In this document: positions 1-64,000 of the stretch, one piece after another
How positions within the stretch are numbered: position 1 is the first letter of the stretch
Layout: each line of letters starts with the position of its first letter
Sequence record: DRR378314_485
DNA length: 64,000 bases
Reading direction: 5' to 3' (one strand)
Notes under the pieces: generated by a model
What the model saw: the letters and a program-made list of their open reading frames with translations, nothing else
Databases searched by the model: none
What the model was told of the DNA's origin: nothing
Made by a program: the position numbers and the translations under genes

Positions 1-996
1 ACGACCAATATAACGGTTTTTCACAAAGCCCTGGCGATAAGGTAAGTCCAGCACGCTGGCTATCTCTAAAGCGATATCACAGCTAGTTTCAGGAATTGGA
101 ATAACCACATCAATATCGAGTTCGCCGTAATCACGCTTTATCTTCTCGCCCAGCTTACGGCCCATATTAACCCGAGAGGCATAGACCGAAATGCCATCAA
201 TAAACGAGTCGGGACGCGCAAAGTACACGTACTCAAAAATACACGGACAATGTATTGGCTTATCAGCGCACTGACGAGAATACAGCTTGCCATCGTTTGT
301 AATATAAATAGCTTCGCCAGGCTCGACATCGCGCATATATTTAAAACCGGTGCCGTCAATGGCAACGCTTTCAGAGGCAACAATGTACTCTTCGCCGTCT
401 TCGGTATCACGTTTACCCAGGGCTAAAGGACGAATGCCCCATGGGTCACGGAATGCAACCATGCCATGACCGAGGATCATTGCTACCACGGCATAAGAAC
501 CACGAACCTGACGGTGAACCGCGGTCATGGTGCGAAAAACGTCTTCTTCGCTCAGCGTTAAACTCTCGTTTTTATCCAGCTCATTGGCAAAAATGTTCAG
601 CAAAATTTCCGAGTCAGAGGTGGTATTAATATGACGACGCGCCGTTTGAAACAAATGTTCCTGAACGTCAGCAGCATTGGTTAAGTTACCATTATGCGCC
701 ATGGCAATACCAAAAGGTGAGTTAACATAGAACGGTTGCGCTTCTGCTGAGCTCGAACTTCCGGCTGTAGGATAACGCACATGACCAATACCGACATTAC
801 CCGACAAGCGGTGCATGTGACGTGTATGGAACACATCCCGCACCAATCCGTTGGCTTTTCTTAAACGCAAAGTACAGTGCTCATCAACTGTCATAATACC
901 AGCGGCGTCCTGGCCACGATGTTGAAGCATGGTTAACCCATCGTAAAGCGCTTGGTTAACAGGCTGCTTACCAACAATACCAACAATACCACACAT
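1..996 (-). CDS. purF: Amidophosphoribosyltransferase, 5' part (runs off the window start)
   Basis: Not in the ORF track. Reading the minus strand from ATG at 996 gives [33 protein letters not shown] (N-terminal Cys nucleophile, QHRGQD motif). Lies directly downstream of cvpA. Confidence 0.96.
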
Positions 997-1010
997 GTCT
1001 TTTCACCTTT

Positions 1011-1505
1011 TTATACAGGTTGAGGGACTAAAAAACTGGAGCTGTTTTCCAGATAGCTGAAAAACCACTGAATAAATACACCGAAATGAGGAATTAACAC
1101 GGACTCCTTCCACCAGTCACTGGAAGATAACGTAGTAAAAGAGTCTATAAAGAATAATAACGCACTGACAATTAGCACTCCGCGTAAGGCGCCAAACACC
1201 AGACCAAGAACCCGGTCAGTTCCGGACAACCCGGTGTGATGAACTAATTGAGAGAGAATATAGTTGATAATAGCGCCCAGAATAAGTGTCGCTACGAATA
1301 ATGCGGCAATAGCGGCAGCGTTTCTGACCAGCGGATCACCAATTTGGGTAAAGTATACCGCAAGATCTTCGTAGAACTGACTAGCGATGAAAAAAGCTGC
1401 TATCCAGATAGCCAGAGATACGGCTTCTTTAACGAACCCTCTTACCAGGCTGATAAGCGTAGAAAGGCCGATAACAATAATAATGGCGTAGTCAATCCAG
1501 AGCAT
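1011..1505 (-). CDS. cvpA: Colicin V production protein CvpA family membrane protein
   Basis: MLWIDY...RGFVKEA...[13 protein letters not shown] motifs; canonical dedD-cvpA-purF order. Confidence 0.95.
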
Positions 1506-1532
1506 AATGACTCACAATTGCTGGGCTAAAGA

Positions 1533-1549
1533 CGCGGGCGATTTTAACA
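1533..1549 (-). promoter_or_regulatory. Putative sigma70 extended -10 promoter with GC-rich discriminator for cvpA-purF
   Basis: Minus strand reads TGtTAAAAT followed by CGCCCGCG, about 30 nt upstream of the cvpA ATG. Confidence 0.5.
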
Positions 1550-1594
1550 GAATGCGATTCATAATGTGATTTCTTTTCGCATATATTGCAAAAC

Positions 1595-2140
1595 TCATGG
1601 CCGGTAGGTAATGACCTTACCTTCAAGGCCAGTTAGCTCTTTTAACGGCGTCAGTTGCTTTTCTAGTTCTGTTTTTGACGTATCCGGACCAACCAATACA
1701 CGGATCAAAGAACCTCCGGACGTCTCTTGAGAGTATGCGGCAAAGCCTTTTGCCTGTAGCTGTGAAATAAGCCGCTTAACACTATCTTCCTGACTAAAAG
1801 CACCTAACTGAATAACCCAGGCTTTACCATCGACCGCGAACTCGGCTGGCTCACGTGGTGGAGCTTGTACGTTGCTGTCATCCTGAACCGAAGCGGCCTC
1901 ATCTGCCGTTTTCTCAACATCTGATGATGCTTCTTCAACCGTAACGGGTTCTGCTACAGTTGTATCTGATAGAGTTTCCGGCTTCTTCAGCTGCTCCTCT
2001 ACTGCGGGTTTTAATGGAATGGTTTCCATTGGTTCCACAGGCTCTTTCTTTTCGCCATCAAGCACATCTGGAATAATGATTACGGCTAACGCCACAAGTA
2101 TTAAAGTGCCAACGAGACGATTTTGTAGAGGACTGGACAA
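1595..2140 (-). CDS. dedD: Cell division protein DedD (SPOR domain)
   Basis: N-terminal QNRLVGTLILVAL TM anchor; C-terminal SPOR domain (WVIQLGAF...RVLVGP); synteny. Confidence 0.93.
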   Translation of the reverse strand: MSSPLQNRLVGTLILVALAVIIIPDVLDGEKKEPVEPMETIPLKPAVEEQLKKPETLSDTTVAEPVTVEEASSDVEKTADEAASVQDDSNVQAPPREPAEFAVDGKAWVIQLGAFSQEDSVKRLISQLQAKGFAAYSQETSGGSLIRVLVGPDTSKTELEKQLTPLKELTGLEGKVITYRP

Positions 2141-2143
2141 AGC

Positions 2144-3436
2144 TCAAGCTCCTTTTAGATACGCGTTAATTCTCGCTACAGTGTAAAACGAGCCGAAGCC
2201 GAAAACCAGAGCTTTGCCGTCATTCATTTGCCATTGCTGCGCTGCTGTCACTGCTGCTGCAAACGCCTGCTCCACCGATTCAAACAGATAACAGGATTCC
2301 GTAGGTAATTTAGCATTGATCACCAAGTTATCCGCAGTTTCACCACGCGGCTCTGACAGTGAGCCGAGATACCAGGCAGAAGCCTGAGAACTCAATGCGT
2401 TAGCGACACCGGCATGGTCTTTGTCACTTAACATCCCCACAACAGCAAAAATTTTATGTTGTGGATAAAATTTATTCAAATAGCGACTAGCATAAACTGC
2501 AGCCTGCGGGTTATGCGCAACGTCCAGCAAAACTTCAATACCATTAACGGTATCAGACTGCATTCTCCCAGGTAAACTTGCCCGAGTAATACCTTCACGA
2601 ATAGCCGATAAGCTGACTGGTAACGGCAATTGTTCGATAGCCGCAATGGCTGTTGACGCGTTGATAAGAGGCAGTTTTGGTAACGGCAAGTCATTCAATT
2701 GGGTGTTCTGACTACGATAACTCCAGCTTTCATCGTATTCGGTACGATGAAAGTCACGCCCGACTTGATAAAGCTTAGCCCCGATGCGCTCCGCGCTTTC
2801 TGCAATACTGGCCGTTGGACTTGCTTCACCACAAATTAATGGCTTACCCGATCTGGCAATACCGGCTTTTTCATACCCAATGTGCTCACGATTATTTCCG
2901 AGAAAAGCAATGTGGTCGATGCCGATACTGGTGACCACAGCCACGTCTGCGTCAACACAGTTAACCGCGTCTAGACGCCCACCCAGGCCTACCTCAAGAA
3001 TAGCGACATCCGGAGACTGGCGACCCATTAACCAAAGCGCCGCTAACGTACCAAACTCAAAATAAGTTAATGACGTATTGTTACGAGCCTGCTCAATAGC
3101 ATGAAATGCTTTAACGTGTTCGGAGTCCGGCAATTCTTGCGCATTAACCCGAACTCGCTCGCGATACTCGGTAATATGCGGTGAGGTATAAACGCCGGTA
3201 GTGTAACCTGCCGCCTGCAGAATCGTTTCCAGATAGCAAACTGTTGAGCCTTTACCATTGGTTCCGCCAACCGTTATGACCAAAGGTGCCGGCTTTAATA
3301 CGCCGGCATTAGCAGCCACTCTGGCTACACGCTCCAGACCCATATCGATATTTTTCGGATGAAGTTTTTCGAGGTAGGTCAGCCACTCCTGCAGTGATGC
3401 AGTCACTGCAGGAGCTGATGAGGATATCTCCGCCAT
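2144..3436 (-). CDS. folC: Bifunctional folylpolyglutamate synthase/dihydrofolate synthase
   Basis: GTNGKGS P-loop, LEVGLGGRLDAVN, DVAHNP. Confidence 0.97.
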   Translation of the reverse strand: MAEISSSAPAVTASLQEWLTYLEKLHPKNIDMGLERVARVAANAGVLKPAPLVITVGGTNGKGSTVCYLETILQAAGYTTGVYTSPHITEYRERVRVNAQELPDSEHVKAFHAIEQARNNTSLTYFEFGTLAALWLMGRQSPDVAILEVGLGGRLDAVNCVDADVAVVTSIGIDHIAFLGNNREHIGYEKAGIARSGKPLICGEASPTASIAESAERIGAKLYQVGRDFHRTEYDESWSYRSQNTQLNDLPLPKLPLINASTAIAAIEQLPLPVSLSAIREGITRASLPGRMQSDTVNGIEVLLDVAHNPQAAVYASRYLNKFYPQHKIFAVVGMLSDKDHAGVANALSSQASAWYLGSLSEPRGETADNLVINAKLPTESCYLFESVEQAFAAAVTAAQQWQMNDGKALVFGFGSFYTVARINAYLKGA

Positions 3437-4314
3437 TACTCGTTTACACTTACTTCCGTAGCTTCGGTAGAAGGTAAGTTTTGCATTTTCGCCAACAAAC
3501 GGGCAACAGTATCGCGCATATCACGACGGTCGGTAATCATGTCGATAGCCCCATGTTCCAGCAGGAACTCAGCGCGTTGAAAACCTTCCGGTAAGGTTTG
3601 ACGAACCGTTTGTTCAATAACCCGAGGTCCGGCAAAGCCGATGAGAGCTTTTGGTTCAGCAATATGAATATCGCCCAACATTGCCAGACTCGCAGAAACA
3701 CCACCCATGGTCGGGTCGGTTAATATCGAGATGAACGGCAGGCCTTCTTCGCTCATACGAGCTAAAGCCGCAGAGGTCTTAGCCATTTGCATTAACGACA
3801 TCAGAGCTTCCTGCATACGAGCACCGCCGGAGGCAGAGAAACATACCAGCGGAATACGATGCTTAAGGCAGACTTCGGCAGCCAGTACAAACTTAGCCCC
3901 TACCACCGATGCCATGGAGCCGCCCATAAAGTTAAAGTCAAAGGCAACCGCGACTAGAGGAACGCCTTTTACGGTACCTTTCTCGGCAATTAGGGCGTCG
4001 TTCTCACCCGTGCTTTTTTGCGCGGCAGCAATACGGTCTTTGTATTTTTTGGAATCTTTAAAGCGCAGAACATCTTTTGGCTCTAAATCTGTGCCTATTT
4101 CTTCGCGATTGTCTTTATCCAGAAAAATATCTAAACGGCTGCGCCCGGTAACCCGCATGTGATGATCACACTTAGGGCAAACGTTAAGGCTGCGTTCTAA
4201 ATCAGCCTTATAAATAATATTGCCACAGGCCGTGCACTTGCTCCACACGCCCTCTGGAACGCCACGTCGTTTGTTAATTTTTGGCTTCGCAAGAATTCTT
4301 TCTATCCAGCTCAT
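3436..4314 (-). CDS. accD: Acetyl-CoA carboxylase carboxyltransferase beta subunit
   Basis: Zn finger CTAC...[29 protein letters not shown]. Confidence 0.98.
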
Positions 4315-4405
4315 ACTATTCCGCCCAAAGGCTGTTATTAGTCAATTTGATGTAGCTTACATGGTACCACAAATGGGTCAAGCAAAGAGGTCATAACAGT
4401 GACTC

Positions 4406-5191
4406 TTAATCGCCTAGCCACAAAGGTCCCAGTGGAGCATCGGGTATATTATAGTGTTCCGGGTAAGTTACTGCCACCAGGTAAAGTCCGCCGGGTTTCG
4501 CTGTAGCTGCAGCCTTGGTGCGGTCTTTCTGTCTTAACAATTCGCCAATCCAGTCCGGTGGCTGCAGGTGCTGACCAACAACGATCAAACTGCCGACGAT
4601 ATTTCGCACCATGTGGTGCAAAAAGGCATTCGCCGAAATATCCACGATAATATAGTCGCCACGGCGTTCAACCGTTAAATCGGAAACCTTACGAAACGGG
4701 GTATGCGACTGGCAATGAGATGCCCGGAATGCAGTAAAGTCGTGTTCACCGACTAGCGCCTGAGCAGCTTCTTGCATAACTTCAGCGTCAAGTGGTTGAT
4801 GATAATGACTGACCCCTGCCGAATGGATACCCGGACGGAATCTTGTATTGGCAATAATATAACGGTAACGTCGCGACGTAGCGCTAAACCGCGCACTGAA
4901 CTCACTGTCAACTTCCTGCGCCCAGCGCACAGCAATACCAGCGGGCAGATTACTGTTCACTCCTAACGTCCAGGCAACATCAGCTCTTGGTACCGGGACA
5001 TCAAAATGCACGATCTGTGCGGTAGCATGAACACCAGCATCCGTTCTGCCGGCACAAGTTACCTCAACAGGCGCATTCGCTATTTTACTCAAAGCCTCTT
5101 CAACACACTGCTGAACACTGGCTACTTCACGTTGTCGTTGCCATCCATAATAACGACTGCCGTCGTATTCAAGGCATAAGGCCATTCGCAT
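4406..5191 (-). CDS. truA: tRNA pseudouridine(38-40) synthase
   Basis: [35 protein letters not shown]. Confidence 0.98.
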
Positions 5192-5202
5192 ACTACTTTA
5201 TC

Positions 5203-7560
5203 CTACGAATCTAGTTTCTGTTGCAGCGTCTTAGCTTCATTTGCCAGCGCTTCATCATCACCTTCTGCTAATTGCTGAAGAATCTCCCGAGCTTCGTCCT
5301 CTTCGCCCATTTCAATATAGGCTCTGGCAAGATCAAGCTGACCCGACGGATCATCATCTTGTGGAGCCCCTTCGGCATCTCCAGATTCATCATCCGGTAA
5401 AACGTCTTTTACTGCCGACGACTGATAGCGATCACTGTCTTCGTCTTCCTCATCGGCATCCGCCATTAAGGAGTCAATATCCACAAATTCATCGTCGTCG
5501 GTAGCGCTAAATGCATCAGTTTCGGCTTCGCTTCCGGTGTCGTTTTCTTCTGTAGCCGGCTCATCTTCATCGACAATATTATCCGCATTATCGGAACCAC
5601 CAAATAGCGACTCTAAGTCTTTGTCCGCTTCATCTTCAGCCTGATCAAGTTCCGCATCATCGTCGGGAACTTCTTCTTCAAGATCATCCAGGTCGTCCAG
5701 TGACTGCGTCAACTCATCCGACTCTTGTAACAACTGTTCCAGATTATCTTCTTCGGAGTCTTCTTCTACAGGCTGGCTTTCCTCCTGCGAGGTTAGCTCG
5801 GTTTCTTCCGCTTCGGCAGCCTCTTCTGATTGAGCCTCATCAGCTTCTGGTTCATCTTCGGCTTCGGAGCCCCCTGTTTCTAAACTTTCCGCTTTCTCAC
5901 TTTCCGGCTCATCGGCTTCGTTTTCCGCAAGACCCAACTCAGCGAGAACATCATCAACCTCGCTGTCGTCAAAGTCATCCGGCAACAAGTCGTCACTTTC
6001 CTGGTCTGAATCAGTTTCGCCTTTGTCAGGCTTATCATCAACTGCACGCTCATCGTCGCTGTCAGCTTCTTCAGGAGTTTCTGAAGGCGCGTTGTCGGAC
6101 AAAATGTCATCGATATCATCGACGTCAGCTACTGCAGACTCTTCTTCTGTTGCTTCACCTTCTTGCTCAGTATTTTCTGAAACAGGTTCATCAGCATCTG
6201 CACTCGATGACTCCGGAGACTCTTCTTCATCAGTGACGGAAAGGTCAATTGCCTGTTCATCATCATCGTCGGCTTCGCCAAATAAACGATCCAGTTCATC
6301 CTGAGACAATTCACTAGACTCTTCGTCTTCTTCATCCGGCAATACAGCCTGATCATCGTCGTCTAAATCGTCTTCTACAGCCGGTTCAGTTTCGGCTTCC
6401 GGCTTCGGTTCTTCCTTCCTGGCATCGTCTTTTCCATCGTCAAGACGAACGCTCAAATCAGCGGCTTCCGGCTCATCCGAATTTCCGGTTAACTCAGCCT
6501 CTAGCGCACTTAAGTCGTCACCTTCGTCATCAGTGCTTTCTTCACCATCAATATCGAATAAGCCATCTGTACTGTCGTTAGGTACATCTCCCAGCAGTTC
6601 TTTATCGAGTTCAGCGGCGGCTTCTTCTTCAGTAAGCTCTTTACTGCTCTTTTCTTCCGCCTCTTCATCTTCCTCTACCGGTTTGGCTGAACGGCGCAAA
6701 AAGAAAAACACAATAAGACCGATAATAAGCAGTGCCGGTAATACTGATACAAGCAACATATTCAAAGGACTTTGCAACCAGTCGGAAAACCCGGACTCCT
6801 GCTCCAGCTCTTCTCTGGGCTGCTGTTCAAGCAGCTCCCGTTGTTGAGCTAATACCTGTTGAAACTGAACTTCCAGTTCATCGGTTTTGCTCACATTATT
6901 GGCAAGCTCATCTAAACGCGACGCTAATGCGTCGATACGCTCCTGCAGAGACTTATTCTCTTCATACATGCGCTCAACCGCCTGCATGGACTGCTGCATA
7001 TCAGAGCGCAACTCCTGAAAGTTTTGTTCCTGTCGCTGTTCAACTTCCTGAATGGTTTGTTCGGCTTTCTCCCGGGCCTGCTCAAGTAACTCCTGCTGTT
7101 CAGCGCGAGTTTTCTGAGTGTCCTGCCGAGCTTGCGAGAGTTGTTGAGACTTGGTTTTTAATTGGCTATCTACCACGACTTGCCGACGAGCGGCTTCGGG
7201 GTTAACCATTTTAATTTCTTGCAAAGAGGGAATGCGCAGATAAAAACCGTCGAGCATACGATTCATATTACCATCGACGAAGGCATCGTCATTAGCCTGC
7301 ACAATAGCAACCATAGTTTGATACTGAGTTACACTAGAGTGGGGCTTATAACGCCGTGCAATATCCCACAACGTATCGTTGTTGCTAATAGGCCCATAGC
7401 GCTCCTGGCCGATACGCACATCGGTTGCTTCTGAGCCTTTCTCGCCTTTTATGACAACACCATCCTGCCAGCCTGCTGCAGCGACAGTCATGCTGCCGGA
7501 CAACACCATGGCTGCCAGCGAGAAGTATCTCAGTACCTGCACTATCTTGGTTTTTCTCAT
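5203..7560 (-). CDS. fimV: FimV/HubP family polar landmark protein
   Basis: Signal peptide, LysM-like domain (DTLWDIA...AIVQAN...LRIP), coiled coil, one TM helix, very acidic cytoplasmic region, FimV C-terminal motif LDLARAYIEMGEEDEAREIL; asd-fimV-truA synteny. Confidence 0.92.
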   Translation of the reverse strand: MRKTKIVQVLRYFSLAAMVLSGSMTVAAAGWQDGVVIKGEKGSEATDVRIGQERYGPISNNDTLWDIARRYKPHSSVTQYQTMVAIVQANDDAFVDGNMNRMLDGFYLRIPSLQEIKMVNPEAARRQVVVDSQLKTKSQQLSQARQDTQKTRAEQQELLEQAREKAEQTIQEVEQRQEQNFQELRSDMQQSMQAVERMYEENKSLQERIDALASRLDELANNVSKTDELEVQFQQVLAQQRELLEQQPREELEQESGFSDWLQSPLNMLLVSVLPALLIIGLIVFFFLRRSAKPVEEDEEAEEKSSKELTEEEAAAELDKELLGDVPNDSTDGLFDIDGEESTDDEGDDLSALEAELTGNSDEPEAADLSVRLDDGKDDARKEEPKPEAETEPAVEDDLDDDDQAVLPDEEDEESSELSQDELDRLFGEADDDDEQAIDLSVTDEEESPESSSADADEPVSENTEQEGEATEEESAVADVDDIDDILSDNAPSETPEEADSDDERAVDDKPDKGETDSDQESDDLLPDDFDDSEVDDVLAELGLAENEADEPESEKAESLETGGSEAEDEPEADEAQSEEAAEAEETELTSQEESQPVEEDSEEDNLEQLLQESDELTQSLDDLDDLEEEVPDDDAELDQAEDEADKDLESLFGGSDNADNIVDEDEPATEENDTGSEAETDAFSATDDDEFVDIDSLMADADEEDEDSDRYQSSAVKDVLPDDESGDAEGAPQDDDPSGQLDLARAYIEMGEEDEAREILQQLAEGDDEALANEAKTLQQKLDS

Positions 7561-7639
7561 CCTTTAGTCTCTGCCCGCGCTTTGCTCTTATCTTTAACGG
7601 CGTTCGTTAAAAAAACTTTATGACATACAGCTGCTTAAA

Positions 7640-8656
7640 TTACCAGTAATCACGAATTAAAGTTTCTGCAATTTGTATGCTGTTGGTTGCCGCACCTTTG
7701 CGTATGTTGTCCGATACAACCCACAGGTTAAGTCCGTTAGGGTGGCTGATATCTTCCCGTACCCGCCCTACAAAGACATCGTCATTGCCAGCGGCATTTC
7801 CCACTTGAGTCGGAAACTCCTCGCGCTGCTCCATTAAAGTAACACCTGGGGCTTCACTTAACAGCTGTTTTGCATACTCGGCTGTAATTGGCTGTCGCGT
7901 TTCAATGTGAATGGCTTCTGCGTGTCCGAAAAATACAGGAACCCTTACCGCCGTGGGATTCACCCGAATACTGGGGTCATTAAATATCTTTTGGGTTTCC
8001 CACACCATTTTCATTTCTTCTTTGGTGTAATCATTCTCCTGAAAAACGTCTATTTGAGGAATGCAGTTGAAAGCAATTTGTCGACTGAAGTTCGCTACCG
8101 TCGGCTGCTTACCGTTTAAAAGTTCTGCTGTCTGCTTTGCCAGCTCTTCCATCGCTTCTTTACCAGCGCCAGATACCGACTGATAGGTACTGACATTAAT
8201 ACGCTCAATACCAACCGCATCATGAATAGGCTTCAGTGCAACCATCATTTGAATGGTCGAGCAATTCGGGTTAGCAATAATATTGCGGTTTCTGAAATCG
8301 GCTAGCGCCCAGGCATTAACCTCCGGCACCACCAAAGGAATATCCGGCTCGTAGCGATATTCAGAGGTGTTATCAATAACCACACAGCCTGCTTCAGCAG
8401 CTTTGGGGGCGAACTCGCGTGAAATTGAACCGCCCGCTGAAAAGAACGCGATATCAGCATTAGACCAGTCGAACTCACCAGCATCTAACACTTCTATTTC
8501 TTCGCCATTAAAATCAACTGTCGCGCCAACAGAACGGGCACTAGCTAAAGGGAAAAGTTCTGCCACCGGGAATTTTCGCTCAGCTAAAATTTCTATCATT
8601 TGCTGGCCCACTAAACCTGTTGCACCTAATACAGCAACGCGAAACCCATGTGACAT
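7640..8656 (-). CDS. asd: Aspartate-semialdehyde dehydrogenase (Asd2/Usg type)
   Basis: GATGLVG NAD-binding motif, ANPNCST catalytic Cys, RVPVFFGH, DNIRKGAA. Confidence 0.93.
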   Translation of the reverse strand: MSHGFRVAVLGATGLVGQQMIEILAERKFPVAELFPLASARSVGATVDFNGEEIEVLDAGEFDWSNADIAFFSAGGSISREFAPKAAEAGCVVIDNTSEYRYEPDIPLVVPEVNAWALADFRNRNIIANPNCSTIQMMVALKPIHDAVGIERINVSTYQSVSGAGKEAMEELAKQTAELLNGKQPTVANFSRQIAFNCIPQIDVFQENDYTKEEMKMVWETQKIFNDPSIRVNPTAVRVPVFFGHAEAIHIETRQPITAEYAKQLLSEAPGVTLMEQREEFPTQVGNAAGNDDVFVGRVREDISHPNGLNLWVVSDNIRKGAATNSIQIAETLIRDYW

Positions 8657-8665
8657 GCTAACTCC

Positions 8666-9811
8666 TTACTTAGACAATAGCCGGGCACTAAAGCCCAACT
8701 GTAAAAACTGGATATATTGCTCGCTATTATGGCATGTAACGACCTGATTAATGAACTCTCTGCGCGGGCTTTCTTTGCGATAATTGCGCCGTAAACTATC
8801 AAAACCTTCGGTAGTGAGACCCCGTTGTCGGAAAAGTTCATCGTCCCGGGACAAGTCGTAGTGTTCTTTTGCCCACCTGTTGAGCGCGTCCAATGAGTGC
8901 AACTCACGTGCGTCACAGTGACTCCAGGCAATTGCGGGCAACACATCAGACAAAGTTTTAGCGGCAGGTTTGTTAAAGTGTTCCAACAATACATTTGCAA
9001 TCATCACAGCTCCCCCGACTTTACCTTCCAGACTGTGCCCGGCAATGTGTGGAGTTGCGATATCAACATAAGGCACTAAGCCTGACAATACTTCGGGCTC
9101 ATTCTCCCATACATCCAGCACCAGCGATGGCCGCTCCCCCTGCTCCACACGCTCCAGTAAGGCATTATTGTCGATAACCGCACCCCGGCTGGCATTAATT
9201 AGTAACTGCTGCGAATGCAGTGACTGCAATGCCGTATTTTCAAACAAATGCTGAGTTGGGAAATCGCCGTCCCGCGTCAAAGGGACATGGCAGGAGATAA
9301 TATCGGCCGTTAGTACACGCTGCCAATGGTCATGTACAAACTTAACGCCTTTTTTACACAAGGGCGGATCATAATAATGAACATTGAGTCCCAGAGCTTC
9401 CAGCCTCTTTCCGGCGGCTTTTCCCGTATGCCCGGCACCAACAATGGCAACATCGATTTCGTCAGCTACATACCGGGGTTGGTCACTTAACCAATTGAGC
9501 ACCGCGCACAAAACATACTCACCAACTGATTGCGCATTCGCCCCCGCCGCGTGGGCAAACCCAATGCCCCGCTCTTTTAAAGCCTGAAGATTGATATGCT
9601 CAGTGCCAATGGTTGCGGACGCAACAAATTTAAGTTTAGGAGCTTGCTCTAAGAGAGATTCATCAACTTGAGTCACAGAACGCACGAGTAAAGCATCAGC
9701 TTCTGCCAACAGTTTCTGCGGAGGGATTCGTTCAGAAAAGTAGGAAAGTGTTCCCGCACCCGACAATAAGTCGGAAAGTGCGGGAATATTCTGATCGGCA
9801 ACGATTTTCAT
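8666..9811 (-). CDS. pdxB: Erythronate-4-phosphate dehydrogenase
   Basis: MKIVADQNIP, LLVRSVT, SATIGTEH, LDVWENEP, TPHIAGHSLEGK; synteny. Confidence 0.95.
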   Translation of the reverse strand: MKIVADQNIPALSDLLSGAGTLSYFSERIPPQKLLAEADALLVRSVTQVDESLLEQAPKLKFVASATIGTEHINLQALKERGIGFAHAAGANAQSVGEYVLCAVLNWLSDQPRYVADEIDVAIVGAGHTGKAAGKRLEALGLNVHYYDPPLCKKGVKFVHDHWQRVLTADIISCHVPLTRDGDFPTQHLFENTALQSLHSQQLLINASRGAVIDNNALLERVEQGERPSLVLDVWENEPEVLSGLVPYVDIATPHIAGHSLEGKVGGAVMIANVLLEHFNKPAAKTLSDVLPAIAWSHCDARELHSLDALNRWAKEHYDLSRDDELFRQRGLTTEGFDSLRRNYRKESPRREFINQVVTCHNSEQYIQFLQLGFSARLLSK

Positions 9812-9832
9812 CGAAATAACCGATCTAGTCGA

Positions 9833-11047
9833 TTATTCAGAGTATTGGCGCATCACTAACGATGCGTTTGTACCACCGAAGCCAAAGCTATTAGACATAA
9901 CCGTTCTAAGTGGTGCTTCAGTCGTCTGCTGAATAATGTTCATGCCGTCGGCTTTTTCATCCAACGCTTCAATATTGATTGAAGGTGTAACAAAACCATT
10001 CTTAAGCATAAGCAGAGAGTAAATAGCTTCGTGCACACCAGCTGCGCCCAGAGCATGGCCTGTCATTGCTTTAGTAGCACTAATCATCGGCGTTTTCTCT
10101 GGGAAAACTTCACGAATAGCTTCTAACTCTTTAACGTCACCAACCGGTGTACTGGTACCGTGAGTATTCAGATAGTCGATTGGAGTATCCACCGTTTCCA
10201 TTGCCATTTTCATGCAACGAACAGCGCCTTCACCCGACGGAGCTACCATATCGTAACCGTCTGAAGTCGCACCGTAACCAACAATTTCACCGTAAATTTT
10301 GGCGCCACGAGCTTTTGCCGCTTCCAATTCTTCAATAACCAGAATACCGCCACCACCAGCAGGTACAAAACCGTCTCGCCCCTGGTCGTAGGTACGTGAA
10401 GCTTTTTCAGGCGTATCATTGTACTTAGTACTTAATGCGCCCATAGCGTCAAATTCCATGCCCAGGGTCCAGTGCAGTTCTTCACCACCGCCGGCAAATA
10501 CTCGGTCTTGTTTACCGAACTGAATTAATTCCAGCGCATGACCGATACAGTGCGCAGAGGTTGCACAAGCAGAACTAATTGAATAGTTAACACCTTTAAT
10601 TTTAAAAGGTGTTGCCAGGCAAGCTGAAGTCGTTGACGCCATGCAACGAGGTACCATGTAAGGGCCAACTTTTTTCACGCCACGTTCACGCAAAATATCA
10701 GCTGCTGCAACCTGATGTTCACCAGAAGCGCCACCGGAACCAACAACTAACCCCGTACGCGGGTGAGAAACTTGCTCTTCGGTTAAGCCTGAATCCTCGA
10801 TAGCCTGAGCCATTGCGATATAGGCATAAGCCGCCGAATCGCCCATGAAACGCAACGCTTTGCGGTCAATATGGTCTTTAGGATCTAACTTAACTTCGCC
10901 CCATACCTGACAACGCAAGCCCATTTCAGCAAAAGATTCTGAACGGGTAATACCCGATTTGCCGGTACGTAATGATTCCAGCACTTCTTCTTGATTGTTC
11001 CCGATACTTGATACAATACCAAGTCCGGTGATAACAGCTCTTCTCAT
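9833..11047 (-). CDS. fabB: 3-oxoacyl-ACP synthase I
   Basis: [13 protein letters not shown] start (ATG 11047 preferred to the ORF-track start at 11161), [31 protein letters not shown]. Confidence 0.97.
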
Positions 11048-11180
11048 TCTATAATCCTGTCTGACATTGCTACGTCGATATCTTACCAACGTCGTGTGTG
11101 AATGTGGTCTGCTTTGTCCACTGTTGTTCGTAAAGTTGTTATTATAGCGGTCATCAACCAATAAATCATGGGATAGCCGC

Positions 11181-13001
11181 TTGAATTCTAATTCATCTGT
11201 TCAGTTTAACGAGCAAGGCGTACCCGTTTCCACTACTTTCGATGATATTTATTTTTCTGTCGAAAGCGGTGTTGACGAAAGTCAGTACGTATTTCTGGCG
11301 CAAAACGGATTACCCCGTCGCTGGCTGTCGCTACCGGCTCATTATAGCTTTACCATAGCCGAAACCGGGTTTGGTACAGGTTTGAACTTTCTTCTGACCT
11401 GGAAACGTTTTTTAGAGCAGGCACCTGCCAATACACGTCTCCATTTTGTCAGTTTTGAAAAGTTCCCTTTATCGCGCCAGCAACTTGAACAAGCATACCA
11501 ATTACTAGAACCAATAGCGGAATTCAGTCAGTCATTCCTGGAGCATTACCCGGCAACCGATCCCGGCTGTCATCGCATCATACTATCACAGGGCCGGGTC
11601 ATTCTGGATCTGTGGATAGGCGACCTCAATGAGCTACTGCCAGAATGGCTTCCACAGGCACAAAAGCAAATTGACGCCTGGTTTCTCGACGGCTTTGCTC
11701 CGGCGAAGAATCCAGAAATGTGGCAGCCAACACTTTTTGATGCCATGAAGCAAACCGCACATAGCGGAACAACCTTTGCTACCTTCACCGCTGCAGGCAG
11801 TGTCAAAAGAGCACTACAGCAAAACGGATTCGAGGTTCAAAAAGTAGCAGGCTTTGGTCGCAAACGAGACATGCTTTGTGGTCACTACCTTAGCGCCGAA
11901 GTTTGTCAGAAATATTACGATCGCCGCGATGTTACTATTATTGGCGGCGGCATTAGCGCGGCATGCTCTGCCCTTGCACTGAAGCATAGAGGCGTTAACG
12001 TCAGAGTCGTTAGTGCAGGTAGCGCCGACGGCGCATCCGGAAATCCTCAAGGAGCCGTTTACCCTCTGTTACACGCCGAGCATACGCCGCTCAGTCGCTT
12101 CTATTGGCAGGCGTTTTCTACAGCCACCAGCTTCTACCGTAATTTTTGTGACGACCACTGGTTTCCCGTGGGGGTTATGCAGCCAGCATTTAACGACGAC
12201 AGAGCCCGGCGTTATCAACGTATAGCCGATGAACTGTATGCGCCAGACACGGTACGCTATTTATCTCAGCCGGAAGCAGAACAAGAAGCAGGGGTTTCGC
12301 TGGCGGTTCCGGCGCTGCTTTACCCTAAAGCCGGATGGTTACGACCAGCGGCTGTGGTCAAAAGCCTTTTAGAAACAGCACAAATTGAGCTTATTGAAGG
12401 CGAAGCTAAGGCTTTGGAGAAAACTGAAAGTGGCAGTTGGCAGATATCACTAAAGGACGGAAGTTTGCTGGCCGCTGAGCGAGTTCTTATTGCCACCGGT
12501 CATCACATCAATGGGTTATTGCCGGAAAGCGTTAACCCCCTGCCAATACAACCAGTTCGCGGACAAGTCAGTCTGGTTCAAACAACACCGTTATTATCTT
12601 CACTAAAAACGGTTTTATGCTTTAAAGGGTATTTAGTTCCGGAAGATGGCAACCATCACTGTGTTGGCGCAAGCTTTAATCGCGACAGAGAGGATTTAGA
12701 ACCAACCCCCGAAGATGACGAAGAAAACCTGAAACAACTCGCTGAAAACGCGAAGCAGCCATGGGCTGAATCTCTGCAGTTAACATCCCAAAGAGTCTCG
12801 GTACGGGCGACCAGCCCCGATCACCAGCCTGTTACCGGAGCGGTTGCCGAAAACTTATATGTCATTACAGCGCTGGGGTCTCGGGGCTTCACTTCTGCCC
12901 CTATTCTGGCAGAAGTGATTGCCTGTCAGTTAACCGGAGAGTTAACGCCGTTAACTCAAGATGCTTTACGCCGCATCTCCGTTAGTCGCTTTAAGGGCTA
13001 A
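11181..13001 (+). CDS. mnmC: Bifunctional tRNA mnm5s2U34 methyltransferase/FAD-dependent oxidoreductase
   Basis: [44 protein letters not shown] motif, ASGNPQG, GSRG; divergent from fabB. Confidence 0.96.
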
Positions 13002-13262
13002 CTTATCCAATACATTGTTAATGTGAGTCTGGTCAGCCGGAGACAACTCATGCCGCGTTTTGTGAACTGCCTCACGCAAAGCCGGCATAATTCTCTCCGG
13101 TTGAGTCTCACCAGCCATTTCCAGTTGCGCAACGACTAAGTCGAAATGCCCGCGCAAATAACCGCAGGCAAATAGCTCGTCATCTGTGCCGGAAACCACC
13201 GCATCATCGAATACGGTTTCAAGTCGTTCCACTAATTGATCAAAGTCCGTACGAGTTCCCAT
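12966..13262 (-). CDS. yfcL: YfcL family protein
   Basis: DDELFACGYLRGH and ELSPADQ motifs; convergent with mnmC as in enterobacteria; start at ATG 13262 preferred. Confidence 0.8.
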   Translation of the reverse strand: MGTRTDFDQLVERLETVFDDAVVSGTDDELFACGYLRGHFDLVVAQLEMAGETQPERIMPALREAVHKTRHELSPADQTHINNVLDKLALKATNGDAA

Positions 13263-13361
13263 CTGCAGTTTCCCGTTGAAAAACAAAGGCGCTCATTCTA
13301 ACGGTCTTTTTGTTACAATGCATCCGCATCAAAGACTCAACCTATGACAGAGGTAGTTATT

Positions 13362-13889
13362 ATGTCCCTGGAAATTGGCTTGTTTTACGGCTCTACCACT
13401 TGCTATACCGAAATTGCTGCAGAAAAAATTCAGCAAGCCATTGGCGAGGACATTGTTCAGCTGTTTGATATAAAAAATACCCCGCTAAAAGAAGCTGAGC
13501 AATTTGATATTCTTATTTTTGGTATTTCCACCTGGGATTTTGGCGAACTTCAGGAAGACTGGGAAAGCCATTGGGACGACATAAATGACGTGAACCTGCG
13601 CGGTAAAGTTGTTGCGCTGTTTGGAATGGGTGATCAGGAAGGTTATACCGACTGGTTCCAGGACGCTCTGGGCATGCTGCACGATGCCATAGCCAACCAC
13701 GGCTGCAAGCGCATTGGTTTTTGGCCAAATCAGGGCTACGAATTTGCCGCCTCCAAAGCGTTAACCGCAGATAACACTCAGTTCGTCGGTTTATCACTAG
13801 ATGAAGACTCCCAATATGAGCTATCAGATGAACGTATTGAACAATGGACGACGCAAATTTTAGAAGAAATTGCCGAACAATTAGGATAA
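13362..13889 (+). CDS. fldB: Flavodoxin FldB
   Basis: IGLFYGSTTCYTE, GISTWDFGELQEDW, GDQEGY, FVGLSLDE. Confidence 0.93.
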   Translation: MSLEIGLFYGSTTCYTEIAAEKIQQAIGEDIVQLFDIKNTPLKEAEQFDILIFGISTWDFGELQEDWESHWDDINDVNLRGKVVALFGMGDQEGYTDWFQDALGMLHDAIANHGCKRIGFWPNQGYEFAASKALTADNTQFVGLSLDEDSQYELSDERIEQWTTQILEEIAEQLG

Positions 13890-13894
13890 TAAAA

Positions 13895-16297
13895 ATGCAA
13901 AGCTTTCTTTCAAAAACCCTGCTGTTACTCGCTTTGTTGATGTCGGTAACGGCCCAGGCAAAAACCGAAGCTCCCGGCATTGACGAGTTCACTTCGTCAT
14001 TTCAGGAGCACCCCGGTTTTTTCACCTTTTACCACGATGAAACTAGTGCAAAGTTTTATCTGGAAGTGCCGAGGCAAGGATCACAGTTTATTTTTCAAAC
14101 CAGTCTTCCCTGGGGGTTAGGTTCTAATGATGTCGGGCTGGACCGCGGGCAACTGGGTGAAACTCGGTTAGCATCATTTCATGTTGAAGGAAATAAGGCG
14201 TTATTGGTTCAACACAATACCGAGTTTCGTGCACAAACGCGGAATCAGGCTGAACGCAGCAGTGTCGATCAAGCGTTTGCCGACGCCGTGCTTTATGGTT
14301 TTGACGTTGTTGCGAGCAACGATGAACGTGTGTTAATCGACTACACCCCTTACTTGTTGAGCGATGTGCACGGTGTTAGTAAGCGCTTACAGCAAACCGA
14401 GCAAGGACAATTTAAGGCCGATACAAGCCGCTCAGTCATTTACCCTGAACGTAGCAAAGCCTTTTCAGAAAATACGGAGCTGGAAGCGAAAGTCACTTTT
14501 GTCGGTGACGGAAAAGGGCAGTGGATAAATCAGGTTGCGGCCAACGCCGATGCACTTTCTTTGCACCTGCACCACTCCTTTATAAAGCTACCTGACGCCG
14601 GATACCAACCCCGGAAATTTCATCCAAACAGCGGTTTTTGGGCTCACAGCTTTAAAGACTACGCAGCACCTCTTGGCGAATCGATGACAGTGCAATATAT
14701 CCCGCGTCACCGGTTGAATAAGAAAGACCCTATTGCCTCACAAAGTGAAGCGCGTGAACCTATTGTTTATTATCTTGACCCAGGTGCACCGGAACCTGTC
14801 AAAACGGCACTGCTTGAAGGTGCCCGCTGGTGGGCTCAGGGCTTTGAAGCCTTAGGTTTCGAGAATGCTTTTCAGGTAAAAGTTCTGCCCGACGGTGCTG
14901 ACCCTATGGATGTGCGCTACAACGTTATTCAGTGGGTTCACCGGGCAACCCGTGGCTGGTCTTACGGCTCGTCGGTAATAGACCCTCGTACCGGCGAAAT
15001 CATTAAAGGTCATGTCACCCTGGGATCGCTGCGTGTTCGCCAGGATATGAAAATAGCCGAAGGCTTGTTGACGCCTTTTATCGAAGACCGCAGTGAACTT
15101 AAAAGCGCGGTAAAAAATATGGCTCTGGCTCGTATTCGCCAATTAAGTGCACACGAAATAGGCCATACCTTAGGAATAGCTCATAATTTTGCTGCCAGCA
15201 CGTCAGACAGAGCTTCCGTTATGGACTACCCTCACCCGCTGGTAAACCTGACAACCGATGGCGGTTTAAGCCTAAGCAACGCTTATACAGAAGGCTTAGG
15301 AGTATGGGATAAGCAAGTTCTGGCTTATGGGTACAGTGACTTTGGCGGTATGCCATCGTCTGACGAGCAACTCGCCCGTATTCTGGATGAAAATAAAACG
15401 CTCAATCTCAGCTTCATTTCAGACAGAGATGCACGCCCTGCCGGTGGTGCTCACCCTCAGGCACATTTATGGGATAACGGCAGCGAACCTGTTACCGAGC
15501 TTGAACGCCTGCTTTCAGTGCGCCAGCAAGTGCTGGATAACTTCAGCAAGGACATGCTGAACAGCGATCAGCCATTAAGCCAGTTACAATCGATCTTTGT
15601 GCCTATTTACTTGCTGCACCGGTACCAAACAGAAGCCGCAATAAAATGGTTAGGCGGCGTTAACTACCATTACTATATGGCTGACGACTCTACGGACGAC
15701 TACCAGCCGGTAGGGGCCGCCAGACAACAAGCGGCTCTTAAACAGTTGTTAAAAACCATTCAGGCAGATACTTTGCGTGTGCCTTCACATATTAAACAAT
15801 GGCTGGTTCCGTCGGCTTACGGTGAAAGCTCATCGCGCGAGAACTTCAGTGGTAAAACAGGGCTAATACCCGATACCGTCAGCATGGCTGCCAGCGCCGC
15901 GGATCACAGTTTAAGTTTGATGTTAAACAGCCAGCGTCTGAACCGGTTAGCACAACAACACGCGGACAATGACCGAGTGCCTTCTCCGGCCGGACTGATG
16001 ACAGCTATTTTCAATACCGTTTTCAGCGACTGGGAAAACGCAAAGAAAGCCCCGGTTCAGCAGCGCTTGCTGGCAACAGCTATCAACGCCGAAGTAAGAG
16101 CGGTAAAAAATTCGGGACTGGCTGCAGAAACCCGGTTAGTTATGCGAGCTGAGCTTGCTGAGCAACAACAGAAGCTTGCCAAGTCCGACTCACTACTCGT
16201 AAAGCAATTGGCAAAAGATTTAGATAAATTCTTAAACGAAGGGGAATGGCCGGAACAATACGAACCCGAGCCGTTACCGCCGGGTTCGCCAATTTAA
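13895..16297 (+). CDS. Secreted zinc metalloprotease (Met-zincin, DUF5117/DUF4953-type architecture)
   Basis: Signal peptide from ATG 13895; HEIGHTLGIAH zinc motif; Met-turn SVMDY; DPRTGEIIKG. Confidence 0.88.
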   Translation: MQSFLSKTLLLLALLMSVTAQAKTEAPGIDEFTSSFQEHPGFFTFYHDETSAKFYLEVPRQGSQFIFQTSLPWGLGSNDVGLDRGQLGETRLASFHVEGNKALLVQHNTEFRAQTRNQAERSSVDQAFADAVLYGFDVVASNDERVLIDYTPYLLSDVHGVSKRLQQTEQGQFKADTSRSVIYPERSKAFSENTELEAKVTFVGDGKGQWINQVAANADALSLHLHHSFIKLPDAGYQPRKFHPNSGFWAHSFKDYAAPLGESMTVQYIPRHRLNKKDPIASQSEAREPIVYYLDPGAPEPVKTALLEGARWWAQGFEALGFENAFQVKVLPDGADPMDVRYNVIQWVHRATRGWSYGSSVIDPRTGEIIKGHVTLGSLRVRQDMKIAEGLLTPFIEDRSELKSAVKNMALARIRQLSAHEIGHTLGIAHNFAASTSDRASVMDYPHPLVNLTTDGGLSLSNAYTEGLGVWDKQVLAYGYSDFGGMPSSDEQLARILDENKTLNLSFISDRDARPAGGAHPQAHLWDNGSEPVTELERLLSVRQQVLDNFSKDMLNSDQPLSQLQSIFVPIYLLHRYQTEAAIKWLGGVNYHYYMADDSTDDYQPVGAARQQAALKQLLKTIQADTLRVPSHIKQWLVPSAYGESSSRENFSGKTGLIPDTVSMAASAADHSLSLMLNSQRLNRLAQQHADNDRVPSPAGLMTAIFNTVFSDWENAKKAPVQQRLLATAINAEVRAVKNSGLAAETRLVMRAELAEQQQKLAKSDSLLVKQLAKDLDKFLNEGEWPEQYEPEPLPPGSPI

Positions 16298-16315
16298 ATG
16301 AAAGATCAGAGCCGC

Positions 16316-16714
16316 TTAAAGCGGCTCTGGAAAATCGTCTAACTGCTCTTTGGTTTTGCCATGAGGCGTTGGCTGACGAGTTTCCGGATCAATATGTACG
16401 AAAACAATATCATCAGCTGAACAAATATTTTGCTTGGTGTGCTTATTGCGTACCAGACAAGTAATCGCTAACGACGTGCGTCCCACAGATTTCACCTGCA
16501 GACCAAATTCAACAACATCGCCCTGAAACGCCGAAGTTTCAAAGGTAATAGCACCAATATGCTTAGTTACCAGGCTTTTTGCCCCTAACTGGCAACTGGC
16601 AAAGATATAAGCTTCTTCGTCAATCCATTCTAAAATACGGCCACCAAATAACGACCCGGCAAAGTTCAAATCATTTGGCATAACCAGTCGGCGAGATAAA
16701 AAGCGCATAGTCAC
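16316..16714 (-). CDS. Acyl-CoA thioesterase, hotdog fold (YciA-like)
   Basis: VMPNDLNFAGSLFGGRILEWIDE, VGRTSL, FVHID. Confidence 0.88.
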   Translation of the reverse strand: MTMRFLSRRLVMPNDLNFAGSLFGGRILEWIDEEAYIFASCQLGAKSLVTKHIGAITFETSAFQGDVVEFGLQVKSVGRTSLAITCLVRNKHTKQNICSADDIVFVHIDPETRQPTPHGKTKEQLDDFPEPL

Positions 16715-16748
16715 TCCTTGTTCATGGAAGATATGTACATATTATAAC

Positions 16749-18980
16749 CTATTGTTCGCCAATGGTTTGTTGAAAAAATTGAGCAATCATTGAATATAAA
16801 TGAATTTTTGTATTACGCCCGTTAATAGAATGCTTTTTCCCCGGGTAATTCATCATTTCAAAAGCCTGAGCGTTGTCCTGCAATTGCTTATACAGCTTCG
16901 TGCTATGAGTAAACAAAACATTGTCATCCGCCATTCCATGATAAATCAGTAAATCACCTTTTAAGTTATCGCTGTATGGAAAAACCGATGAGTTTTCATA
17001 GACATTACCATCACCCGGCATGCCCATAAAACGTTCGGTGTAATGCGTATCATACAAACGCCAGTCGGTTACCGGTGCGCCAGCCACTCCAGCCTTAAAA
17101 TATTCAGGTGCTTTAAACATAGCCAGCAGCGACATGTAACCGCCGTAACTGTGACCATATATACCGATGCGCTTTGGGTCGACATAAGGCAGGCTGGTTA
17201 AATACTTAACCCCAACCACCTGATCATCTACTTCCGGACTCCCCATATTTTTATAAATAGGTGCCTCAAAACGCTTTCCCCTATTCGCCGAACCGCGGTT
17301 ATCCAGAGTGAAAACAATAAAGCCCTGTTGAGCCATATATTGAACAAAACCACTGCCCCAGCTTTTGGTTACTCGCTGCGCTCCGGGACCGCCATAAACA
17401 TACACCAGCACCGGATATTTTTTTTCTGCATCAAAATCTCCTGGCTTGGTCATTTTGTAATAAAGCGTCTGCCCGTCTTCAGCTTTTAGCTCACCGAACT
17501 CAGGGTAACGCCAGTTTCTCAAGTAAGGAGACAGTGGATGCTCATCTGTCACTTCGTTTTCAGCCAACCACACCAAATGATTACCAGTTGGCCCGTGCAA
17601 ACTTACTTGTTTGGGCTGCTGAGGCGATGAGTAGGTGTCCAGATACAAGCGCACATCGGCATCAAATTCAATATGGTGCATACCTTCACGCGTTGTAATG
17701 CGCGTTGGGTTGGCCGCAGAACTTGCATTTAGCTGAGTACGATACAGGTGAGATTCTAGTGGTGATTTTTTCCGGGCGGTAAAGTACAGCGTGCCAGTAC
17801 TTTCATCAATAGCTTCCAGTTCATCTACTTGCCAATCGCCAGAACTCAATTGACGAATTAACGATCCGTCCAGGCGATATAAATAAAGATGTTTGAAACC
17901 GCTTCGTTCAGATGCCCAAATGAAATGCTTATTATCATTTAAGAAATACAAGTCATCGTGCAGATTCAGCCAGCTATCTGAGGTTTCTGTCAACAACTCA
18001 CGCTGGGTTTCACTTGTTCGACTATAAAGCCAAAGCGTCAGTGCTTGCTGATCTCTGCTTTGCCATTGATAACTCAAACGTTTGCTGTCACCAACCCACT
18101 TAACCCGGGCTAAATACCCATCATTTAGCTTATCCAGCTGCAGCCAATTGGTCTGTTTATCAGCAATTTGATATACCCCAAGGTCAATCTCTACGTTGTC
18201 GCTTCCGGCGAACGGATAACGCTGTTGTATGGTTTCAATTCGGTCCGCGTATATCTCACTGCGGGTAGCGAGAGGCACAGGACTTTCATCAACTTTGGTT
18301 AACGCAATAGCCGACTCATCCGGAGCCCACCAGTAACCGGTCATGCGCTTCATTTCTTCCTGGGCAACAAACTCCGCCATACCAAACTTAAGCGTGTTAC
18401 CGCCTTCGGTTGTAACCGCATGTTCTTCACCACTGGCAAGGTCAATAAAGTACAAATTCTGTTCGCGGACAAAAGACACGTAGCTGCTTTTTGGCGAGAA
18501 CTTAACGTCAGTTTCAAAAGCATCCGTTTTTGTCAGCTGAGTCACTTTTTCTTCGTCAGTCTGGTAATAAAAAACATCACCGTTATAGGGAAAAAGCAGC
18601 GCATCCCCTTTTGCTGACCAGCTGTACTCAATTATGCCACTGCCGCTAATGCGTTGACGTTCCCTACGGGCTTTCTCTTCGTCGGATAATTCAAGCTCAC
18701 TGGCAGCTATCTGGTCTGCCGCAACTAACAATTTATGTGTCTCGGCCTCGATATCGTATAACCAGAGATCATAACGTTGCGGCTCTTCCTTACTGCCTTT
18801 TAAGTATGAAAGGTATTGCCCGCCGGGCGCAAACTTTAACGATTTTGGTGTTTCCCCCGTAAGACTGGGGCCACTAAACAAACGTTCTACGGTTAACTCT
18901 TCGGCAAAAACAGAGAGACTAAAAAAGCTAAAAACAATAATAGCAATCGCCTGAATACGACGATTAAAATGAAAAGGCAT
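16749..18980 (-). CDS. Dipeptidyl peptidase IV (S9B family)
   Basis: Signal peptide, beta-propeller with EFVAQEEM and WWAPD, GHSYGG nucleophile, ADDNV, KKHSI; start at ATG 18980 preferred. Confidence 0.93.
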   Translation of the reverse strand: MPFHFNRRIQAIAIIVFSFFSLSVFAEELTVERLFSGPSLTGETPKSLKFAPGGQYLSYLKGSKEEPQRYDLWLYDIEAETHKLLVAADQIAASELELSDEEKARRERQRISGSGIIEYSWSAKGDALLFPYNGDVFYYQTDEEKVTQLTKTDAFETDVKFSPKSSYVSFVREQNLYFIDLASGEEHAVTTEGGNTLKFGMAEFVAQEEMKRMTGYWWAPDESAIALTKVDESPVPLATRSEIYADRIETIQQRYPFAGSDNVEIDLGVYQIADKQTNWLQLDKLNDGYLARVKWVGDSKRLSYQWQSRDQQALTLWLYSRTSETQRELLTETSDSWLNLHDDLYFLNDNKHFIWASERSGFKHLYLYRLDGSLIRQLSSGDWQVDELEAIDESTGTLYFTARKKSPLESHLYRTQLNASSAANPTRITTREGMHHIEFDADVRLYLDTYSSPQQPKQVSLHGPTGNHLVWLAENEVTDEHPLSPYLRNWRYPEFGELKAEDGQTLYYKMTKPGDFDAEKKYPVLVYVYGGPGAQRVTKSWGSGFVQYMAQQGFIVFTLDNRGSANRGKRFEAPIYKNMGSPEVDDQVVGVKYLTSLPYVDPKRIGIYGHSYGGYMSLLAMFKAPEYFKAGVAGAPVTDWRLYDTHYTERFMGMPGDGNVYENSSVFPYSDNLKGDLLIYHGMADDNVLFTHSTKLYKQLQDNAQAFEMMNYPGKKHSINGRNTKIHLYSMIAQFFQQTIGEQ

Positions 18981-19065
18981 GATGCAAGATCCAACGATGA
19001 GTTTATTACCACTTATATTAACAAAGTTCGGGATAAAAATCGGTTGGCTGCGGTGAAATAACACG

Positions 19066-19099
19066 AAAACGCTACCGCCGAATTACGACGATAGCGTTA
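19066..19099 (-). terminator. Intrinsic terminator downstream of the TonB receptor
   Basis: Minus strand AACGCTATCGTCG-TAATT-CGGCGGTAGCGTT followed by a T-rich tract; pairing works with G-U on this strand. Confidence 0.7.
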
Positions 19100-19119
19100 T
19101 TTTCGGGAGGGCTGTTCAA

Positions 19120-21267
19120 TTAGAAGCTAATAGAAACGCCAGCCTGGAAACGACGACCGGTAACAGGTGCGTCATCTTTTATAAAGGAGCTGTGAACAAA
19201 ACCTAGCTGATCTGTCAGGTTTTCACCTTTCAGATAAAGCGTAGCACCGTAGTTTGCTAACCACTCCGGGTAAAAATTGACGCGGGCGTTCAGTAAGCCA
19301 TAAGCATCGGTTACGGTCTCATTCTGCCCTATTTTATCCTGTTCCATGTAGCGCGTATAACCGATAGCACCATCCCAGCCAACGGCCTGATAACGCACTT
19401 CTGTACCAATGCGTTGCGCCGGAATTCGCGGTAAATCATCGCCATCACGCTGTTTTGCACGGGTATAGTCACTAAAGCCATGAAGTGACCAATGCTCTGC
19501 AAATTTCCAGTCTAACTCAAGTTCGTAGCCATAGAGCTCGGCGTCAACTTGTTTAAACTGAACCACTTGCAGACCGTCGTGATCATGCTCGTGCTCTTCT
19601 TCATGGGCATGTTCATCGTGGTCATGGTCTTCATCACCATGCAATTGTTCACTGTTGAGGCCAATAAAATCATCGTAAATGAAATCATCAACGCGATTGT
19701 AGAACACGTTCAAATTTGCATGAAAGCTGTCATTTTCATAATGCAACCCGACATCAATGTTGTTTGACGTTTCGGTTTTAATTGCCACATCGTTTGGCTC
19801 AACATGATACTCGTCAAGCTCTTCTTCATGTAGTTCGTAACCCAGGCCAAGTTCATAAGTACGGGTTGCAAAGTGATTCCCGTTAGCAAAGACTTCATTT
19901 GCAGCAGGAGCTCTTTCTGCATGACTGAGGTTAAATGAAACCGAGGTGTGATCACTGAAGTGGTAGAGATAACCGGCAGACGCTGAAGTGGCATCAATGG
20001 TATCCAGTTTGCGCTCCTCACTGGAAAGCGATGTGCGCTCGTGACGAACACCTAAATCAACGTGATGAGAACCAAATTCCTGTTCTACGACCCAGAACAA
20101 GCCCTGAGTACGACGCGAGGTATTCGGCGTAAAGGCTTCTTCTCCAAAAGCCGCTTTATCGCTGATGTCCCACTGCCAGCCGACAGCACCTTTCCACCCT
20201 GCAATTTCTTTATGCTGACCAATCAGTCGTATCTCTTTTTGCTCATTTTCAAATTGAGTTGCAACGAAATTGTCTTCAATTTCCTGATGCTGGTAGTCAG
20301 TTAAAGCGGCGCGAAAATCTAAGCGGTTAAAGCCACTGAATGGATTACGCCACTGACCGGCAAATTGAATACGTTCCTGCTCCAGGTCTGCATAAGGGCC
20401 GGCCTCTGCGTGTTCATGCTCGTCTTCATGACCCGGCTCTTCCTCATGCTCATCTTCTTCCTCACCATGACCGTGGTCATGACCGGGAATACCGTATTCC
20501 TGATAGAGTCCCTGGTAAGACACGCCGAAAAAGCCATCATCGAACTGGTAGCTGGCGCCAATGGTGCCACCCTGAGCGTCAATGAACGAGTTCTCAACAT
20601 GGTCTACCGTTTCACCTTCGTCATTCGTAAAGGATGGCGTCTCATAATCATTTGCGCGGCGAATAAAAGCATCGGTATAAAGTGCCCAGCGACCATTGCC
20701 TATTTGCAAGTCGTAAGAGCCTTCTTTGTTATCATTATTGGTAGAGGCTGACACATTTGCATTACCTTGAATGCCGTAAACAGGCTCAGAAGGGATCCGG
20801 TTGTCGACCACGTTAATTACGCCACCAATTGCCCCACTACCGTAAAGCAAAGTTGCCGGACCTCTTAATACCTCAATTTGTTGTGCTGTACTGGTTTCCG
20901 TTGTTACTGCATGGTCGGGACCACCACGGGATACGTCACCAGTATCAAGACCATTTTGAGTGATTTTCACTCTTGGTCCGCCCAGTCCACGAATAATGGG
21001 GCTACCAGCGACATTCGCAAAGTGAGTGTTATTGATGCCCGGTTCCATTGCCAGAGTTTCCCCCAGACTATGAGCATTCTTTTGCTTAAGCGCGTCACCG
21101 GAAATAATATTGACCGGCTGTGCTGATTCAAGCGCTGTCTTATCCAGCGGGCTTGCATTAATAACAATGACTTCATAGTCATTAATGTGTTCATGTTCTT
21201 CTTGCTGTTGCGCATGCGCGACGGTACTTGTTGCCAGTAATGCAAGAGTTAACGCATTCAGTTTCAT
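19120..21267 (-). CDS. His-rich TonB-dependent receptor, ZnuD-like (zinc uptake)
   Basis: Plug motif IEVLRGPATLLYGSGAIGGVINV, C-terminal F, two His/Glu-rich loops, GGAG RBS before ATG 21267, upstream Zur box. Confidence 0.88.
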   Translation of the reverse strand: MKLNALTLALLATSTVAHAQQQEEHEHINDYEVIVINASPLDKTALESAQPVNIISGDALKQKNAHSLGETLAMEPGINNTHFANVAGSPIIRGLGGPRVKITQNGLDTGDVSRGGPDHAVTTETSTAQQIEVLRGPATLLYGSGAIGGVINVVDNRIPSEPVYGIQGNANVSASTNNDNKEGSYDLQIGNGRWALYTDAFIRRANDYETPSFTNDEGETVDHVENSFIDAQGGTIGASYQFDDGFFGVSYQGLYQEYGIPGHDHGHGEEEDEHEEEPGHEDEHEHAEAGPYADLEQERIQFAGQWRNPFSGFNRLDFRAALTDYQHQEIEDNFVATQFENEQKEIRLIGQHKEIAGWKGAVGWQWDISDKAAFGEEAFTPNTSRRTQGLFWVVEQEFGSHHVDLGVRHERTSLSSEERKLDTIDATSASAGYLYHFSDHTSVSFNLSHAERAPAANEVFANGNHFATRTYELGLGYELHEEELDEYHVEPNDVAIKTETSNNIDVGLHYENDSFHANLNVFYNRVDDFIYDDFIGLNSEQLHGDEDHDHDEHAHEEEHEHDHDGLQVVQFKQVDAELYGYELELDWKFAEHWSLHGFSDYTRAKQRDGDDLPRIPAQRIGTEVRYQAVGWDGAIGYTRYMEQDKIGQNETVTDAYGLLNARVNFYPEWLANYGATLYLKGENLTDQLGFVHSSFIKDDAPVTGRRFQAGVSISF

Positions 21268-21308
21268 AACCACTCCAGTTAACGTTGTTTCAGATTAACG
21301 CCATCTCG

Positions 21309-21331
21309 TTATTGTAATAATATAACATTAC
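21309..21331 (-). promoter_or_regulatory. Zur binding site
   Basis: Minus strand GTAATGTTATATTATTACAATAA versus gammaproteobacterial Zur consensus GAAATGTTATAnTATAACATTTC; overlaps the -10 of a TTGCAA-N17-TAATGT promoter. Confidence 0.8.
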
Positions 21332-21443
21332 AAAATCTTGATGCGTTTTGCAACACTCTTTCAACTATCCACTCTGGTTGTCTGTTATCTGCTGCGGTAC
21401 ACTAGCTTCGCTATTACGATAAAAATAAAACCAAGGACATGAT

Positions 21444-23090
21444 ATGAAGCCATCCCATATTCTTCTGCCCGTTACATTAAGCCTGCTGGTAGCGGCTTGT
21501 GGCGCATCAGAACCCGAGTCAAAAACGACTGAAATCCGTGCTGAGGAATCCAATATTCGTGCTCATTTAGAGTTTCTTGCAGACGATGACCTTAAAGGTC
21601 GTGAAACCGGTAGCAACGAGCACGAAATTGCCTCGAACTACATCGTTTCTGAATTCAAGCAGTTAGGCCTTGAGCCTGCAGGTGATGACGGCACTTATTA
21701 TCAGCGCATTCCTTTTCGTAAAAGTACACTGAAAGAAAACAGCGCCCGAATGACCTTTGAAAACAATGGTGAAGTGGTCGAGTTTGAATTCCCTAAGCAA
21801 TTCATTACCGGTCCAAGTCATTATGAAGAAAAGGACGAAATTACTGCGCCATTAGTTTTTGTCGGCTATGGTATGGAAGCTCCTGAATTTGGTCTTGATG
21901 ACTACAACGGCCTTGACGTAGAAGGCAAAATTGTTGTCATGTTAACCGGCCGTCCGGAATTTTTACCTAGCGAGGAAGGTGCTCACCTGGCCAACATTAA
22001 AAGTGATATTGCCCGCGAAAAAGGTGCTGTTGGCATTATTACACTACACACACCAGTGCGCGAAAAAACTCGCAAATACGAAACCAGTGTTTATTACACC
22101 AAGACACCTCGCATGACCTGGTTAGGTCCTAATGGCTTACCTAAAGGTGAAGAGCAACAGTTAAAAGGTTCTGCCTATATTGATGATGAACCTGCAGAGA
22201 AACTGTTTGCGAATGCTCCGACTGAATTGAGCACTATCTTCGAGAAAATTGAGGAAGACCCGGACTTCTCTCCTAAAGGGTTTGAACTGGAAGGCGAAGT
22301 CACCCTGGCTCGTGAATCGCGTCACGAGGAAATTTCCAGCCCTAACGTCGCAGCCGTATTGCCTGGTTCTGACAAAACGCTGAAAGACGAATACGTTGTT
22401 TATACTGCGCATTCCGATCATATCGGCGTAGTAAAAGACATGAGTCGCGAAGACAATATCAATAATGGCGCGATGGATAATGCCAGTGGCGTTTCCATTA
22501 TGCTGGAAACCGCGCGCTTGTTTGTAGAGTCAGAGCAAGAATTTGACCGTTCAATTATGTTCTTGTCGGTAACTGCAGAAGAAAAAGGTCTGTTAGGTGC
22601 GGACTACTTTGCCAATAACCCAACGGTTCCTTTAGAAAATATCGTAGCAAACGTAAACCTGGATATGCCGGTACTACTGTATGATTTTGCCGATGTCATT
22701 GCCTTTGGTGCTTCTCATTCAACTTTGGGTGACACTGTTAGCAAGGCAGCTCAGCAATTCGATACAAAGCAAAGCCCTGACCCTATGCCTGAGCAGGCTA
22801 TTTTTACGCGCTCAGACCATTACACTCTGGTCAAAAAAGGCATTCCGGCGGTATTTTTAATGACTGGCTTTACCTCACGTACCGAAGGTGAAGACGGCGG
22901 CGAAGTCTGGGGCGAGTTTTTTGCTGAGCACTATCACAAGCCCAGCGATGGACTCAATTTAGATATTAACTACGAAGCAGGAGCCCGCTTTACCAATATT
23001 AACTTTGCCATTGGCAAAGAAATTGCGAACGCCGATAAGCGTCCACAATGGCTGGAAGACTCGTTCTTCGGTAAGCAATTTAACGACTAA
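21444..23090 (+). CDS. M28 family Zn aminopeptidase with PA domain, lipoprotein
   Basis: Lipobox VAAC, GRETGS, LVFVGYG PA domain, AHSDH, NGAMDNASG, AEEKGLLG, NLDM, RSDH, YHKPSD. Confidence 0.92.
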   Translation: MKPSHILLPVTLSLLVAACGASEPESKTTEIRAEESNIRAHLEFLADDDLKGRETGSNEHEIASNYIVSEFKQLGLEPAGDDGTYYQRIPFRKSTLKENSARMTFENNGEVVEFEFPKQFITGPSHYEEKDEITAPLVFVGYGMEAPEFGLDDYNGLDVEGKIVVMLTGRPEFLPSEEGAHLANIKSDIAREKGAVGIITLHTPVREKTRKYETSVYYTKTPRMTWLGPNGLPKGEEQQLKGSAYIDDEPAEKLFANAPTELSTIFEKIEEDPDFSPKGFELEGEVTLARESRHEEISSPNVAAVLPGSDKTLKDEYVVYTAHSDHIGVVKDMSREDNINNGAMDNASGVSIMLETARLFVESEQEFDRSIMFLSVTAEEKGLLGADYFANNPTVPLENIVANVNLDMPVLLYDFADVIAFGASHSTLGDTVSKAAQQFDTKQSPDPMPEQAIFTRSDHYTLVKKGIPAVFLMTGFTSRTEGEDGGEVWGEFFAEHYHKPSDGLNLDINYEAGARFTNINFAIGKEIANADKRPQWLEDSFFGKQFND

Positions 23091-23119
23091 GCGTACTGTT
23101 AAAGCACAGAACGAATTCC

Positions 23120-23145
23120 AGGGAGCCTTAACCGGCTCCCTTTTT
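23120..23145 (+). terminator. Intrinsic terminator after the M28 peptidase
   Basis: AGGGAGCC-TTAACC-GGCTCCCT-TTTT. Confidence 0.85.
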
Positions 23146-23153
23146 GTTAGCAA

Positions 23154-23187
23154 CCGTCATTAAACTGTCATTTACGCTCTCTACACT
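23154..23187 (+). promoter_or_regulatory. Pho box (PhoB site) plus -10 element
   Basis: CCGTCAT-TAAA-CTGTCAT (23154-23171) is 16/18 to CTGTCATAAAACTGTCAT and lies exactly 10 nt upstream of TACACT (23182-23187). Confidence 0.82.
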
Positions 23188-23216
23188 TTTACCATCAGTA
23201 GCTGCCGGAGCACTTG

Positions 23217-24920
23217 ATGTTATCTGTAGACAAAGTCGTTAATGACAAGCTTCCACTCATTAAAGGTAAACCCTGGTTAGAAAAGCCAACAACCTGGGTT
23301 TTACGCAACCTTTTACACGAAGAAGACATTCAGAAGTTTGGCAAAAGCTCGCCCTCTTTAGAAGGCATAGACTTTGTTGAACACACTCTGGACTACTTCA
23401 ATTTCACTTACTCCTACTCTTCGCAAGAACTGGATAATATCCCTGTAAGCGGACGTCTGGTTATTATTGCGAATCATCCGATAGGCTCTCTTGATGGGCT
23501 GGCGTTATTAAAGTTAGTGAGTGAAATGCGCAGCGATGTAAAAATAGTTGCCAATGAATGGCTGTCTGCACTCGAACCTCTTAATTCTTTATTGCTGCCG
23601 GTTAATGTCTTCGGCGGCAAACCCAGCCGCAAAGATATTCGCAACATACATAACCACCTTCACGACGAAGGGTGCGTCATACTGTTTCCTGCAGGTGAAG
23701 TGTCGCGGTTACGCCCTAACGGGGTACGTGACACACACTGGCAAAGTGGCTTCCTGAAAATAGCCAAGGCGACTCAAAGTGACATTTTGCCCATACGTCT
23801 CGACGCTCATAACTCGGCCTGGTTTTACACCGCTTCTATGGTCTACAAGCCTTTAGCTACCATGCTCCTGGTGAAGGAAATGTTTCGCCAGCAACGTAAG
23901 CAGGTTAAATGTCATATAGGGCAAAGAATTCCGGTTGAAGCCTTTCTTCATCAGGGGTTGAGTGTAAATCAGCAGGTTAAACTGTTTAAAAAGCACCTGT
24001 ACCGTTTAGGCACTCAAAAAAAGCCGATTTTCCCGACTCAAACAGCAATAGCCCGTCCCGAGTCGCGCCAGCCTTTGAAAGCGGCCATTGAGGCCTGTGA
24101 ATTACTGGGTGAAACCCCATGTGGCAAAAAGATTTATCTGTATGAATTCAGTGGTAGCTCCCCTATTCTTCGGGAAATAGGCCGTTTAAGAGAAGTGGCT
24201 TTTCGCACCGTGGGCGAAGGTACCTGGCGTAAACGCGACCTTGATGAGTACGATACCTGGTATATGCACCTGATACTCTGGGATCCAGATGATCTTGAAA
24301 TTGCTGGTGCTTACCGTCTGGGCGACTGCAAAAAAATAATAGAAACGCACGGCCAAAACGGACTCTACAGTGACGGATTCTATGAGTTCTCAGACGCTAT
24401 GAAGGAGATTTTTCCGCAAAGTCTGGAGCTGGGTCGCTCATTTGTTCAGCCCCGGTACTGGGGTAAACGCAGTCTGGACTACCTCTGGGTTGGTATTGGA
24501 GCGCTGTTGCGTAAGCACCCAAATTATCGTTACTTATTTGGTTCTGTCAGTATTAGCAACGCCTTACCAAAGGATGCACAGGCCGCTTTAGTTAAATTTT
24601 ACAGCAGCCATTTCCCACCGCAAACACCCATGGCAAGGGCGAACATTCCTTATCGTTTAAACACCGACTCAACGGTGCCTGACTTTACCGGTAACAACTA
24701 CGCCGATGAATTTGTTCTGCTAAAAAGCTACATGGCAAATATCGGCTCTGCCATTCCCACACTTTACAAACAATACTCGGAGCTATGCGAACCCGGCGGA
24801 GTGCAGTTTTTAGAGTTTGGCGTTGACCCGGATTTTAATCATTCGATAGACGGACTGGTGTTAGTGGATACCACCAAACTCAGTGCGAAAAAGCGCAAGC
24901 GTTATTTAGAAACGAGATAA
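23217..24920 (+). CDS. Bifunctional acyltransferase (PlsC-like plus GNAT), OlsF-like ornithine/amino-lipid synthase
   Basis: N-domain ANHPIGSLDG and FPAGEV; C-domain EIGRLRE..FR..GEG, RDLDEYD, LELGRSFV, IPTLYKQY, FGVDPDF. Confidence 0.8.
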   Translation: MLSVDKVVNDKLPLIKGKPWLEKPTTWVLRNLLHEEDIQKFGKSSPSLEGIDFVEHTLDYFNFTYSYSSQELDNIPVSGRLVIIANHPIGSLDGLALLKLVSEMRSDVKIVANEWLSALEPLNSLLLPVNVFGGKPSRKDIRNIHNHLHDEGCVILFPAGEVSRLRPNGVRDTHWQSGFLKIAKATQSDILPIRLDAHNSAWFYTASMVYKPLATMLLVKEMFRQQRKQVKCHIGQRIPVEAFLHQGLSVNQQVKLFKKHLYRLGTQKKPIFPTQTAIARPESRQPLKAAIEACELLGETPCGKKIYLYEFSGSSPILREIGRLREVAFRTVGEGTWRKRDLDEYDTWYMHLILWDPDDLEIAGAYRLGDCKKIIETHGQNGLYSDGFYEFSDAMKEIFPQSLELGRSFVQPRYWGKRSLDYLWVGIGALLRKHPNYRYLFGSVSISNALPKDAQAALVKFYSSHFPPQTPMARANIPYRLNTDSTVPDFTGNNYADEFVLLKSYMANIGSAIPTLYKQYSELCEPGGVQFLEFGVDPDFNHSIDGLVLVDTTKLSAKKRKRYLETR

Positions 24921-25603
24921 GCACTGGCCTGCTGATACCAGTCGCCCAATACAATACGTTTAGCAGGTTTGCCGTCACCGAGAGTAAAGCAATGCACGGC
25001 CGGACGGTGTGTGTGACCATGAATTAGCTTTCTAACGCCGTGCTTTTCCATAACATGCAGCACTTCACTGTGCTGAGCATCCATTTTATAAAGCTGTTCC
25101 GGGGTTAATTCAGGTCTTTGGCTACTGGATTTTTGCCGTAGCCGATTAGCAATACGCATACGCCAGGACAAGGGTAAGCTGCGCATAATACCTTTGACCA
25201 TAGCATTCTGGATAATAGCCCGATAACGCAGATAGCCTTTATCCAGCGTACATAAGGTATCACCATGCATCAGCAGTATCCGCTCGCCATACAAGTCAAT
25301 GACCGTTTCATCCGGGAGAAGAGTTAAGTCAACGTCGCTGGCAAAACGCTCACCCACCATGAAATCACGGTTCCCGGCCATAAAGTAAAGGCGTACACCG
25401 CTATCCGTCATGTGCTTCAGCTGACTTTTTACTTGCGCCGCAAATTCGCTGGTGTCGTCGTCGCCCAGCCAGGCATCGAACAAATCACCTAGAATATAAA
25501 GCGCATCAAGATTTTGGTGTTGCTGACAAAAGTCATCAAAAGCAGCCAGAATATCTGGCCGCCCCGGACTTAAATGTAAGTCAGCGATAAAACCGGTGGT
25601 CAT
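24902..25603 (-). CDS. lpxH: UDP-2,3-diacylglucosamine hydrolase
   Basis: FIADLHL, GDLFDAWLGDD, GNRDF, HGD, HGHTHRP, LGDW; follows ppiB. Confidence 0.95.
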   Translation of the reverse strand: MTTGFIADLHLSPGRPDILAAFDDFCQQHQNLDALYILGDLFDAWLGDDDTSEFAAQVKSQLKHMTDSGVRLYFMAGNRDFMVGERFASDVDLTLLPDETVIDLYGERILLMHGDTLCTLDKGYLRYRAIIQNAMVKGIMRSLPLSWRMRIANRLRQKSSSQRPELTPEQLYKMDAQHSEVLHVMEKHGVRKLIHGHTHRPAVHCFTLGDGKPAKRIVLGDWYQQASAYLVSK

Positions 25604-25607
25604 GGAA

Positions 25608-26105
25608 TCAGTCTTTAACCGACACACTTTCAATAACCACGTCTTCAACCGGCACGTCCTGATGGAAGCCCGCTGAACCGGTTTTCACGTCTTTAATGGT
25701 GTTTACCACATCCATACCTTCAACAACTTCTGCGAATACACAATAGCCATAGCCATTCGGTGTTTCATTCTGAAAGTTTAAAAAAGCATTGTCGTTCACG
25801 TTAATGAAAAACTGAGACGATGCGGAATGAGGATCGGGCGTGCGCGCCATAGCCACCGAGCCAACCACATTGGGTTTTGCTGTCGGCGCTTCGTTTTCAA
25901 TATTCGCGCGTGTTTCTTTTTGCTTCATGCCAGGCTCAAAACCACCGCCCTGCACCATGAAGTTACTAATAATACGGTGAAAAATTGTGCCGTCATAAAA
26001 ACCGTCACGGGCATACTGTAAAAAGTTATCTACAGTCTTAGGCGCGGTTTCATTGTGCATTTCTAAAGTGATATCACCATGATTGGTATGTAAAACGACT
26101 TGCAT
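25608..26105 (-). CDS. ppiB: Cyclophilin-type peptidyl-prolyl isomerase
   Basis: [30 protein letters not shown]; lpxH-ppiB/cysS synteny. Confidence 0.96.
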
Positions 26106-26222
26106 TGAATGTACCTGTTTCATTGACTAAACCAGCCAATAGTGTACCAGAGCCGTACCATAGGTGGTATCATAAGCCCCCAGTTTTCATCGCTAACCGT
26201 TTAAAAGTAAGAGACACTATTT

Positions 26223-27602
26223 ATGGCATTAACCGTATTTAATACCCTCACCCGCAAAAAACAGCCATTTGAGCCTATTCAACCCGGCCATGTGGGTATT
26301 TATGTGTGCGGTGTTACCACTTACGACTACTGCCATATTGGCCATGCCAGAACTTATGTCGCTTTTGATATTGTTGTGCGCTATCTGCGCAAGCTGGGGT
26401 ACAGCGTTAAATACGTCCGCAACATTACTGATCTAGACGATAAAATCATTAAACGTGCAGCAGAAAACGGAGAAGATTTTCATCAGGTGACTGAGCGTTT
26501 TATTCGGGAAATGCACAAAGATTTTGACGCGTTGAACTTAGTCCGTCCCGATATTGAACCACGTGTAACCAGTCATATGGATGAAATCATCCATATGATT
26601 GAACGCCTTATTGAAAACGGTAACGCCTATGAAGCCGGCAACGGCGACGTTCTGTTTGATGTTTCCACATTTAACGATTATGGCAAGCTCAGTCGTCAGG
26701 ACTTAGAGCAATTACAAGCCGGTTCGCGGGTTGATGTTGATACAGCCAAGCAAGATCCGCTCGACTTTGTACTCTGGAAAAGCGCTAAACCCGGAGAGCC
26801 CAGCTGGTCTTCTCCCTGGGGTGAAGGTCGCCCGGGCTGGCATATTGAATGTTCAGCAATGAATAAGAAGCACTTAGGCAGCACTTTCGATATTCATGGT
26901 GGCGGCTCTGACTTGTCTTTTCCTCATCATGAAAATGAAATAGCTCAAAGCTGCTGCGCAAATCAATCTGAGTACGTAAAGTACTGGATGCACAGCGGTA
27001 TGGTGCAAGTAGACAATGAGAAAATGTCGAAGTCACTGGGTAACTTTTTTACGATTCGCAGCGTACTGGAACAATACGACGCGGAAACGGTGCGGTACTT
27101 CCTGTTGTCGAGCCACTATCGCTCGCAGTTGAACTATACTCAGGAAAATCTGGATCAGGCGCATTCCGCTTTGGAGCGCTTATACACCGCATTGCGTGAC
27201 ATAGCACCGCAAGCCGCCAGCGAAGAATTGCGTAGTAAATACTGGCAGAGCTTTCAGCAGGCAATGGACGACGATTTAAACGCGCCGGAAGCCATGAGTG
27301 TGTTATTTGAAATTGCCCGGGAAATTAACCGCAACCGCGAGAGTGCTCCGGACACAGCCGCGCAGTTAGCGCACGTTTTACTTGAGCTGGCTGAGGTAAT
27401 GGGGCTGCTGCAACAGTCTCCGGAAGAGTTTTTACAAGGTGACGACGACGATGTCGCCAAAATTGAAGCGTTGATTGCCAAGCGTAACCAGGCCCGGGAA
27501 GATAAAGACTGGGCTGCAGCAGACGAAGCCCGTGATGAACTAACCAACATGGGTATTGTTTTAGAGGATGGTGCTGAAGGCACCCGCTGGCGTCGCGCTT
27601 AA
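26223..27602 (+). CDS. cysS: Cysteine-tRNA ligase
   Basis: [25 protein letters not shown]. Confidence 0.98.
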
Positions 27603-27630
27603 CCGACAAACTGATTAAGAGGTTTTACCT

Positions 27631-29175
27631 ATGGCATTTGCACAGTTGCAAATCGTCAGCTCACTGGCTGACGCATACTCAAAAGATGGTGCCGACGCAC
27701 TTATCTTAATTGGAAATTTTGATTCTATTGACGACTCAGCTTTGGCTGAAACTATCCAGCAGGCACAAATTACCGATCAAAGAGTGGGAAAACAGCCGTT
27801 GCTGTTAAAAGCAGACGGTGTTCCGGGCCAGCGTTTGGTCGCGGCGCCTACCGGGCCGTTAAACCGTGACTTTGACGATGTCCGTCAAGTTTTCGATGCG
27901 GCACATGCAGCAGCAAAAGTTGCACAGGATGCCGGAGCCCGCCACCCGGTTATTGCACTGAATAATGTCAATATCAATGACGAACGTTACCAACAAGCCT
28001 TTTTAGCCGCTTACCTTGGCTTTTGTCAGGCGCTTTACCAGCCATTGGAAGCTCGTGAAGCTCATGGTGAAGAAGCCATTGAACCGACTCAGAACGTCAT
28101 TTTAGTTGGCGAGCTTGACGTTGAATGGGCTATGGCAGTTGAAGCCGGTAAACGCGTTGCTCGCGATCTTGCAGGTACCGAACCTGAGCGTATGGCACCA
28201 CCTAAATTCGCTGAGTATTGCCGCCAGGCTTTTGCGCACACTTCGGTTAAGGTCACGGTTATCGATGACTACCAACAACTCCAACATGAGTACCCTTTGC
28301 TGGCAGCCGTTGGTCGCTCATCAATGGCTGTGGAGCGTCACCGCCCTTGTGTTATTCGCCTTGAGTATCACGGCAATAACCCGGAACGTACGGTCATGTT
28401 TGCCGGTAAAGGTATTGTTTATGACACCGGTGGTGCTGACTTAAAAACCGGTGGTCATATGGCTGGTATGAGCCGCGATAAAGGTGGTGCCGCAGGCGTT
28501 GCCGGCTTCTTAAAAACGGTTTCGGAATTACAGCCAGAACACCTTAATGTGGTTGCTGAGATAGGCGCGGTACGTAACAGCATTGGTTCGGATGCTTTTG
28601 TTGCTGATGAAATTATTACCGGCCACAGCGGCAAGCGTGTCCGCATTGGTAATACCGATGCCGAAGGCCGTCTGATAATGGCCGACTTGTTGTCGCATTT
28701 GCGCGAAGAAGCGGCGAAAAGTGATGGCGAACACGAATTGTATACGGTAGCAACTCTGACAGGCCACGCAGCCCTTTCAAAAGGTCCATACAGCGCTCTG
28801 GTACCCAATGGCCATGCACGTCGTCAAAATCTGGCTCAGGCTCTATTCAATGCAGGCGAAACCTATGGTGACCCAACAGAAATATCCTGGTCACGTCGTG
28901 AAGACTTTGACTTTGTTAAAGGCCGTACCTTGTGCGATGACCTGTTGTCATCTAACAACGGTCCTTCTGCTGCTACGCCACGTGGACACCAGTTCCCAAT
29001 GGCATTTCTGACCGGAGTATCCGGCCTGGACAATCATGGCATTGATAGTGAGCACCCAATAAGTTATATCCATATTGATATTGCCGGTAGCGGTGTGGAA
29101 GGCGGAGACTGGCAACACGGCAAACCAACAGCAGCTCCGGTTACTTGTCTGGCGGGTCATTACCTGAAGAAGTAA
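27631..29175 (+). CDS. M17 family leucyl aminopeptidase
   Basis: GKGIVYDTGG, RDKGGAA, NTDAEGRL, ATLTG, HIDIAG. Confidence 0.92.
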   Translation: MAFAQLQIVSSLADAYSKDGADALILIGNFDSIDDSALAETIQQAQITDQRVGKQPLLLKADGVPGQRLVAAPTGPLNRDFDDVRQVFDAAHAAAKVAQDAGARHPVIALNNVNINDERYQQAFLAAYLGFCQALYQPLEAREAHGEEAIEPTQNVILVGELDVEWAMAVEAGKRVARDLAGTEPERMAPPKFAEYCRQAFAHTSVKVTVIDDYQQLQHEYPLLAAVGRSSMAVERHRPCVIRLEYHGNNPERTVMFAGKGIVYDTGGADLKTGGHMAGMSRDKGGAAGVAGFLKTVSELQPEHLNVVAEIGAVRNSIGSDAFVADEIITGHSGKRVRIGNTDAEGRLIMADLLSHLREEAAKSDGEHELYTVATLTGHAALSKGPYSALVPNGHARRQNLAQALFNAGETYGDPTEISWSRREDFDFVKGRTLCDDLLSSNNGPSAATPRGHQFPMAFLTGVSGLDNHGIDSEHPISYIHIDIAGSGVEGGDWQHGKPTAAPVTCLAGHYLKK

Positions 29176-29205
29176 CTTTTACGAAAACACTTTATTGAAA
29201 ACAAT

Positions 29206-29248
29206 AAAAAATGCCCGATTCTGGTTAAACAGAACCGGGCATTTTTTT
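29206..29248. terminator. Bidirectional intrinsic terminator
   Basis: AAAAAATGCCCGATTCTG-GTTAAA-CAGAACCGGGCATTTTTTT between convergent genes. Confidence 0.85.
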
Positions 29249-29262
29249 ATTTAGCATTTACC

Positions 29263-29862
29263 TTAAGAAATAAAGTCTGGCCCAAAACCATTGGTCCATA
29301 AAATGGCGGTTGTTGCCATGAGTACAACCATAGCAATAAGACCTGCGGTCACTACCGAGCTCGCGTACAGAAAGCCACGTTCTTCTGGAATGTGCATAAT
29401 AACCGGTAGGCCTGAGTAAAGCAGGTAAACCGAATAAGCCACACCAATAAGAAAAACGGAAGCAACAAACCACAGCTCAGGATAAATTGACGCTATCCCC
29501 GACATAATAACCGGAGTTGCCGCGTAAGCTGCTAATTCAAGCGATTTCGTATAGCTGGGATCAGCACCAAAGGTTTTTGCCATCCAGTAAATTAAGTAAG
29601 CCAACGCAAACGTGGCTCCCAAAATACCAATATACATTGCAACGCCAAGCATGATGCCACTGCTTTGGGTAAGATAAATAGACTCGCGGGCACCAACACT
29701 CCAGCCGATATGAGCTGAAGCATAGTAAGCTGCCAGACAAGGTAATATTGCTATCAGTAAAATATGAGAACACGAATAAAGAAAGCTCTCACGCTTGCTG
29801 TCTATCGATTTCCACTCTTGCGCTGGATGGGCGTATAAACCCCAAATATGATTCAGTATCAT
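29263..29862 (-). CDS. Yip1 family (YohC-like) inner membrane protein
   Basis: MILNHIWGLYAHP..EW, AAYAATP, YLLYSGLP.IM.IPEERG; five TM segments; start at ATG 29862. Confidence 0.85.
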   Translation of the reverse strand: MILNHIWGLYAHPAQEWKSIDSKRESFLYSCSHILLIAILPCLAAYYASAHIGWSVGARESIYLTQSSGIMLGVAMYIGILGATFALAYLIYWMAKTFGADPSYTKSLELAAYAATPVIMSGIASIYPELWFVASVFLIGVAYSVYLLYSGLPVIMHIPEERGFLYASSVVTAGLIAMVVLMATTAILWTNGFGPDFIS

Positions 29863-30060
29863 AATTTCACTTCCCCATAGTTCGCGGTCATACCGCCAAA
29901 TTCGTAAATACGTTATAATTTTTGATGCGGGTACTGCTGAAAAATTCACCCCATGTATCTAATATTCAGCACCACCGGTATTCTGTCAAGGCCTTTTGTT
30001 ATAGAACAAAGGGTTAGTTGTTAATTTCTTATTACACCTTTTACGCCAAGAAGGATCGCT

Positions 30061-30843
30061 GTGAACTATAGTCTCGTCGAAACCTATCTAAATCTACTCG
30101 ACCCAATACACTCGTTTTTACTTTGCCGAACGCCTCCTGAGTGGGTTAAGCAAGCGTCGCTGGCTGAGAATCTGCCCGTCATCTTACTGGATCATTTGCA
30201 CTGTGAGCTAAAAGCGGCTCAAAGTGCAGCCTTATTGCTGCGCCGTTATGCCGTTAATAAAGATCACGGACAAACCCTGCTTGACGCTCTGCAGCCATAC
30301 GAAGACCTGGTTTATCGCGGTATCGGAGATTTTCAACAACTTAAACAAAGCAAGCAGCTGTCTCACGCTTTACAAGCCGCAGAGTCACAACCATACGCCG
30401 ACGAAATTATTGATAAAATGTCCCGTTTAATTCGGGAAGAGCTACATCACTTCCAGCAGGTTCTTGAAATAATGCAGGCGCGTGATGTGCCCCTTTATAA
30501 GCTCAGCGCATCGCGTTATGCGGCCAGCCTGATCCGGCATGTACGTACATACGAGCCGCAGGCTTTAATTGATAAGTTAATTATAGGCGCTCTTATTGAA
30601 GCGCGCTCTTGTGAGCGCTTTGCCGCACTGGCTCCTTATCTGGATGAGGATATAGCTCGCTTTTACGTGTCCCTGTTACGTTCAGAAGCACGCCATTATC
30701 AGGATTACCTCGAGTTAGCGCAGAAGCTAAGCGATACGGACATTACCGAGCGGGTTAATCAGTTTAGAGAGTGGGAGGCAGAACTGATTATGTCTGAAGA
30801 TACTGAGCTACGTTTTCACTCAGGAGTACCGGTGCACGCTTGA
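30061..30843 (+). CDS. miaE: tRNA-(ms2io6A37) hydroxylase
   Basis: DHLHCELKAA, EELHHF, IEARSCERF, SEARHY di-iron motifs, RFHSG. Confidence 0.94.
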   Translation: MNYSLVETYLNLLDPIHSFLLCRTPPEWVKQASLAENLPVILLDHLHCELKAAQSAALLLRRYAVNKDHGQTLLDALQPYEDLVYRGIGDFQQLKQSKQLSHALQAAESQPYADEIIDKMSRLIREELHHFQQVLEIMQARDVPLYKLSASRYAASLIRHVRTYEPQALIDKLIIGALIEARSCERFAALAPYLDEDIARFYVSLLRSEARHYQDYLELAQKLSDTDITERVNQFREWEAELIMSEDTELRFHSGVPVHA

Positions 30844-30887
30844 GTGTGCACCGGCTCTCAAAGTAATAACCGGAAAAACGTCAGCCG

Positions 30888-32171
30888 TTAGAGCTCTTCC
30901 AGCTTTTTGCCAGCGTCGTTGTCATAATAAACATCTTCATCAAAGTCGCCTTCTGAGCGCGCAACCACACAGCTAACCATAGCGTCACCGGTTACGTTAA
31001 CTGCGGTTCGGGTCATATCCAACAAGCGATCCACTCCGATAATAAGGCCAATACCTTCAACCGGTAAACCAACTTGCTGCAGCACCATGGCGAGCATGAT
31101 AAGCCCAACCCCGGGCACTCCGGCAGTACCGACCGATGCAAGAGTTGCAGTCATAATCACCATCAGGTATTCAGCAACACCTAAGTCCAGGCCATAAACC
31201 TGCGCGATAAAGACGGTAGCAACGCCTTGCATAATAGCCGTACCATCCATGTTGATGGTAGCGCCCAGCGGCACAGTGAAGGAACCGACACTGTTACTAA
31301 CACCTAAACGACGGGTAACGGTTTCTAATGTGATAGGCATAGTCGCATTACTGCTTGCTGTGCTAAAGCCAAACAGTTGAGCGTCTCGCATCTTACGCAT
31401 AAAGATACCCGGCTTAACCCGTGCCAGAACGCGCATAAATAAGGGGTAAACAATTAAACCATGAGCGAGCAGCACAAACAGCACAAGCAGGAAGTACTTC
31501 GCCAGACTGCCTATCATTTCCACGCCAATTTCCGTAAACAGCTTAGCCATTAACGCAAATACACCATAAGGCGCCAGGTTCATTAAAATAACAACCAACT
31601 TCATGATGACCGAATTCAAATCATCGAAAAAGCCTTTCAAACGTTCACCCGGTTTACCAACCAGGGCCATAGAAATACCGAACAGCAATGCAAACACAAT
31701 AATCTGCAGCATATTGCCTTCAGCCATAGCGTTAATGGGGTTGTCGGGAAACAAATTAACAATGACTTCGCTGACCGATGGTGCTTCACTGGGCTCAAAG
31801 CTGGCATCTGAAGCACGCTCAATACCCGAGCCCGGTTGCACCAGAATTGCCGAGCCAATTGCAAAAGTAATTGCTATGGCCGTGGTGATCATATACATGC
31901 CCACTGCTTTTCCGCCTAAGCGCCCAAGCTTACTAGGGTCACTTAAGGAACAGGTACCGACCACCAGTGATACAAACACCAATGGCACAACCAGCATTTT
32001 CAAAGAGGTAATGAATATTTGACCAACAACGTCGAAAAGACCATTGGTTAAATACAAAGAAACCCAGGCATTATCACCGGCAACGTAACGAATAATGGTA
32101 CCGAGAATGATCCCAGCGACCATACCGATAACAATACGGCTAGTCAGACTGAGTTTTTTCTTTTCGCTCAT
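30888..32171 (-). CDS. Dicarboxylate/amino acid:cation symporter (DAACS, GltP-like)
   Basis: FSTASS, GATINMDGT, ASVGTAGVPG, DRLLDMTRTAVN. Confidence 0.93.
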   Translation of the reverse strand: MSEKKKLSLTSRIVIGMVAGIILGTIIRYVAGDNAWVSLYLTNGLFDVVGQIFITSLKMLVVPLVFVSLVVGTCSLSDPSKLGRLGGKAVGMYMITTAIAITFAIGSAILVQPGSGIERASDASFEPSEAPSVSEVIVNLFPDNPINAMAEGNMLQIIVFALLFGISMALVGKPGERLKGFFDDLNSVIMKLVVILMNLAPYGVFALMAKLFTEIGVEMIGSLAKYFLLVLFVLLAHGLIVYPLFMRVLARVKPGIFMRKMRDAQLFGFSTASSNATMPITLETVTRRLGVSNSVGSFTVPLGATINMDGTAIMQGVATVFIAQVYGLDLGVAEYLMVIMTATLASVGTAGVPGVGLIMLAMVLQQVGLPVEGIGLIIGVDRLLDMTRTAVNVTGDAMVSCVVARSEGDFDEDVYYDNDAGKKLEEL

Positions 32172-32266
32172 AAGCGTCCTTTATTATTCATTCTAAAAAC
32201 TGCGATAGCCTAGCAGAAAGCTTTTAAATAAGCAGCTATAAAACTGTAAGCCTCGCTGAACACCTT

Positions 32267-33265
32267 CTATTGTGCGACATCTGACCGGGTTAAGGAAGAT
32301 TTTAAGGTATGAATAATAACAGACATACCTTTCGCAAAACGTTCACTTAGCGGTTTACGGATAACATACTGTAATTTTAATACGTCAAAAGCTTTATGCT
32401 GTTTCATTAACCACGCGTCACTGGTCGTCACTTCATCAATCAGGCCAAGCTCTTTTGCTTCCTGACCTGACCAGACCTCGCCTGTTGCTACTTTGTCTAT
32501 ATCCAGTTCACTTCGGTTTTCCTGAACAAAAGACTTAAACTGACGGTGAATGGCTTCTAAATCCTGTTTAAACTTACGACGCCCTTCATCAGTATTTTCA
32601 CCAAAGATAGTCAAAGTGCGCTTATATTCACCCGCGGTTAATTGCTCAAAATCGACATTATGCTTTTTCAAAAGCCGATGAAAATTCGGTATTTGCGCAA
32701 CCACGCCTATTGAGCCGATAAAGGCAAAAGGTGCCGCCATGAGCTTATGACCAACACAGGCCATCATATAACCGCCGCTTGCAGCCACTTTATCTATAGC
32801 AACATTAACGATTAAGTTATGCTCTCTCAAACGCAGCAACTGAGCCGCCGCCAGACCATAACCATTAACCACACCACCGCCGCTTTCCAGTCTTACCAGT
32901 ACTTCGTCTTTCTCGGTGGCCAAGTTTAGAATAGCGTTGACTTCATGGCGTAAACTGTCGACCTCTTTTGCATCCATGCTGCCTTTAAAATCAATAACAA
33001 AAAGACGTTTCTCTTTATTCTGCACAGCCTTCTTTTTCTTTAACGCTTTCAGTGCTTTTTTCTGAGCTTTTTTATCCATAAGCTCAATTTTCAATTGTTC
33101 ACTCAGCTCATTCAGCTCTTTAGATAAATGCGTGACTTGTAAGTCACCTTTACTCTTTTTCTGTTTCTGCGCCGCCTGAGCAATAAGGCCCACAATAAAA
33201 CCAACAGCCACCACAATAATAGCGGCTTTTAGTAAAAAACCTCCAATATCAGCAACAAAATCCAT
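32267..33265 (-). CDS. sohB: Protease SohB (S49)
   Basis: LESGGGVVNGYGLAA, DKVAASGGYMMAC, GSIGV, TAGEYKRT. Confidence 0.95.
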   Translation of the reverse strand: MDFVADIGGFLLKAAIIVVAVGFIVGLIAQAAQKQKKSKGDLQVTHLSKELNELSEQLKIELMDKKAQKKALKALKKKKAVQNKEKRLFVIDFKGSMDAKEVDSLRHEVNAILNLATEKDEVLVRLESGGGVVNGYGLAAAQLLRLREHNLIVNVAIDKVAASGGYMMACVGHKLMAAPFAFIGSIGVVAQIPNFHRLLKKHNVDFEQLTAGEYKRTLTIFGENTDEGRRKFKQDLEAIHRQFKSFVQENRSELDIDKVATGEVWSGQEAKELGLIDEVTTSDAWLMKQHKAFDVLKLQYVIRKPLSERFAKGMSVIIHTLKSSLTRSDVAQ

Positions 33266-33282
33266 ACCACTCTCCTAAAACG

Positions 33283-33310
33283 AAAAAGGCCAGCATAACT
33301 GCCGGCCTTT
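33283..33310 (-). terminator. Intrinsic terminator after the lipase gene
   Basis: Minus strand AAAGGCCGGCA-GTTA-TGCTGGCCTTT followed by TTCGTTTT. Confidence 0.75.
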
Positions 33311-33337
33311 GAATACCAAGTGTTCAATAACCTGAGA

Positions 33338-35707
33338 TTATTCTACCAAATCTGCGTCGCTGATTGTCACTTGCATCATATCAGATGCAAACCAAAATGC
33401 GATTTGTTGCTGCATTTCAGCCGTAACCGCCGCAGACGATTCTGAACTAACTAATGAAGCGTGCTCTGCATCACCGCCAAAACGAACGATGCCCGACACT
33501 GAATTGCCATCAGGTGTTGTTGTCTCAGAAATGCCCTCTAAACCTAGTAATCCGGCTAGAGGTTCGGTACCTGCCAAAGGTTTATTTTCAACTGCGTTTG
33601 GAATTACTGCATCACCTACAGCTTCAATCATAAGTACAGGTGTTTCCGATGCGACTACGCTACTTGCATAGTTAACAGGGTCGCCTGAATCGATAACGGT
33701 CTGAGCCGCAAAAGCGAACTGTTCAAGAGTTGCATTAATTTGCGCAACTTGCTGTTCTGACGCTTGTGCCATAAATCCTGCGTAGAATTCTTCAAGAGTC
33801 GCGCCGCCAGCGATAGCCTGGTCGGCCGCCGCTTTAAACTCTGGGTTAGACGAATAGAGTAAAGTTGCTTTAATAGTCGGTCCGAAGCTGTCAGAAGCCA
33901 ATAGGAAACTCGCTATGCTACCACCTGGCATACCTAAACTTGAGGCTTGAACAGAAAACTGTCCATCAAGAGCCGCAAGTGGGCTGTCTTCACCGAAAGA
34001 CGTATTAGCTAAGGCTGTGAAACCAGTTCCGGCAATTGCGCCTAAAGAATGTCCAACAAAATGCACATCCTGACCGTTTAGTTCTTCTGTAGCACCCGCA
34101 TCCTGAAAGTAATTCAAACTTAGACGAAGCCCAATAAGGTCAGTAATAGACTGACGCAAGTTATCTCGTGTCGTTAATAAACTGCTTAAGTTCATATAAG
34201 CGGTAACGCCACTTTCACTGGATGCGTCGATATCATCAGTGCCGTCATTGTCGACATCAAATGCACGCCCGCCATGCAATGGATGGTCGATGGCAACAGT
34301 CGCAAATCCGGCTACTGCGAAAGTCCCCGCTATTGCTGCAGCATTTTCTTTCTCGCCCGTAATACCGTGTTGGAAGATAATAACAGGCCAACCACTGGCC
34401 GGAGCGGTTAAAGGATCAAGCCCCATTGTAGCTCGCACGCCATTTGCCGTTGCCAAATCAGGAATGGTAATAAACGCTTCTATAGTCTGATCGCCCTGAT
34501 TTGCAGGAATAGGATTATATCGAGTTAAATTGCGTTCCTCATCAACACCTTCAATATCAAAGCAGTCGTTAGGCGGCAGCATCAATTTTGGATCATCAAT
34601 CATTGCAGCACTGATTCCCTCAGCTGCAGCATCAATTTCACCAGCCTGCAAAGCATTTAGTATAGCAGCCGGACTATCACATTGAGCCGTCCACCGTCCT
34701 GTCAAAGGTGCATTTGGGTTCTCTGTAGTAGGTAACGGCGAGTAATAAGGTAAGTCTACCTGCCCTCCATAAACTTTTGCTGCACTTGCTACAGCCAGAA
34801 CGTTCGGATCAGTAATTCCTGCGCCGGACAAAACCGTATTCAAAGTAATCCCCTGAGAAACGGCTTGAAGCACTGGTGGATTAGAAGCCGAAACTCTTTG
34901 TCCTAGTAAACTTTTAGTCGCGCCCAAAACATCACCCACAGACTGTGTAGTAAAGTTCGAGCTGTAAATCACGCCTTCAGGATCAACGCCAAACTGCTCT
35001 AAAGAACCTTCATAACTGTTAACCAGGCGCTGCAGAGAGACTGCACTTGCATCACCTGAAACAGGCTTCTCATCGGCATTACGCTTCATTAATGTATAGG
35101 TTTGTGATGGTTTAACATCGCGACCGAGGGAGTCTTGAATATTGTCGGTCAATACCACCAGGTAACCGGTTTTAGGTTTGAATGGACGCAGTGGTACAAC
35201 GGCAACACTGCCCTCACCCGTTGCTTTAACCGTAAAGTCGGTATTGTGTTCAAGCTCACCTGTTACGGCACATACAGCCGCAGGATTTGCAGCGGCACAT
35301 TGCTCAGAAACAGCGCTTCCGCCCTGAATCGTTTCAAATACCCGTATTGAACCCTGAGCTTCCAGGCTCGCAGCTTCAATAGTGACTTTCTCACCGTTTT
35401 CATCAACTGGTAATGAGAAATTAAAAGTTAAGGTTGAGTGCGTACCCCAGCCGTCAAGCCCATTGATAGCAACCTGAGGGTTTGCTATATCTGACGCATC
35501 TTCAACCGGCAAATTCAACGTACCGTCAACTGATCCGCTTAAGAGTATGTTTGTTGGTACAGGTAAAGCACCATTCGACGGATCAAAAACTACGCGAGAC
35601 GCAGCAACACTAACTTCAGTTTCTGTAACAGGAGCTTCGTCACCGCTACCACAGCCTACAAGGCTAAGTGCAGAACCAATTGCAAGCGGAAGTAATAATT
35701 TCTTCAT
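33338..35707 (-). CDS. VolA/Pla-1 family surface lipoprotein (lyso)phospholipase
   Basis: Lipobox LVGC, DGTLNLP...LDGW N-domain, WPVIIFQHGIT, AIDHPLHG, RDNLRQS, GHSLG nucleophile, GTEPL. Confidence 0.88.
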   Translation of the reverse strand: MKKLLLPLAIGSALSLVGCGSGDEAPVTETEVSVAASRVVFDPSNGALPVPTNILLSGSVDGTLNLPVEDASDIANPQVAINGLDGWGTHSTLTFNFSLPVDENGEKVTIEAASLEAQGSIRVFETIQGGSAVSEQCAAANPAAVCAVTGELEHNTDFTVKATGEGSVAVVPLRPFKPKTGYLVVLTDNIQDSLGRDVKPSQTYTLMKRNADEKPVSGDASAVSLQRLVNSYEGSLEQFGVDPEGVIYSSNFTTQSVGDVLGATKSLLGQRVSASNPPVLQAVSQGITLNTVLSGAGITDPNVLAVASAAKVYGGQVDLPYYSPLPTTENPNAPLTGRWTAQCDSPAAILNALQAGEIDAAAEGISAAMIDDPKLMLPPNDCFDIEGVDEERNLTRYNPIPANQGDQTIEAFITIPDLATANGVRATMGLDPLTAPASGWPVIIFQHGITGEKENAAAIAGTFAVAGFATVAIDHPLHGGRAFDVDNDGTDDIDASSESGVTAYMNLSSLLTTRDNLRQSITDLIGLRLSLNYFQDAGATEELNGQDVHFVGHSLGAIAGTGFTALANTSFGEDSPLAALDGQFSVQASSLGMPGGSIASFLLASDSFGPTIKATLLYSSNPEFKAAADQAIAGGATLEEFYAGFMAQASEQQVAQINATLEQFAFAAQTVIDSGDPVNYASSVVASETPVLMIEAVGDAVIPNAVENKPLAGTEPLAGLLGLEGISETTTPDGNSVSGIVRFGGDAEHASLVSSESSAAVTAEMQQQIAFWFASDMMQVTISDADLVE

Positions 35708-35761
35708 GAGGTATCCTCAATTCTTTTTATGATTTGTTATTTTACGTCTTCTCTTAACGAT

Positions 35762-35781
35762 TTTTATACACCTGTATCAAA
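35762..35781. promoter_or_regulatory. Palindromic operator, TetR-type (PsrA/FabR-like)
   Basis: TTTTATACA-CC-TGTATCAAA, a 20-bp inverted repeat with one mismatch, 55 bp upstream of the lipase start. Confidence 0.45.
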
Positions 35782-35892
35782 TAAGATGAAAGGCTTTTTA
35801 CCGATTTTTCGTTCGTTTGCTGAGAAGTTACTCGAATATCGTTACAATAGCCCACTCACCCGACCACAGTCCAATGGTATTAAGAAACTGTT

Positions 35893-36645
35893 ATGGAAAT
35901 TAAAACCGTACATGATTATCAGGCAAGCCCTGAATTATTGAAAAATAAGGTTATTTTAGTTACTGGTGCAGGCGACGGAATTGGTCGTCAAGCCGCTCTG
36001 AGCTGCGCGGAACATGGTGCTACAGTTATTTTACTGGGGCGTACGGTCAGCAAGCTTGAGTCAGTTTATGACGAAATTATCGCTCAGGAAAGTCCTCAAC
36101 CAGCAATTATTCCGCTGGATTTAAAAGGCGCAACAGAAAATCATTATCGTGATATGGCGGCCACCATCGCCGATCAGTTCGGAAAATTAGACGGTGTGCT
36201 GCATAACGCTGGGCTACTTGGCATTCTGTCCCCTTTTACTCACATTGAAAAAGACAGCTGGGACGACATTATGCAGGTTAACGTAACGGGTCAGTTTGCC
36301 ATGACTCAGGCACTGATTCCGGTAATGGAAAAGTCTCCGAATGCATCCTTAGTTTTCACGTCTTCCGGCGTAGGAAGAAAAGGCCGGGCATTCTGGGGAC
36401 CATATTCTGTCAGTAAATTTGCTACCGAAGGTATGGCTCAGGTTATTGCCGACGAGTATGAAGATACCAAATTACGCACCAACATCATTAACCCCGGCGC
36501 GACCCGCACAGCGATGCGTGCAAAAGCGTATCCGGCAGAAGACGCGAAGTCACTTAAAACACCAAAAGATCTGATGCCAACTTATTTGTATCTGATGAGT
36601 GACGACAGCATTTCTGATAATGGATTGTGTTTCGACGCCCAGTAA
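35893..36645 (+). CDS. yciK: YciK family SDR oxidoreductase
   Basis: TGAGDGIG, HNAG, YSVSK (YxxxK), INPGATRTAMRAKAYP. Confidence 0.92.
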   Translation: MEIKTVHDYQASPELLKNKVILVTGAGDGIGRQAALSCAEHGATVILLGRTVSKLESVYDEIIAQESPQPAIIPLDLKGATENHYRDMAATIADQFGKLDGVLHNAGLLGILSPFTHIEKDSWDDIMQVNVTGQFAMTQALIPVMEKSPNASLVFTSSGVGRKGRAFWGPYSVSKFATEGMAQVIADEYEDTKLRTNIINPGATRTAMRAKAYPAEDAKSLKTPKDLMPTYLYLMSDDSISDNGLCFDAQ

Positions 36646-36726
36646 ACCGGCAGCTTCGAACTGACGTATCGGTAAAAAGGAAACGTGTTACACTCAATAA
36701 CATGCATAATTAATTAGGTTACGTCT

Positions 36727-37797
36727 ATGACATCGAAGCTACAGCAGCGAGCCGTTAATATACTTAGGCTCGCTTTGCCTTTCAGCGCATTGTTCAGTTT
36801 GTCAGCAGTTGCTGAGCCTCCGGAAATCGAAATTTTTGATAACGTCCGCCAGCAACAATGGGTGGGGGTAAGTCCTGTTAGTCGCGATACTATTTGGATC
36901 TCCGGTGAGAAAGGAACCGTAGCCAGAACCACAGATTCAGGGAAAAGCTGGGAATATTTTCAACCCGGACCTAATGATCTGGATTTTCGCGATATTGAAG
37001 CTATTGATGACCGCCGCGCCTATGCATTAAGTGTTGGTACAGGAGGTCAGTCACGTATTTACTATACTGAGAATGGCGGTAACAGTTGGCGTCTGCGTTA
37101 TCGCGGCGAAGCGGACAGCTTCTTCAACTGCATGGCACTTTCTCCTAGCGGCGAAGCCTGGGTACATGGCGACAGTGTTGGAGATGAATGGCGGATGGTA
37201 CGCAGTGCCGATGGTCGCAACTGGATGCAAGTTCGCAGCGCGGTCGCCGAGCCGCCTCAATCTAATGAAGGTGGTTTCGCCTCAAGTGGCAGCTGTGCCC
37301 GCTTTAATAACGACAACTGGATGATTGCAACGGGTAATGCTGATAAAGCTCGAGTATTAATTAAAGGCTCGTTTGGCATTCGCTTTCGTGTGGTAGAAAC
37401 ACCAATGGAAGCAGGCCCTATGGCGGGCATTACCAGTGTGTGGCCTATTGACGATAAAACCTTTTATATTGCTGGTGGTGACTTAAATGATGCTTCTGGC
37501 GATGAAAACCGTTTATGGCATTATCAAAATAACGAATTTGAAGCCTTGCCCGGGCCACCAATTAAAGGCGCTCTTTATAGCTTGAGCCTTATCGCTCACA
37601 ACGGTTCCTGGTTACTAACGTCTAATCCCCAGGGCGCGGCGGCACTTAACCTACAAACTAAGAAATGGTTTAAGCTCTCTGATGCCAATATCTGGAATAT
37701 TCAGTGTCATGGGGATATCAGTTGCTGGCTGGTTGGTAAAGACGGCTACGTTGGCCGTTTGCAATGGCAGGCGCCGCAACAGCGCCCTAAGCTCTAA
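36727..37797 (+). CDS. Exported BNR/Asp-box beta-propeller protein (Ycf48-like)
   Basis: Signal peptide; Asp-box repeats RTTDSGKSW, YTENGGNSW, RSADGRNW; DFRDIEA and FASSG motifs. Confidence 0.75.
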   Translation: MTSKLQQRAVNILRLALPFSALFSLSAVAEPPEIEIFDNVRQQQWVGVSPVSRDTIWISGEKGTVARTTDSGKSWEYFQPGPNDLDFRDIEAIDDRRAYALSVGTGGQSRIYYTENGGNSWRLRYRGEADSFFNCMALSPSGEAWVHGDSVGDEWRMVRSADGRNWMQVRSAVAEPPQSNEGGFASSGSCARFNNDNWMIATGNADKARVLIKGSFGIRFRVVETPMEAGPMAGITSVWPIDDKTFYIAGGDLNDASGDENRLWHYQNNEFEALPGPPIKGALYSLSLIAHNGSWLLTSNPQGAAALNLQTKKWFKLSDANIWNIQCHGDISCWLVGKDGYVGRLQWQAPQQRPKL

Positions 37798-37810
37798 CAG
37801 TTCACGTACA

Positions 37811-39928
37811 TTAAGCGGCTGGAGAACTTAATAAAGCCAGCCCACCTAATAAGTGACGGCTATTAAATCCGTGCCGCTTAAGCACGTTAGCGACAACCTG
37901 GCTTCTGTTGCCCGAGCGACATAAGCAAATAATATCGCGTTCTCGCAAGTGTGAGTTACTGTGTATAAACTGAATGACTTCAGTCAATGGTACATTAACC
38001 ACCTCTGCATTACAGGGAATATCGGACAACACGTGCTCCTGCCGCTCTCGCACATCAACAATTAACAAATCATCGCGATGCCAGAATTCGTCAGTATCTC
38101 CGACCAGAATATTAACGCCATCATCAACACGACAGTCGCCGTTTAATTCACAAGGAGTGTAAACGATATGGTGCTCCGAATCCTGTCCCGGGCAAATAAG
38201 CGTATTCTCTCCGATAAAACACTCATAAGCGCTTGATGCTGCCTCAGCCCCCGTAAATAAAAAGTCTGACGCAACCCGACTTTTCAGTGTGGCTGATTCA
38301 CTTAATACATAGACCGGATTACGGCTACCGACTCGAAATAAACGCCGCTCACCAATACTCACACAGCCAATGACGCTGCCTTCGCACTCAACCGGAACCG
38401 CGTCGCACGAATCGGCCGCAGAATGCGGCCAGCCAAATACATCATACTCGTCTATAGACTGCTCAGGCATAAGTATTGGCAATAACAACTCGATGGACTG
38501 GCTGGTAATTGAATCAGCTGATGTCGATACCACAGCTTTCACTCGATAGTGCTGGCAGCTGACAATATTTTCAATTCTGCCAGCCAAAGCCGGATGAGGA
38601 TCGATAACGGCTATTTCTTTAGCTTGCTTATCTATTACCAGGTAACAGCAATGATCGTCGTACTTCAGTTGCACAACACCATCTAACTGAGCGTCGTTAT
38701 CGTTATTCGTGTCCGCAACAATTAGACAGGAATTTCTTAATGCGTCAGCAACTTGTTTTATACGTACACAAGCCTCAGTAATTTCCTCTTGTCGCGTTGC
38801 CGGACCAAAAGATAATCGAATAGCGGAACCGCTGCGCCACTCTTCCAGCCCCATAGCGTCTAAAACAAAGCTTTTTGTTACCTTAGAACTGCATGCAGAG
38901 CCTGAACTCACTCTTATCTGGCAGGCGTCAAAAACATCCATAATATCGCGCGAGGCTACCCCTTCTACGGAGAAGTTCAGCGTCGTAGGAACCGACAGCT
39001 CAAAATCATGATTAAATACAATAGAGGGAAAAGCTGACCGCAGGGCTTCAACCAACTGAGACCGATAATCCTGTAATTTAGCTTCACTATGAAAGCGACG
39101 GTTACTGCCATCCAGCATCAATTCAAATAACGCATTTAATGCTGCTATTCCGGGTAAGTTTTCGGTTCCGGAACGCAGGCCTGACTCCTGCCCTCCACCA
39201 ATAATTAAAGGGGTATAAGGGGCTGAATCCCGAACCGCCATAAACCCGATACCCTTGGGTCCATAAAGCTTATGACCACTGAACGGAGCGTAATCAATGG
39301 TTGTTTCATCTAAATTAAGAGCTTTTTTCCCTAATACCTGAACGCAGTCAACCATCCAGGGTACATCCGGGCTATGCTGACGTATTGTCTCTTCCAGTTG
39401 TTTTAAGTTCTGAATAACACCGGTTTCGTTGTTAACAGCCATAGTGCATATCATGGCAGCATCTTTGACATGCTCAGCAATAAACTGGTTATCCAACAGG
39501 CCTTGTTTATCAACCGGAATGGCAACAAGCTCTGCCTTCAGCCCAAGTAACTGGTTCCAGTGAGCTAAAGCTTGGGGCACGGCTTTGTGTTCCGTCGCAC
39601 CATACAGCAGGTATTTTTTTCGCTTATCGGGAGCAACCTGCATAGCTGCATTAATTGCAGAAACCACGGCCGTCTGAATGCCTTCTGTCGCGCCACTGGT
39701 AAAAATAAGCCGCCCTGAAGGCAAACCAACAATTTTACGAGCTAACTGACGCGTGGTATCCAGAATATAGCGAGCTTTTAAGCCCGTAATATGGCTACTT
39801 GAAGGGTTACCAAAAACTGTTTCCATCGTATGCGAAACAGCTTGGATAATTTCGGGAAGTACCGGAGTGGTAGCATTACAATCCAGATAAAGTTCGTTTG
39901 CGTTTGTCTGAATATCTATTGGTTTCAT
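37811..39928 (-). CDS. Fusion of group I cysteine desulfurase, degenerate metallo-beta-lactamase-like domain and rhodanese
   Basis: YLDCNATTP, FTSGATE, SGHKLYGPKG (PLP Lys), GGGQE..LRSGTEN, SSGSACSS; C-terminal DVRE...CRSGNRS...LLGG rhodanese; GGAGG RBS before ATG 39928. Confidence 0.88.
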   Translation of the reverse strand: MKPIDIQTNANELYLDCNATTPVLPEIIQAVSHTMETVFGNPSSSHITGLKARYILDTTRQLARKIVGLPSGRLIFTSGATEGIQTAVVSAINAAMQVAPDKRKKYLLYGATEHKAVPQALAHWNQLLGLKAELVAIPVDKQGLLDNQFIAEHVKDAAMICTMAVNNETGVIQNLKQLEETIRQHSPDVPWMVDCVQVLGKKALNLDETTIDYAPFSGHKLYGPKGIGFMAVRDSAPYTPLIIGGGQESGLRSGTENLPGIAALNALFELMLDGSNRRFHSEAKLQDYRSQLVEALRSAFPSIVFNHDFELSVPTTLNFSVEGVASRDIMDVFDACQIRVSSGSACSSKVTKSFVLDAMGLEEWRSGSAIRLSFGPATRQEEITEACVRIKQVADALRNSCLIVADTNNDNDAQLDGVVQLKYDDHCCYLVIDKQAKEIAVIDPHPALAGRIENIVSCQHYRVKAVVSTSADSITSQSIELLLPILMPEQSIDEYDVFGWPHSAADSCDAVPVECEGSVIGCVSIGERRLFRVGSRNPVYVLSESATLKSRVASDFLFTGAEAASSAYECFIGENTLICPGQDSEHHIVYTPCELNGDCRVDDGVNILVGDTDEFWHRDDLLIVDVRERQEHVLSDIPCNAEVVNVPLTEVIQFIHSNSHLRERDIICLCRSGNRSQVVANVLKRHGFNSRHLLGGLALLSSPAA

Positions 39929-39984
39929 GCCACCCTCCAAATTAACTAAAAGTTATATGTTTATAACCTTTATGACTAAAAGGG

Positions 39985-40197
39985 TCAATGAATCTGGTTT
40001 TCTTTCCAGGTTTGTTCCTTTCTCATTCTATCTTTTCGCTTATCGCATGGTTCATCACAGTCACAGGCTTTTTCCATACCCAGAGCGCCGATACCACCAC
40101 AGCTGCCGGAAATTGTCTTGCGCTGTACAATATAGCCAACGGCCATTGCCAGCACAACGATGATGAATAAGGCGAATACCATTATAAAGGTTTGCAT
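39985..40197 (-). CDS. nqrM: Na+-NQR maturation factor NqrM
   Basis: One TM helix then ISGSCGG...CDCDEPC Cys cluster; follows apbE. Confidence 0.92.
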   Translation of the reverse strand: MQTFIMVFALFIIVVLAMAVGYIVQRKTISGSCGGIGALGMEKACDCDEPCDKRKDRMRKEQTWKENQIH

Positions 40198-40208
40198 TAA
40201 AACTCCTA

Positions 40209-41237
40209 CTACTGCTCAGCCAACAACGGCTTAAATGCTTCACTCATATACTCTTCAAAACCGTCATCGGTTTTATAAATGAGCATAACTGCCATATTGT
40301 GTTTTTTTGCGAAGGACTTTGCTTTCTCCGTTCCCATTACAAATAATGCAGTTGCATAAGCGTCGGCAGACATTGTGTCCTCAGCATAAACTGAAGTAGA
40401 AACCAAGTTATGCTGCACTGGAGCACCAGTTACCGGATCAATAATATGCGAATATCGCTTACCATCTTCTTCATAATAGTTCCGGTAATCACCCGATGTC
40501 GCCAAAGCGCCGTCTTTAAATTGGACAACACGTTGCACCGCACGTTCCGTTGAAACCGGTTTTTCTATAGCCAGGCGCCATAATGCTTCATCCGGTTTGC
40601 CGCCTTTTGCAATAACCTCACCGCCAATTTCCACCAGGTACTGCTTTATCCGCAATTGATCTAATAAATGAGCAACTCTGTCGACGCCATAGCCTTTGGC
40701 AATAGTAGACAGGTCGACGTATAGCTCCGGGTTGTCTTTAATCAACTGATGATTTTCTACGCGTAGTTTCTGATAGCCCGTTTTTTCACGAACCGCATTC
40801 AACTCTTCTTCAGACGGTTCTTTTTCTGGCCTAGCCTGAGGACCAAAGCCCCAAAGATTCACCAGGGGACCAACGGTTATGTCCAGAGCACCCTCCGTTT
40901 CCTCAGCAATTTCGAGACCACGATTAACTACCCGTTCAAGGTCGCGGCTAATAACCATAGGTTGGGTACTTTTAAACTGATTAAACTGGGAGAGTTCAGA
41001 CTCTGGATCATAAGTCGACATTTGTGCATTAACTCTTTTGAGCACTATATCAACTTTCTTTTGAATCTCTTCTTTGTTGTGTCTGGGATCCTTAGAGTAG
41101 ACAGTCACACTATAGGTGGTTCCCATAGTCTTACCGCTAAAGGATATTTTCTCAGGTGAATCAGAACAAGAAACTAAAAAGGCCAGCCCCAGAAGGGCTA
41201 GCCAAATTTTAGCAATCGACAGTTTCGATAGCATCAT
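40209..41237 (-). CDS. apbE: FAD:protein FMN transferase
   Basis: Lipobox LVSC, GKTMGTTY, DLSTIAKGYGVD, VEIGGE, ATSGDYRNY, SHIIDP, ADAYATA. Confidence 0.96.
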   Translation of the reverse strand: MMLSKLSIAKIWLALLGLAFLVSCSDSPEKISFSGKTMGTTYSVTVYSKDPRHNKEEIQKKVDIVLKRVNAQMSTYDPESELSQFNQFKSTQPMVISRDLERVVNRGLEIAEETEGALDITVGPLVNLWGFGPQARPEKEPSEEELNAVREKTGYQKLRVENHQLIKDNPELYVDLSTIAKGYGVDRVAHLLDQLRIKQYLVEIGGEVIAKGGKPDEALWRLAIEKPVSTERAVQRVVQFKDGALATSGDYRNYYEEDGKRYSHIIDPVTGAPVQHNLVSTSVYAEDTMSADAYATALFVMGTEKAKSFAKKHNMAVMLIYKTDDGFEEYMSEAFKPLLAEQ

Positions 41238-41240
41238 GAA

Positions 41241-42467
41241 TTAACCACCAAAGTCATCCAACATGATATTTTCGTCTTCAACGCCTAAGTCTTTCAACAA
41301 GTTGATAACTGCCGCGTTCATAACCGGTGGTCCACACATGTAGAACTCACAATCTTCTGGTGCGTCGTGGTCTTTAAGATAACGCTCATAAAGAACGTTG
41401 TGAATAAAGCCAGTATCGCCTTCCCAATTATCTTCCGGTTGTGGATCAGATAATGCCACGTGCCAGTCAAAGTTCTCGTTCTCTTCGGCCAGCATGTCGA
41501 AATCTTCAACATAGAACATTTCTTTTTTCGAGCGCGCACCGTACCAGAACGATACTTTACGATCCGTTTTTATACGACGCATCTGATCAAACAAATGAGA
41601 ACGCATTGGCGCCATACCGGCACCACCACCAATAAAGACCATTTCAGCGTCAGTGTCTTTGGCAAAGAATTCACCAAATGGACCTGAAATTGTGACTTTA
41701 TCGCCTGGCTTCAGACTGAAAATGTACGATGACATTTTGCCTGCAGGCAAGCTTAAGTCGTTAGGTGGCGGCGTTGCTATACGGACGTTCAGCATAATAA
41801 TGCCTTTTTCTTCCGGATAGTTAGCCATTGAATAAGCGCGCACAACTTCTTCGTCAACTTTAGACTCAACATCAAAGAAACCGAAACGATCCCAATCTCC
41901 GTGATATTCTTCAGAAATATCAAAGTCTTTGTATTTAACGTGATGCGGTGGAGCTTCAATCTGAATGAAACCACCCGCACGGAAAGGCACTTCTTCGCCT
42001 TCCGGCAACTGAACAATAAACTCTTTAATGAAGGTTGCTACGTTATCGTTCGACTTAACCGTACAGTCCCACTTACGAATACCAAAAACTTCTTCTGGTA
42101 ATTCAATTTCCATGTCCTGTTTAACGTTAACCTGACAGGAAAGACGACAGCCTTCACGAGCTTCACGTTTAGTAATGTGGTCAAGTTCAGTCGGCAATAT
42201 GTCACCGCCACCCTCTTTAACTGTGACACGACACTGGCCACATGAACCACCACCACCACAAGCTGACGAGACGAAAATACCGGCATTAGCCAGCGCGCCC
42301 AGAAGTTTAGTGCCTGGCTGGGTCACGATTTTTTTGTCTTCGTCGTCATTAATCAGGATTTCCACATCACCCTGAGGTACCAGCTTTGATTTTGCGAACA
42401 TAATAATCGCAACCAAAACCAGTACGATGATGGTAAACATCCCTACACCGAGATATATCTCTTGCAT
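41241..42467 (-). CDS. nqrF: Na+-NQR subunit F
   Basis: [12 protein letters not shown] 2Fe-2S motif, [29 protein letters not shown]. Confidence 0.98.
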
Positions 42468-42503
42468 CGATTCGTACCTTTTTTTACCGATTCAACACAC
42501 TGG

Positions 42504-43112
42504 TTATAAGGATACGCCGGAGAACGACATAAAGCCCAAACCAATCAGACCCACTGAAATAAATGTGATACCTAAGCCACGCAGGCCATCAGGTACATCT
42601 GCATATTTCAGTTTTTCGCGCACTGCAGCCAAAGCAACAATAGCTAAAGCCCAGCCAACACCACTACCAATTCCGAAAACAACGGATTCGCCAAAATTGT
42701 AATCACGCTCGACCATGAAAGCTACGCCACCAAAAATAGCGCAGTTAACGGTAATGAGTGGCAGGAAAATACCCAGTGCGTTGTATAGTGCAGGTACATA
42801 TTTATCCAATGCCATTTCCAATATCTGCACAATAGCGGCAATAACACCTATAAAGGTCAGAAACTTCAGGAAACTTAGATCCGCATCCGGGAAGCCAGCC
42901 CATTCCAGAGCACCTGGGGCCAGAATGTTGTGGTAAATTAAGTTGTTAACCGGTACCGAAATACCCAATACAACAATAACCGCGACACCCAGACCAAATG
43001 CTGTTTTTACTTTCTTAGATACAGCCAAAAACGTACACATACCTAAGAAGAAGGACAATGCTAGGTTTTCAATGAAAACCGCGCGGATGAACAGGTTGAT
43101 ATAGTTTTCCAT
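42504..43112 (-). CDS. nqrE: Na+-NQR subunit E
   Basis: [30 protein letters not shown] spacing favours ATG 43112. Confidence 0.97.
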
Positions 43113-43117
43113 GACCA

Positions 43118-43750
43118 TTACTCCTTAGGTTCAACTTGTTCAGTGCGGAAGGTACGCAGTACCCAGATAAACCCGCCAATGATGAAGAAGGCACTAGGTG
43201 GCATCAGTAACAAGCCAACCGGCTCGAACCAACCACCTTGTGATGCCAGAGGTAAAATCTGTACATCAAACAAGCTGCCTGAACCAAAGAGTTCACGAAT
43301 GAAGCCAACAACCAACAGCACCACTGAGTAACCTAAACCGTTACCCAGTCCGTCCAGGAAGGACATAAACGGAGTGCTCTTCATAGCATAAGCTTCTGCG
43401 CGACCCATAACGATACAGTTAGTAATGATTAAGCCAACGAATACTGACAACTCTTTAGAAATTGAGTAAGCGTAAGCTTTTAGTATCTGGTCAACGACAA
43501 TAACCAAGCTCGCAATAATTGTCATTTGGACAATAATACGTACGCTTGACGGAATATGATTCCTGATAATCGAAATAAACAAGTTTGAGCACGCAACAAC
43601 CGCAGTTAGTGCAAGGCACATAACCAGTGTGTTGCTCATTTTCGACGTTACAGCCAATGCAGAACAGATACCAAGAATCTGTAGTGCGATGGGGTTGTTG
43701 GCGAATATCGGTCCGAATAATACGGACTTCATTTCTTTTGCACTAGCCAT
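43118..43750 (-). CDS. nqrD: Na+-NQR subunit D
   Basis: [33 protein letters not shown]. Confidence 0.97.
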
Positions 43751-44519
43751 TGTTCAACTCTCCCTCACGAAGTTTCTTGAGTAATGGACCGTAACCGTTT
43801 TCGCCCATCCAGAATTGAACCAGGTTTTCGACACCATTACTGGTCAAAGTTGCACCAGAAAGCGCGTCAACTTCGTGCTCGCCTTTGGCGCCGCCTTTTA
43901 CCACTTCAAACTGGACGTTACCGTCCTCGCCATAAACTTCTTTACCTTGCCAAGTTTTCACCCAGGCCGGGTTAGTAATTTCACCACCGAGCCCCGCGGT
44001 TTCAGAATGCTCGTAGAAAATAACACCTTTAACCGTCTCAAAGTCGCCTTCTAACGCCAGCAAGCCGTACATGGTTCCCCACAAACCCTGTCCCCGAATA
44101 TGCAGAACAAGACCTGTTGTTTCGCCGCTTTCATCTTTAACAAGATAAATCTGTGTTAAATTTTCGCGGGTACCCAAACCAGCAGGGTCGTTCTTTTTCT
44201 CGAGCTTTTTACTTCTTTCAGGGTCACGCGCTGCTTTGCGGTTGCTGAAAGATGTCGGGTCAATGTCATTCTTAACGGTTAAATCTTCAAGGCTGACAAC
44301 CATGGTATCGATGCGTTGCTTGTAAGTTCCAACAACGTCAGTATCGGCTTCCAGAATACCTAAAACATCCAAAACGTTCTTCTGCATATCAAGTGCTGCA
44401 TTCTTTTCCTGCAGTGGTTTCAAACCAATAGCAGCACCAGAAACAACAATTGAGCAAACCAGGCAAAGCGCCAGCACGACACCAACGGTCTTGCCTAAAC
44501 TTTCATTTTTCTTAGCCAT
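43743..44519 (-). CDS. nqrC: Na+-NQR subunit C
   Basis: [16 protein letters not shown]-attachment motif [10 protein letters not shown]. Confidence 0.97.
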
Positions 44520-45714
44520 TGCGCGCTAACCTCCGTTTGATATTTGCCTGTGCTACAAAGTGGTCAAATAACGGTGCAAATACGTTAGCAAATAAGATGG
44601 CCAACATGATGCCTTCCGGGAATGCCGGGTTAATGACACGAATCATGACCGTCATAAAACCAATTAACAAGCCGTACGCAAACTTCCCTTTATTGGTAAA
44701 GGACGCTGATACCGGGTCGGTAGCCATAAACATCATTGCAAAGGCAAAACCACCTAATACTAAGTGCCAGTACCAAGGCATTGCGAACATTGGATTGGTC
44801 TCGCTACCAACAAGGTTAAGTAGTCCGGAGAACAGAACCATACCAGCAAAGACACCCAGAACGATGCGCCAGGAGGCAATACGGAAATAAATTAACGCTA
44901 AGCCGCCAATCAAAATCAGTAAGGTTGAGACTTCGCCTACTGATCCCTGGATGTTACCAAGGAAGGCGTCCCACCAAAGCTGAGTATTCCCATAATCCAT
45001 TTCACCCAGAGCCGCTTTACCCAAGTTTGTTGCACCAGAAAAGCCATCGACGGCAGTCCAGATGGAATCACCTGACATGCTGGCAGGATAAGCGAAGTAT
45101 AAGAATGCGCGACCGGTTAGTGCCGGGTTAAGGAAGTTGCGGCCAGTACCGCCAAAAATTTCCTTACCAATAACGACACCGAAAGTGATACCTAAAGCAA
45201 CCTGCCACAATGGTGTTGTCGCCGGTAAAATCAGGGAGAATAAAACCGAAGTAACAAAGAAGCCTTCGTTAACTTCGTGCTTACGAATAGAAGCAAACAA
45301 CACTTCCCAGAAACCACCAACAATAAAGGTAACCGCATAAATAGGTACGTAGAAACAGGCACCATACCAAAGTTTCGAGCCCCATCCAGCACTAGCGCCT
45401 AACTCGCCGCCGAACAAGTGGAATAACCCAACCTGCCAGACGTCAGAAAGCGCATAGCCGTCAGCCAAAGCCAAAGCAGCCTGGTTACCAACGTTGTACA
45501 TACCCCAGAACATTGCCGGGAACGTCATCATCCACACCAGAATCATAATGCGCTTAAGGTCGATACGGTCACGAACATGCGTAGCCGACTTAGTCACAGT
45601 ACCTGGTGTGTACAAAATAGTGGCTACGGCTTCGTAAAGCGCGTACCACTTCTCGTATTTACCGCCTTCTTCAAATTGCGGTTCAATACGCTCGAGTGTG
45701 TCTTTCAAGCTCAT
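44512..45714 (-). CDS. nqrB: Na+-NQR subunit B
   Basis: [33 protein letters not shown] site, MATDPVS. Confidence 0.97.
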
Positions 45715-45716
45715 GG

Positions 45717-47057
45717 TTAGCCTTCTTTCTCAATCTTAGTGAGACAGTCACGCAGCACCGGGCCATATTCGTACTTCCCGGGGCAAACATAAGTGCACAA
45801 TGCGAGGTCTTCCTCGTCCAGTTCCAGACAACCTAGTTGCTGACCTTCATCAGTATCCCCTGACAACAAGTCACGTAGCAGTAATGTTGGCAGAATGTCC
45901 AAAGGCATTACGCGTTCGTAGTTACCAATTGGAACCATTGAACGTGAAGAACCATTCAGTGACGTTGTCATGCTGAATAACTTCTTCGGATTAAAGTGTC
46001 CGGCATAAGCACGTGTTACTGAGTGCAAGTCAGAGCCCGGGCGTATCCAGCCCAAAAACTCTTTATAATTGCCTTCCGGAATAACACTAACCTGATTGTG
46101 AAAACGACCTAACCAGGCATGCTCGTCATCCGCAGTGTGACCATGCAGGACTGACCCTGAGATAATACGTTGATTATCACCACTTAGCTCACCATCCGTT
46201 AACTCATGCAAGTTAGCACCTAAGCGAGTACGCAGTAGACGAGGTTCTTTCACACCTTCTCCGGCAACGGAGACAACACGGTCAGTAAATATTTCACCTG
46301 TAGTGAATAACTTACCGTAAGCTATAACGTCCTGATAACCTATGTGCCATACCGGGCGTTTGATGCTAGCAGGCTGAAGGAAGTGTATATGAGTACCAAC
46401 CAAACCTGATGGGTGAGGGCCTGAAAATGACTCCAGCGTGACATCTGCGTCACCAGTATCCACTTCAGCATTACCCTCTTTACAAACAAACAACTTACCT
46501 TCGGTCAGGTTAGAAAGAACCTTCAGACCGTCAATGAAAGCTTGTTTCTGTTCATTTATAAATAAAGTTGGGTCACCAGCTAATGGGTTAGAATCCATCG
46601 CGTTAACAAAAATCGCGCTGGCTTCTGCATCTAATGCCGGAGACTTACTATAAGGACGGGTACGAAGAGCTGTCCATTGACCAGACTCAACCAGAATGTC
46701 CTGAACTTTCTCACGACCTAATGAGTTAAGCTTGTCGCTGTCAAATTTGTCAAAAGTAACTTGCTCGTCACCTTTCAGCTCAATAACAACCGCCTGCAAC
46801 ACTCGACGCTCACCACGCAGGATGTCTTTTACTACACCAGCACCAGGGGCTGTGTACTTGACACCAGGGTTTTTCTTATCCTCGAAAATCAGCTGACCTT
46901 TCTTAACCTGGTCACCTTCTTTCACGTGCATGGTTGGGCGCATACCCACGTATTCTTCACCTAGGGTAGCAACTGTCGTCACAGCCTTACCGTCGGATAG
47001 TTCTTGCTGGGGCGCCCCTTTTATAGGGATGTCCAGCCCTTTCTTGATCGTAATCAT
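45717..47057 (-). CDS. nqrA: Na+-NQR subunit A
   Basis: [35 protein letters not shown]. Confidence 0.97.
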
Positions 47058-47207
47058 ATGCGTTTGCACTACTCGTTAAGGGAAGATTCATCACAACCAG
47101 CCACCAGGACTGGAAACCTGAATAATCAAATAGTTACCGACACAAACAACCGCCTTCAGGGGGCTTGTCATCGGCAACCTGAAACATTTTCCACACTTAT
47201 CGTTGGG

Positions 47208-47216
47208 ATTTTAGCA
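47208..47216 (-). promoter_or_regulatory. Putative extended -10 promoter of the nqr operon
   Basis: Minus strand TGcTAAAAT, about 150 nt upstream of nqrA. Confidence 0.45.
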
Positions 47217-47231
47217 TTTTTCCCACAACGC

Positions 47232-48410
47232 TTACCAGTTTACTTTTGGATCAATATCCGCGTCATAATCGACATTATCGAAGCCAAAACCGAATAAATG
47301 CAGGAACTCCTGATGATACCCTTCGTAATCGGCAAGCTGATGGAAGTTGTCCTGAGTGACTTGCTCCCAAAGGGCTTCTATTTTCGCTTGAGTCTTATCG
47401 TTAGTTTCGTAACCGTCCATGTGCAGTCGACCTGCTTCGTCAAGCTCAGGGTTACTATTATATAAACCTTCGGTAAACAGGCGATAAATCTGTTCGATGC
47501 AACCTTCGTGCGTGCCTTCTTCTTTCATGACTTTATAAATTAATGAAATATAAAGAGGCATAACAGGAATTGCCGAACTAGCTTGTGTTACCAACGCCTT
47601 TAATGAAGAAACGTAAGCTTTCAGATTAAGATCATCGCACTCGGCGACAAGTTCTGATGCCGCACGATCAAGATCTTCTTTTGCACGACCAATGGTTGCA
47701 TGACCATAAATTGGCAATGTCAGTTTTTTACCTATGTAGGTATAAGCAGTGGTTTGGCAGTTTTCGGCCAGCACGCCTGCATTATGCAGAGCTTTAACCC
47801 AGCGTTCCCAGTCTTCACCGCCCATGACTTTTACCGTATTGGCAATATCTTCATCAGTAGCCGGATCAAGTGTCACTTCGTGTACCTGATCTTTGTCCGT
47901 ATTGTAGGTTTTAGTTGTGTATTGTTTGCCTATTGGCTTTAACACTGAACTGTAGACTTCGCCGCTATCGGGGTCTTTACGTTTAGGTGATGCCAGGCTG
48001 TAAACAACGAGGTCAATTTTTCCCATGTTTTGTTTAATGTAGTCGATACTTTCCTGTTTAATTTCATCAGAAAATGCATCGCCATTAATTGAATGGAAAG
48101 CCAAACCAGCTTTGTTCGCTTCTTGATGAAAAGCGGCAGTATTATACCAACCAGCTGTCGCTGTTTTCTTTTCCGTAGGCTCTTTCTCAAAACAAACACC
48201 GAGAGTATGAGCTTCGCTGCCAAAGGCAGCGGTAATTCTTGAGGCAAGTCCGTAACCTGTGGAGCAACCTATGACGAGAACATTCTTAGGGCCATTGGCG
48301 ATGGCAGGTTTATTACGGACAAATTCGATTTGACGTTTGACGTTTTCGGCACAACCCACCGGATGAGAATTGGTGCAGATAAAACCGCGAATTTTTGGCT
48401 TAATGATCAT
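47232..48410 (-). CDS. fabV: Enoyl-ACP reductase FabV
   Basis: MIIKPKIRGFIC, GCSTGYGLASRI, VYSLASP, MGGEDW, Y-x8-K (YGHATIGRAK), C-terminal FGF. Confidence 0.96.
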   Translation of the reverse strand: MIIKPKIRGFICTNSHPVGCAENVKRQIEFVRNKPAIANGPKNVLVIGCSTGYGLASRITAAFGSEAHTLGVCFEKEPTEKKTATAGWYNTAAFHQEANKAGLAFHSINGDAFSDEIKQESIDYIKQNMGKIDLVVYSLASPKRKDPDSGEVYSSVLKPIGKQYTTKTYNTDKDQVHEVTLDPATDEDIANTVKVMGGEDWERWVKALHNAGVLAENCQTTAYTYIGKKLTLPIYGHATIGRAKEDLDRAASELVAECDDLNLKAYVSSLKALVTQASSAIPVMPLYISLIYKVMKEEGTHEGCIEQIYRLFTEGLYNSNPELDEAGRLHMDGYETNDKTQAKIEALWEQVTQDNFHQLADYEGYHQEFLHLFGFGFDNVDYDADIDPKVNW

Positions 48411-48494
48411 ATTGATGTATCCCTGTTGTTCGCATTATTTTGGCTATTGTAACCAATCAAACCACAGGAACACATCAGACATGCGTAATTTTTC

Positions 48495-48815
48495 TTAATT
48501 TGCCGCTATTTTCGACCCACCCAGACAGTTCGGTGAACGTCTGGACTCTCCCAATTGCTCCCACTCACCTTGGGTATAGGTGTGTAACGCCAGTGCATGG
48601 ATATGATTCATTAGTTCATCCGCTAAAATTTTATTAACCGCACGGTGACGGTTAATAAGTCTCTCTCCACTGAACTTAGGGGTCACTAAGACCACTTTAA
48701 AGTGAGATTCAGCATTAGCTCCGCCTGAATGCATATGACTTTCATCCGCGACTTCCAGATGTACTGGAGTAAACGCTTCCCGCAATTTATTTTCAATATC
48801 TAGCCCAATAGACAT
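48495..48815 (-). CDS. bolA: BolA family protein
   Basis: DESHMH, ESHFKV, RHRAVN, HIHALAL, SPNCLGG. Confidence 0.94.
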   Translation of the reverse strand: MSIGLDIENKLREAFTPVHLEVADESHMHSGGANAESHFKVVLVTPKFSGERLINRHRAVNKILADELMNHIHALALHTYTQGEWEQLGESRRSPNCLGGSKIAAN

Positions 48816-48931
48816 AACGACTCCCCCTCTGCGTTCGCCTCTAATCTTCAGTTTAGTTTACTTATACTGAATCGCAGAAATTTTTTTCAAAAACTTGCTA
48901 ACTCTACGAATTTTCGGAGAATAAAGTTTGC

Positions 48932-49408
48932 TCAATATTCAGAGTCATCGACTGCTGCATGACACACTTCATCAATGGCGGATAAGCTGACGACAGCAGG
49001 AAAAACGGCATCAACCACTTCGCCTTTAGAAGCCTTTGCTGGTTTAACCAAATGATAGCGTTGTGCACTGACATTTCCTTCTGCCTGCCAGAGTAAAACA
49101 TCGGTTTGTTTGAAAAGCTTTGATAAAGCATTTATGCCCTCGCTTCTGTGCGGCGGAAACGCCGTACTTTCCCCCGATAGGCGCCAGCCTCTGAGTTCGG
49201 CTTCCGATGCCAGCAAAGCCTCATTAATGCGGTTACGGCAAAAACTAAGCTCAATCGTTGCCCGGCTCAGTTGCCAGTTATTATTAGGCAGTAACTGTTC
49301 GTCCAGAGCTTTGACTTCAGCACTGTGCAAATCGGTTGTACCTTCCTGCCCGCAGCCACTAAGAACGGCGAGGAATAACCCTGCCACCAAAAAATTTTTA
49401 AAAGCCAT
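48932..49408 (-). CDS. Hypothetical lipoprotein
   Basis: Lipobox LSGC after a hydrophobic signal, GGAGG RBS, no recognisable domain. Confidence 0.7.
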   Translation of the reverse strand: MAFKNFLVAGLFLAVLSGCGQEGTTDLHSAEVKALDEQLLPNNNWQLSRATIELSFCRNRINEALLASEAELRGWRLSGESTAFPPHRSEGINALSKLFKQTDVLLWQAEGNVSAQRYHLVKPAKASKGEVVDAVFPAVVSLSAIDEVCHAAVDDSEY

Positions 49409-49524
49409 AAGGAAACCTCCAAGGCTTGATATTATAACTGAAAAGCGCAGATAAACCGTTGTCTTAGTGTTAAAATTTCTGGCAGTATAGAACGTAATTT
49501 GTCATAGGGATTCAAATCAGTTTC

Positions 49525-50835
49525 ATGTCATCCATCTCATTTTTTCGTAACACACTTATTGCTGGTGGTCTTAGCTTACTCATGACCCCTTCTGCGCTTA
49601 GCTCCGTATGGATTGAAGCAAATGATGCGGAATTGCGGAACAGTCTGATTGTATTAGCTGAATCAGGGCTTATCAAAACACCCATTCAGCAATTTCCAAT
49701 AACCTGGAAAAGCTTACTGCCGGAGTTGGATGCGCTTGAATTAAAAGGTTTGAGCCCAACCCAGCAATTAGCATTACGCCATGTGCGTCATCAGTTATCA
49801 CAAGCTCAGAATGGGCCTAAAACACGATGGTATATCGGTGCAACGGATAGCGAGCAGGTAGTTCAGGATTACGGCGACGACACCTATGAAGAAGGTAAAA
49901 TTAGCCTAAGCCGCAGTATGCACGGTACAAACTGGGCGGCAAGAATTCAGGTAAACTATCGTCAGGACCCCTTTGAAGGTGATCACAAAAAGACTCTGGA
50001 TGGCAGTTACTTAGCTTACAACCTGAATGACTGGAGCTTCAGTCTGGATTCACTGCCTCTGCGTTGGGGGCCAGCAGAGCACAGCAGCTTGCTGTTTTCT
50101 AACAATGCACGCCCTATGCCCAAAATTCGAATCGATTACGCTCCTGATTATCCACCAGCCGGAATGAATCCATTCAAAATCAGTTTATTCAGTGCCTATC
50201 AGGACGACGGATACAGCGACCATTACCGGGTTAACGGCATCCGCTTCTCCAGTCAGTTATTTCAACATTTATGGTTCGGCATTAGCGCCATTGAGCAGAG
50301 CGGCGACAACCGCCCCGACAACCGGATGTTGACCGCCGATGCCAGAACCGGTTTCGACTGGGGGACTCATCAGTTTTCAGCTTACGCAGAACTGGGTATT
50401 GACCGAAAACTGGAAACCGACGACAAACCGGTATATACCCTGGGCGCACAATGGATGACAGGCTCTAAAGAACGTCGTCATAGCTTCACGGTTGAATACA
50501 GTCAGTTAGACGGCGGAGAAGAGCACGATTTTTATTCGCTGGACGAAAATCAAAGACAATACTTTCTGAACCACCAGCGTAATCCCGGCTCGCCTTTCCC
50601 CCGTGAGAGTCAGACTGTATCTGCCAGCTATCGACAGTTTTCAGCCGACGGTTCTGCCTGGACGGCGCTGGTCAGTCATAGTAAAGAAAAAGACGATGAC
50701 ACTCTGTCACGGGCTTTACTGCGGCGCACTGAACCTGCTTTTTCGGGGTTAGTTAAACTCTCTCTGCAATACCTTGACGGTAGCAATTACGACGGCGAAG
50801 TGGGCGTACAATTGAGTGGAGAATGGCGCTTTTAA
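49525..50835 (+). CDS. Wzi-like (capsule assembly) outer-membrane beta-barrel
   Basis: Signal peptide, LDGSY, RWGPAEHSSLLFSNNARPMP signature, C-terminal WRF. Confidence 0.75.
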   Translation: MSSISFFRNTLIAGGLSLLMTPSALSSVWIEANDAELRNSLIVLAESGLIKTPIQQFPITWKSLLPELDALELKGLSPTQQLALRHVRHQLSQAQNGPKTRWYIGATDSEQVVQDYGDDTYEEGKISLSRSMHGTNWAARIQVNYRQDPFEGDHKKTLDGSYLAYNLNDWSFSLDSLPLRWGPAEHSSLLFSNNARPMPKIRIDYAPDYPPAGMNPFKISLFSAYQDDGYSDHYRVNGIRFSSQLFQHLWFGISAIEQSGDNRPDNRMLTADARTGFDWGTHQFSAYAELGIDRKLETDDKPVYTLGAQWMTGSKERRHSFTVEYSQLDGGEEHDFYSLDENQRQYFLNHQRNPGSPFPRESQTVSASYRQFSADGSAWTALVSHSKEKDDDTLSRALLRRTEPAFSGLVKLSLQYLDGSNYDGEVGVQLSGEWRF

Positions 50836-51386
50836 CGCGCCAGCTTCTGCCCTACTCCCAGGCTGATGGTGTCCATAACATTAAGCCAGGCTTCATCCAG
50901 AGCATTGACTAACGCAGGATAGCCGTCACTTTTCAACGGCGTGCTTTCAGTAAAGGTTCCTTTCAGCACCGTCTGGTTATCCTGACTTTTATATTCCCAG
51001 TGACCCGCAACAACGGCCCGTGAGTCATTACTTCCATAAAAATCGTCAACCCAAACCGTTAGCTTGCCTTCGCAATTGTCAGCCAGCAAAAGGCGCTGAA
51101 CACTACGCTGAAGTTGATGCGCCAGAGGCGTACTCCAACGGTGCTGCCGGGCACTATGCCAGCGGGTTTCATCCTGCTGTAGCTGCAACCCGGGTTTCGC
51201 CGCTGAATCACCCACAAATACAGGACGCTTATCCGCGTTACACAAGGCTTCCACGGACTCACTCAAATGTGGAAGTCGATATTGCGTTATCTCATATGAG
51301 TTAGAGGAACACCCGGCGAGCAACGCAATTACTGCACCAGTAACAAACGGCTTGAGTACTTTTGGAAAAGAATATCTGCTATTCAT
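50832..51386 (-). CDS. pqiC: PqiC family OM lipoprotein
   Basis: Lipobox LAGC, HRWSTPL, DGYPALVNAL..AW; follows pqiB. Confidence 0.85.
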   Translation of the reverse strand: MNSRYSFPKVLKPFVTGAVIALLAGCSSNSYEITQYRLPHLSESVEALCNADKRPVFVGDSAAKPGLQLQQDETRWHSARQHRWSTPLAHQLQRSVQRLLLADNCEGKLTVWVDDFYGSNDSRAVVAGHWEYKSQDNQTVLKGTFTESTPLKSDGYPALVNALDEAWLNVMDTISLGVGQKLAR

Positions 51387-53019
51387 AAGCTTTCGGCTCC
51401 GGATCGGGCTCTATAGATGGGCTAAAAATAAGCGAGTTCGGCTGTTCCTGTAACAACTCAATTACCGGTTTTAACTCACGTGAGAGCTGCTCAATTTCAG
51501 TTAACGTTTGATTCAGCTGCTGTCGTGTCGGGGAACCTTCATTAAAACTGCCGGTAAGCTCTTTCAGCTGAATAAGATTTTGCTGCAATAACTGAGGCAA
51601 TTGCTTCATTTGTGGTTGCTCAACAATAGCCGCCAAACTTTCCGACACACTATCAAGCTTCCTGGCCGTACTGTCGACCGAACTCATCGCTGCCGAAAAG
51701 TCATTAAGTCCCTGCTCCAGTGGCAACTGATTGAACTTATCCAATAGCGCCGTTAACTTTTCTTCCAGTCGAGTGAAGTCACTAGCCATTGCCGGCATAA
51801 CCGGGTACCCGGCAAATATATCGTCGCCACTTTTCTCACCAGCGTTCGGATAAAAGCGAACATCGACAAATAAGGTATTGGTTAACAAGTTAGAGGCTCG
51901 GATATTCGCTCTTAAACCCTGCTTAAATAATTCTGGCAAACGTCTTTCCCAGTTTTCAATATCGGTATCGGCCACCAACCCTCTTAGGCGCTCAGGTTCA
52001 AAGCGAATAAGAATGGGAATACGTTTTAAAGGAGCTTCATCACCGTTTTCCGGGAACCAACGCAGCGGCACCTCTCTTACCGTGCCAACACGCACCCCTT
52101 TAAATTGAACAGGAGCTCCTTTTTCAAGACCCGCAATAGACTCATCCAGTAAAACAACGTAATCAATACCGTGAATATAGCCTTGCTGTTTTGCTTCCTC
52201 CAGACTTTCAAACAGCTCGAACTCCTGTTCACTGGTAAGCTTATCCCCCCGAGGCTGTCCTTCAGGAACACCAAAAGTCACACTGGCTCCCAATAGGGAC
52301 TCGATGGAGCCCAAAGCCAAGTCCAGTCCCTGAGAATTCCACTGAATAGAAACGCCCCGCTGCAACCAGAACCGCGTATTTTCGGTAATAAGCTCATCAT
52401 AAGGAGCCTTCACAAAAATTTGATATCGAGTTTGTCGTTCATCGACCTGAAACTCCGACTGCTCTACCTGACCAACGGTGAAGCCTTGATACTGCACTGA
52501 ATCACCTACTGTTACGCTGGTTTGCCCCTCGCTGGTCAAATTTAACCGACGCCCGGGAGTTTCTTGAGAAGTAACAGGCGGCTGCTCCAGTGCTTTAAAG
52601 TGCGACTGCTGCTCCTTAGAGTCACCTGGCTGCAAACGAATATACGCACCTGATAGTAAAGTTCCCAGCCCGCTAATTCCCTGTCGTCCGATTCTGGGTT
52701 TTACTACCCAAATTCGGGTTCCCGGATTTAACATTCGCTCGGTACCTTCGTTCATCGCCACTTCTATAACGGCCGAAGAAAAATCTTCCGACAAGCGCAC
52801 TTCAGTAACCTGTCCGACGTCTACGTTACGAACTTTCACCTGAGTTTTTCCGGCTTCGATGCCTTCGGCGTCCCCTACCGCCACAGTAATAGTGGGCCCA
52901 GTTCCGCGCGTATCCTGCCAAACCATCCACAGCGCTACAGCAAGAGCCAGCAGCGGTACAATCCAGACCGGTGATATGCCGGAAAATTTGCGGACCTTAG
53001 TCGTTGAACTCTCTGTCAT
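51379..53019 (-). CDS. pqiB: Intermembrane lipid transport protein PqiB (multi-MCE)
   Basis: ISPVWIVP, AEGIEAGKT, GISGLGTLLSGAYI, three MCE-like repeats, 546 aa. Confidence 0.92.
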   Translation of the reverse strand: MTESSTTKVRKFSGISPVWIVPLLALAVALWMVWQDTRGTGPTITVAVGDAEGIEAGKTQVKVRNVDVGQVTEVRLSEDFSSAVIEVAMNEGTERMLNPGTRIWVVKPRIGRQGISGLGTLLSGAYIRLQPGDSKEQQSHFKALEQPPVTSQETPGRRLNLTSEGQTSVTVGDSVQYQGFTVGQVEQSEFQVDERQTRYQIFVKAPYDELITENTRFWLQRGVSIQWNSQGLDLALGSIESLLGASVTFGVPEGQPRGDKLTSEQEFELFESLEEAKQQGYIHGIDYVVLLDESIAGLEKGAPVQFKGVRVGTVREVPLRWFPENGDEAPLKRIPILIRFEPERLRGLVADTDIENWERRLPELFKQGLRANIRASNLLTNTLFVDVRFYPNAGEKSGDDIFAGYPVMPAMASDFTRLEEKLTALLDKFNQLPLEQGLNDFSAAMSSVDSTARKLDSVSESLAAIVEQPQMKQLPQLLQQNLIQLKELTGSFNEGSPTRQQLNQTLTEIEQLSRELKPVIELLQEQPNSLIFSPSIEPDPEPKAYE

Positions 53020-54269
53020 TTATCTGCCTCTCGCCAGAATAAGCGTGTATCAAAACTCATCGCTGCAAGCATAGTAAGAACCACAGCTGCCGCGAATGAA
53101 ACCGCAGCACTGCCCGGATAAACCGACATAACGGAACCACTTCGAACCAACGCCACCAGTATCGCAACAACAAAAATATCGATCATTGACCAGCGCCCTA
53201 TCCAATCCGTCAGTTTGAATAAAATAAGACGGTGGCGAACCGTTTGCGGAGTTTGCCAGCGAGCTAATATTAGCAAAGTTATCAGCACCAGTACTTTAGC
53301 CACAGGTATTACCAGACTGGCGACAAAAACAATAGCCGCTATTGGTTTATCCCCACTTTGCCATAACTCCGTTACTCCGCCAATTATGGTTGACGGTTGG
53401 TCGCTACCAAATCGGACGGTTTCCATAACCGGTAACCAATGCGCTGGAATTAACATAATAGCGCCGGCAGTAATTAACGCGACCGTTGTGCCTGGCCTAC
53501 GCCACCAGGATGTTTTCTGTGGCTCTGTACATTGGTAACAAGTATCAGCGTTCTGAGAATTCAGCGCATAACATACTGGGCAAGTCTGTAATCCTTGTTC
53601 AAATGCTGTCATTCCGGGTTGACCGTCAGGTGCTGACTGTGACGTTTTAATCAAATGCCGCCAAACGGGTGTCTGTTTCACCCGCTCATAAACGAAAAGT
53701 AACAGCACAACAAAGGCGCTAAAGCTCCAGAAGCCCTCCAGTAAGCGAATATCTGCCAGGCTGGAGATCTTAACCAACGCCACCAAAGTGCCAAGCAGGA
53801 AAACGTCGGTCATTAACCAGGGCTTTAAGTGCTCAGTTAAACGCAGTAAATATAAACTGCCCCGGTTTCGCGCTGAATTCTTAGTGTGACTGTATACCCA
53901 AATCAGGCTCACCAGGTAAATAAACGGAATGAGAATAACTGTTAAAAGAACTAACACAGCCAATACTTTTTCGTGAAAATAAGAAAGCTGCCACGCAGTG
54001 TCCATTAGGGTCATTGACTGTTCAACACCGGCCGCAGAATAACGAATAAAGTCGACCGATAGACTGGCTAAAAGCATGACCAGAGCCGAGGTGGCTATTG
54101 CCACCAAAGTAAAATGCTCTGTTCTCCTGCCATGCTCCAGAACGTACCCGCAACGTGGGCACTCAGCGCGTTCATTCCCGGAAAGAGAGACGAGTCGGCT
54201 TACCCAGTCACATTGAGGGCAGCCGACAACATCATTCTTTTCGCTCTGCGTTATCCTGCTCGACGTCAT
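53016..54269 (-). CDS. pqiA: Paraquat-inducible protein A
   Basis: CPQC/CPRC and CPVC/CYQC motifs, PWLMTDVF, GRWSMIDIFVV, FDTRLFW. Confidence 0.92.
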   Translation of the reverse strand: MTSSRITQSEKNDVVGCPQCDWVSRLVSLSGNERAECPRCGYVLEHGRRTEHFTLVAIATSALVMLLASLSVDFIRYSAAGVEQSMTLMDTAWQLSYFHEKVLAVLVLLTVILIPFIYLVSLIWVYSHTKNSARNRGSLYLLRLTEHLKPWLMTDVFLLGTLVALVKISSLADIRLLEGFWSFSAFVVLLLFVYERVKQTPVWRHLIKTSQSAPDGQPGMTAFEQGLQTCPVCYALNSQNADTCYQCTEPQKTSWWRRPGTTVALITAGAIMLIPAHWLPVMETVRFGSDQPSTIIGGVTELWQSGDKPIAAIVFVASLVIPVAKVLVLITLLILARWQTPQTVRHRLILFKLTDWIGRWSMIDIFVVAILVALVRSGSVMSVYPGSAAVSFAAAVVLTMLAAMSFDTRLFWREADK

Positions 54270-56061
54270 TTTCTTCAGGCTCCGCTGAAATCATGGCTAT
54301 TACTGTCCAACCCGACTGTGGTATCAATTCCCTTTCAGTGGTAAAAATATGGAGTTTTTCGGCATCGTCCAGCGCAAACATCGGCAACGCACGAGTTCCA
54401 TACTTCTGCTGGTAGTCTGCAAAACTAAAACTGTCGGTAATAGGTGTCGACTTAATTTTAGCGCCTTTAAAATGCAGGCTTGCAAGCTTTGAATAGGTTA
54501 CGCTGTCGCCAAATAAGTTTAATGTCTTGCGGTAACTTTCGGTCAACTGATGGCTGGCTCGGTAATCCTGCTCTCCACCGTTTAAACCATGCACTTTTCT
54601 GGAACCAAACCAATCCTGATAGTACATAGACACTAAGGGGTTCAGCTGTTTGTAGGGCGACATAACCAACAACTGTCCAAGGCCGGTTAAATCAATATTA
54701 TTAGCTGCGTGTTCAGAAGCCGGGTTACCAAAATACACAGGTAAGTTATCCATTCGCGCTAACTTGATGTTTTCCCAGTTGGTATCAGCCAGGCGAACCG
54801 GAATGCCGCTTTCCTGTATGCTTTTTGCAACCGCCCGCGCCATTTGGTTGGCACCGAAAATTAAGAACCCTTTGGCTTGAGGTTCCAGCAGCCCAAGCAT
54901 TCTGGCCAGCGGTTTTGCAGTTAAACTCTGCAATACAACGGTGGTCATTATCACTAGAAAAACCAACGGAACAACCGCCGCGGCTTCAGTCCAGCCTGAC
55001 TCTTCCATTTTTAATGCGAACAATGCAGAAACTGCCGCCGCTACAATACCACGGGGGGCTATCCAGGATAATAGGACCTTATCTTTAAACCTCAGCTCGG
55101 TTCCTATCGCAGACAACCAAACAGCCAGAGGGCGCACCGCAAACAAAATAATGGCAATTAGAATAACTGCGGGCATTCCCAACGCATCAAACTCTGCAAA
55201 ATCCAGCCGCGCTGCCAAAATAATGAAAAGCGCAGAAATAAGGAGCACACTGAGAGTTTCCTTAAACTCTAGTATTTCTTCCATATTGAGGTTACGCGTA
55301 TTGGCCATAACCATACCCATAACCGTAACGGTTAATAAGCCGGATTCATGTTGAATAGCGTTGGATAACGCGAAAACTCCCAGCACTATGGTCAGGGTAG
55401 CAACGTTTTGTAAATAATGCGGGAACCAGCCACGACCTAAAGCTAAACCTAACAGGCGAGCAGCGCCCCAGCCCAGAGCAAAACCCAGAGCAATGGTTGT
55501 CGCGAAAGCCTGCAACGCGTGCAGGAAAGCGACATCCTGACTGGCAATAATAAACTCGTATACCAATACCGCGAGCAAAGCACCCAGCGGATCAATAATA
55601 ATGCCTTCCCAGCGTAGAATATTTGCTAACTTATTAATCGGCCGGATAGAGCGTATCATAGGCTGAATAACGGTAGGCCCCGTTACCACAACAAGTGCGC
55701 CAAACAAGGCTGAAATTTCCCAGCCATAGCCCATAATAAAGTGCGTTAGCACCGCTATAACAATAAAGGTTACCAGCATGCCTATGCTGACCAGATTGGT
55801 TACCATACGGCCATGACCACGAATTTCTTCAAACTTAAGGGTCAGGCTGCCTTCGAATAAAATAACCGCTACCGCTAACGAGACAAAAGGAAATAACAAG
55901 TCTTCAAATAGCGAGTCGGGTTCAAGTAACCCCAAAGTAGGCCCTAGCAATAAGCCACAAATTAATAACGGCAGTATTGCCGGCAACTTAATACGCCACG
56001 CTAACCACTGACAACTAATGGACAATACGCCAATCAGGGCAAGCATCGATAAGTCAGACAT
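54232..56061 (-). CDS. CPA1/NhaP-type cation:proton antiporter with C-terminal RCK-like domain
   Basis: ILFEGSL, VTGPTV, WEGIIIDP, APRGIVAA; C-terminal GFLIFGA Rossmann-like domain; start at ATG 56061. Confidence 0.9.
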   Translation of the reverse strand: MSDLSMLALIGVLSISCQWLAWRIKLPAILPLLICGLLLGPTLGLLEPDSLFEDLLFPFVSLAVAVILFEGSLTLKFEEIRGHGRMVTNLVSIGMLVTFIVIAVLTHFIMGYGWEISALFGALVVVTGPTVIQPMIRSIRPINKLANILRWEGIIIDPLGALLAVLVYEFIIASQDVAFLHALQAFATTIALGFALGWGAARLLGLALGRGWFPHYLQNVATLTIVLGVFALSNAIQHESGLLTVTVMGMVMANTRNLNMEEILEFKETLSVLLISALFIILAARLDFAEFDALGMPAVILIAIILFAVRPLAVWLSAIGTELRFKDKVLLSWIAPRGIVAAAVSALFALKMEESGWTEAAAVVPLVFLVIMTTVVLQSLTAKPLARMLGLLEPQAKGFLIFGANQMARAVAKSIQESGIPVRLADTNWENIKLARMDNLPVYFGNPASEHAANNIDLTGLGQLLVMSPYKQLNPLVSMYYQDWFGSRKVHGLNGGEQDYRASHQLTESYRKTLNLFGDSVTYSKLASLHFKGAKIKSTPITDSFSFADYQQKYGTRALPMFALDDAEKLHIFTTERELIPQSGWTVIAMISAEPEENDVEQDNAERKE

Positions 56062-56152
56062 AATTTCTCCGCTGAAAGTAAGTCGTTTTAGAATAGCAGA
56101 AGCTAACACTCTGACTACCCTCAAATAGCGAATTTAGATGACTATTTTTTTA

Positions 56153-56171
56153 AATGAGAATGGCTATCATT
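56153..56171 (+). promoter_or_regulatory. Fur box
   Basis: AATGAGAATGGCTATCATT versus AATGATAATnATTATCATT; overlaps the -35 region of a TGaTATAAT (56184-56192) promoter upstream of the Fe3+ ABC genes. Confidence 0.8.
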
Positions 56172-56235
56172 ATTCGCTTTGTTTGATATAATCGTCGCGT
56201 TTCTCTTAAAATAGTTCGTTAAGGAGTCATCTGAA

Positions 56236-57261
56236 ATGCGTAAATTTCATTCACTACTGGCAATACTTGCTGCGACTTCTGCGACACTGGTGTCCTTCAC
56301 TAGCGCCGCCGCTGAAGTTAATATTTACTCAGCCCGAAAAGAAGCGCTGATCAAACCCGTTTTGGAAAAATTCACTGAAGAAACCGGCATCGAAGTTAAT
56401 TTATTAACCGGTAAAGCGGACGCGTTGCTGGCCCGATTGAACTCCGAAGGCGAGAACACCCCGGCGGATCTATTTTTAACCGTTGACGCAGGTGCTCTTC
56501 ACCGCGCCGTTGAAGCAGACGCGTTTCAGGCGGTAAACTCTGACGAAATTAATTCAGCCGTTCCTTCTCATTTTCGCTCTACCGACAACCTTTGGTTCGG
56601 ATTAAGTTTACGCGCCCGCCCCATTTTTTACTCGCCAGAGCGCGTTAACCCGGACGAACTGGACTCTTATTTAAGCCTCGCAGATGAAAAATGGAACGAC
56701 CGTATCTGCATCCGCTCTTCCAATAATCTGTATAACCAGTCGTTAGTTGCTGCGCTAATTGAACACCACGGCGCAGAAAAAACTGAAGAATGGGCAGAAG
56801 ACTTTGTCGAAAACTTTGCTCGCAAACCCGTTGGTGGCGACCGCGACCAAATTAAAGGCGTAGCTTTTGGTGTTTGTGATATCGCTATTGCCAATACCTA
56901 TTACTTTGGTCATATGCTGAACTCCGACGACGCAGAAGAGCGTTCAGCGGCCGAAAAAGTTAAAATATTCTGGCCAGCACAGGACAAACAAGGCGCTCAT
57001 GTAAACGTCTCTGGCATAGGCATTACCAAACACGCTAAAAACGTTGACGAAGCTCAAAAGCTCATCGAGTTCCTGGTCTCTGAAGAATCACAAAAATGGT
57101 ATGCTCAGGCCAACTATGAATACCCGGTTCGCGAAGGCGTCGAATGGAGTGAAACACTCCAGCAGTGGGGTGACTTTAAACAGGATGACATTGAAATGGA
57201 TATTCTGGGTGAGAATAACGGCGACGCTGTGCGTTTAATGAACCGTGCCGGCTGGCGTTAA
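56236..57261 (+). CDS. fbpA: Fe3+ ABC transporter substrate-binding protein (FutA/FbpA-like)
   Basis: EVNIYSAR, YNQSL, GGDRDQI, ANTYY Tyr ligands, NYEYP. Confidence 0.9.
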   Translation: MRKFHSLLAILAATSATLVSFTSAAAEVNIYSARKEALIKPVLEKFTEETGIEVNLLTGKADALLARLNSEGENTPADLFLTVDAGALHRAVEADAFQAVNSDEINSAVPSHFRSTDNLWFGLSLRARPIFYSPERVNPDELDSYLSLADEKWNDRICIRSSNNLYNQSLVAALIEHHGAEKTEEWAEDFVENFARKPVGGDRDQIKGVAFGVCDIAIANTYYFGHMLNSDDAEERSAAEKVKIFWPAQDKQGAHVNVSGIGITKHAKNVDEAQKLIEFLVSEESQKWYAQANYEYPVREGVEWSETLQQWGDFKQDDIEMDILGENNGDAVRLMNRAGWR

Positions 57262-57283
57262 TTTACTACCAGGAGACGTATAG

Positions 57284-58912
57284 ATGAACCGTGGCACGCT
57301 GTTGCTGTTTGCCGTCGCGGTCTTGATAGGGCTACCACTCATAGTGGTAGCTTTGTCGTTACTGAACCCTCAATGGGACACTCTGCAACATCTTTGGCAA
57401 ACCGTGATACCGGAATACATCGGTCATTCAGTGATCTTATTATTCGCTGTCGGTACCGGTGTCACTTTGCTCGGGGTAAGTACGGCCTGGTGCATTAGTC
57501 AATACGATTTTCCCGGCTGGCGTTGGTTAAGCTGGGCGTTATTGCTGCCACTGGCTATGCCTGCCTACATTACAGCTTATACCTATACAAGCCTGCTCGA
57601 TTATGCCGGCCCGGTACAGGGGGTTATCCGGGACATTTTCTCTGTCAATATAGGTGAGTACTGGTTTCCTGAAATACGCAGCCTGAACGGTGCTATCTTT
57701 GTTCTTTGTATTGTTCTTTACCCCTACGTCTACCTTATTACACGCTCCGCTTTCATGCAGCAATCAACAACCGCGTTTGAAAGTGCAAAAACTCTGGGCG
57801 CCAGCTCATTACGAAGTTTCTGGAAAGTTGCTCTGCCACTGGCGCGACCGGCTATAGCAACAGGCGTCACTCTGGCGTTAATGGAAACTCTGGCTGATTA
57901 CGGCACCATGGAATACTTCGGCGTCACAGTGTTTACCACAGGTATCTTCCGCACCTGGTATGGCATTGGCGATGCGCAGGGAGCGCTGCAACTGTCCGCT
58001 TTATTGCTGGTATTCGTCATTATTTTGATAATGGTTGAACGTTACTCCAGACGTCGCGCTCGTTTTTATCAACAGCGCTCTGCAACCAAGCCTCCTCAGC
58101 GGCGACCACTAAGCGGCTGGCGAGCGGCTCTGGCTTCGCTGGTCTGCTGGCTGCCCGTTGTGCTTGGCTTTGTTATACCAGCGACACAACTGCTCTTGTG
58201 GTCGGTTCAGAAATCAGAAATATGGCAGCAAAGCGAATTCTGGATGTTAACCTTCAACACACTCTGGTTAGGCTTATTAGCGGCGTTGATCACTGTTGCT
58301 CTGGCATTATGGCTTGCTTACGGTCGCCGGCGCCACCCTACCCGACCTTTACGCGCGGCTATCAGTCTGGCGGGCATGGGCTACGCTATTCCCGGTATTG
58401 TTATAGCCGTTGGATTGTTATCGCCTTTAGCCTGGCTAGACAATCAAATTATCAGTATCAGCGAATGGTTATTCGACTTTAATCCCGGTTTATTATTCTC
58501 TGGTACCGTTGTCGCGCTTTTGTTTGCCTACAGTGTCCGGTTTTTATCGGTGTCCTTGCAAACCGTTAACTCGGGGCTGGAACAAATCACACCGCAAATG
58601 GACGATACAGCGAGAACTCTGGGCGCCAGCGGTAAACGTATTTTATGGCGGGTTCACTTACCCTTGCTTCGCAGCCCGTTATTGGCGGCGTTAATTTTGG
58701 TGCTGGTCGATGTGATGAAAGAACTGCCCGCCACGCTGGTATTACGTCCATTTGATTTTAACACTCTGGCAGTGCGCGCATTCGAAATGGCCTCTGATGA
58801 ACGCTTAGCTGATGCCGGGCCCCCCGCATTGATGATTGTCGCAGTCGGGCTAATTCCGGTTATTATGCTGTCCCGGGCCTTACGCAGTAAAACACTGAAA
58901 GCAGGAGAGTAA
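57284..58912 (+). CDS. fbpB: Fe3+ ABC transporter permease
   Basis: Two ABC TM domains with EAA-like loops (ESAKTLGA, DTARTLGA), KELPATL. Confidence 0.9.
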   Translation: MNRGTLLLFAVAVLIGLPLIVVALSLLNPQWDTLQHLWQTVIPEYIGHSVILLFAVGTGVTLLGVSTAWCISQYDFPGWRWLSWALLLPLAMPAYITAYTYTSLLDYAGPVQGVIRDIFSVNIGEYWFPEIRSLNGAIFVLCIVLYPYVYLITRSAFMQQSTTAFESAKTLGASSLRSFWKVALPLARPAIATGVTLALMETLADYGTMEYFGVTVFTTGIFRTWYGIGDAQGALQLSALLLVFVIILIMVERYSRRRARFYQQRSATKPPQRRPLSGWRAALASLVCWLPVVLGFVIPATQLLLWSVQKSEIWQQSEFWMLTFNTLWLGLLAALITVALALWLAYGRRRHPTRPLRAAISLAGMGYAIPGIVIAVGLLSPLAWLDNQIISISEWLFDFNPGLLFSGTVVALLFAYSVRFLSVSLQTVNSGLEQITPQMDDTARTLGASGKRILWRVHLPLLRSPLLAALILVLVDVMKELPATLVLRPFDFNTLAVRAFEMASDERLADAGPPALMIVAVGLIPVIMLSRALRSKTLKAGE

Positions 58913-59971
58913 ATGAGCACATTACTGAATATTGACGCAGTCAGCATCCAGCTCTCCGGTGACCTCATCGTCGACAGACTGAGTTTGTCTCTGGAGCCGG
59001 GTGAGATAGGTTGCCTGCTAGGCCCCAGTGGCTGTGGGAAAACCACTTTGCTGCGCGCTATTGCCGGCTTTATTCCGGTTTCCGGCGGACAAGTTGAGCT
59101 GCACGGAAAAACGGTCTCATCCAGCCAGGTGCAAGTACCAACCGAGCAAAGAGAAGTTGGTATGATGTTCCAGGATTTTTCATTATTCCCCCACTTAACT
59201 GTGGCCGACAATATCCGTTTTGGCATTAATCGATTACCCAAAAAGCAGCAGGAAGAGCGAGTTAAAGAGCTGCTCATCCGCATTGGTCTTAACGGTTATC
59301 AAAATCGCTACCCGCACGAGCTATCCGGAGGGCAGCAACAACGGATTGCTCTGGCCCGCGCTCTGGCTCCGAAACCTAAATTGATGCTGCTTGATGAGCC
59401 CTTCTCCAGTCTTGATGCCGAACTACGCGAAGTGCTGGCTCACGACGTTAGACGATTGCTAAAAGAAGAAGGTATTACCGCATTACTGGTGACTCATGAT
59501 CAGCAAGAAGCTTTTGCTATGGCAGATAAATCCGGCGTGATGTATTCAGGTCAGCTACTGCAGTGGGAAACGCCTTATGCCCTTTATCATCAACCAACGC
59601 ATCAACTGGTCGCCGACTTTATTGGCCGCGGCGTTTTGCTGAATGGCGAAATAAGAGAACATCAATTACATTGTGCATTTGGAATCATAGAGCACTCTCA
59701 GTTGCACAACAAACCCGACATGAGTGTTAACTTTTTAGTTCGCCCCGATGATGTATTAATTAATAACGATAGCAGTATGCAGGCCATAGTGGTTGGCTGC
59801 GGTTTTCGTGGTTCGCATTATCTCTATACTCTGGAGCTGGCCGACACCAGTCACGTGTTGGCGGTCGGTCCATCACACCAACCGTTAAAAACAGGCGAAC
59901 AAATTGGAATTGATATCGACTTTGATCATTTGGTCGTATTCGACTCGTCTTTGTGCGAGTTGCCCGACTAA
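58913..59971 (+). CDS. fbpC: Fe3+ ABC transporter ATPase
   Basis: GPSGCGKT, LSGGQQQR, LLDEPF, THD, C-terminal TOBE-like region. Confidence 0.9.
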   Translation: MSTLLNIDAVSIQLSGDLIVDRLSLSLEPGEIGCLLGPSGCGKTTLLRAIAGFIPVSGGQVELHGKTVSSSQVQVPTEQREVGMMFQDFSLFPHLTVADNIRFGINRLPKKQQEERVKELLIRIGLNGYQNRYPHELSGGQQQRIALARALAPKPKLMLLDEPFSSLDAELREVLAHDVRRLLKEEGITALLVTHDQQEAFAMADKSGVMYSGQLLQWETPYALYHQPTHQLVADFIGRGVLLNGEIREHQLHCAFGIIEHSQLHNKPDMSVNFLVRPDDVLINNDSSMQAIVVGCGFRGSHYLYTLELADTSHVLAVGPSHQPLKTGEQIGIDIDFDHLVVFDSSLCELPD

Positions 59972-60044
59972 CTGATGCGTAAAACAAATGACAAGTTGAA
60001 TACCTCACTATAGACTCTGAATAATTGTCATATGTGAGGATTCT

Positions 60045-60986
60045 ATGGATTTTTTAATTGACGCATGGGATTTCAGTCAACATCCCGCAAAACAACTTCA
60101 GTCGCCATCGCGCGCCACAGAAAACACCTGGTTTCATTTTCAGCGTGATGCCGAAGGGTTAACCGAATGGTTAACTCAAGCCGGTATACCAGAACCTCTT
60201 ATTGATGCGGTACTGGAAGAAGATACCCGTCCTCGTTTTCAGCGTTTACCCGACGGTTTTATGCTGTTGCTACGGGGTGTTAATTTAAACACGGGTGAAT
60301 CTCCCGAAGACATGCTCAGTCTGCGTCTACTGTATTATAAGGGCGCGTTGTACAGTTTTCGTAAACGTCCTTTTTTATCCGTAGCAAAATTGCGTGAGCA
60401 ACTTGGTCAACAAATAGGGCCGGAGTCGTTACACGACTTTATCGTTGCCCTAATTGAGCAATTAAACTTACGAATTGAAGATGTGGTGTCCTCAGCGGAG
60501 CAAAAATTGGAAGCTATTGAGGGTGAAGGCTTTGATAATACCGCATCGGTTCAGATAAAACTCACCGCTTTGCATCGTCGTCTGTTACGCCTTAACCGCT
60601 TTATCCGCCCGCAGTTGGCCGCTTTAGAAAAACTCAGTACCGAAACCGAAAAGGTTATGAGCACAGAGTTGCACCAATGGCTTATCAACGAGCGCGATAC
60701 CACTCAGCGCTTATTCGAGCAAATTGACCTGATGCTGGAGCAAATCTGGATGCAGCGCGAGCAACTGCAGCAAGCCATAGCCGAAAAAATGAATCGCAAC
60801 ACCTATTGGCTCTCGGTTATTGCCGGAGTGTTTTTACCCCTCAGTTTTTTAACCGGTGTTTTTGGAATAAACATTGGTGGTATGCCCGGGGTAGAAAGCG
60901 AAGGTGCATTTATGATTTTCTGTGGTGCGCTGGTAATTATCGCGATTGTCGAATTCCTGTTGTTGAGACGCCTGAGATTCTGGTAA
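60045..60986 (+). CDS. CorA/ZntB family divalent cation transporter
   Basis: EDTRPR, LRGVNLN, FLPLSFLTGVFGINIGGMP (ZntB-type GIN signature), two C-terminal TMs. Confidence 0.88.
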   Translation: MDFLIDAWDFSQHPAKQLQSPSRATENTWFHFQRDAEGLTEWLTQAGIPEPLIDAVLEEDTRPRFQRLPDGFMLLLRGVNLNTGESPEDMLSLRLLYYKGALYSFRKRPFLSVAKLREQLGQQIGPESLHDFIVALIEQLNLRIEDVVSSAEQKLEAIEGEGFDNTASVQIKLTALHRRLLRLNRFIRPQLAALEKLSTETEKVMSTELHQWLINERDTTQRLFEQIDLMLEQIWMQREQLQQAIAEKMNRNTYWLSVIAGVFLPLSFLTGVFGINIGGMPGVESEGAFMIFCGALVIIAIVEFLLLRRLRFW

Positions 60987-61008
60987 ACCTGACTTATATC
61001 AAAGCGGT

Positions 61009-61024
61009 TTAGACCTAAGTCGAA
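61009..61024. promoter_or_regulatory. CrbR/ErdR-like activator site
   Basis: TTAGAC-CTAA-GTCGAA (GAC-N4-GTC inverted repeat), centred about -42 relative to a TATGCT -10 at 61047-61052. Confidence 0.6.
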
Positions 61025-61087
61025 TAGGAAATTTAAGCCAACAGAATATGCTTAAAGGCTCTGCATAAAAGGATTTGAGGTAGTGCT

Positions 61088-62959
61088 ATGCAAGCCTATA
61101 AAAACGTTTACTCCGAAGCTCAGCAAGATCCTGAAGGTTTTTGGCTGGAGCAAGCGCGTCTCTTAAATTGGTTCAAAACGCCTAAAGTCGCAGCCCGGGT
61201 CAAAAAGAATGGACTGGCAGACTGGTTTCCGGATGGCGAAGTTAACATCAGTTATTTAGCACTCGATGCACAAATTGAAGCAGGCCGCGGCGAGCAAGTC
61301 GCTTTGTATTACGACTCACCGGTTACCGAAAGTAAAACCAGTTACACCTTTAATCAGTTACGGGAGCAGGTTGCCTGCTTTGCTCATGTGCTAAAGCAAC
61401 ACGGCGTAGAAAAAGGCGACCGGGTTATTATTTATCTCCCTATGATACCGCAAGCCGCTATTGCAATGCTGGCCTGCGCTCGCATTGGGGCCATTCACTC
61501 CGTCGTTTTTGGTGGCTTTGCTGCGCACGAACTGGCTGTTCGCATCGACGACGCGGCTCCCAAACTCATTATCACCGCGTCTTGTGGTATTGAGGGGACC
61601 AAAGTTCTGCCCTACAAACCTATTGTGGATAAAGCTCTGGCTGAAGCGAGCTACAAACCGCGCACTATTGTCTACCAGCGCGAGCAGTGCCAGGCAGACA
61701 TGCAAGAAGGTCAGGACACCGACTGGGAACAGGCACTGACGACAGCAAGCTCTGTAGAAGCCATTCCTCTACCGGCAACTCATCCTCTTTATATTCTCTA
61801 TACCTCGGGCACTACGGGCAAGCCGAAAGGCGTTGTGCGCGACCACGGCGGCTATGCCGTTGCCCTGAATTTTTCCATGAATTACGTTTACGGATTAAAG
61901 CCGGGGGAAGTCTTCTTCACGGCATCCGATGTGGGCTGGGTCGTTGGTCACTCTTATATTGTTTATGGTCCACTGCTTTTTGGTTGCAGCAGTGTACTGT
62001 ACGAAGGCAAGCCGGTGAATACACCAGACGCAGGTGCATTCTGGCGCATAGTTCAGGACTATAACGTCAGCGCCATCTTTTCTGCTCCGACGGCTTTCCG
62101 GGCAATAAAAAAAGAAGACCCTGAAGGCGAGTTTATTCAGCGCTATAACTTAAGCTCACTGAAACGCATTTATATGGCCGGAGAGCGTTTAGATCCGGCT
62201 ACCTATGAATGGACAACCGAATTAACCGACCTGCCGGTTTACGACCACTGGTGGCAGACCGAGAGCGGCTGGCCAATGTGCGCTAACCCGGTTGGTATTG
62301 GAGCGGTAAAAGTGAAACCCGGCTCATCTACCTTTCCGGTTCCCGGCTATGAAATTAGTGTCCTGGACCCACTGGGAAAAAGTTTAGGCAGCAAAGAAGA
62401 AGGTGCAATTTGCGTACGCTTACCTTTACCTCCAGGATGTCTGACTACCGTATGGGGCGATGAACAACGCCTGCACAGCAGTTATCTCAATGCCTTTCCG
62501 GGTTACTACTGCAGTGGCGACGGTGGGTACATCGACGAACAAGGCTATGTTTTTATCATGGGTCGTACAGACGATGTGATAAACGTTGCAGGCCATCGCT
62601 TATCCACCGGGGAAATGGAAGAAATTTTGGCAGCCCATAAAGACGTTGCCGAATGCGCTGTTGTTGCACAACCGGATGAGCTAAAAGGCGAATTACCGGT
62701 TGGTTTTGTTATTCTTAAAAACTCTTCCACCATTGATCATGAGCAATTACAACAGGAACTTATCCAGTCAATACGCGAAGAAATTGGCGCAATTGCCTGC
62801 CTGAAAACCCTGCACATTGTGCCCCGGCTACCTAAAACACGGTCAGGAAAAATATTGAGACGCCTTATCCGACAGGTTCTGCAGCGCGAAGACGTAGCAG
62901 TTCCCTCGACTATTGACGACCCAACAAGTATTGATGCTATTAAGGAAACTCTGCGTTAA
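61088..62959 (+). CDS. prpE: Propionyl-/acetyl-CoA synthetase (PrpE/Acs family)
   Basis: YTSGTTGKPKG, DHWWQTE, GRTDDVINVAGHRL, LPKTRSGKILRR. Confidence 0.82.
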   Translation: MQAYKNVYSEAQQDPEGFWLEQARLLNWFKTPKVAARVKKNGLADWFPDGEVNISYLALDAQIEAGRGEQVALYYDSPVTESKTSYTFNQLREQVACFAHVLKQHGVEKGDRVIIYLPMIPQAAIAMLACARIGAIHSVVFGGFAAHELAVRIDDAAPKLIITASCGIEGTKVLPYKPIVDKALAEASYKPRTIVYQREQCQADMQEGQDTDWEQALTTASSVEAIPLPATHPLYILYTSGTTGKPKGVVRDHGGYAVALNFSMNYVYGLKPGEVFFTASDVGWVVGHSYIVYGPLLFGCSSVLYEGKPVNTPDAGAFWRIVQDYNVSAIFSAPTAFRAIKKEDPEGEFIQRYNLSSLKRIYMAGERLDPATYEWTTELTDLPVYDHWWQTESGWPMCANPVGIGAVKVKPGSSTFPVPGYEISVLDPLGKSLGSKEEGAICVRLPLPPGCLTTVWGDEQRLHSSYLNAFPGYYCSGDGGYIDEQGYVFIMGRTDDVINVAGHRLSTGEMEEILAAHKDVAECAVVAQPDELKGELPVGFVILKNSSTIDHEQLQQELIQSIREEIGAIACLKTLHIVPRLPKTRSGKILRRLIRQVLQREDVAVPSTIDDPTSIDAIKETLR

Positions 62960-62995
62960 ACTATCGCCCTTTCTTTTTAACAGGAACAGGGTGTT

Positions 62996-63973
62996 ATGAC
63001 GTTATCGATTGTTGCGGTCATTGTGGGTTTGGCTGTTTTGGTCTGGAGTGCAGACCGCTTTGTTGAAGGCGCAGCCGCAGTAGCAAAACACCTGGGCATG
63101 GCGCCGTTAGTTATCGGTATGGTCATTATTGGATTTGGTACGTCAGCGCCGGAAATGGTCGTATCGGCACTGGCATCAATGCAGGGTAACCCTGCGTTGG
63201 CACTGGGTAATGCCTATGGCTCGAACATAACCAACATAGCACTGGTTTTAGGTATTACCGCTATGCTCGCTCCTATTGCGGTTAAATCTGTGGTTATACG
63301 TCGCGAGATGCCAGTCTTAATCGCTATAACCCTGTTAAGTGCCGTATTCCTGCTGGACTACCAAATCACCCGGTTGGAAGCCATTCTCTTACTGGTCGTT
63401 TTTGCTGCTTACATGGGTTGGTCAATTTGGGTAGGTTCAAAAAGCAGCGACGACAGCTTAGCCGAGGAATTCACTGAAGAACTGGACTCTAATCCTCTGC
63501 CAATGAAACCCGCCATTATTTGGCTTATTGTTGGCTTATTACTGCTAATTGTCAGTTCACGCGCTCTAGTCTGGGGTGCCGTAAATATTGCGGTGTCACT
63601 CGGCGTCAGCGATTTAGTCATAGGTTTGACTGTGGTTGCTATTGGTACCTCCTTACCAGAGCTGGCTTCAGCCATTGCGGCAACCCGCAAGAATGAGCAC
63701 GACCTGGCACTGGGTAATGTTATCGGCTCGAATATGTTTAACACATTAGCGGTAGTCGGTATTGCCGGTGCTATTGAGCCGGTTTCGCTTGAACCACTGG
63801 TATTAAGCCGTGACTGGGTTGCCATGGCTATACTGACATTGCTGCTCATGGCCTTTGGTATTCGCAAAGCACGACAAGGGCGTATCAATCGCGTACACGG
63901 TTTTATCTTTATTTGCCTGTACCTGCTCTATACCCTGTATTTATTGAAAACAGGCTTTATCGCACCACAATAA
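62996..63973 (+). CDS. Ca2+/Na+ antiporter (YrbG family)
   Basis: Two alpha-repeats, GTSAPE...GNAYGSN and GTSLPE...GNVIGSN. Confidence 0.92.
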   Translation: MTLSIVAVIVGLAVLVWSADRFVEGAAAVAKHLGMAPLVIGMVIIGFGTSAPEMVVSALASMQGNPALALGNAYGSNITNIALVLGITAMLAPIAVKSVVIRREMPVLIAITLLSAVFLLDYQITRLEAILLLVVFAAYMGWSIWVGSKSSDDSLAEEFTEELDSNPLPMKPAIIWLIVGLLLLIVSSRALVWGAVNIAVSLGVSDLVIGLTVVAIGTSLPELASAIAATRKNEHDLALGNVIGSNMFNTLAVVGIAGAIEPVSLEPLVLSRDWVAMAILTLLLMAFGIRKARQGRINRVHGFIFICLYLLYTLYLLKTGFIAPQ

Positions 63974-63979
63974 AACACT

Positions 63980-63998
63980 ATTGCAAATCGTTCGCATT
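63980..63998. promoter_or_regulatory. Probable Fur box for a gene beyond the window end
   Basis: ATTGCAAAT-C-GTTCGCATT, a 9-1-9 imperfect inverted repeat of Fur type. Confidence 0.45.
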
Positions 63999-64000
63999 TA

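Follow-up and report, generated by a model that had tools for sequence, protein, structure and literature searches.

The gene at the tail of the nqr operon in the window, the 64,000-nucleotide stretch of sequence record DRR378314_485 analyzed here, encodes a cysteine desulfurase and a rhodanese on one polypeptide, and its position raises the question of whether the protein serves the maturation of the adjacent Na+-NQR or has a sulfur chemistry of its own. The ORF list and the sequence resolve positions 37811-40197 into two minus-strand genes, nqrM and a large gene of 705 aa, whose coordinates 37811..39928 include the stop codon. The latter was listed as a 709-aa ORF from TTG 39940; ATG 39928, with a GGAGG five bases 5' of it, is the likely start and yields the 705 aa. 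With this start, the 56 bp that the original prediction placed between the nqrM stop and the large gene are borne out, and its Cys350 and Cys674, counted from the TTG, correspond to Cys346 and Cys670 in the numbering used here. The apbE gene and nqrA-F lie upstream on the same strand, with nqr synteny in 28 loci, and bolA is indeed found upstream of the operon, at 48495-48815, separated from nqrA by a fabV-type enoyl reductase gene. As had also been stated, none of iscU, iscA, suf or thiI occurs among the window ORFs scanned. On the other side, a convergent beta-propeller gene ends 13 bases from the stop of the 705-aa gene; this neighbor is kept beside the fusion gene in 29 of 29 Idiomarinaceae loci, and a homolog of it also adjoins the fusion copy of Thalassomonas (L037). 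The features of the locus are given below, PDO standing for persulfide dioxygenase.

36727..37797, plus strand: BNR/Ycf48-like beta-propeller protein, 356 aa, convergent neighbor (weak Pfam matches)
37811..39928, minus strand: whole gene, desulfurase, degenerate PDO domain and rhodanese in one chain (ORF, Pfam, NCBIfam, homologs)
37838..38077, minus strand: rhodanese domain, residues 618-697 (PF00581, E 2.5e-7)
37919-37921, minus strand: codon of Cys670 in the active-site loop CRSGNRS (translation)
38099..38701, minus strand: degenerate PDO domain of metallo-beta-lactamase fold, about residues 410-610 (alignment, AF2 model, Foldseek, profile against PDB)
38726..38728, minus strand: Cys401, SCL motif, in the linker from desulfurase to middle domain (invariant in 80 of 80 rows)
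38777..39889, minus strand: type I (IscS/NifS-like) cysteine desulfurase domain, residues 14-384 (PF00266, Aminotran_5, E 6.7e-56)
38891-38893, minus strand: codon of the catalytic Cys346 in SSGSAC (RVSSGSACSS) (translation)
39269-39271, minus strand: codon of the PLP Lys220 in SGHK (translation)
39929..39984, minus strand: 56-bp gap between nqrM and the gene (sequence; 10-row Idiomarina alignment; gaps of 29 Idiomarinaceae loci)
39934-39938, minus strand: Shine-Dalgarno GGAGG (sequence)
39952..39967, no strand assigned: perfect 16-bp palindrome GTTATA-N4-TATAAC (conserved in Idiomarina only)
39960-39965, minus strand: TATAAA, -10-like, 17 bases past TTGACC (sequence)
39983-39988, minus strand: TTGACC, -35-like, overlapping the nqrM stop (sequence)
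39985..40197, minus strand: nqrM, 70 aa (PF04400, E 5.5e-24; alignment of 17 Idiomarinaceae NqrM sequences)
40209-41237, minus strand: apbE (ORF; ApbE Pfam match)
41241-47069, minus strand: nqrF, E, D, C, B, A (ORFs)

The N-terminal part of the protein is the intact IscS/NifS-type desulfurase that had been described, with the Pfam fold, Lys220 and Cys346 all present. A catalytic cysteine on a long, flexible SSGSAC loop is the signature of type I desulfurases. The PLP lysine and the desulfurase cysteine are kept in every row of an 81-row alignment (81/81); all 15 of the homologs aligned share Lys220, Cys346 and Cys670, and Cys346, Cys387, Cys401 and Cys670 do not vary in 80 of 80 rows. The first 395 residues match 1ecx (E 1.3e-78) and 1p3w (E 2e-68), and the SGHK lysine and the SSGSAC loop cysteine are shared with IscS/NifS; unlike these enzymes, the window protein has the usual C-terminal tail swapped for a linker into a PDO-rhodanese (PRF) module, and it has no IscU-type partner nearby. 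The best NCBIfam models for the domain, NifS (260.3 against a cut-off of 530.75), DndA (235.1 against 480) and IscS (217.7 against 643.2), all score far under their cut-offs, and we assign the domain, from its motifs and profile scores, to the type I kind but to none of the equivalogs IscS, NifS and DndA. The nearest genome (G001; 72% of sampled words) served as a stand-in for the gene content of the window genome. It encodes SufS with SufD, SufA and SufT, plus IscR-IscS, and since SufS and IscS are already there, the fusion is a third desulfurase. IscU (PF01592) was not found anywhere in G001.

The original prediction recognized a middle domain, which does exist, but set its size at about 180 aa, where we find about 200 aa, and missed its PDO origin. 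This segment of the window protein (about residues 400-610) gave no Pfam match; in longer homologs, PF00753 is recorded mid-protein. A profile of the family's C-terminal halves, searched against the PDB, matched BpPRF (5ve3), the PDO-rhodanese fusion of Burkholderia phytofirmans (PDB 5ve3, 5ve4, 5ve5), over residues 33-362 of 373 at E 4.2e-33, with Staphylococcus aureus chain 3r2u weaker (E 1.6e-17) and glyoxalase II far weaker (6.7e-11). Similarly, residues 422-754 of the Shewanella homolog P0108 match BpPRF residues 32-362 (E 2.4e-22) and also the PDOs 4ysb, 4chl and 2gcu. The AF2 model of window residues 396-705 (pLDDT 86.8) had BpPRF as its best fold match in Foldseek (E 1.9e-11), followed by human ETHE1 (4chl, E 1.6e-7) and 4ysb (E 2.1e-6), all ahead of glyoxalase II; the two-domain model resembles BpPRF to a moderate degree, with a TM of 0.39 (query length) and an rmsd near 17 A across 373 columns, and the single-domain match to ETHE1 reaches TM 0.52 by target length.

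From the ETHE1 literature, we take the PDO iron triad to consist of two histidines, the first one of HxHxDH and that of PGHT, and of the aspartate in GD. At these three columns the window protein has Ser, a deletion and Ala, and in the 81-row alignment none of the 30 Idiomarinaceae rows retains the ligands, which are intact in 48 of the 51 other rows; dead-dioxygenase copies also occur at L034, L059 and L062. Three segments of the middle domain of the window protein are deleted, and the domain is about 70 residues shorter than in intact homologs; the GRxDF substrate loop is among the losses, and HDY reads Q-D-S. Judged by sequence, the middle domain is a shortened PDO fold with its iron site lost, a relic without PDO activity. 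In six close Idiomarina pairs (dS 0.28-0.75), dN/dS was 0.04-0.09 for the middle domain, 0.03-0.09 for the desulfurase and 0-0.04 for the rhodanese, the values coming from close pairs alone as distant species are saturated (dS >1.5 or not computable). All three domains are under purifying selection; the dead domain, being kept under selection, must serve some other purpose, whether as a scaffold or in relaying sulfur. The PDO ancestry in turn places the protein in a sulfane-sulfur-oxidizing family rather than an Fe-S assembly family. A second, stand-alone PDO that could complement the dead domain was not found in G001, whose sole other metallo-beta-lactamase match carries THHHYDH and AHEY, motifs of the glyoxalase II type.

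The C-terminal rhodanese is intact as claimed, with the Pfam fold (PF00581, 31.5 bits against a cut-off of 22.2) and Cys670 in its CRSGNRS loop. The cysteine is present in 80 of 81 rows, the exception being one truncated copy, and it aligns with the active-site Cys of BpPRF, which reads as Ser in entries deposited as an inactivating mutant. The invariant Cys401 lies within the only low-confidence stretch of the AF2 model (model residues 1-16) and is a candidate swinging persulfide carrier.

The homologs listed are confined to Idiomarina, Pseudidiomarina, Thalassotalea, Thalassomonas, Colwellia, Shewanella, Parashewanella and Pseudoalteromonas. The Shewanella, Colwellia and Pseudoalteromonas proteins are collinear with BpPRF end to end and keep the iron ligands; the window copy keeps the same order, PDO then rhodanese, with a PDO part predicted to be inactive. 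The family's C-terminal alignment to BpPRF covers HxHxDH, PGHT, GD...GRTDF, HDY and the rhodanese CR.G.RS loop. BpPRF takes glutathione persulfide from solution and has no desulfurase domain, whereas the window protein brings a persulfide source with it; missing from the window protein are the iron ligands, the GR(T)DF loop and some 44 residues of a helical segment, and it has the family-specific Cys401, Cys427 and Cys458, none of which BpPRF shows in the alignment. CstB of S. aureus (PDO, pseudo-rhodanese, rhodanese) is likewise a multidomain PDO-rhodanese protein, in which, according to a 2026 preprint (PMC12934615), a loop cysteine is persulfidated and carried to the iron site. CstB offers a precedent both for in-cis oxidation of a protein persulfide and for an inactive domain retained in a fusion; unlike the present fusion, it lacks a desulfurase, its PDO is active, and the domain without activity is the middle rhodanese. 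Separate desulfurase and rhodanese pairs, such as IscS with RhdA of Azotobacter vinelandii, likewise mobilize sulfane sulfur from cysteine and hand it to a rhodanese cysteine; here, in contrast, the two activities share one polypeptide with a conserved pseudo-enzyme domain between them. Our literature search found no paper on a desulfurase-PDO-rhodanese fusion, and the family is an uncharacterized desulfurase-PRF fusion of Alteromonadales-type marine bacteria, whose domains are known and whose combination is not described in the papers found.

Taken as a member of this desulfurase-PRF family, the gene most probably encodes a self-contained generator of persulfide from cysteine, a reading to which we give a probability of roughly 0.6. 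The PLP domain would convert L-cysteine to alanine and load a persulfide on Cys346; the sulfane sulfur would then pass to Cys670 within the protein, perhaps via Cys401 in the flexible linker, and from Cys670 to an acceptor such as a thiol, sulfite or a protein. Such transfer in cis, already proposed in the original prediction, is chemically plausible where a single chain holds both an intact desulfurase and an intact rhodanese. Where relatives retain an intact dioxygenase, this sulfur would react with O2 to give sulfite, from which the rhodanese would make thiosulfate, so that cysteine sulfur could be disposed of without free sulfide; in Idiomarinaceae, the oxidation step would have been lost and the domain retained as a scaffold or relay. 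Outside Idiomarinaceae, the fusion gene stands alone amid unrelated neighbors, one of which is a TauE/SafE sulfite exporter (L047), a neighbor that fits sulfite production. A stand-alone persulfide or cysteine-catabolic enzyme had been named earlier as an alternative, and it fits better than a Na+-NQR maturation factor. A generic role of this sort leaves the strict retention after nqrM across two genera unexplained.

That retention speaks for what was originally proposed, namely a dedicated third Na+-NQR maturation factor that would pass cysteine sulfur through the rhodanese cysteine to NqrM or to the Fe-S centers of NqrD/E or NqrF. According to a review (PMC12174285), the membrane [2Fe-2S] cluster cannot be inserted without NqrM, whose gene is co-transcribed with the nqr genes in Vibrio cholerae. 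At 29 of 29 Idiomarinaceae loci (Idiomarina and Pseudidiomarina), nqrM is directly followed by the fusion gene in the same orientation, and this also holds for 5 of 5 genomes from two genera within a family sample of 81 genomes (NqrM in 80, fusion in 24, adjacent in 5). The Idiomarina and Pseudidiomarina proteins are about 60% identical, and some of the gaps measure just 25-30 bp; those of Pseudidiomarina span 25-55 bp, with a ribosome-binding site alone. In the window gap, a promoter and terminator scan of the gene strand gave no match, which for terminator-like sites also speaks for continuity with the operon. Two RNA-library contigs bridge nqrM and the gene, one (record 18, run X9, 39873-40323) reaching from the last part of apbE across nqrM and the gap to 56 bases inside the gene, the other (record 6, run X4) running from apbE through the gap to 39918; such contigs cannot prove one transcript, DNA may be present in RNA libraries, and the lack of cover over most of the gene in runs X4, X6 and X13 likewise proves nothing. 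The fusion gene is probably read through from nqrA-F-apbE-nqrM. In Idiomarina it may in addition have a regulated promoter of its own: the palindrome, possibly an operator that overlies the promoter-like -10 or else a hairpin in the RNA, and the -35/-10-like pair, both conserved among Idiomarina species, hint at separate control, a point against the maturation-factor reading. The exact palindrome occurs once in G001, and the closest other site precedes a response-regulator-GGDEF-EAL gene unconnected with sulfur. A palindrome regulon was sought and not found, one-mismatch sites in G001 numbering 7 against 15 in a reversed control, that is, no enrichment.

The linkage does not extend beyond this clade. 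None of the 51 loci of other genera has the fusion gene after nqrM or any nqr gene within the flanks (mostly 10 kb, at least 753 bases upstream), nor do any of the 19 other fusion genomes of the family sample show adjacency; 56 of the 80 NqrM genomes lack the fusion protein, among them the small-genome genus g280 (2 of 2 genomes), which has NqrM and neither the fusion nor IscU; and no Aminotran_5 or rhodanese gene occurs in the first two ORFs downstream of nqrM at 35 other gammaproteobacterial loci. From these counts, the nqr linkage is one evolutionary event. The position at the operon tail is thus real and clade-conserved, and the proposal of a third maturation factor is weakly supported; the expected linkage across NqrM-bearing taxa failed to appear, and homologs that are rarely next to nqr had been named in advance as telling against it. 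Dioxygenase-site loss and the move beside nqr map to the same branch, a coincidence that favors a tie to Na+-NQR and could mean a change of function, yet the other dead-dioxygenase copies (L034, L059, L062) are not linked to nqr. A-type Fe-S carrier genes right after nqrM at two other loci (L113, L122) show that Fe-S genes can settle there. Against a dedicated factor also stand the SUF and IscS proteins of G001, and active Na+-NQR was reportedly obtained in E. coli from nqrA-F, apbE and nqrM alone (work ascribed to Kostyrko et al. 2016). IscU was not found in 20 of the 81 family-sample genomes, and its absence does not track linkage: a replacement for a missing ISC system is rejected, as one genus (g297) has IscU together with a linked copy, and g280 lacks both yet has NqrM. 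All in all, we consider a dedicated maturation factor unlikely. An evolutionary variant, by which an oxidizing fusion in the Idiomarina/Pseudidiomarina ancestor would have lost its dioxygenase chemistry, been captured by the nqr operon and become a lineage-specific on-site donor whose rhodanese persulfide feeds the NqrM-dependent insertion of the NqrD/E [2Fe-2S] cluster, is quite unlikely too.

Relays for tRNA thiolation and for cofactors are established to begin with a desulfurase that passes sulfur to a rhodanese, and the protein might supply such a pathway (thiamine, molybdopterin), its rhodanese acting like those of ThiI, MoeB/MoeZ or YnjE. The rhodanese does match, weakly, NCBIfam models of the MoeB/MoeZ rhodanese parts (E 1.6e-5 to 3.5e-4), of a SelU-like subunit and of TrhO, but all NCBIfam matches stay far under their curated cut-offs, G001 has a normal IscS, no thiolation or cofactor gene is adjacent at the 10 outside loci examined or at the Idiomarinaceae loci, and the family descends from a PDO-rhodanese module tied to sulfane-sulfur oxidation, which makes a donor of this kind improbable. 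Still further from the data is the view of the Idiomarinaceae gene as a decaying remnant kept by chance at the operon end. It could appeal to the middle domain that is without its metal ligands and about 70 residues, and to an RNA-contig depth lower over the gene than over nqr, contig depth being a poor measure that cannot rank genes. Nevertheless, 28 of the 29 Idiomarinaceae loci retain an open frame (L035 is truncated), the catalytic lysine and both cysteines are kept throughout, the model of the shortened domain is a confident one, and dN/dS lies at 0.00-0.09 in all three domains; the selection data bring this view, highly improbable overall, close to refuted.

With a self-contained persulfide generator as the preferred reading, the present evidence holds as yet no ties between the chemistry of the fusion and Na+-NQR, and a private sulfur source for cluster insertion in this complex is unlikely; were the capture of an on-site donor true, it would be the first respiratory complex with a private cysteine desulfurase. 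For the family as a whole, a desulfurase wired to a PDO-rhodanese would mean that aerobic marine heterotrophs could turn cysteine sulfur into sulfite or thiosulfate with no release of sulfide, and the desulfurase-PRF fusion would give the marine sulfur cycle a route run by a single protein. A clean natural experiment is provided by the Idiomarinaceae copies, in a family that lost the oxidizing step on no fewer than three separate occasions, the dead domain still being under selection.

Two minus-strand genes occupy the segment singled out by the original prediction: nqrM and a large ORF encoding the fusion protein. Upstream, on the same strand, lie nqrA-F and apbE, with bolA farther out than a fabV-type gene. 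The ORF call for the large gene begins at TTG 39940; its likely start codon is ATG 39928, with GGAGG five bases upstream, which gives a product of 705 aa. The features of the locus and of its product are as follows:

39985-40197, minus strand: nqrM
39952-39967, in the nqrM-fusion gap: perfect 16-bp palindrome, GTTATA-N4-TATAAC
37811-39928, minus strand: fusion gene
Residues 14-384 of the fusion protein: Aminotran_5 (Pfam, E 6.7e-56)
Residues 618-697 of the fusion protein: Rhodanese (Pfam, E 2.5e-7)

ORFs, Pfam matches and the catalytic motifs SGHK (Lys220), SSGSAC (Cys346) and CRSGNRS (Cys670) bear out the predicted gene of about 705 aa with desulfurase and rhodanese motifs, 56 bp after the nqrM stop; a scan of the window's other ORFs revealed none of iscU, iscA, suf and thiI, as had also been predicted. 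Residues at about 400-610 have no Pfam match, and the top NCBIfam models (NifS, DndA and IscS) all score far below their cut-offs. The three-domain architecture was correctly observed and can now be sharpened: the protein is almost certainly a type I cysteine desulfurase fused to a persulfide dioxygenase (PDO)-rhodanese fusion (PRF) module, here with a dead dioxygenase.

The closest genome locus, in Idiomarina rhizosphaerae, shows 97% protein identity. Full-length homologues were listed only from eight genera, at about 700 aa in Idiomarina and Pseudidiomarina, about 770 aa in Thalassotalea, Thalassomonas and Colwellia, and about 755 aa in Shewanella, Parashewanella and Pseudoalteromonas. They are annotated merely as "aminotransferase class V-fold PLP-dependent enzyme" or "cysteine desulfurase", and PF00753 (metallo-beta-lactamase) is recorded mid-protein in the longer ones. 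One full-length homologue (G370:C1:2985423-2986493), whose matched C-terminal half contains an in-frame TAA, may represent a pseudogene or a sequencing error.

In a 15-sequence alignment, Shewanella and Pseudoalteromonas homologues show HGHADH, PGHT, FCGD...GRTNF and SHDY; at the same sites the window protein has STSADS, no PGHT, GA instead of GD, and three deletions. Residues 422-754 of the Shewanella homologue P0108 match residues 32-362 of the Burkholderia phytofirmans PRF, BpPRF (PDB 5ve3, E 2.4e-22), as well as the PDOs 4ysb, 4chl and 2gcu. A profile of 41 C-terminal halves covers residues 33-362 of the 373 in BpPRF (E 4.2e-33), with ETHE1-type PDOs second and glyoxalase II much weaker. 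AlphaFold predicts the structure of window residues 396-705 with confidence (pLDDT 86.8, pTM 0.88). In Foldseek the model comes closest to BpPRF (E 1.9e-11) and human ETHE1 (E 1.6e-7), with moderate TM-scores: 0.39 across the two domains and, for ETHE1 by itself, 0.52 by target length. Given these motif, profile, model and fold matches, the proteins form a desulfurase-PRF family, and the middle domain of the window copy is a shortened PDO relic. Unlike the fusion family, BpPRF lacks the family-specific cysteines. The passages on PRFs and CstB in PMC9163753 and PMC12934615 mention no desulfurase fusion, and a literature search covering few subscription journals turned up no paper about the tri-domain protein.

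All 81 rows of the family alignment retain the PLP lysine and the desulfurase cysteine, and 80 retain the rhodanese cysteine; the sole exception, L035, is truncated. Three alignment positions, which we take to be the ETHE1 iron ligands, are lost in 30/30 Idiomarinaceae rows, in L034 (a full-length protein from a Thalassotalea metagenome-assembled genome, with two of the three replaced) and in L059 and L062 (two 610-aa Pseudoalteromonas proteins without most of the PDO domain); they are intact in the remaining 48 rows. The fusion family has also degenerated independently in L034, L059 and L062, none of which lies near nqr. In a FastTree phylogeny of the desulfurase domain alone (80 rows, L035 left out), the Idiomarinaceae all fall on one side of a branch with support 99, and the dead PDO state needs three changes. 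Six pairs of closely related Idiomarina in which dS is not saturated (0.28-0.75; more distant pairs are saturated) gave dN/dS values of 0.03-0.09 in the desulfurase domain, 0.04-0.09 in the dead middle domain and 0-0.04 in the rhodanese. Cys346, Cys387, Cys401 and Cys670 are invariant in 80/80 rows and Cys427 is conserved in 76/80; the AlphaFold model has low confidence only in the linker, where Cys401 is located. The dead PDO domain has been kept, probably as a scaffold or relay.

The genomic context was compared across 80 homologue loci, 29 from Idiomarinaceae and 51 from other genera. The gene lies directly downstream of nqrM in 29/29 Idiomarinaceae loci, with the entire nqrA-F-apbE-nqrM block in 28 (L035 is at a contig edge), within a wider synteny of bolA, fabV, nqr, the fusion gene and a convergent BNR gene. 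Outside this family no nqr gene was found in the flanks (0/51; mostly 10 kb, at least 753 bases upstream), so that the survey of homologue neighbourhoods finds the nqrM linkage in Idiomarinaceae only; a looser search returned only weak nqrF-like paralogue matches in two Colwellia loci, at a distance of about 7 kb. Neighbours in ten outside loci are mutually unrelated (porin, malic enzyme, DUF4437 and SBF transporter among them), and others include an AI-2E transporter with LacI. In Pseudoalteromonas sp. T1lg65 (plasmid-titled record), a divergent TauE/SafE sulfite exporter gene (L047:8601-9488, minus strand) adjoins an intact-ligand homologue, which fits sulfite as one product of the active enzymes. 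The BNR/Ycf48-like beta-propeller gene (window 36727-37797, plus strand, convergent) adjoins the fusion gene in 29/29 Idiomarinaceae loci, and a homologue is found beside it in 1/51 outside loci (Thalassomonas sp. RHCl1, L037:8578-9654, minus strand; 29% identity over 161 residues, E 4e-19).

Among 81 genomes from 59 genera of the nearest genome's GTDB family, NqrM is encoded by 80, of which 56 lack the fusion. The fusion occurs in 24/81 (18 with the full PDO part, 5 short forms and 1 odd 710-aa frame) and adjoins nqrM in just the 5 short-form genomes, which belong to two genera. Three larger genomes (G378, G335 and G330) have it 40-60 kb from nqrM on the same contig; in the remaining carriers the two genes are more than 190 kb apart or on different contigs. 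Deletion of the DNA in between could explain how they came to be adjacent in the small Idiomarinaceae genomes. A wider sample of 300 scored Gammaproteobacteria genomes, 39 with NqrM, yielded 35 nqrM loci, and no Aminotran_5 or rhodanese gene was found in the first two downstream ORFs (0/35). Since adjacency is restricted to Idiomarinaceae across all three samples, the nqr linkage arose once, in the Idiomarina-Pseudidiomarina stem, on the branch where the iron site was also lost.

Much commoner beside nqrM than the desulfurase fusion is a CBS-pair protein of about 130 aa, whose gene comes first downstream of nqrM, in the same orientation, in 17/35 loci (L094, L101-L103, L105, L107-L109, L112, L114-L119, L121 and L123); to our knowledge, it has no described role in Na+-NQR. 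An A-type Fe-S carrier (PF01521, IscA/ErpA-like) immediately follows an nqrM-like gene in 2/35 loci (L113:599-985 and L122:636-1007), where the NqrM matches are weak (31.5 and 22 bits).

A scanner found no promoter or terminator on the same strand in the nqrM-fusion gap. The palindrome is kept in the window and in 11/11 Idiomarina loci, where flanking bases diverge; it is absent elsewhere in the 80 loci, including the Pseudidiomarina gaps, which in most loci span 25-55 bp and contain just a ribosome-binding site. In every Idiomarina species a -35-like TTGAC(C/G) or TTGATC, in most overlapping the nqrM stop, stands 17 bases before the TATAAA or TATAAC palindrome half; the scanner omitted this promoter-like pair because the -10 lacks its usual final T. 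Judged by its sequence, the Idiomarina gap looks like a putative internal promoter with an operator, and the fusion gene may therefore be controlled separately from nqr in this genus. The palindrome occurs once only in the nearest genome, where no regulon was found for it. In L007, a metagenome-assembled Idiomarinaceae genome, a GC-rich hairpin and T-rich run follow the palindrome (9930-10000) and look like a terminator between the two genes. Nine RNA-recorded runs contain part of the window, and contigs of four were mapped: one from X9 covers 39873-40323 (from the apbE end through nqrM and the gap to 56 bases into the fusion gene), and two from X4 run from 41300 down to 39918 and over 39751-39942. 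These hint at read-through from nqr, although contigs cannot show a single transcript and RNA libraries can contain DNA.

The nearest genome encodes SufS with SufD, SufA and SufT, together with IscR-IscS without an adjacent iscU; downstream of iscR-iscS (L082) come an unrelated ORF and ndk instead of iscU-iscA-hscBA-fdx. PF01592 (IscU) was not found anywhere in this 99% complete genome, whose only other metallo-beta-lactamase match resembles glyoxalase II. IscU is missing in 20/81 family genomes (13/59 genera), all of which seem to rely on SUF, and its absence tracks neither the fusion nor the nqr linkage.

The original prediction saw in the fusion protein a third Na+-NQR maturation factor, supplying sulfur to NqrM/NqrDE or NqrF. 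According to a review, NqrM seems to be needed for the membrane [2Fe-2S] cluster to be inserted, and in Vibrio cholerae apbE and nqrM are transcribed together with nqr (PMC12174285); a further source cites a prediction that NqrM supplies NqrD and NqrE with iron (PMC6209661). The Idiomarinaceae linkage and probable read-through speak for a dedicated role of this kind, but the linkage is a single lineage-specific one and most of the comparative evidence stands against it (0/51, 56/80, 0/35), which makes it improbable. We favour instead, at a probability of about 0.6 for the whole account, persulfide generation from cysteine by the fusion protein, which would then relay the persulfide to its rhodanese cysteine. 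The route in the window would thus be a truncated form of that of its relatives, which would run from cysteine to sulfite or thiosulfate.
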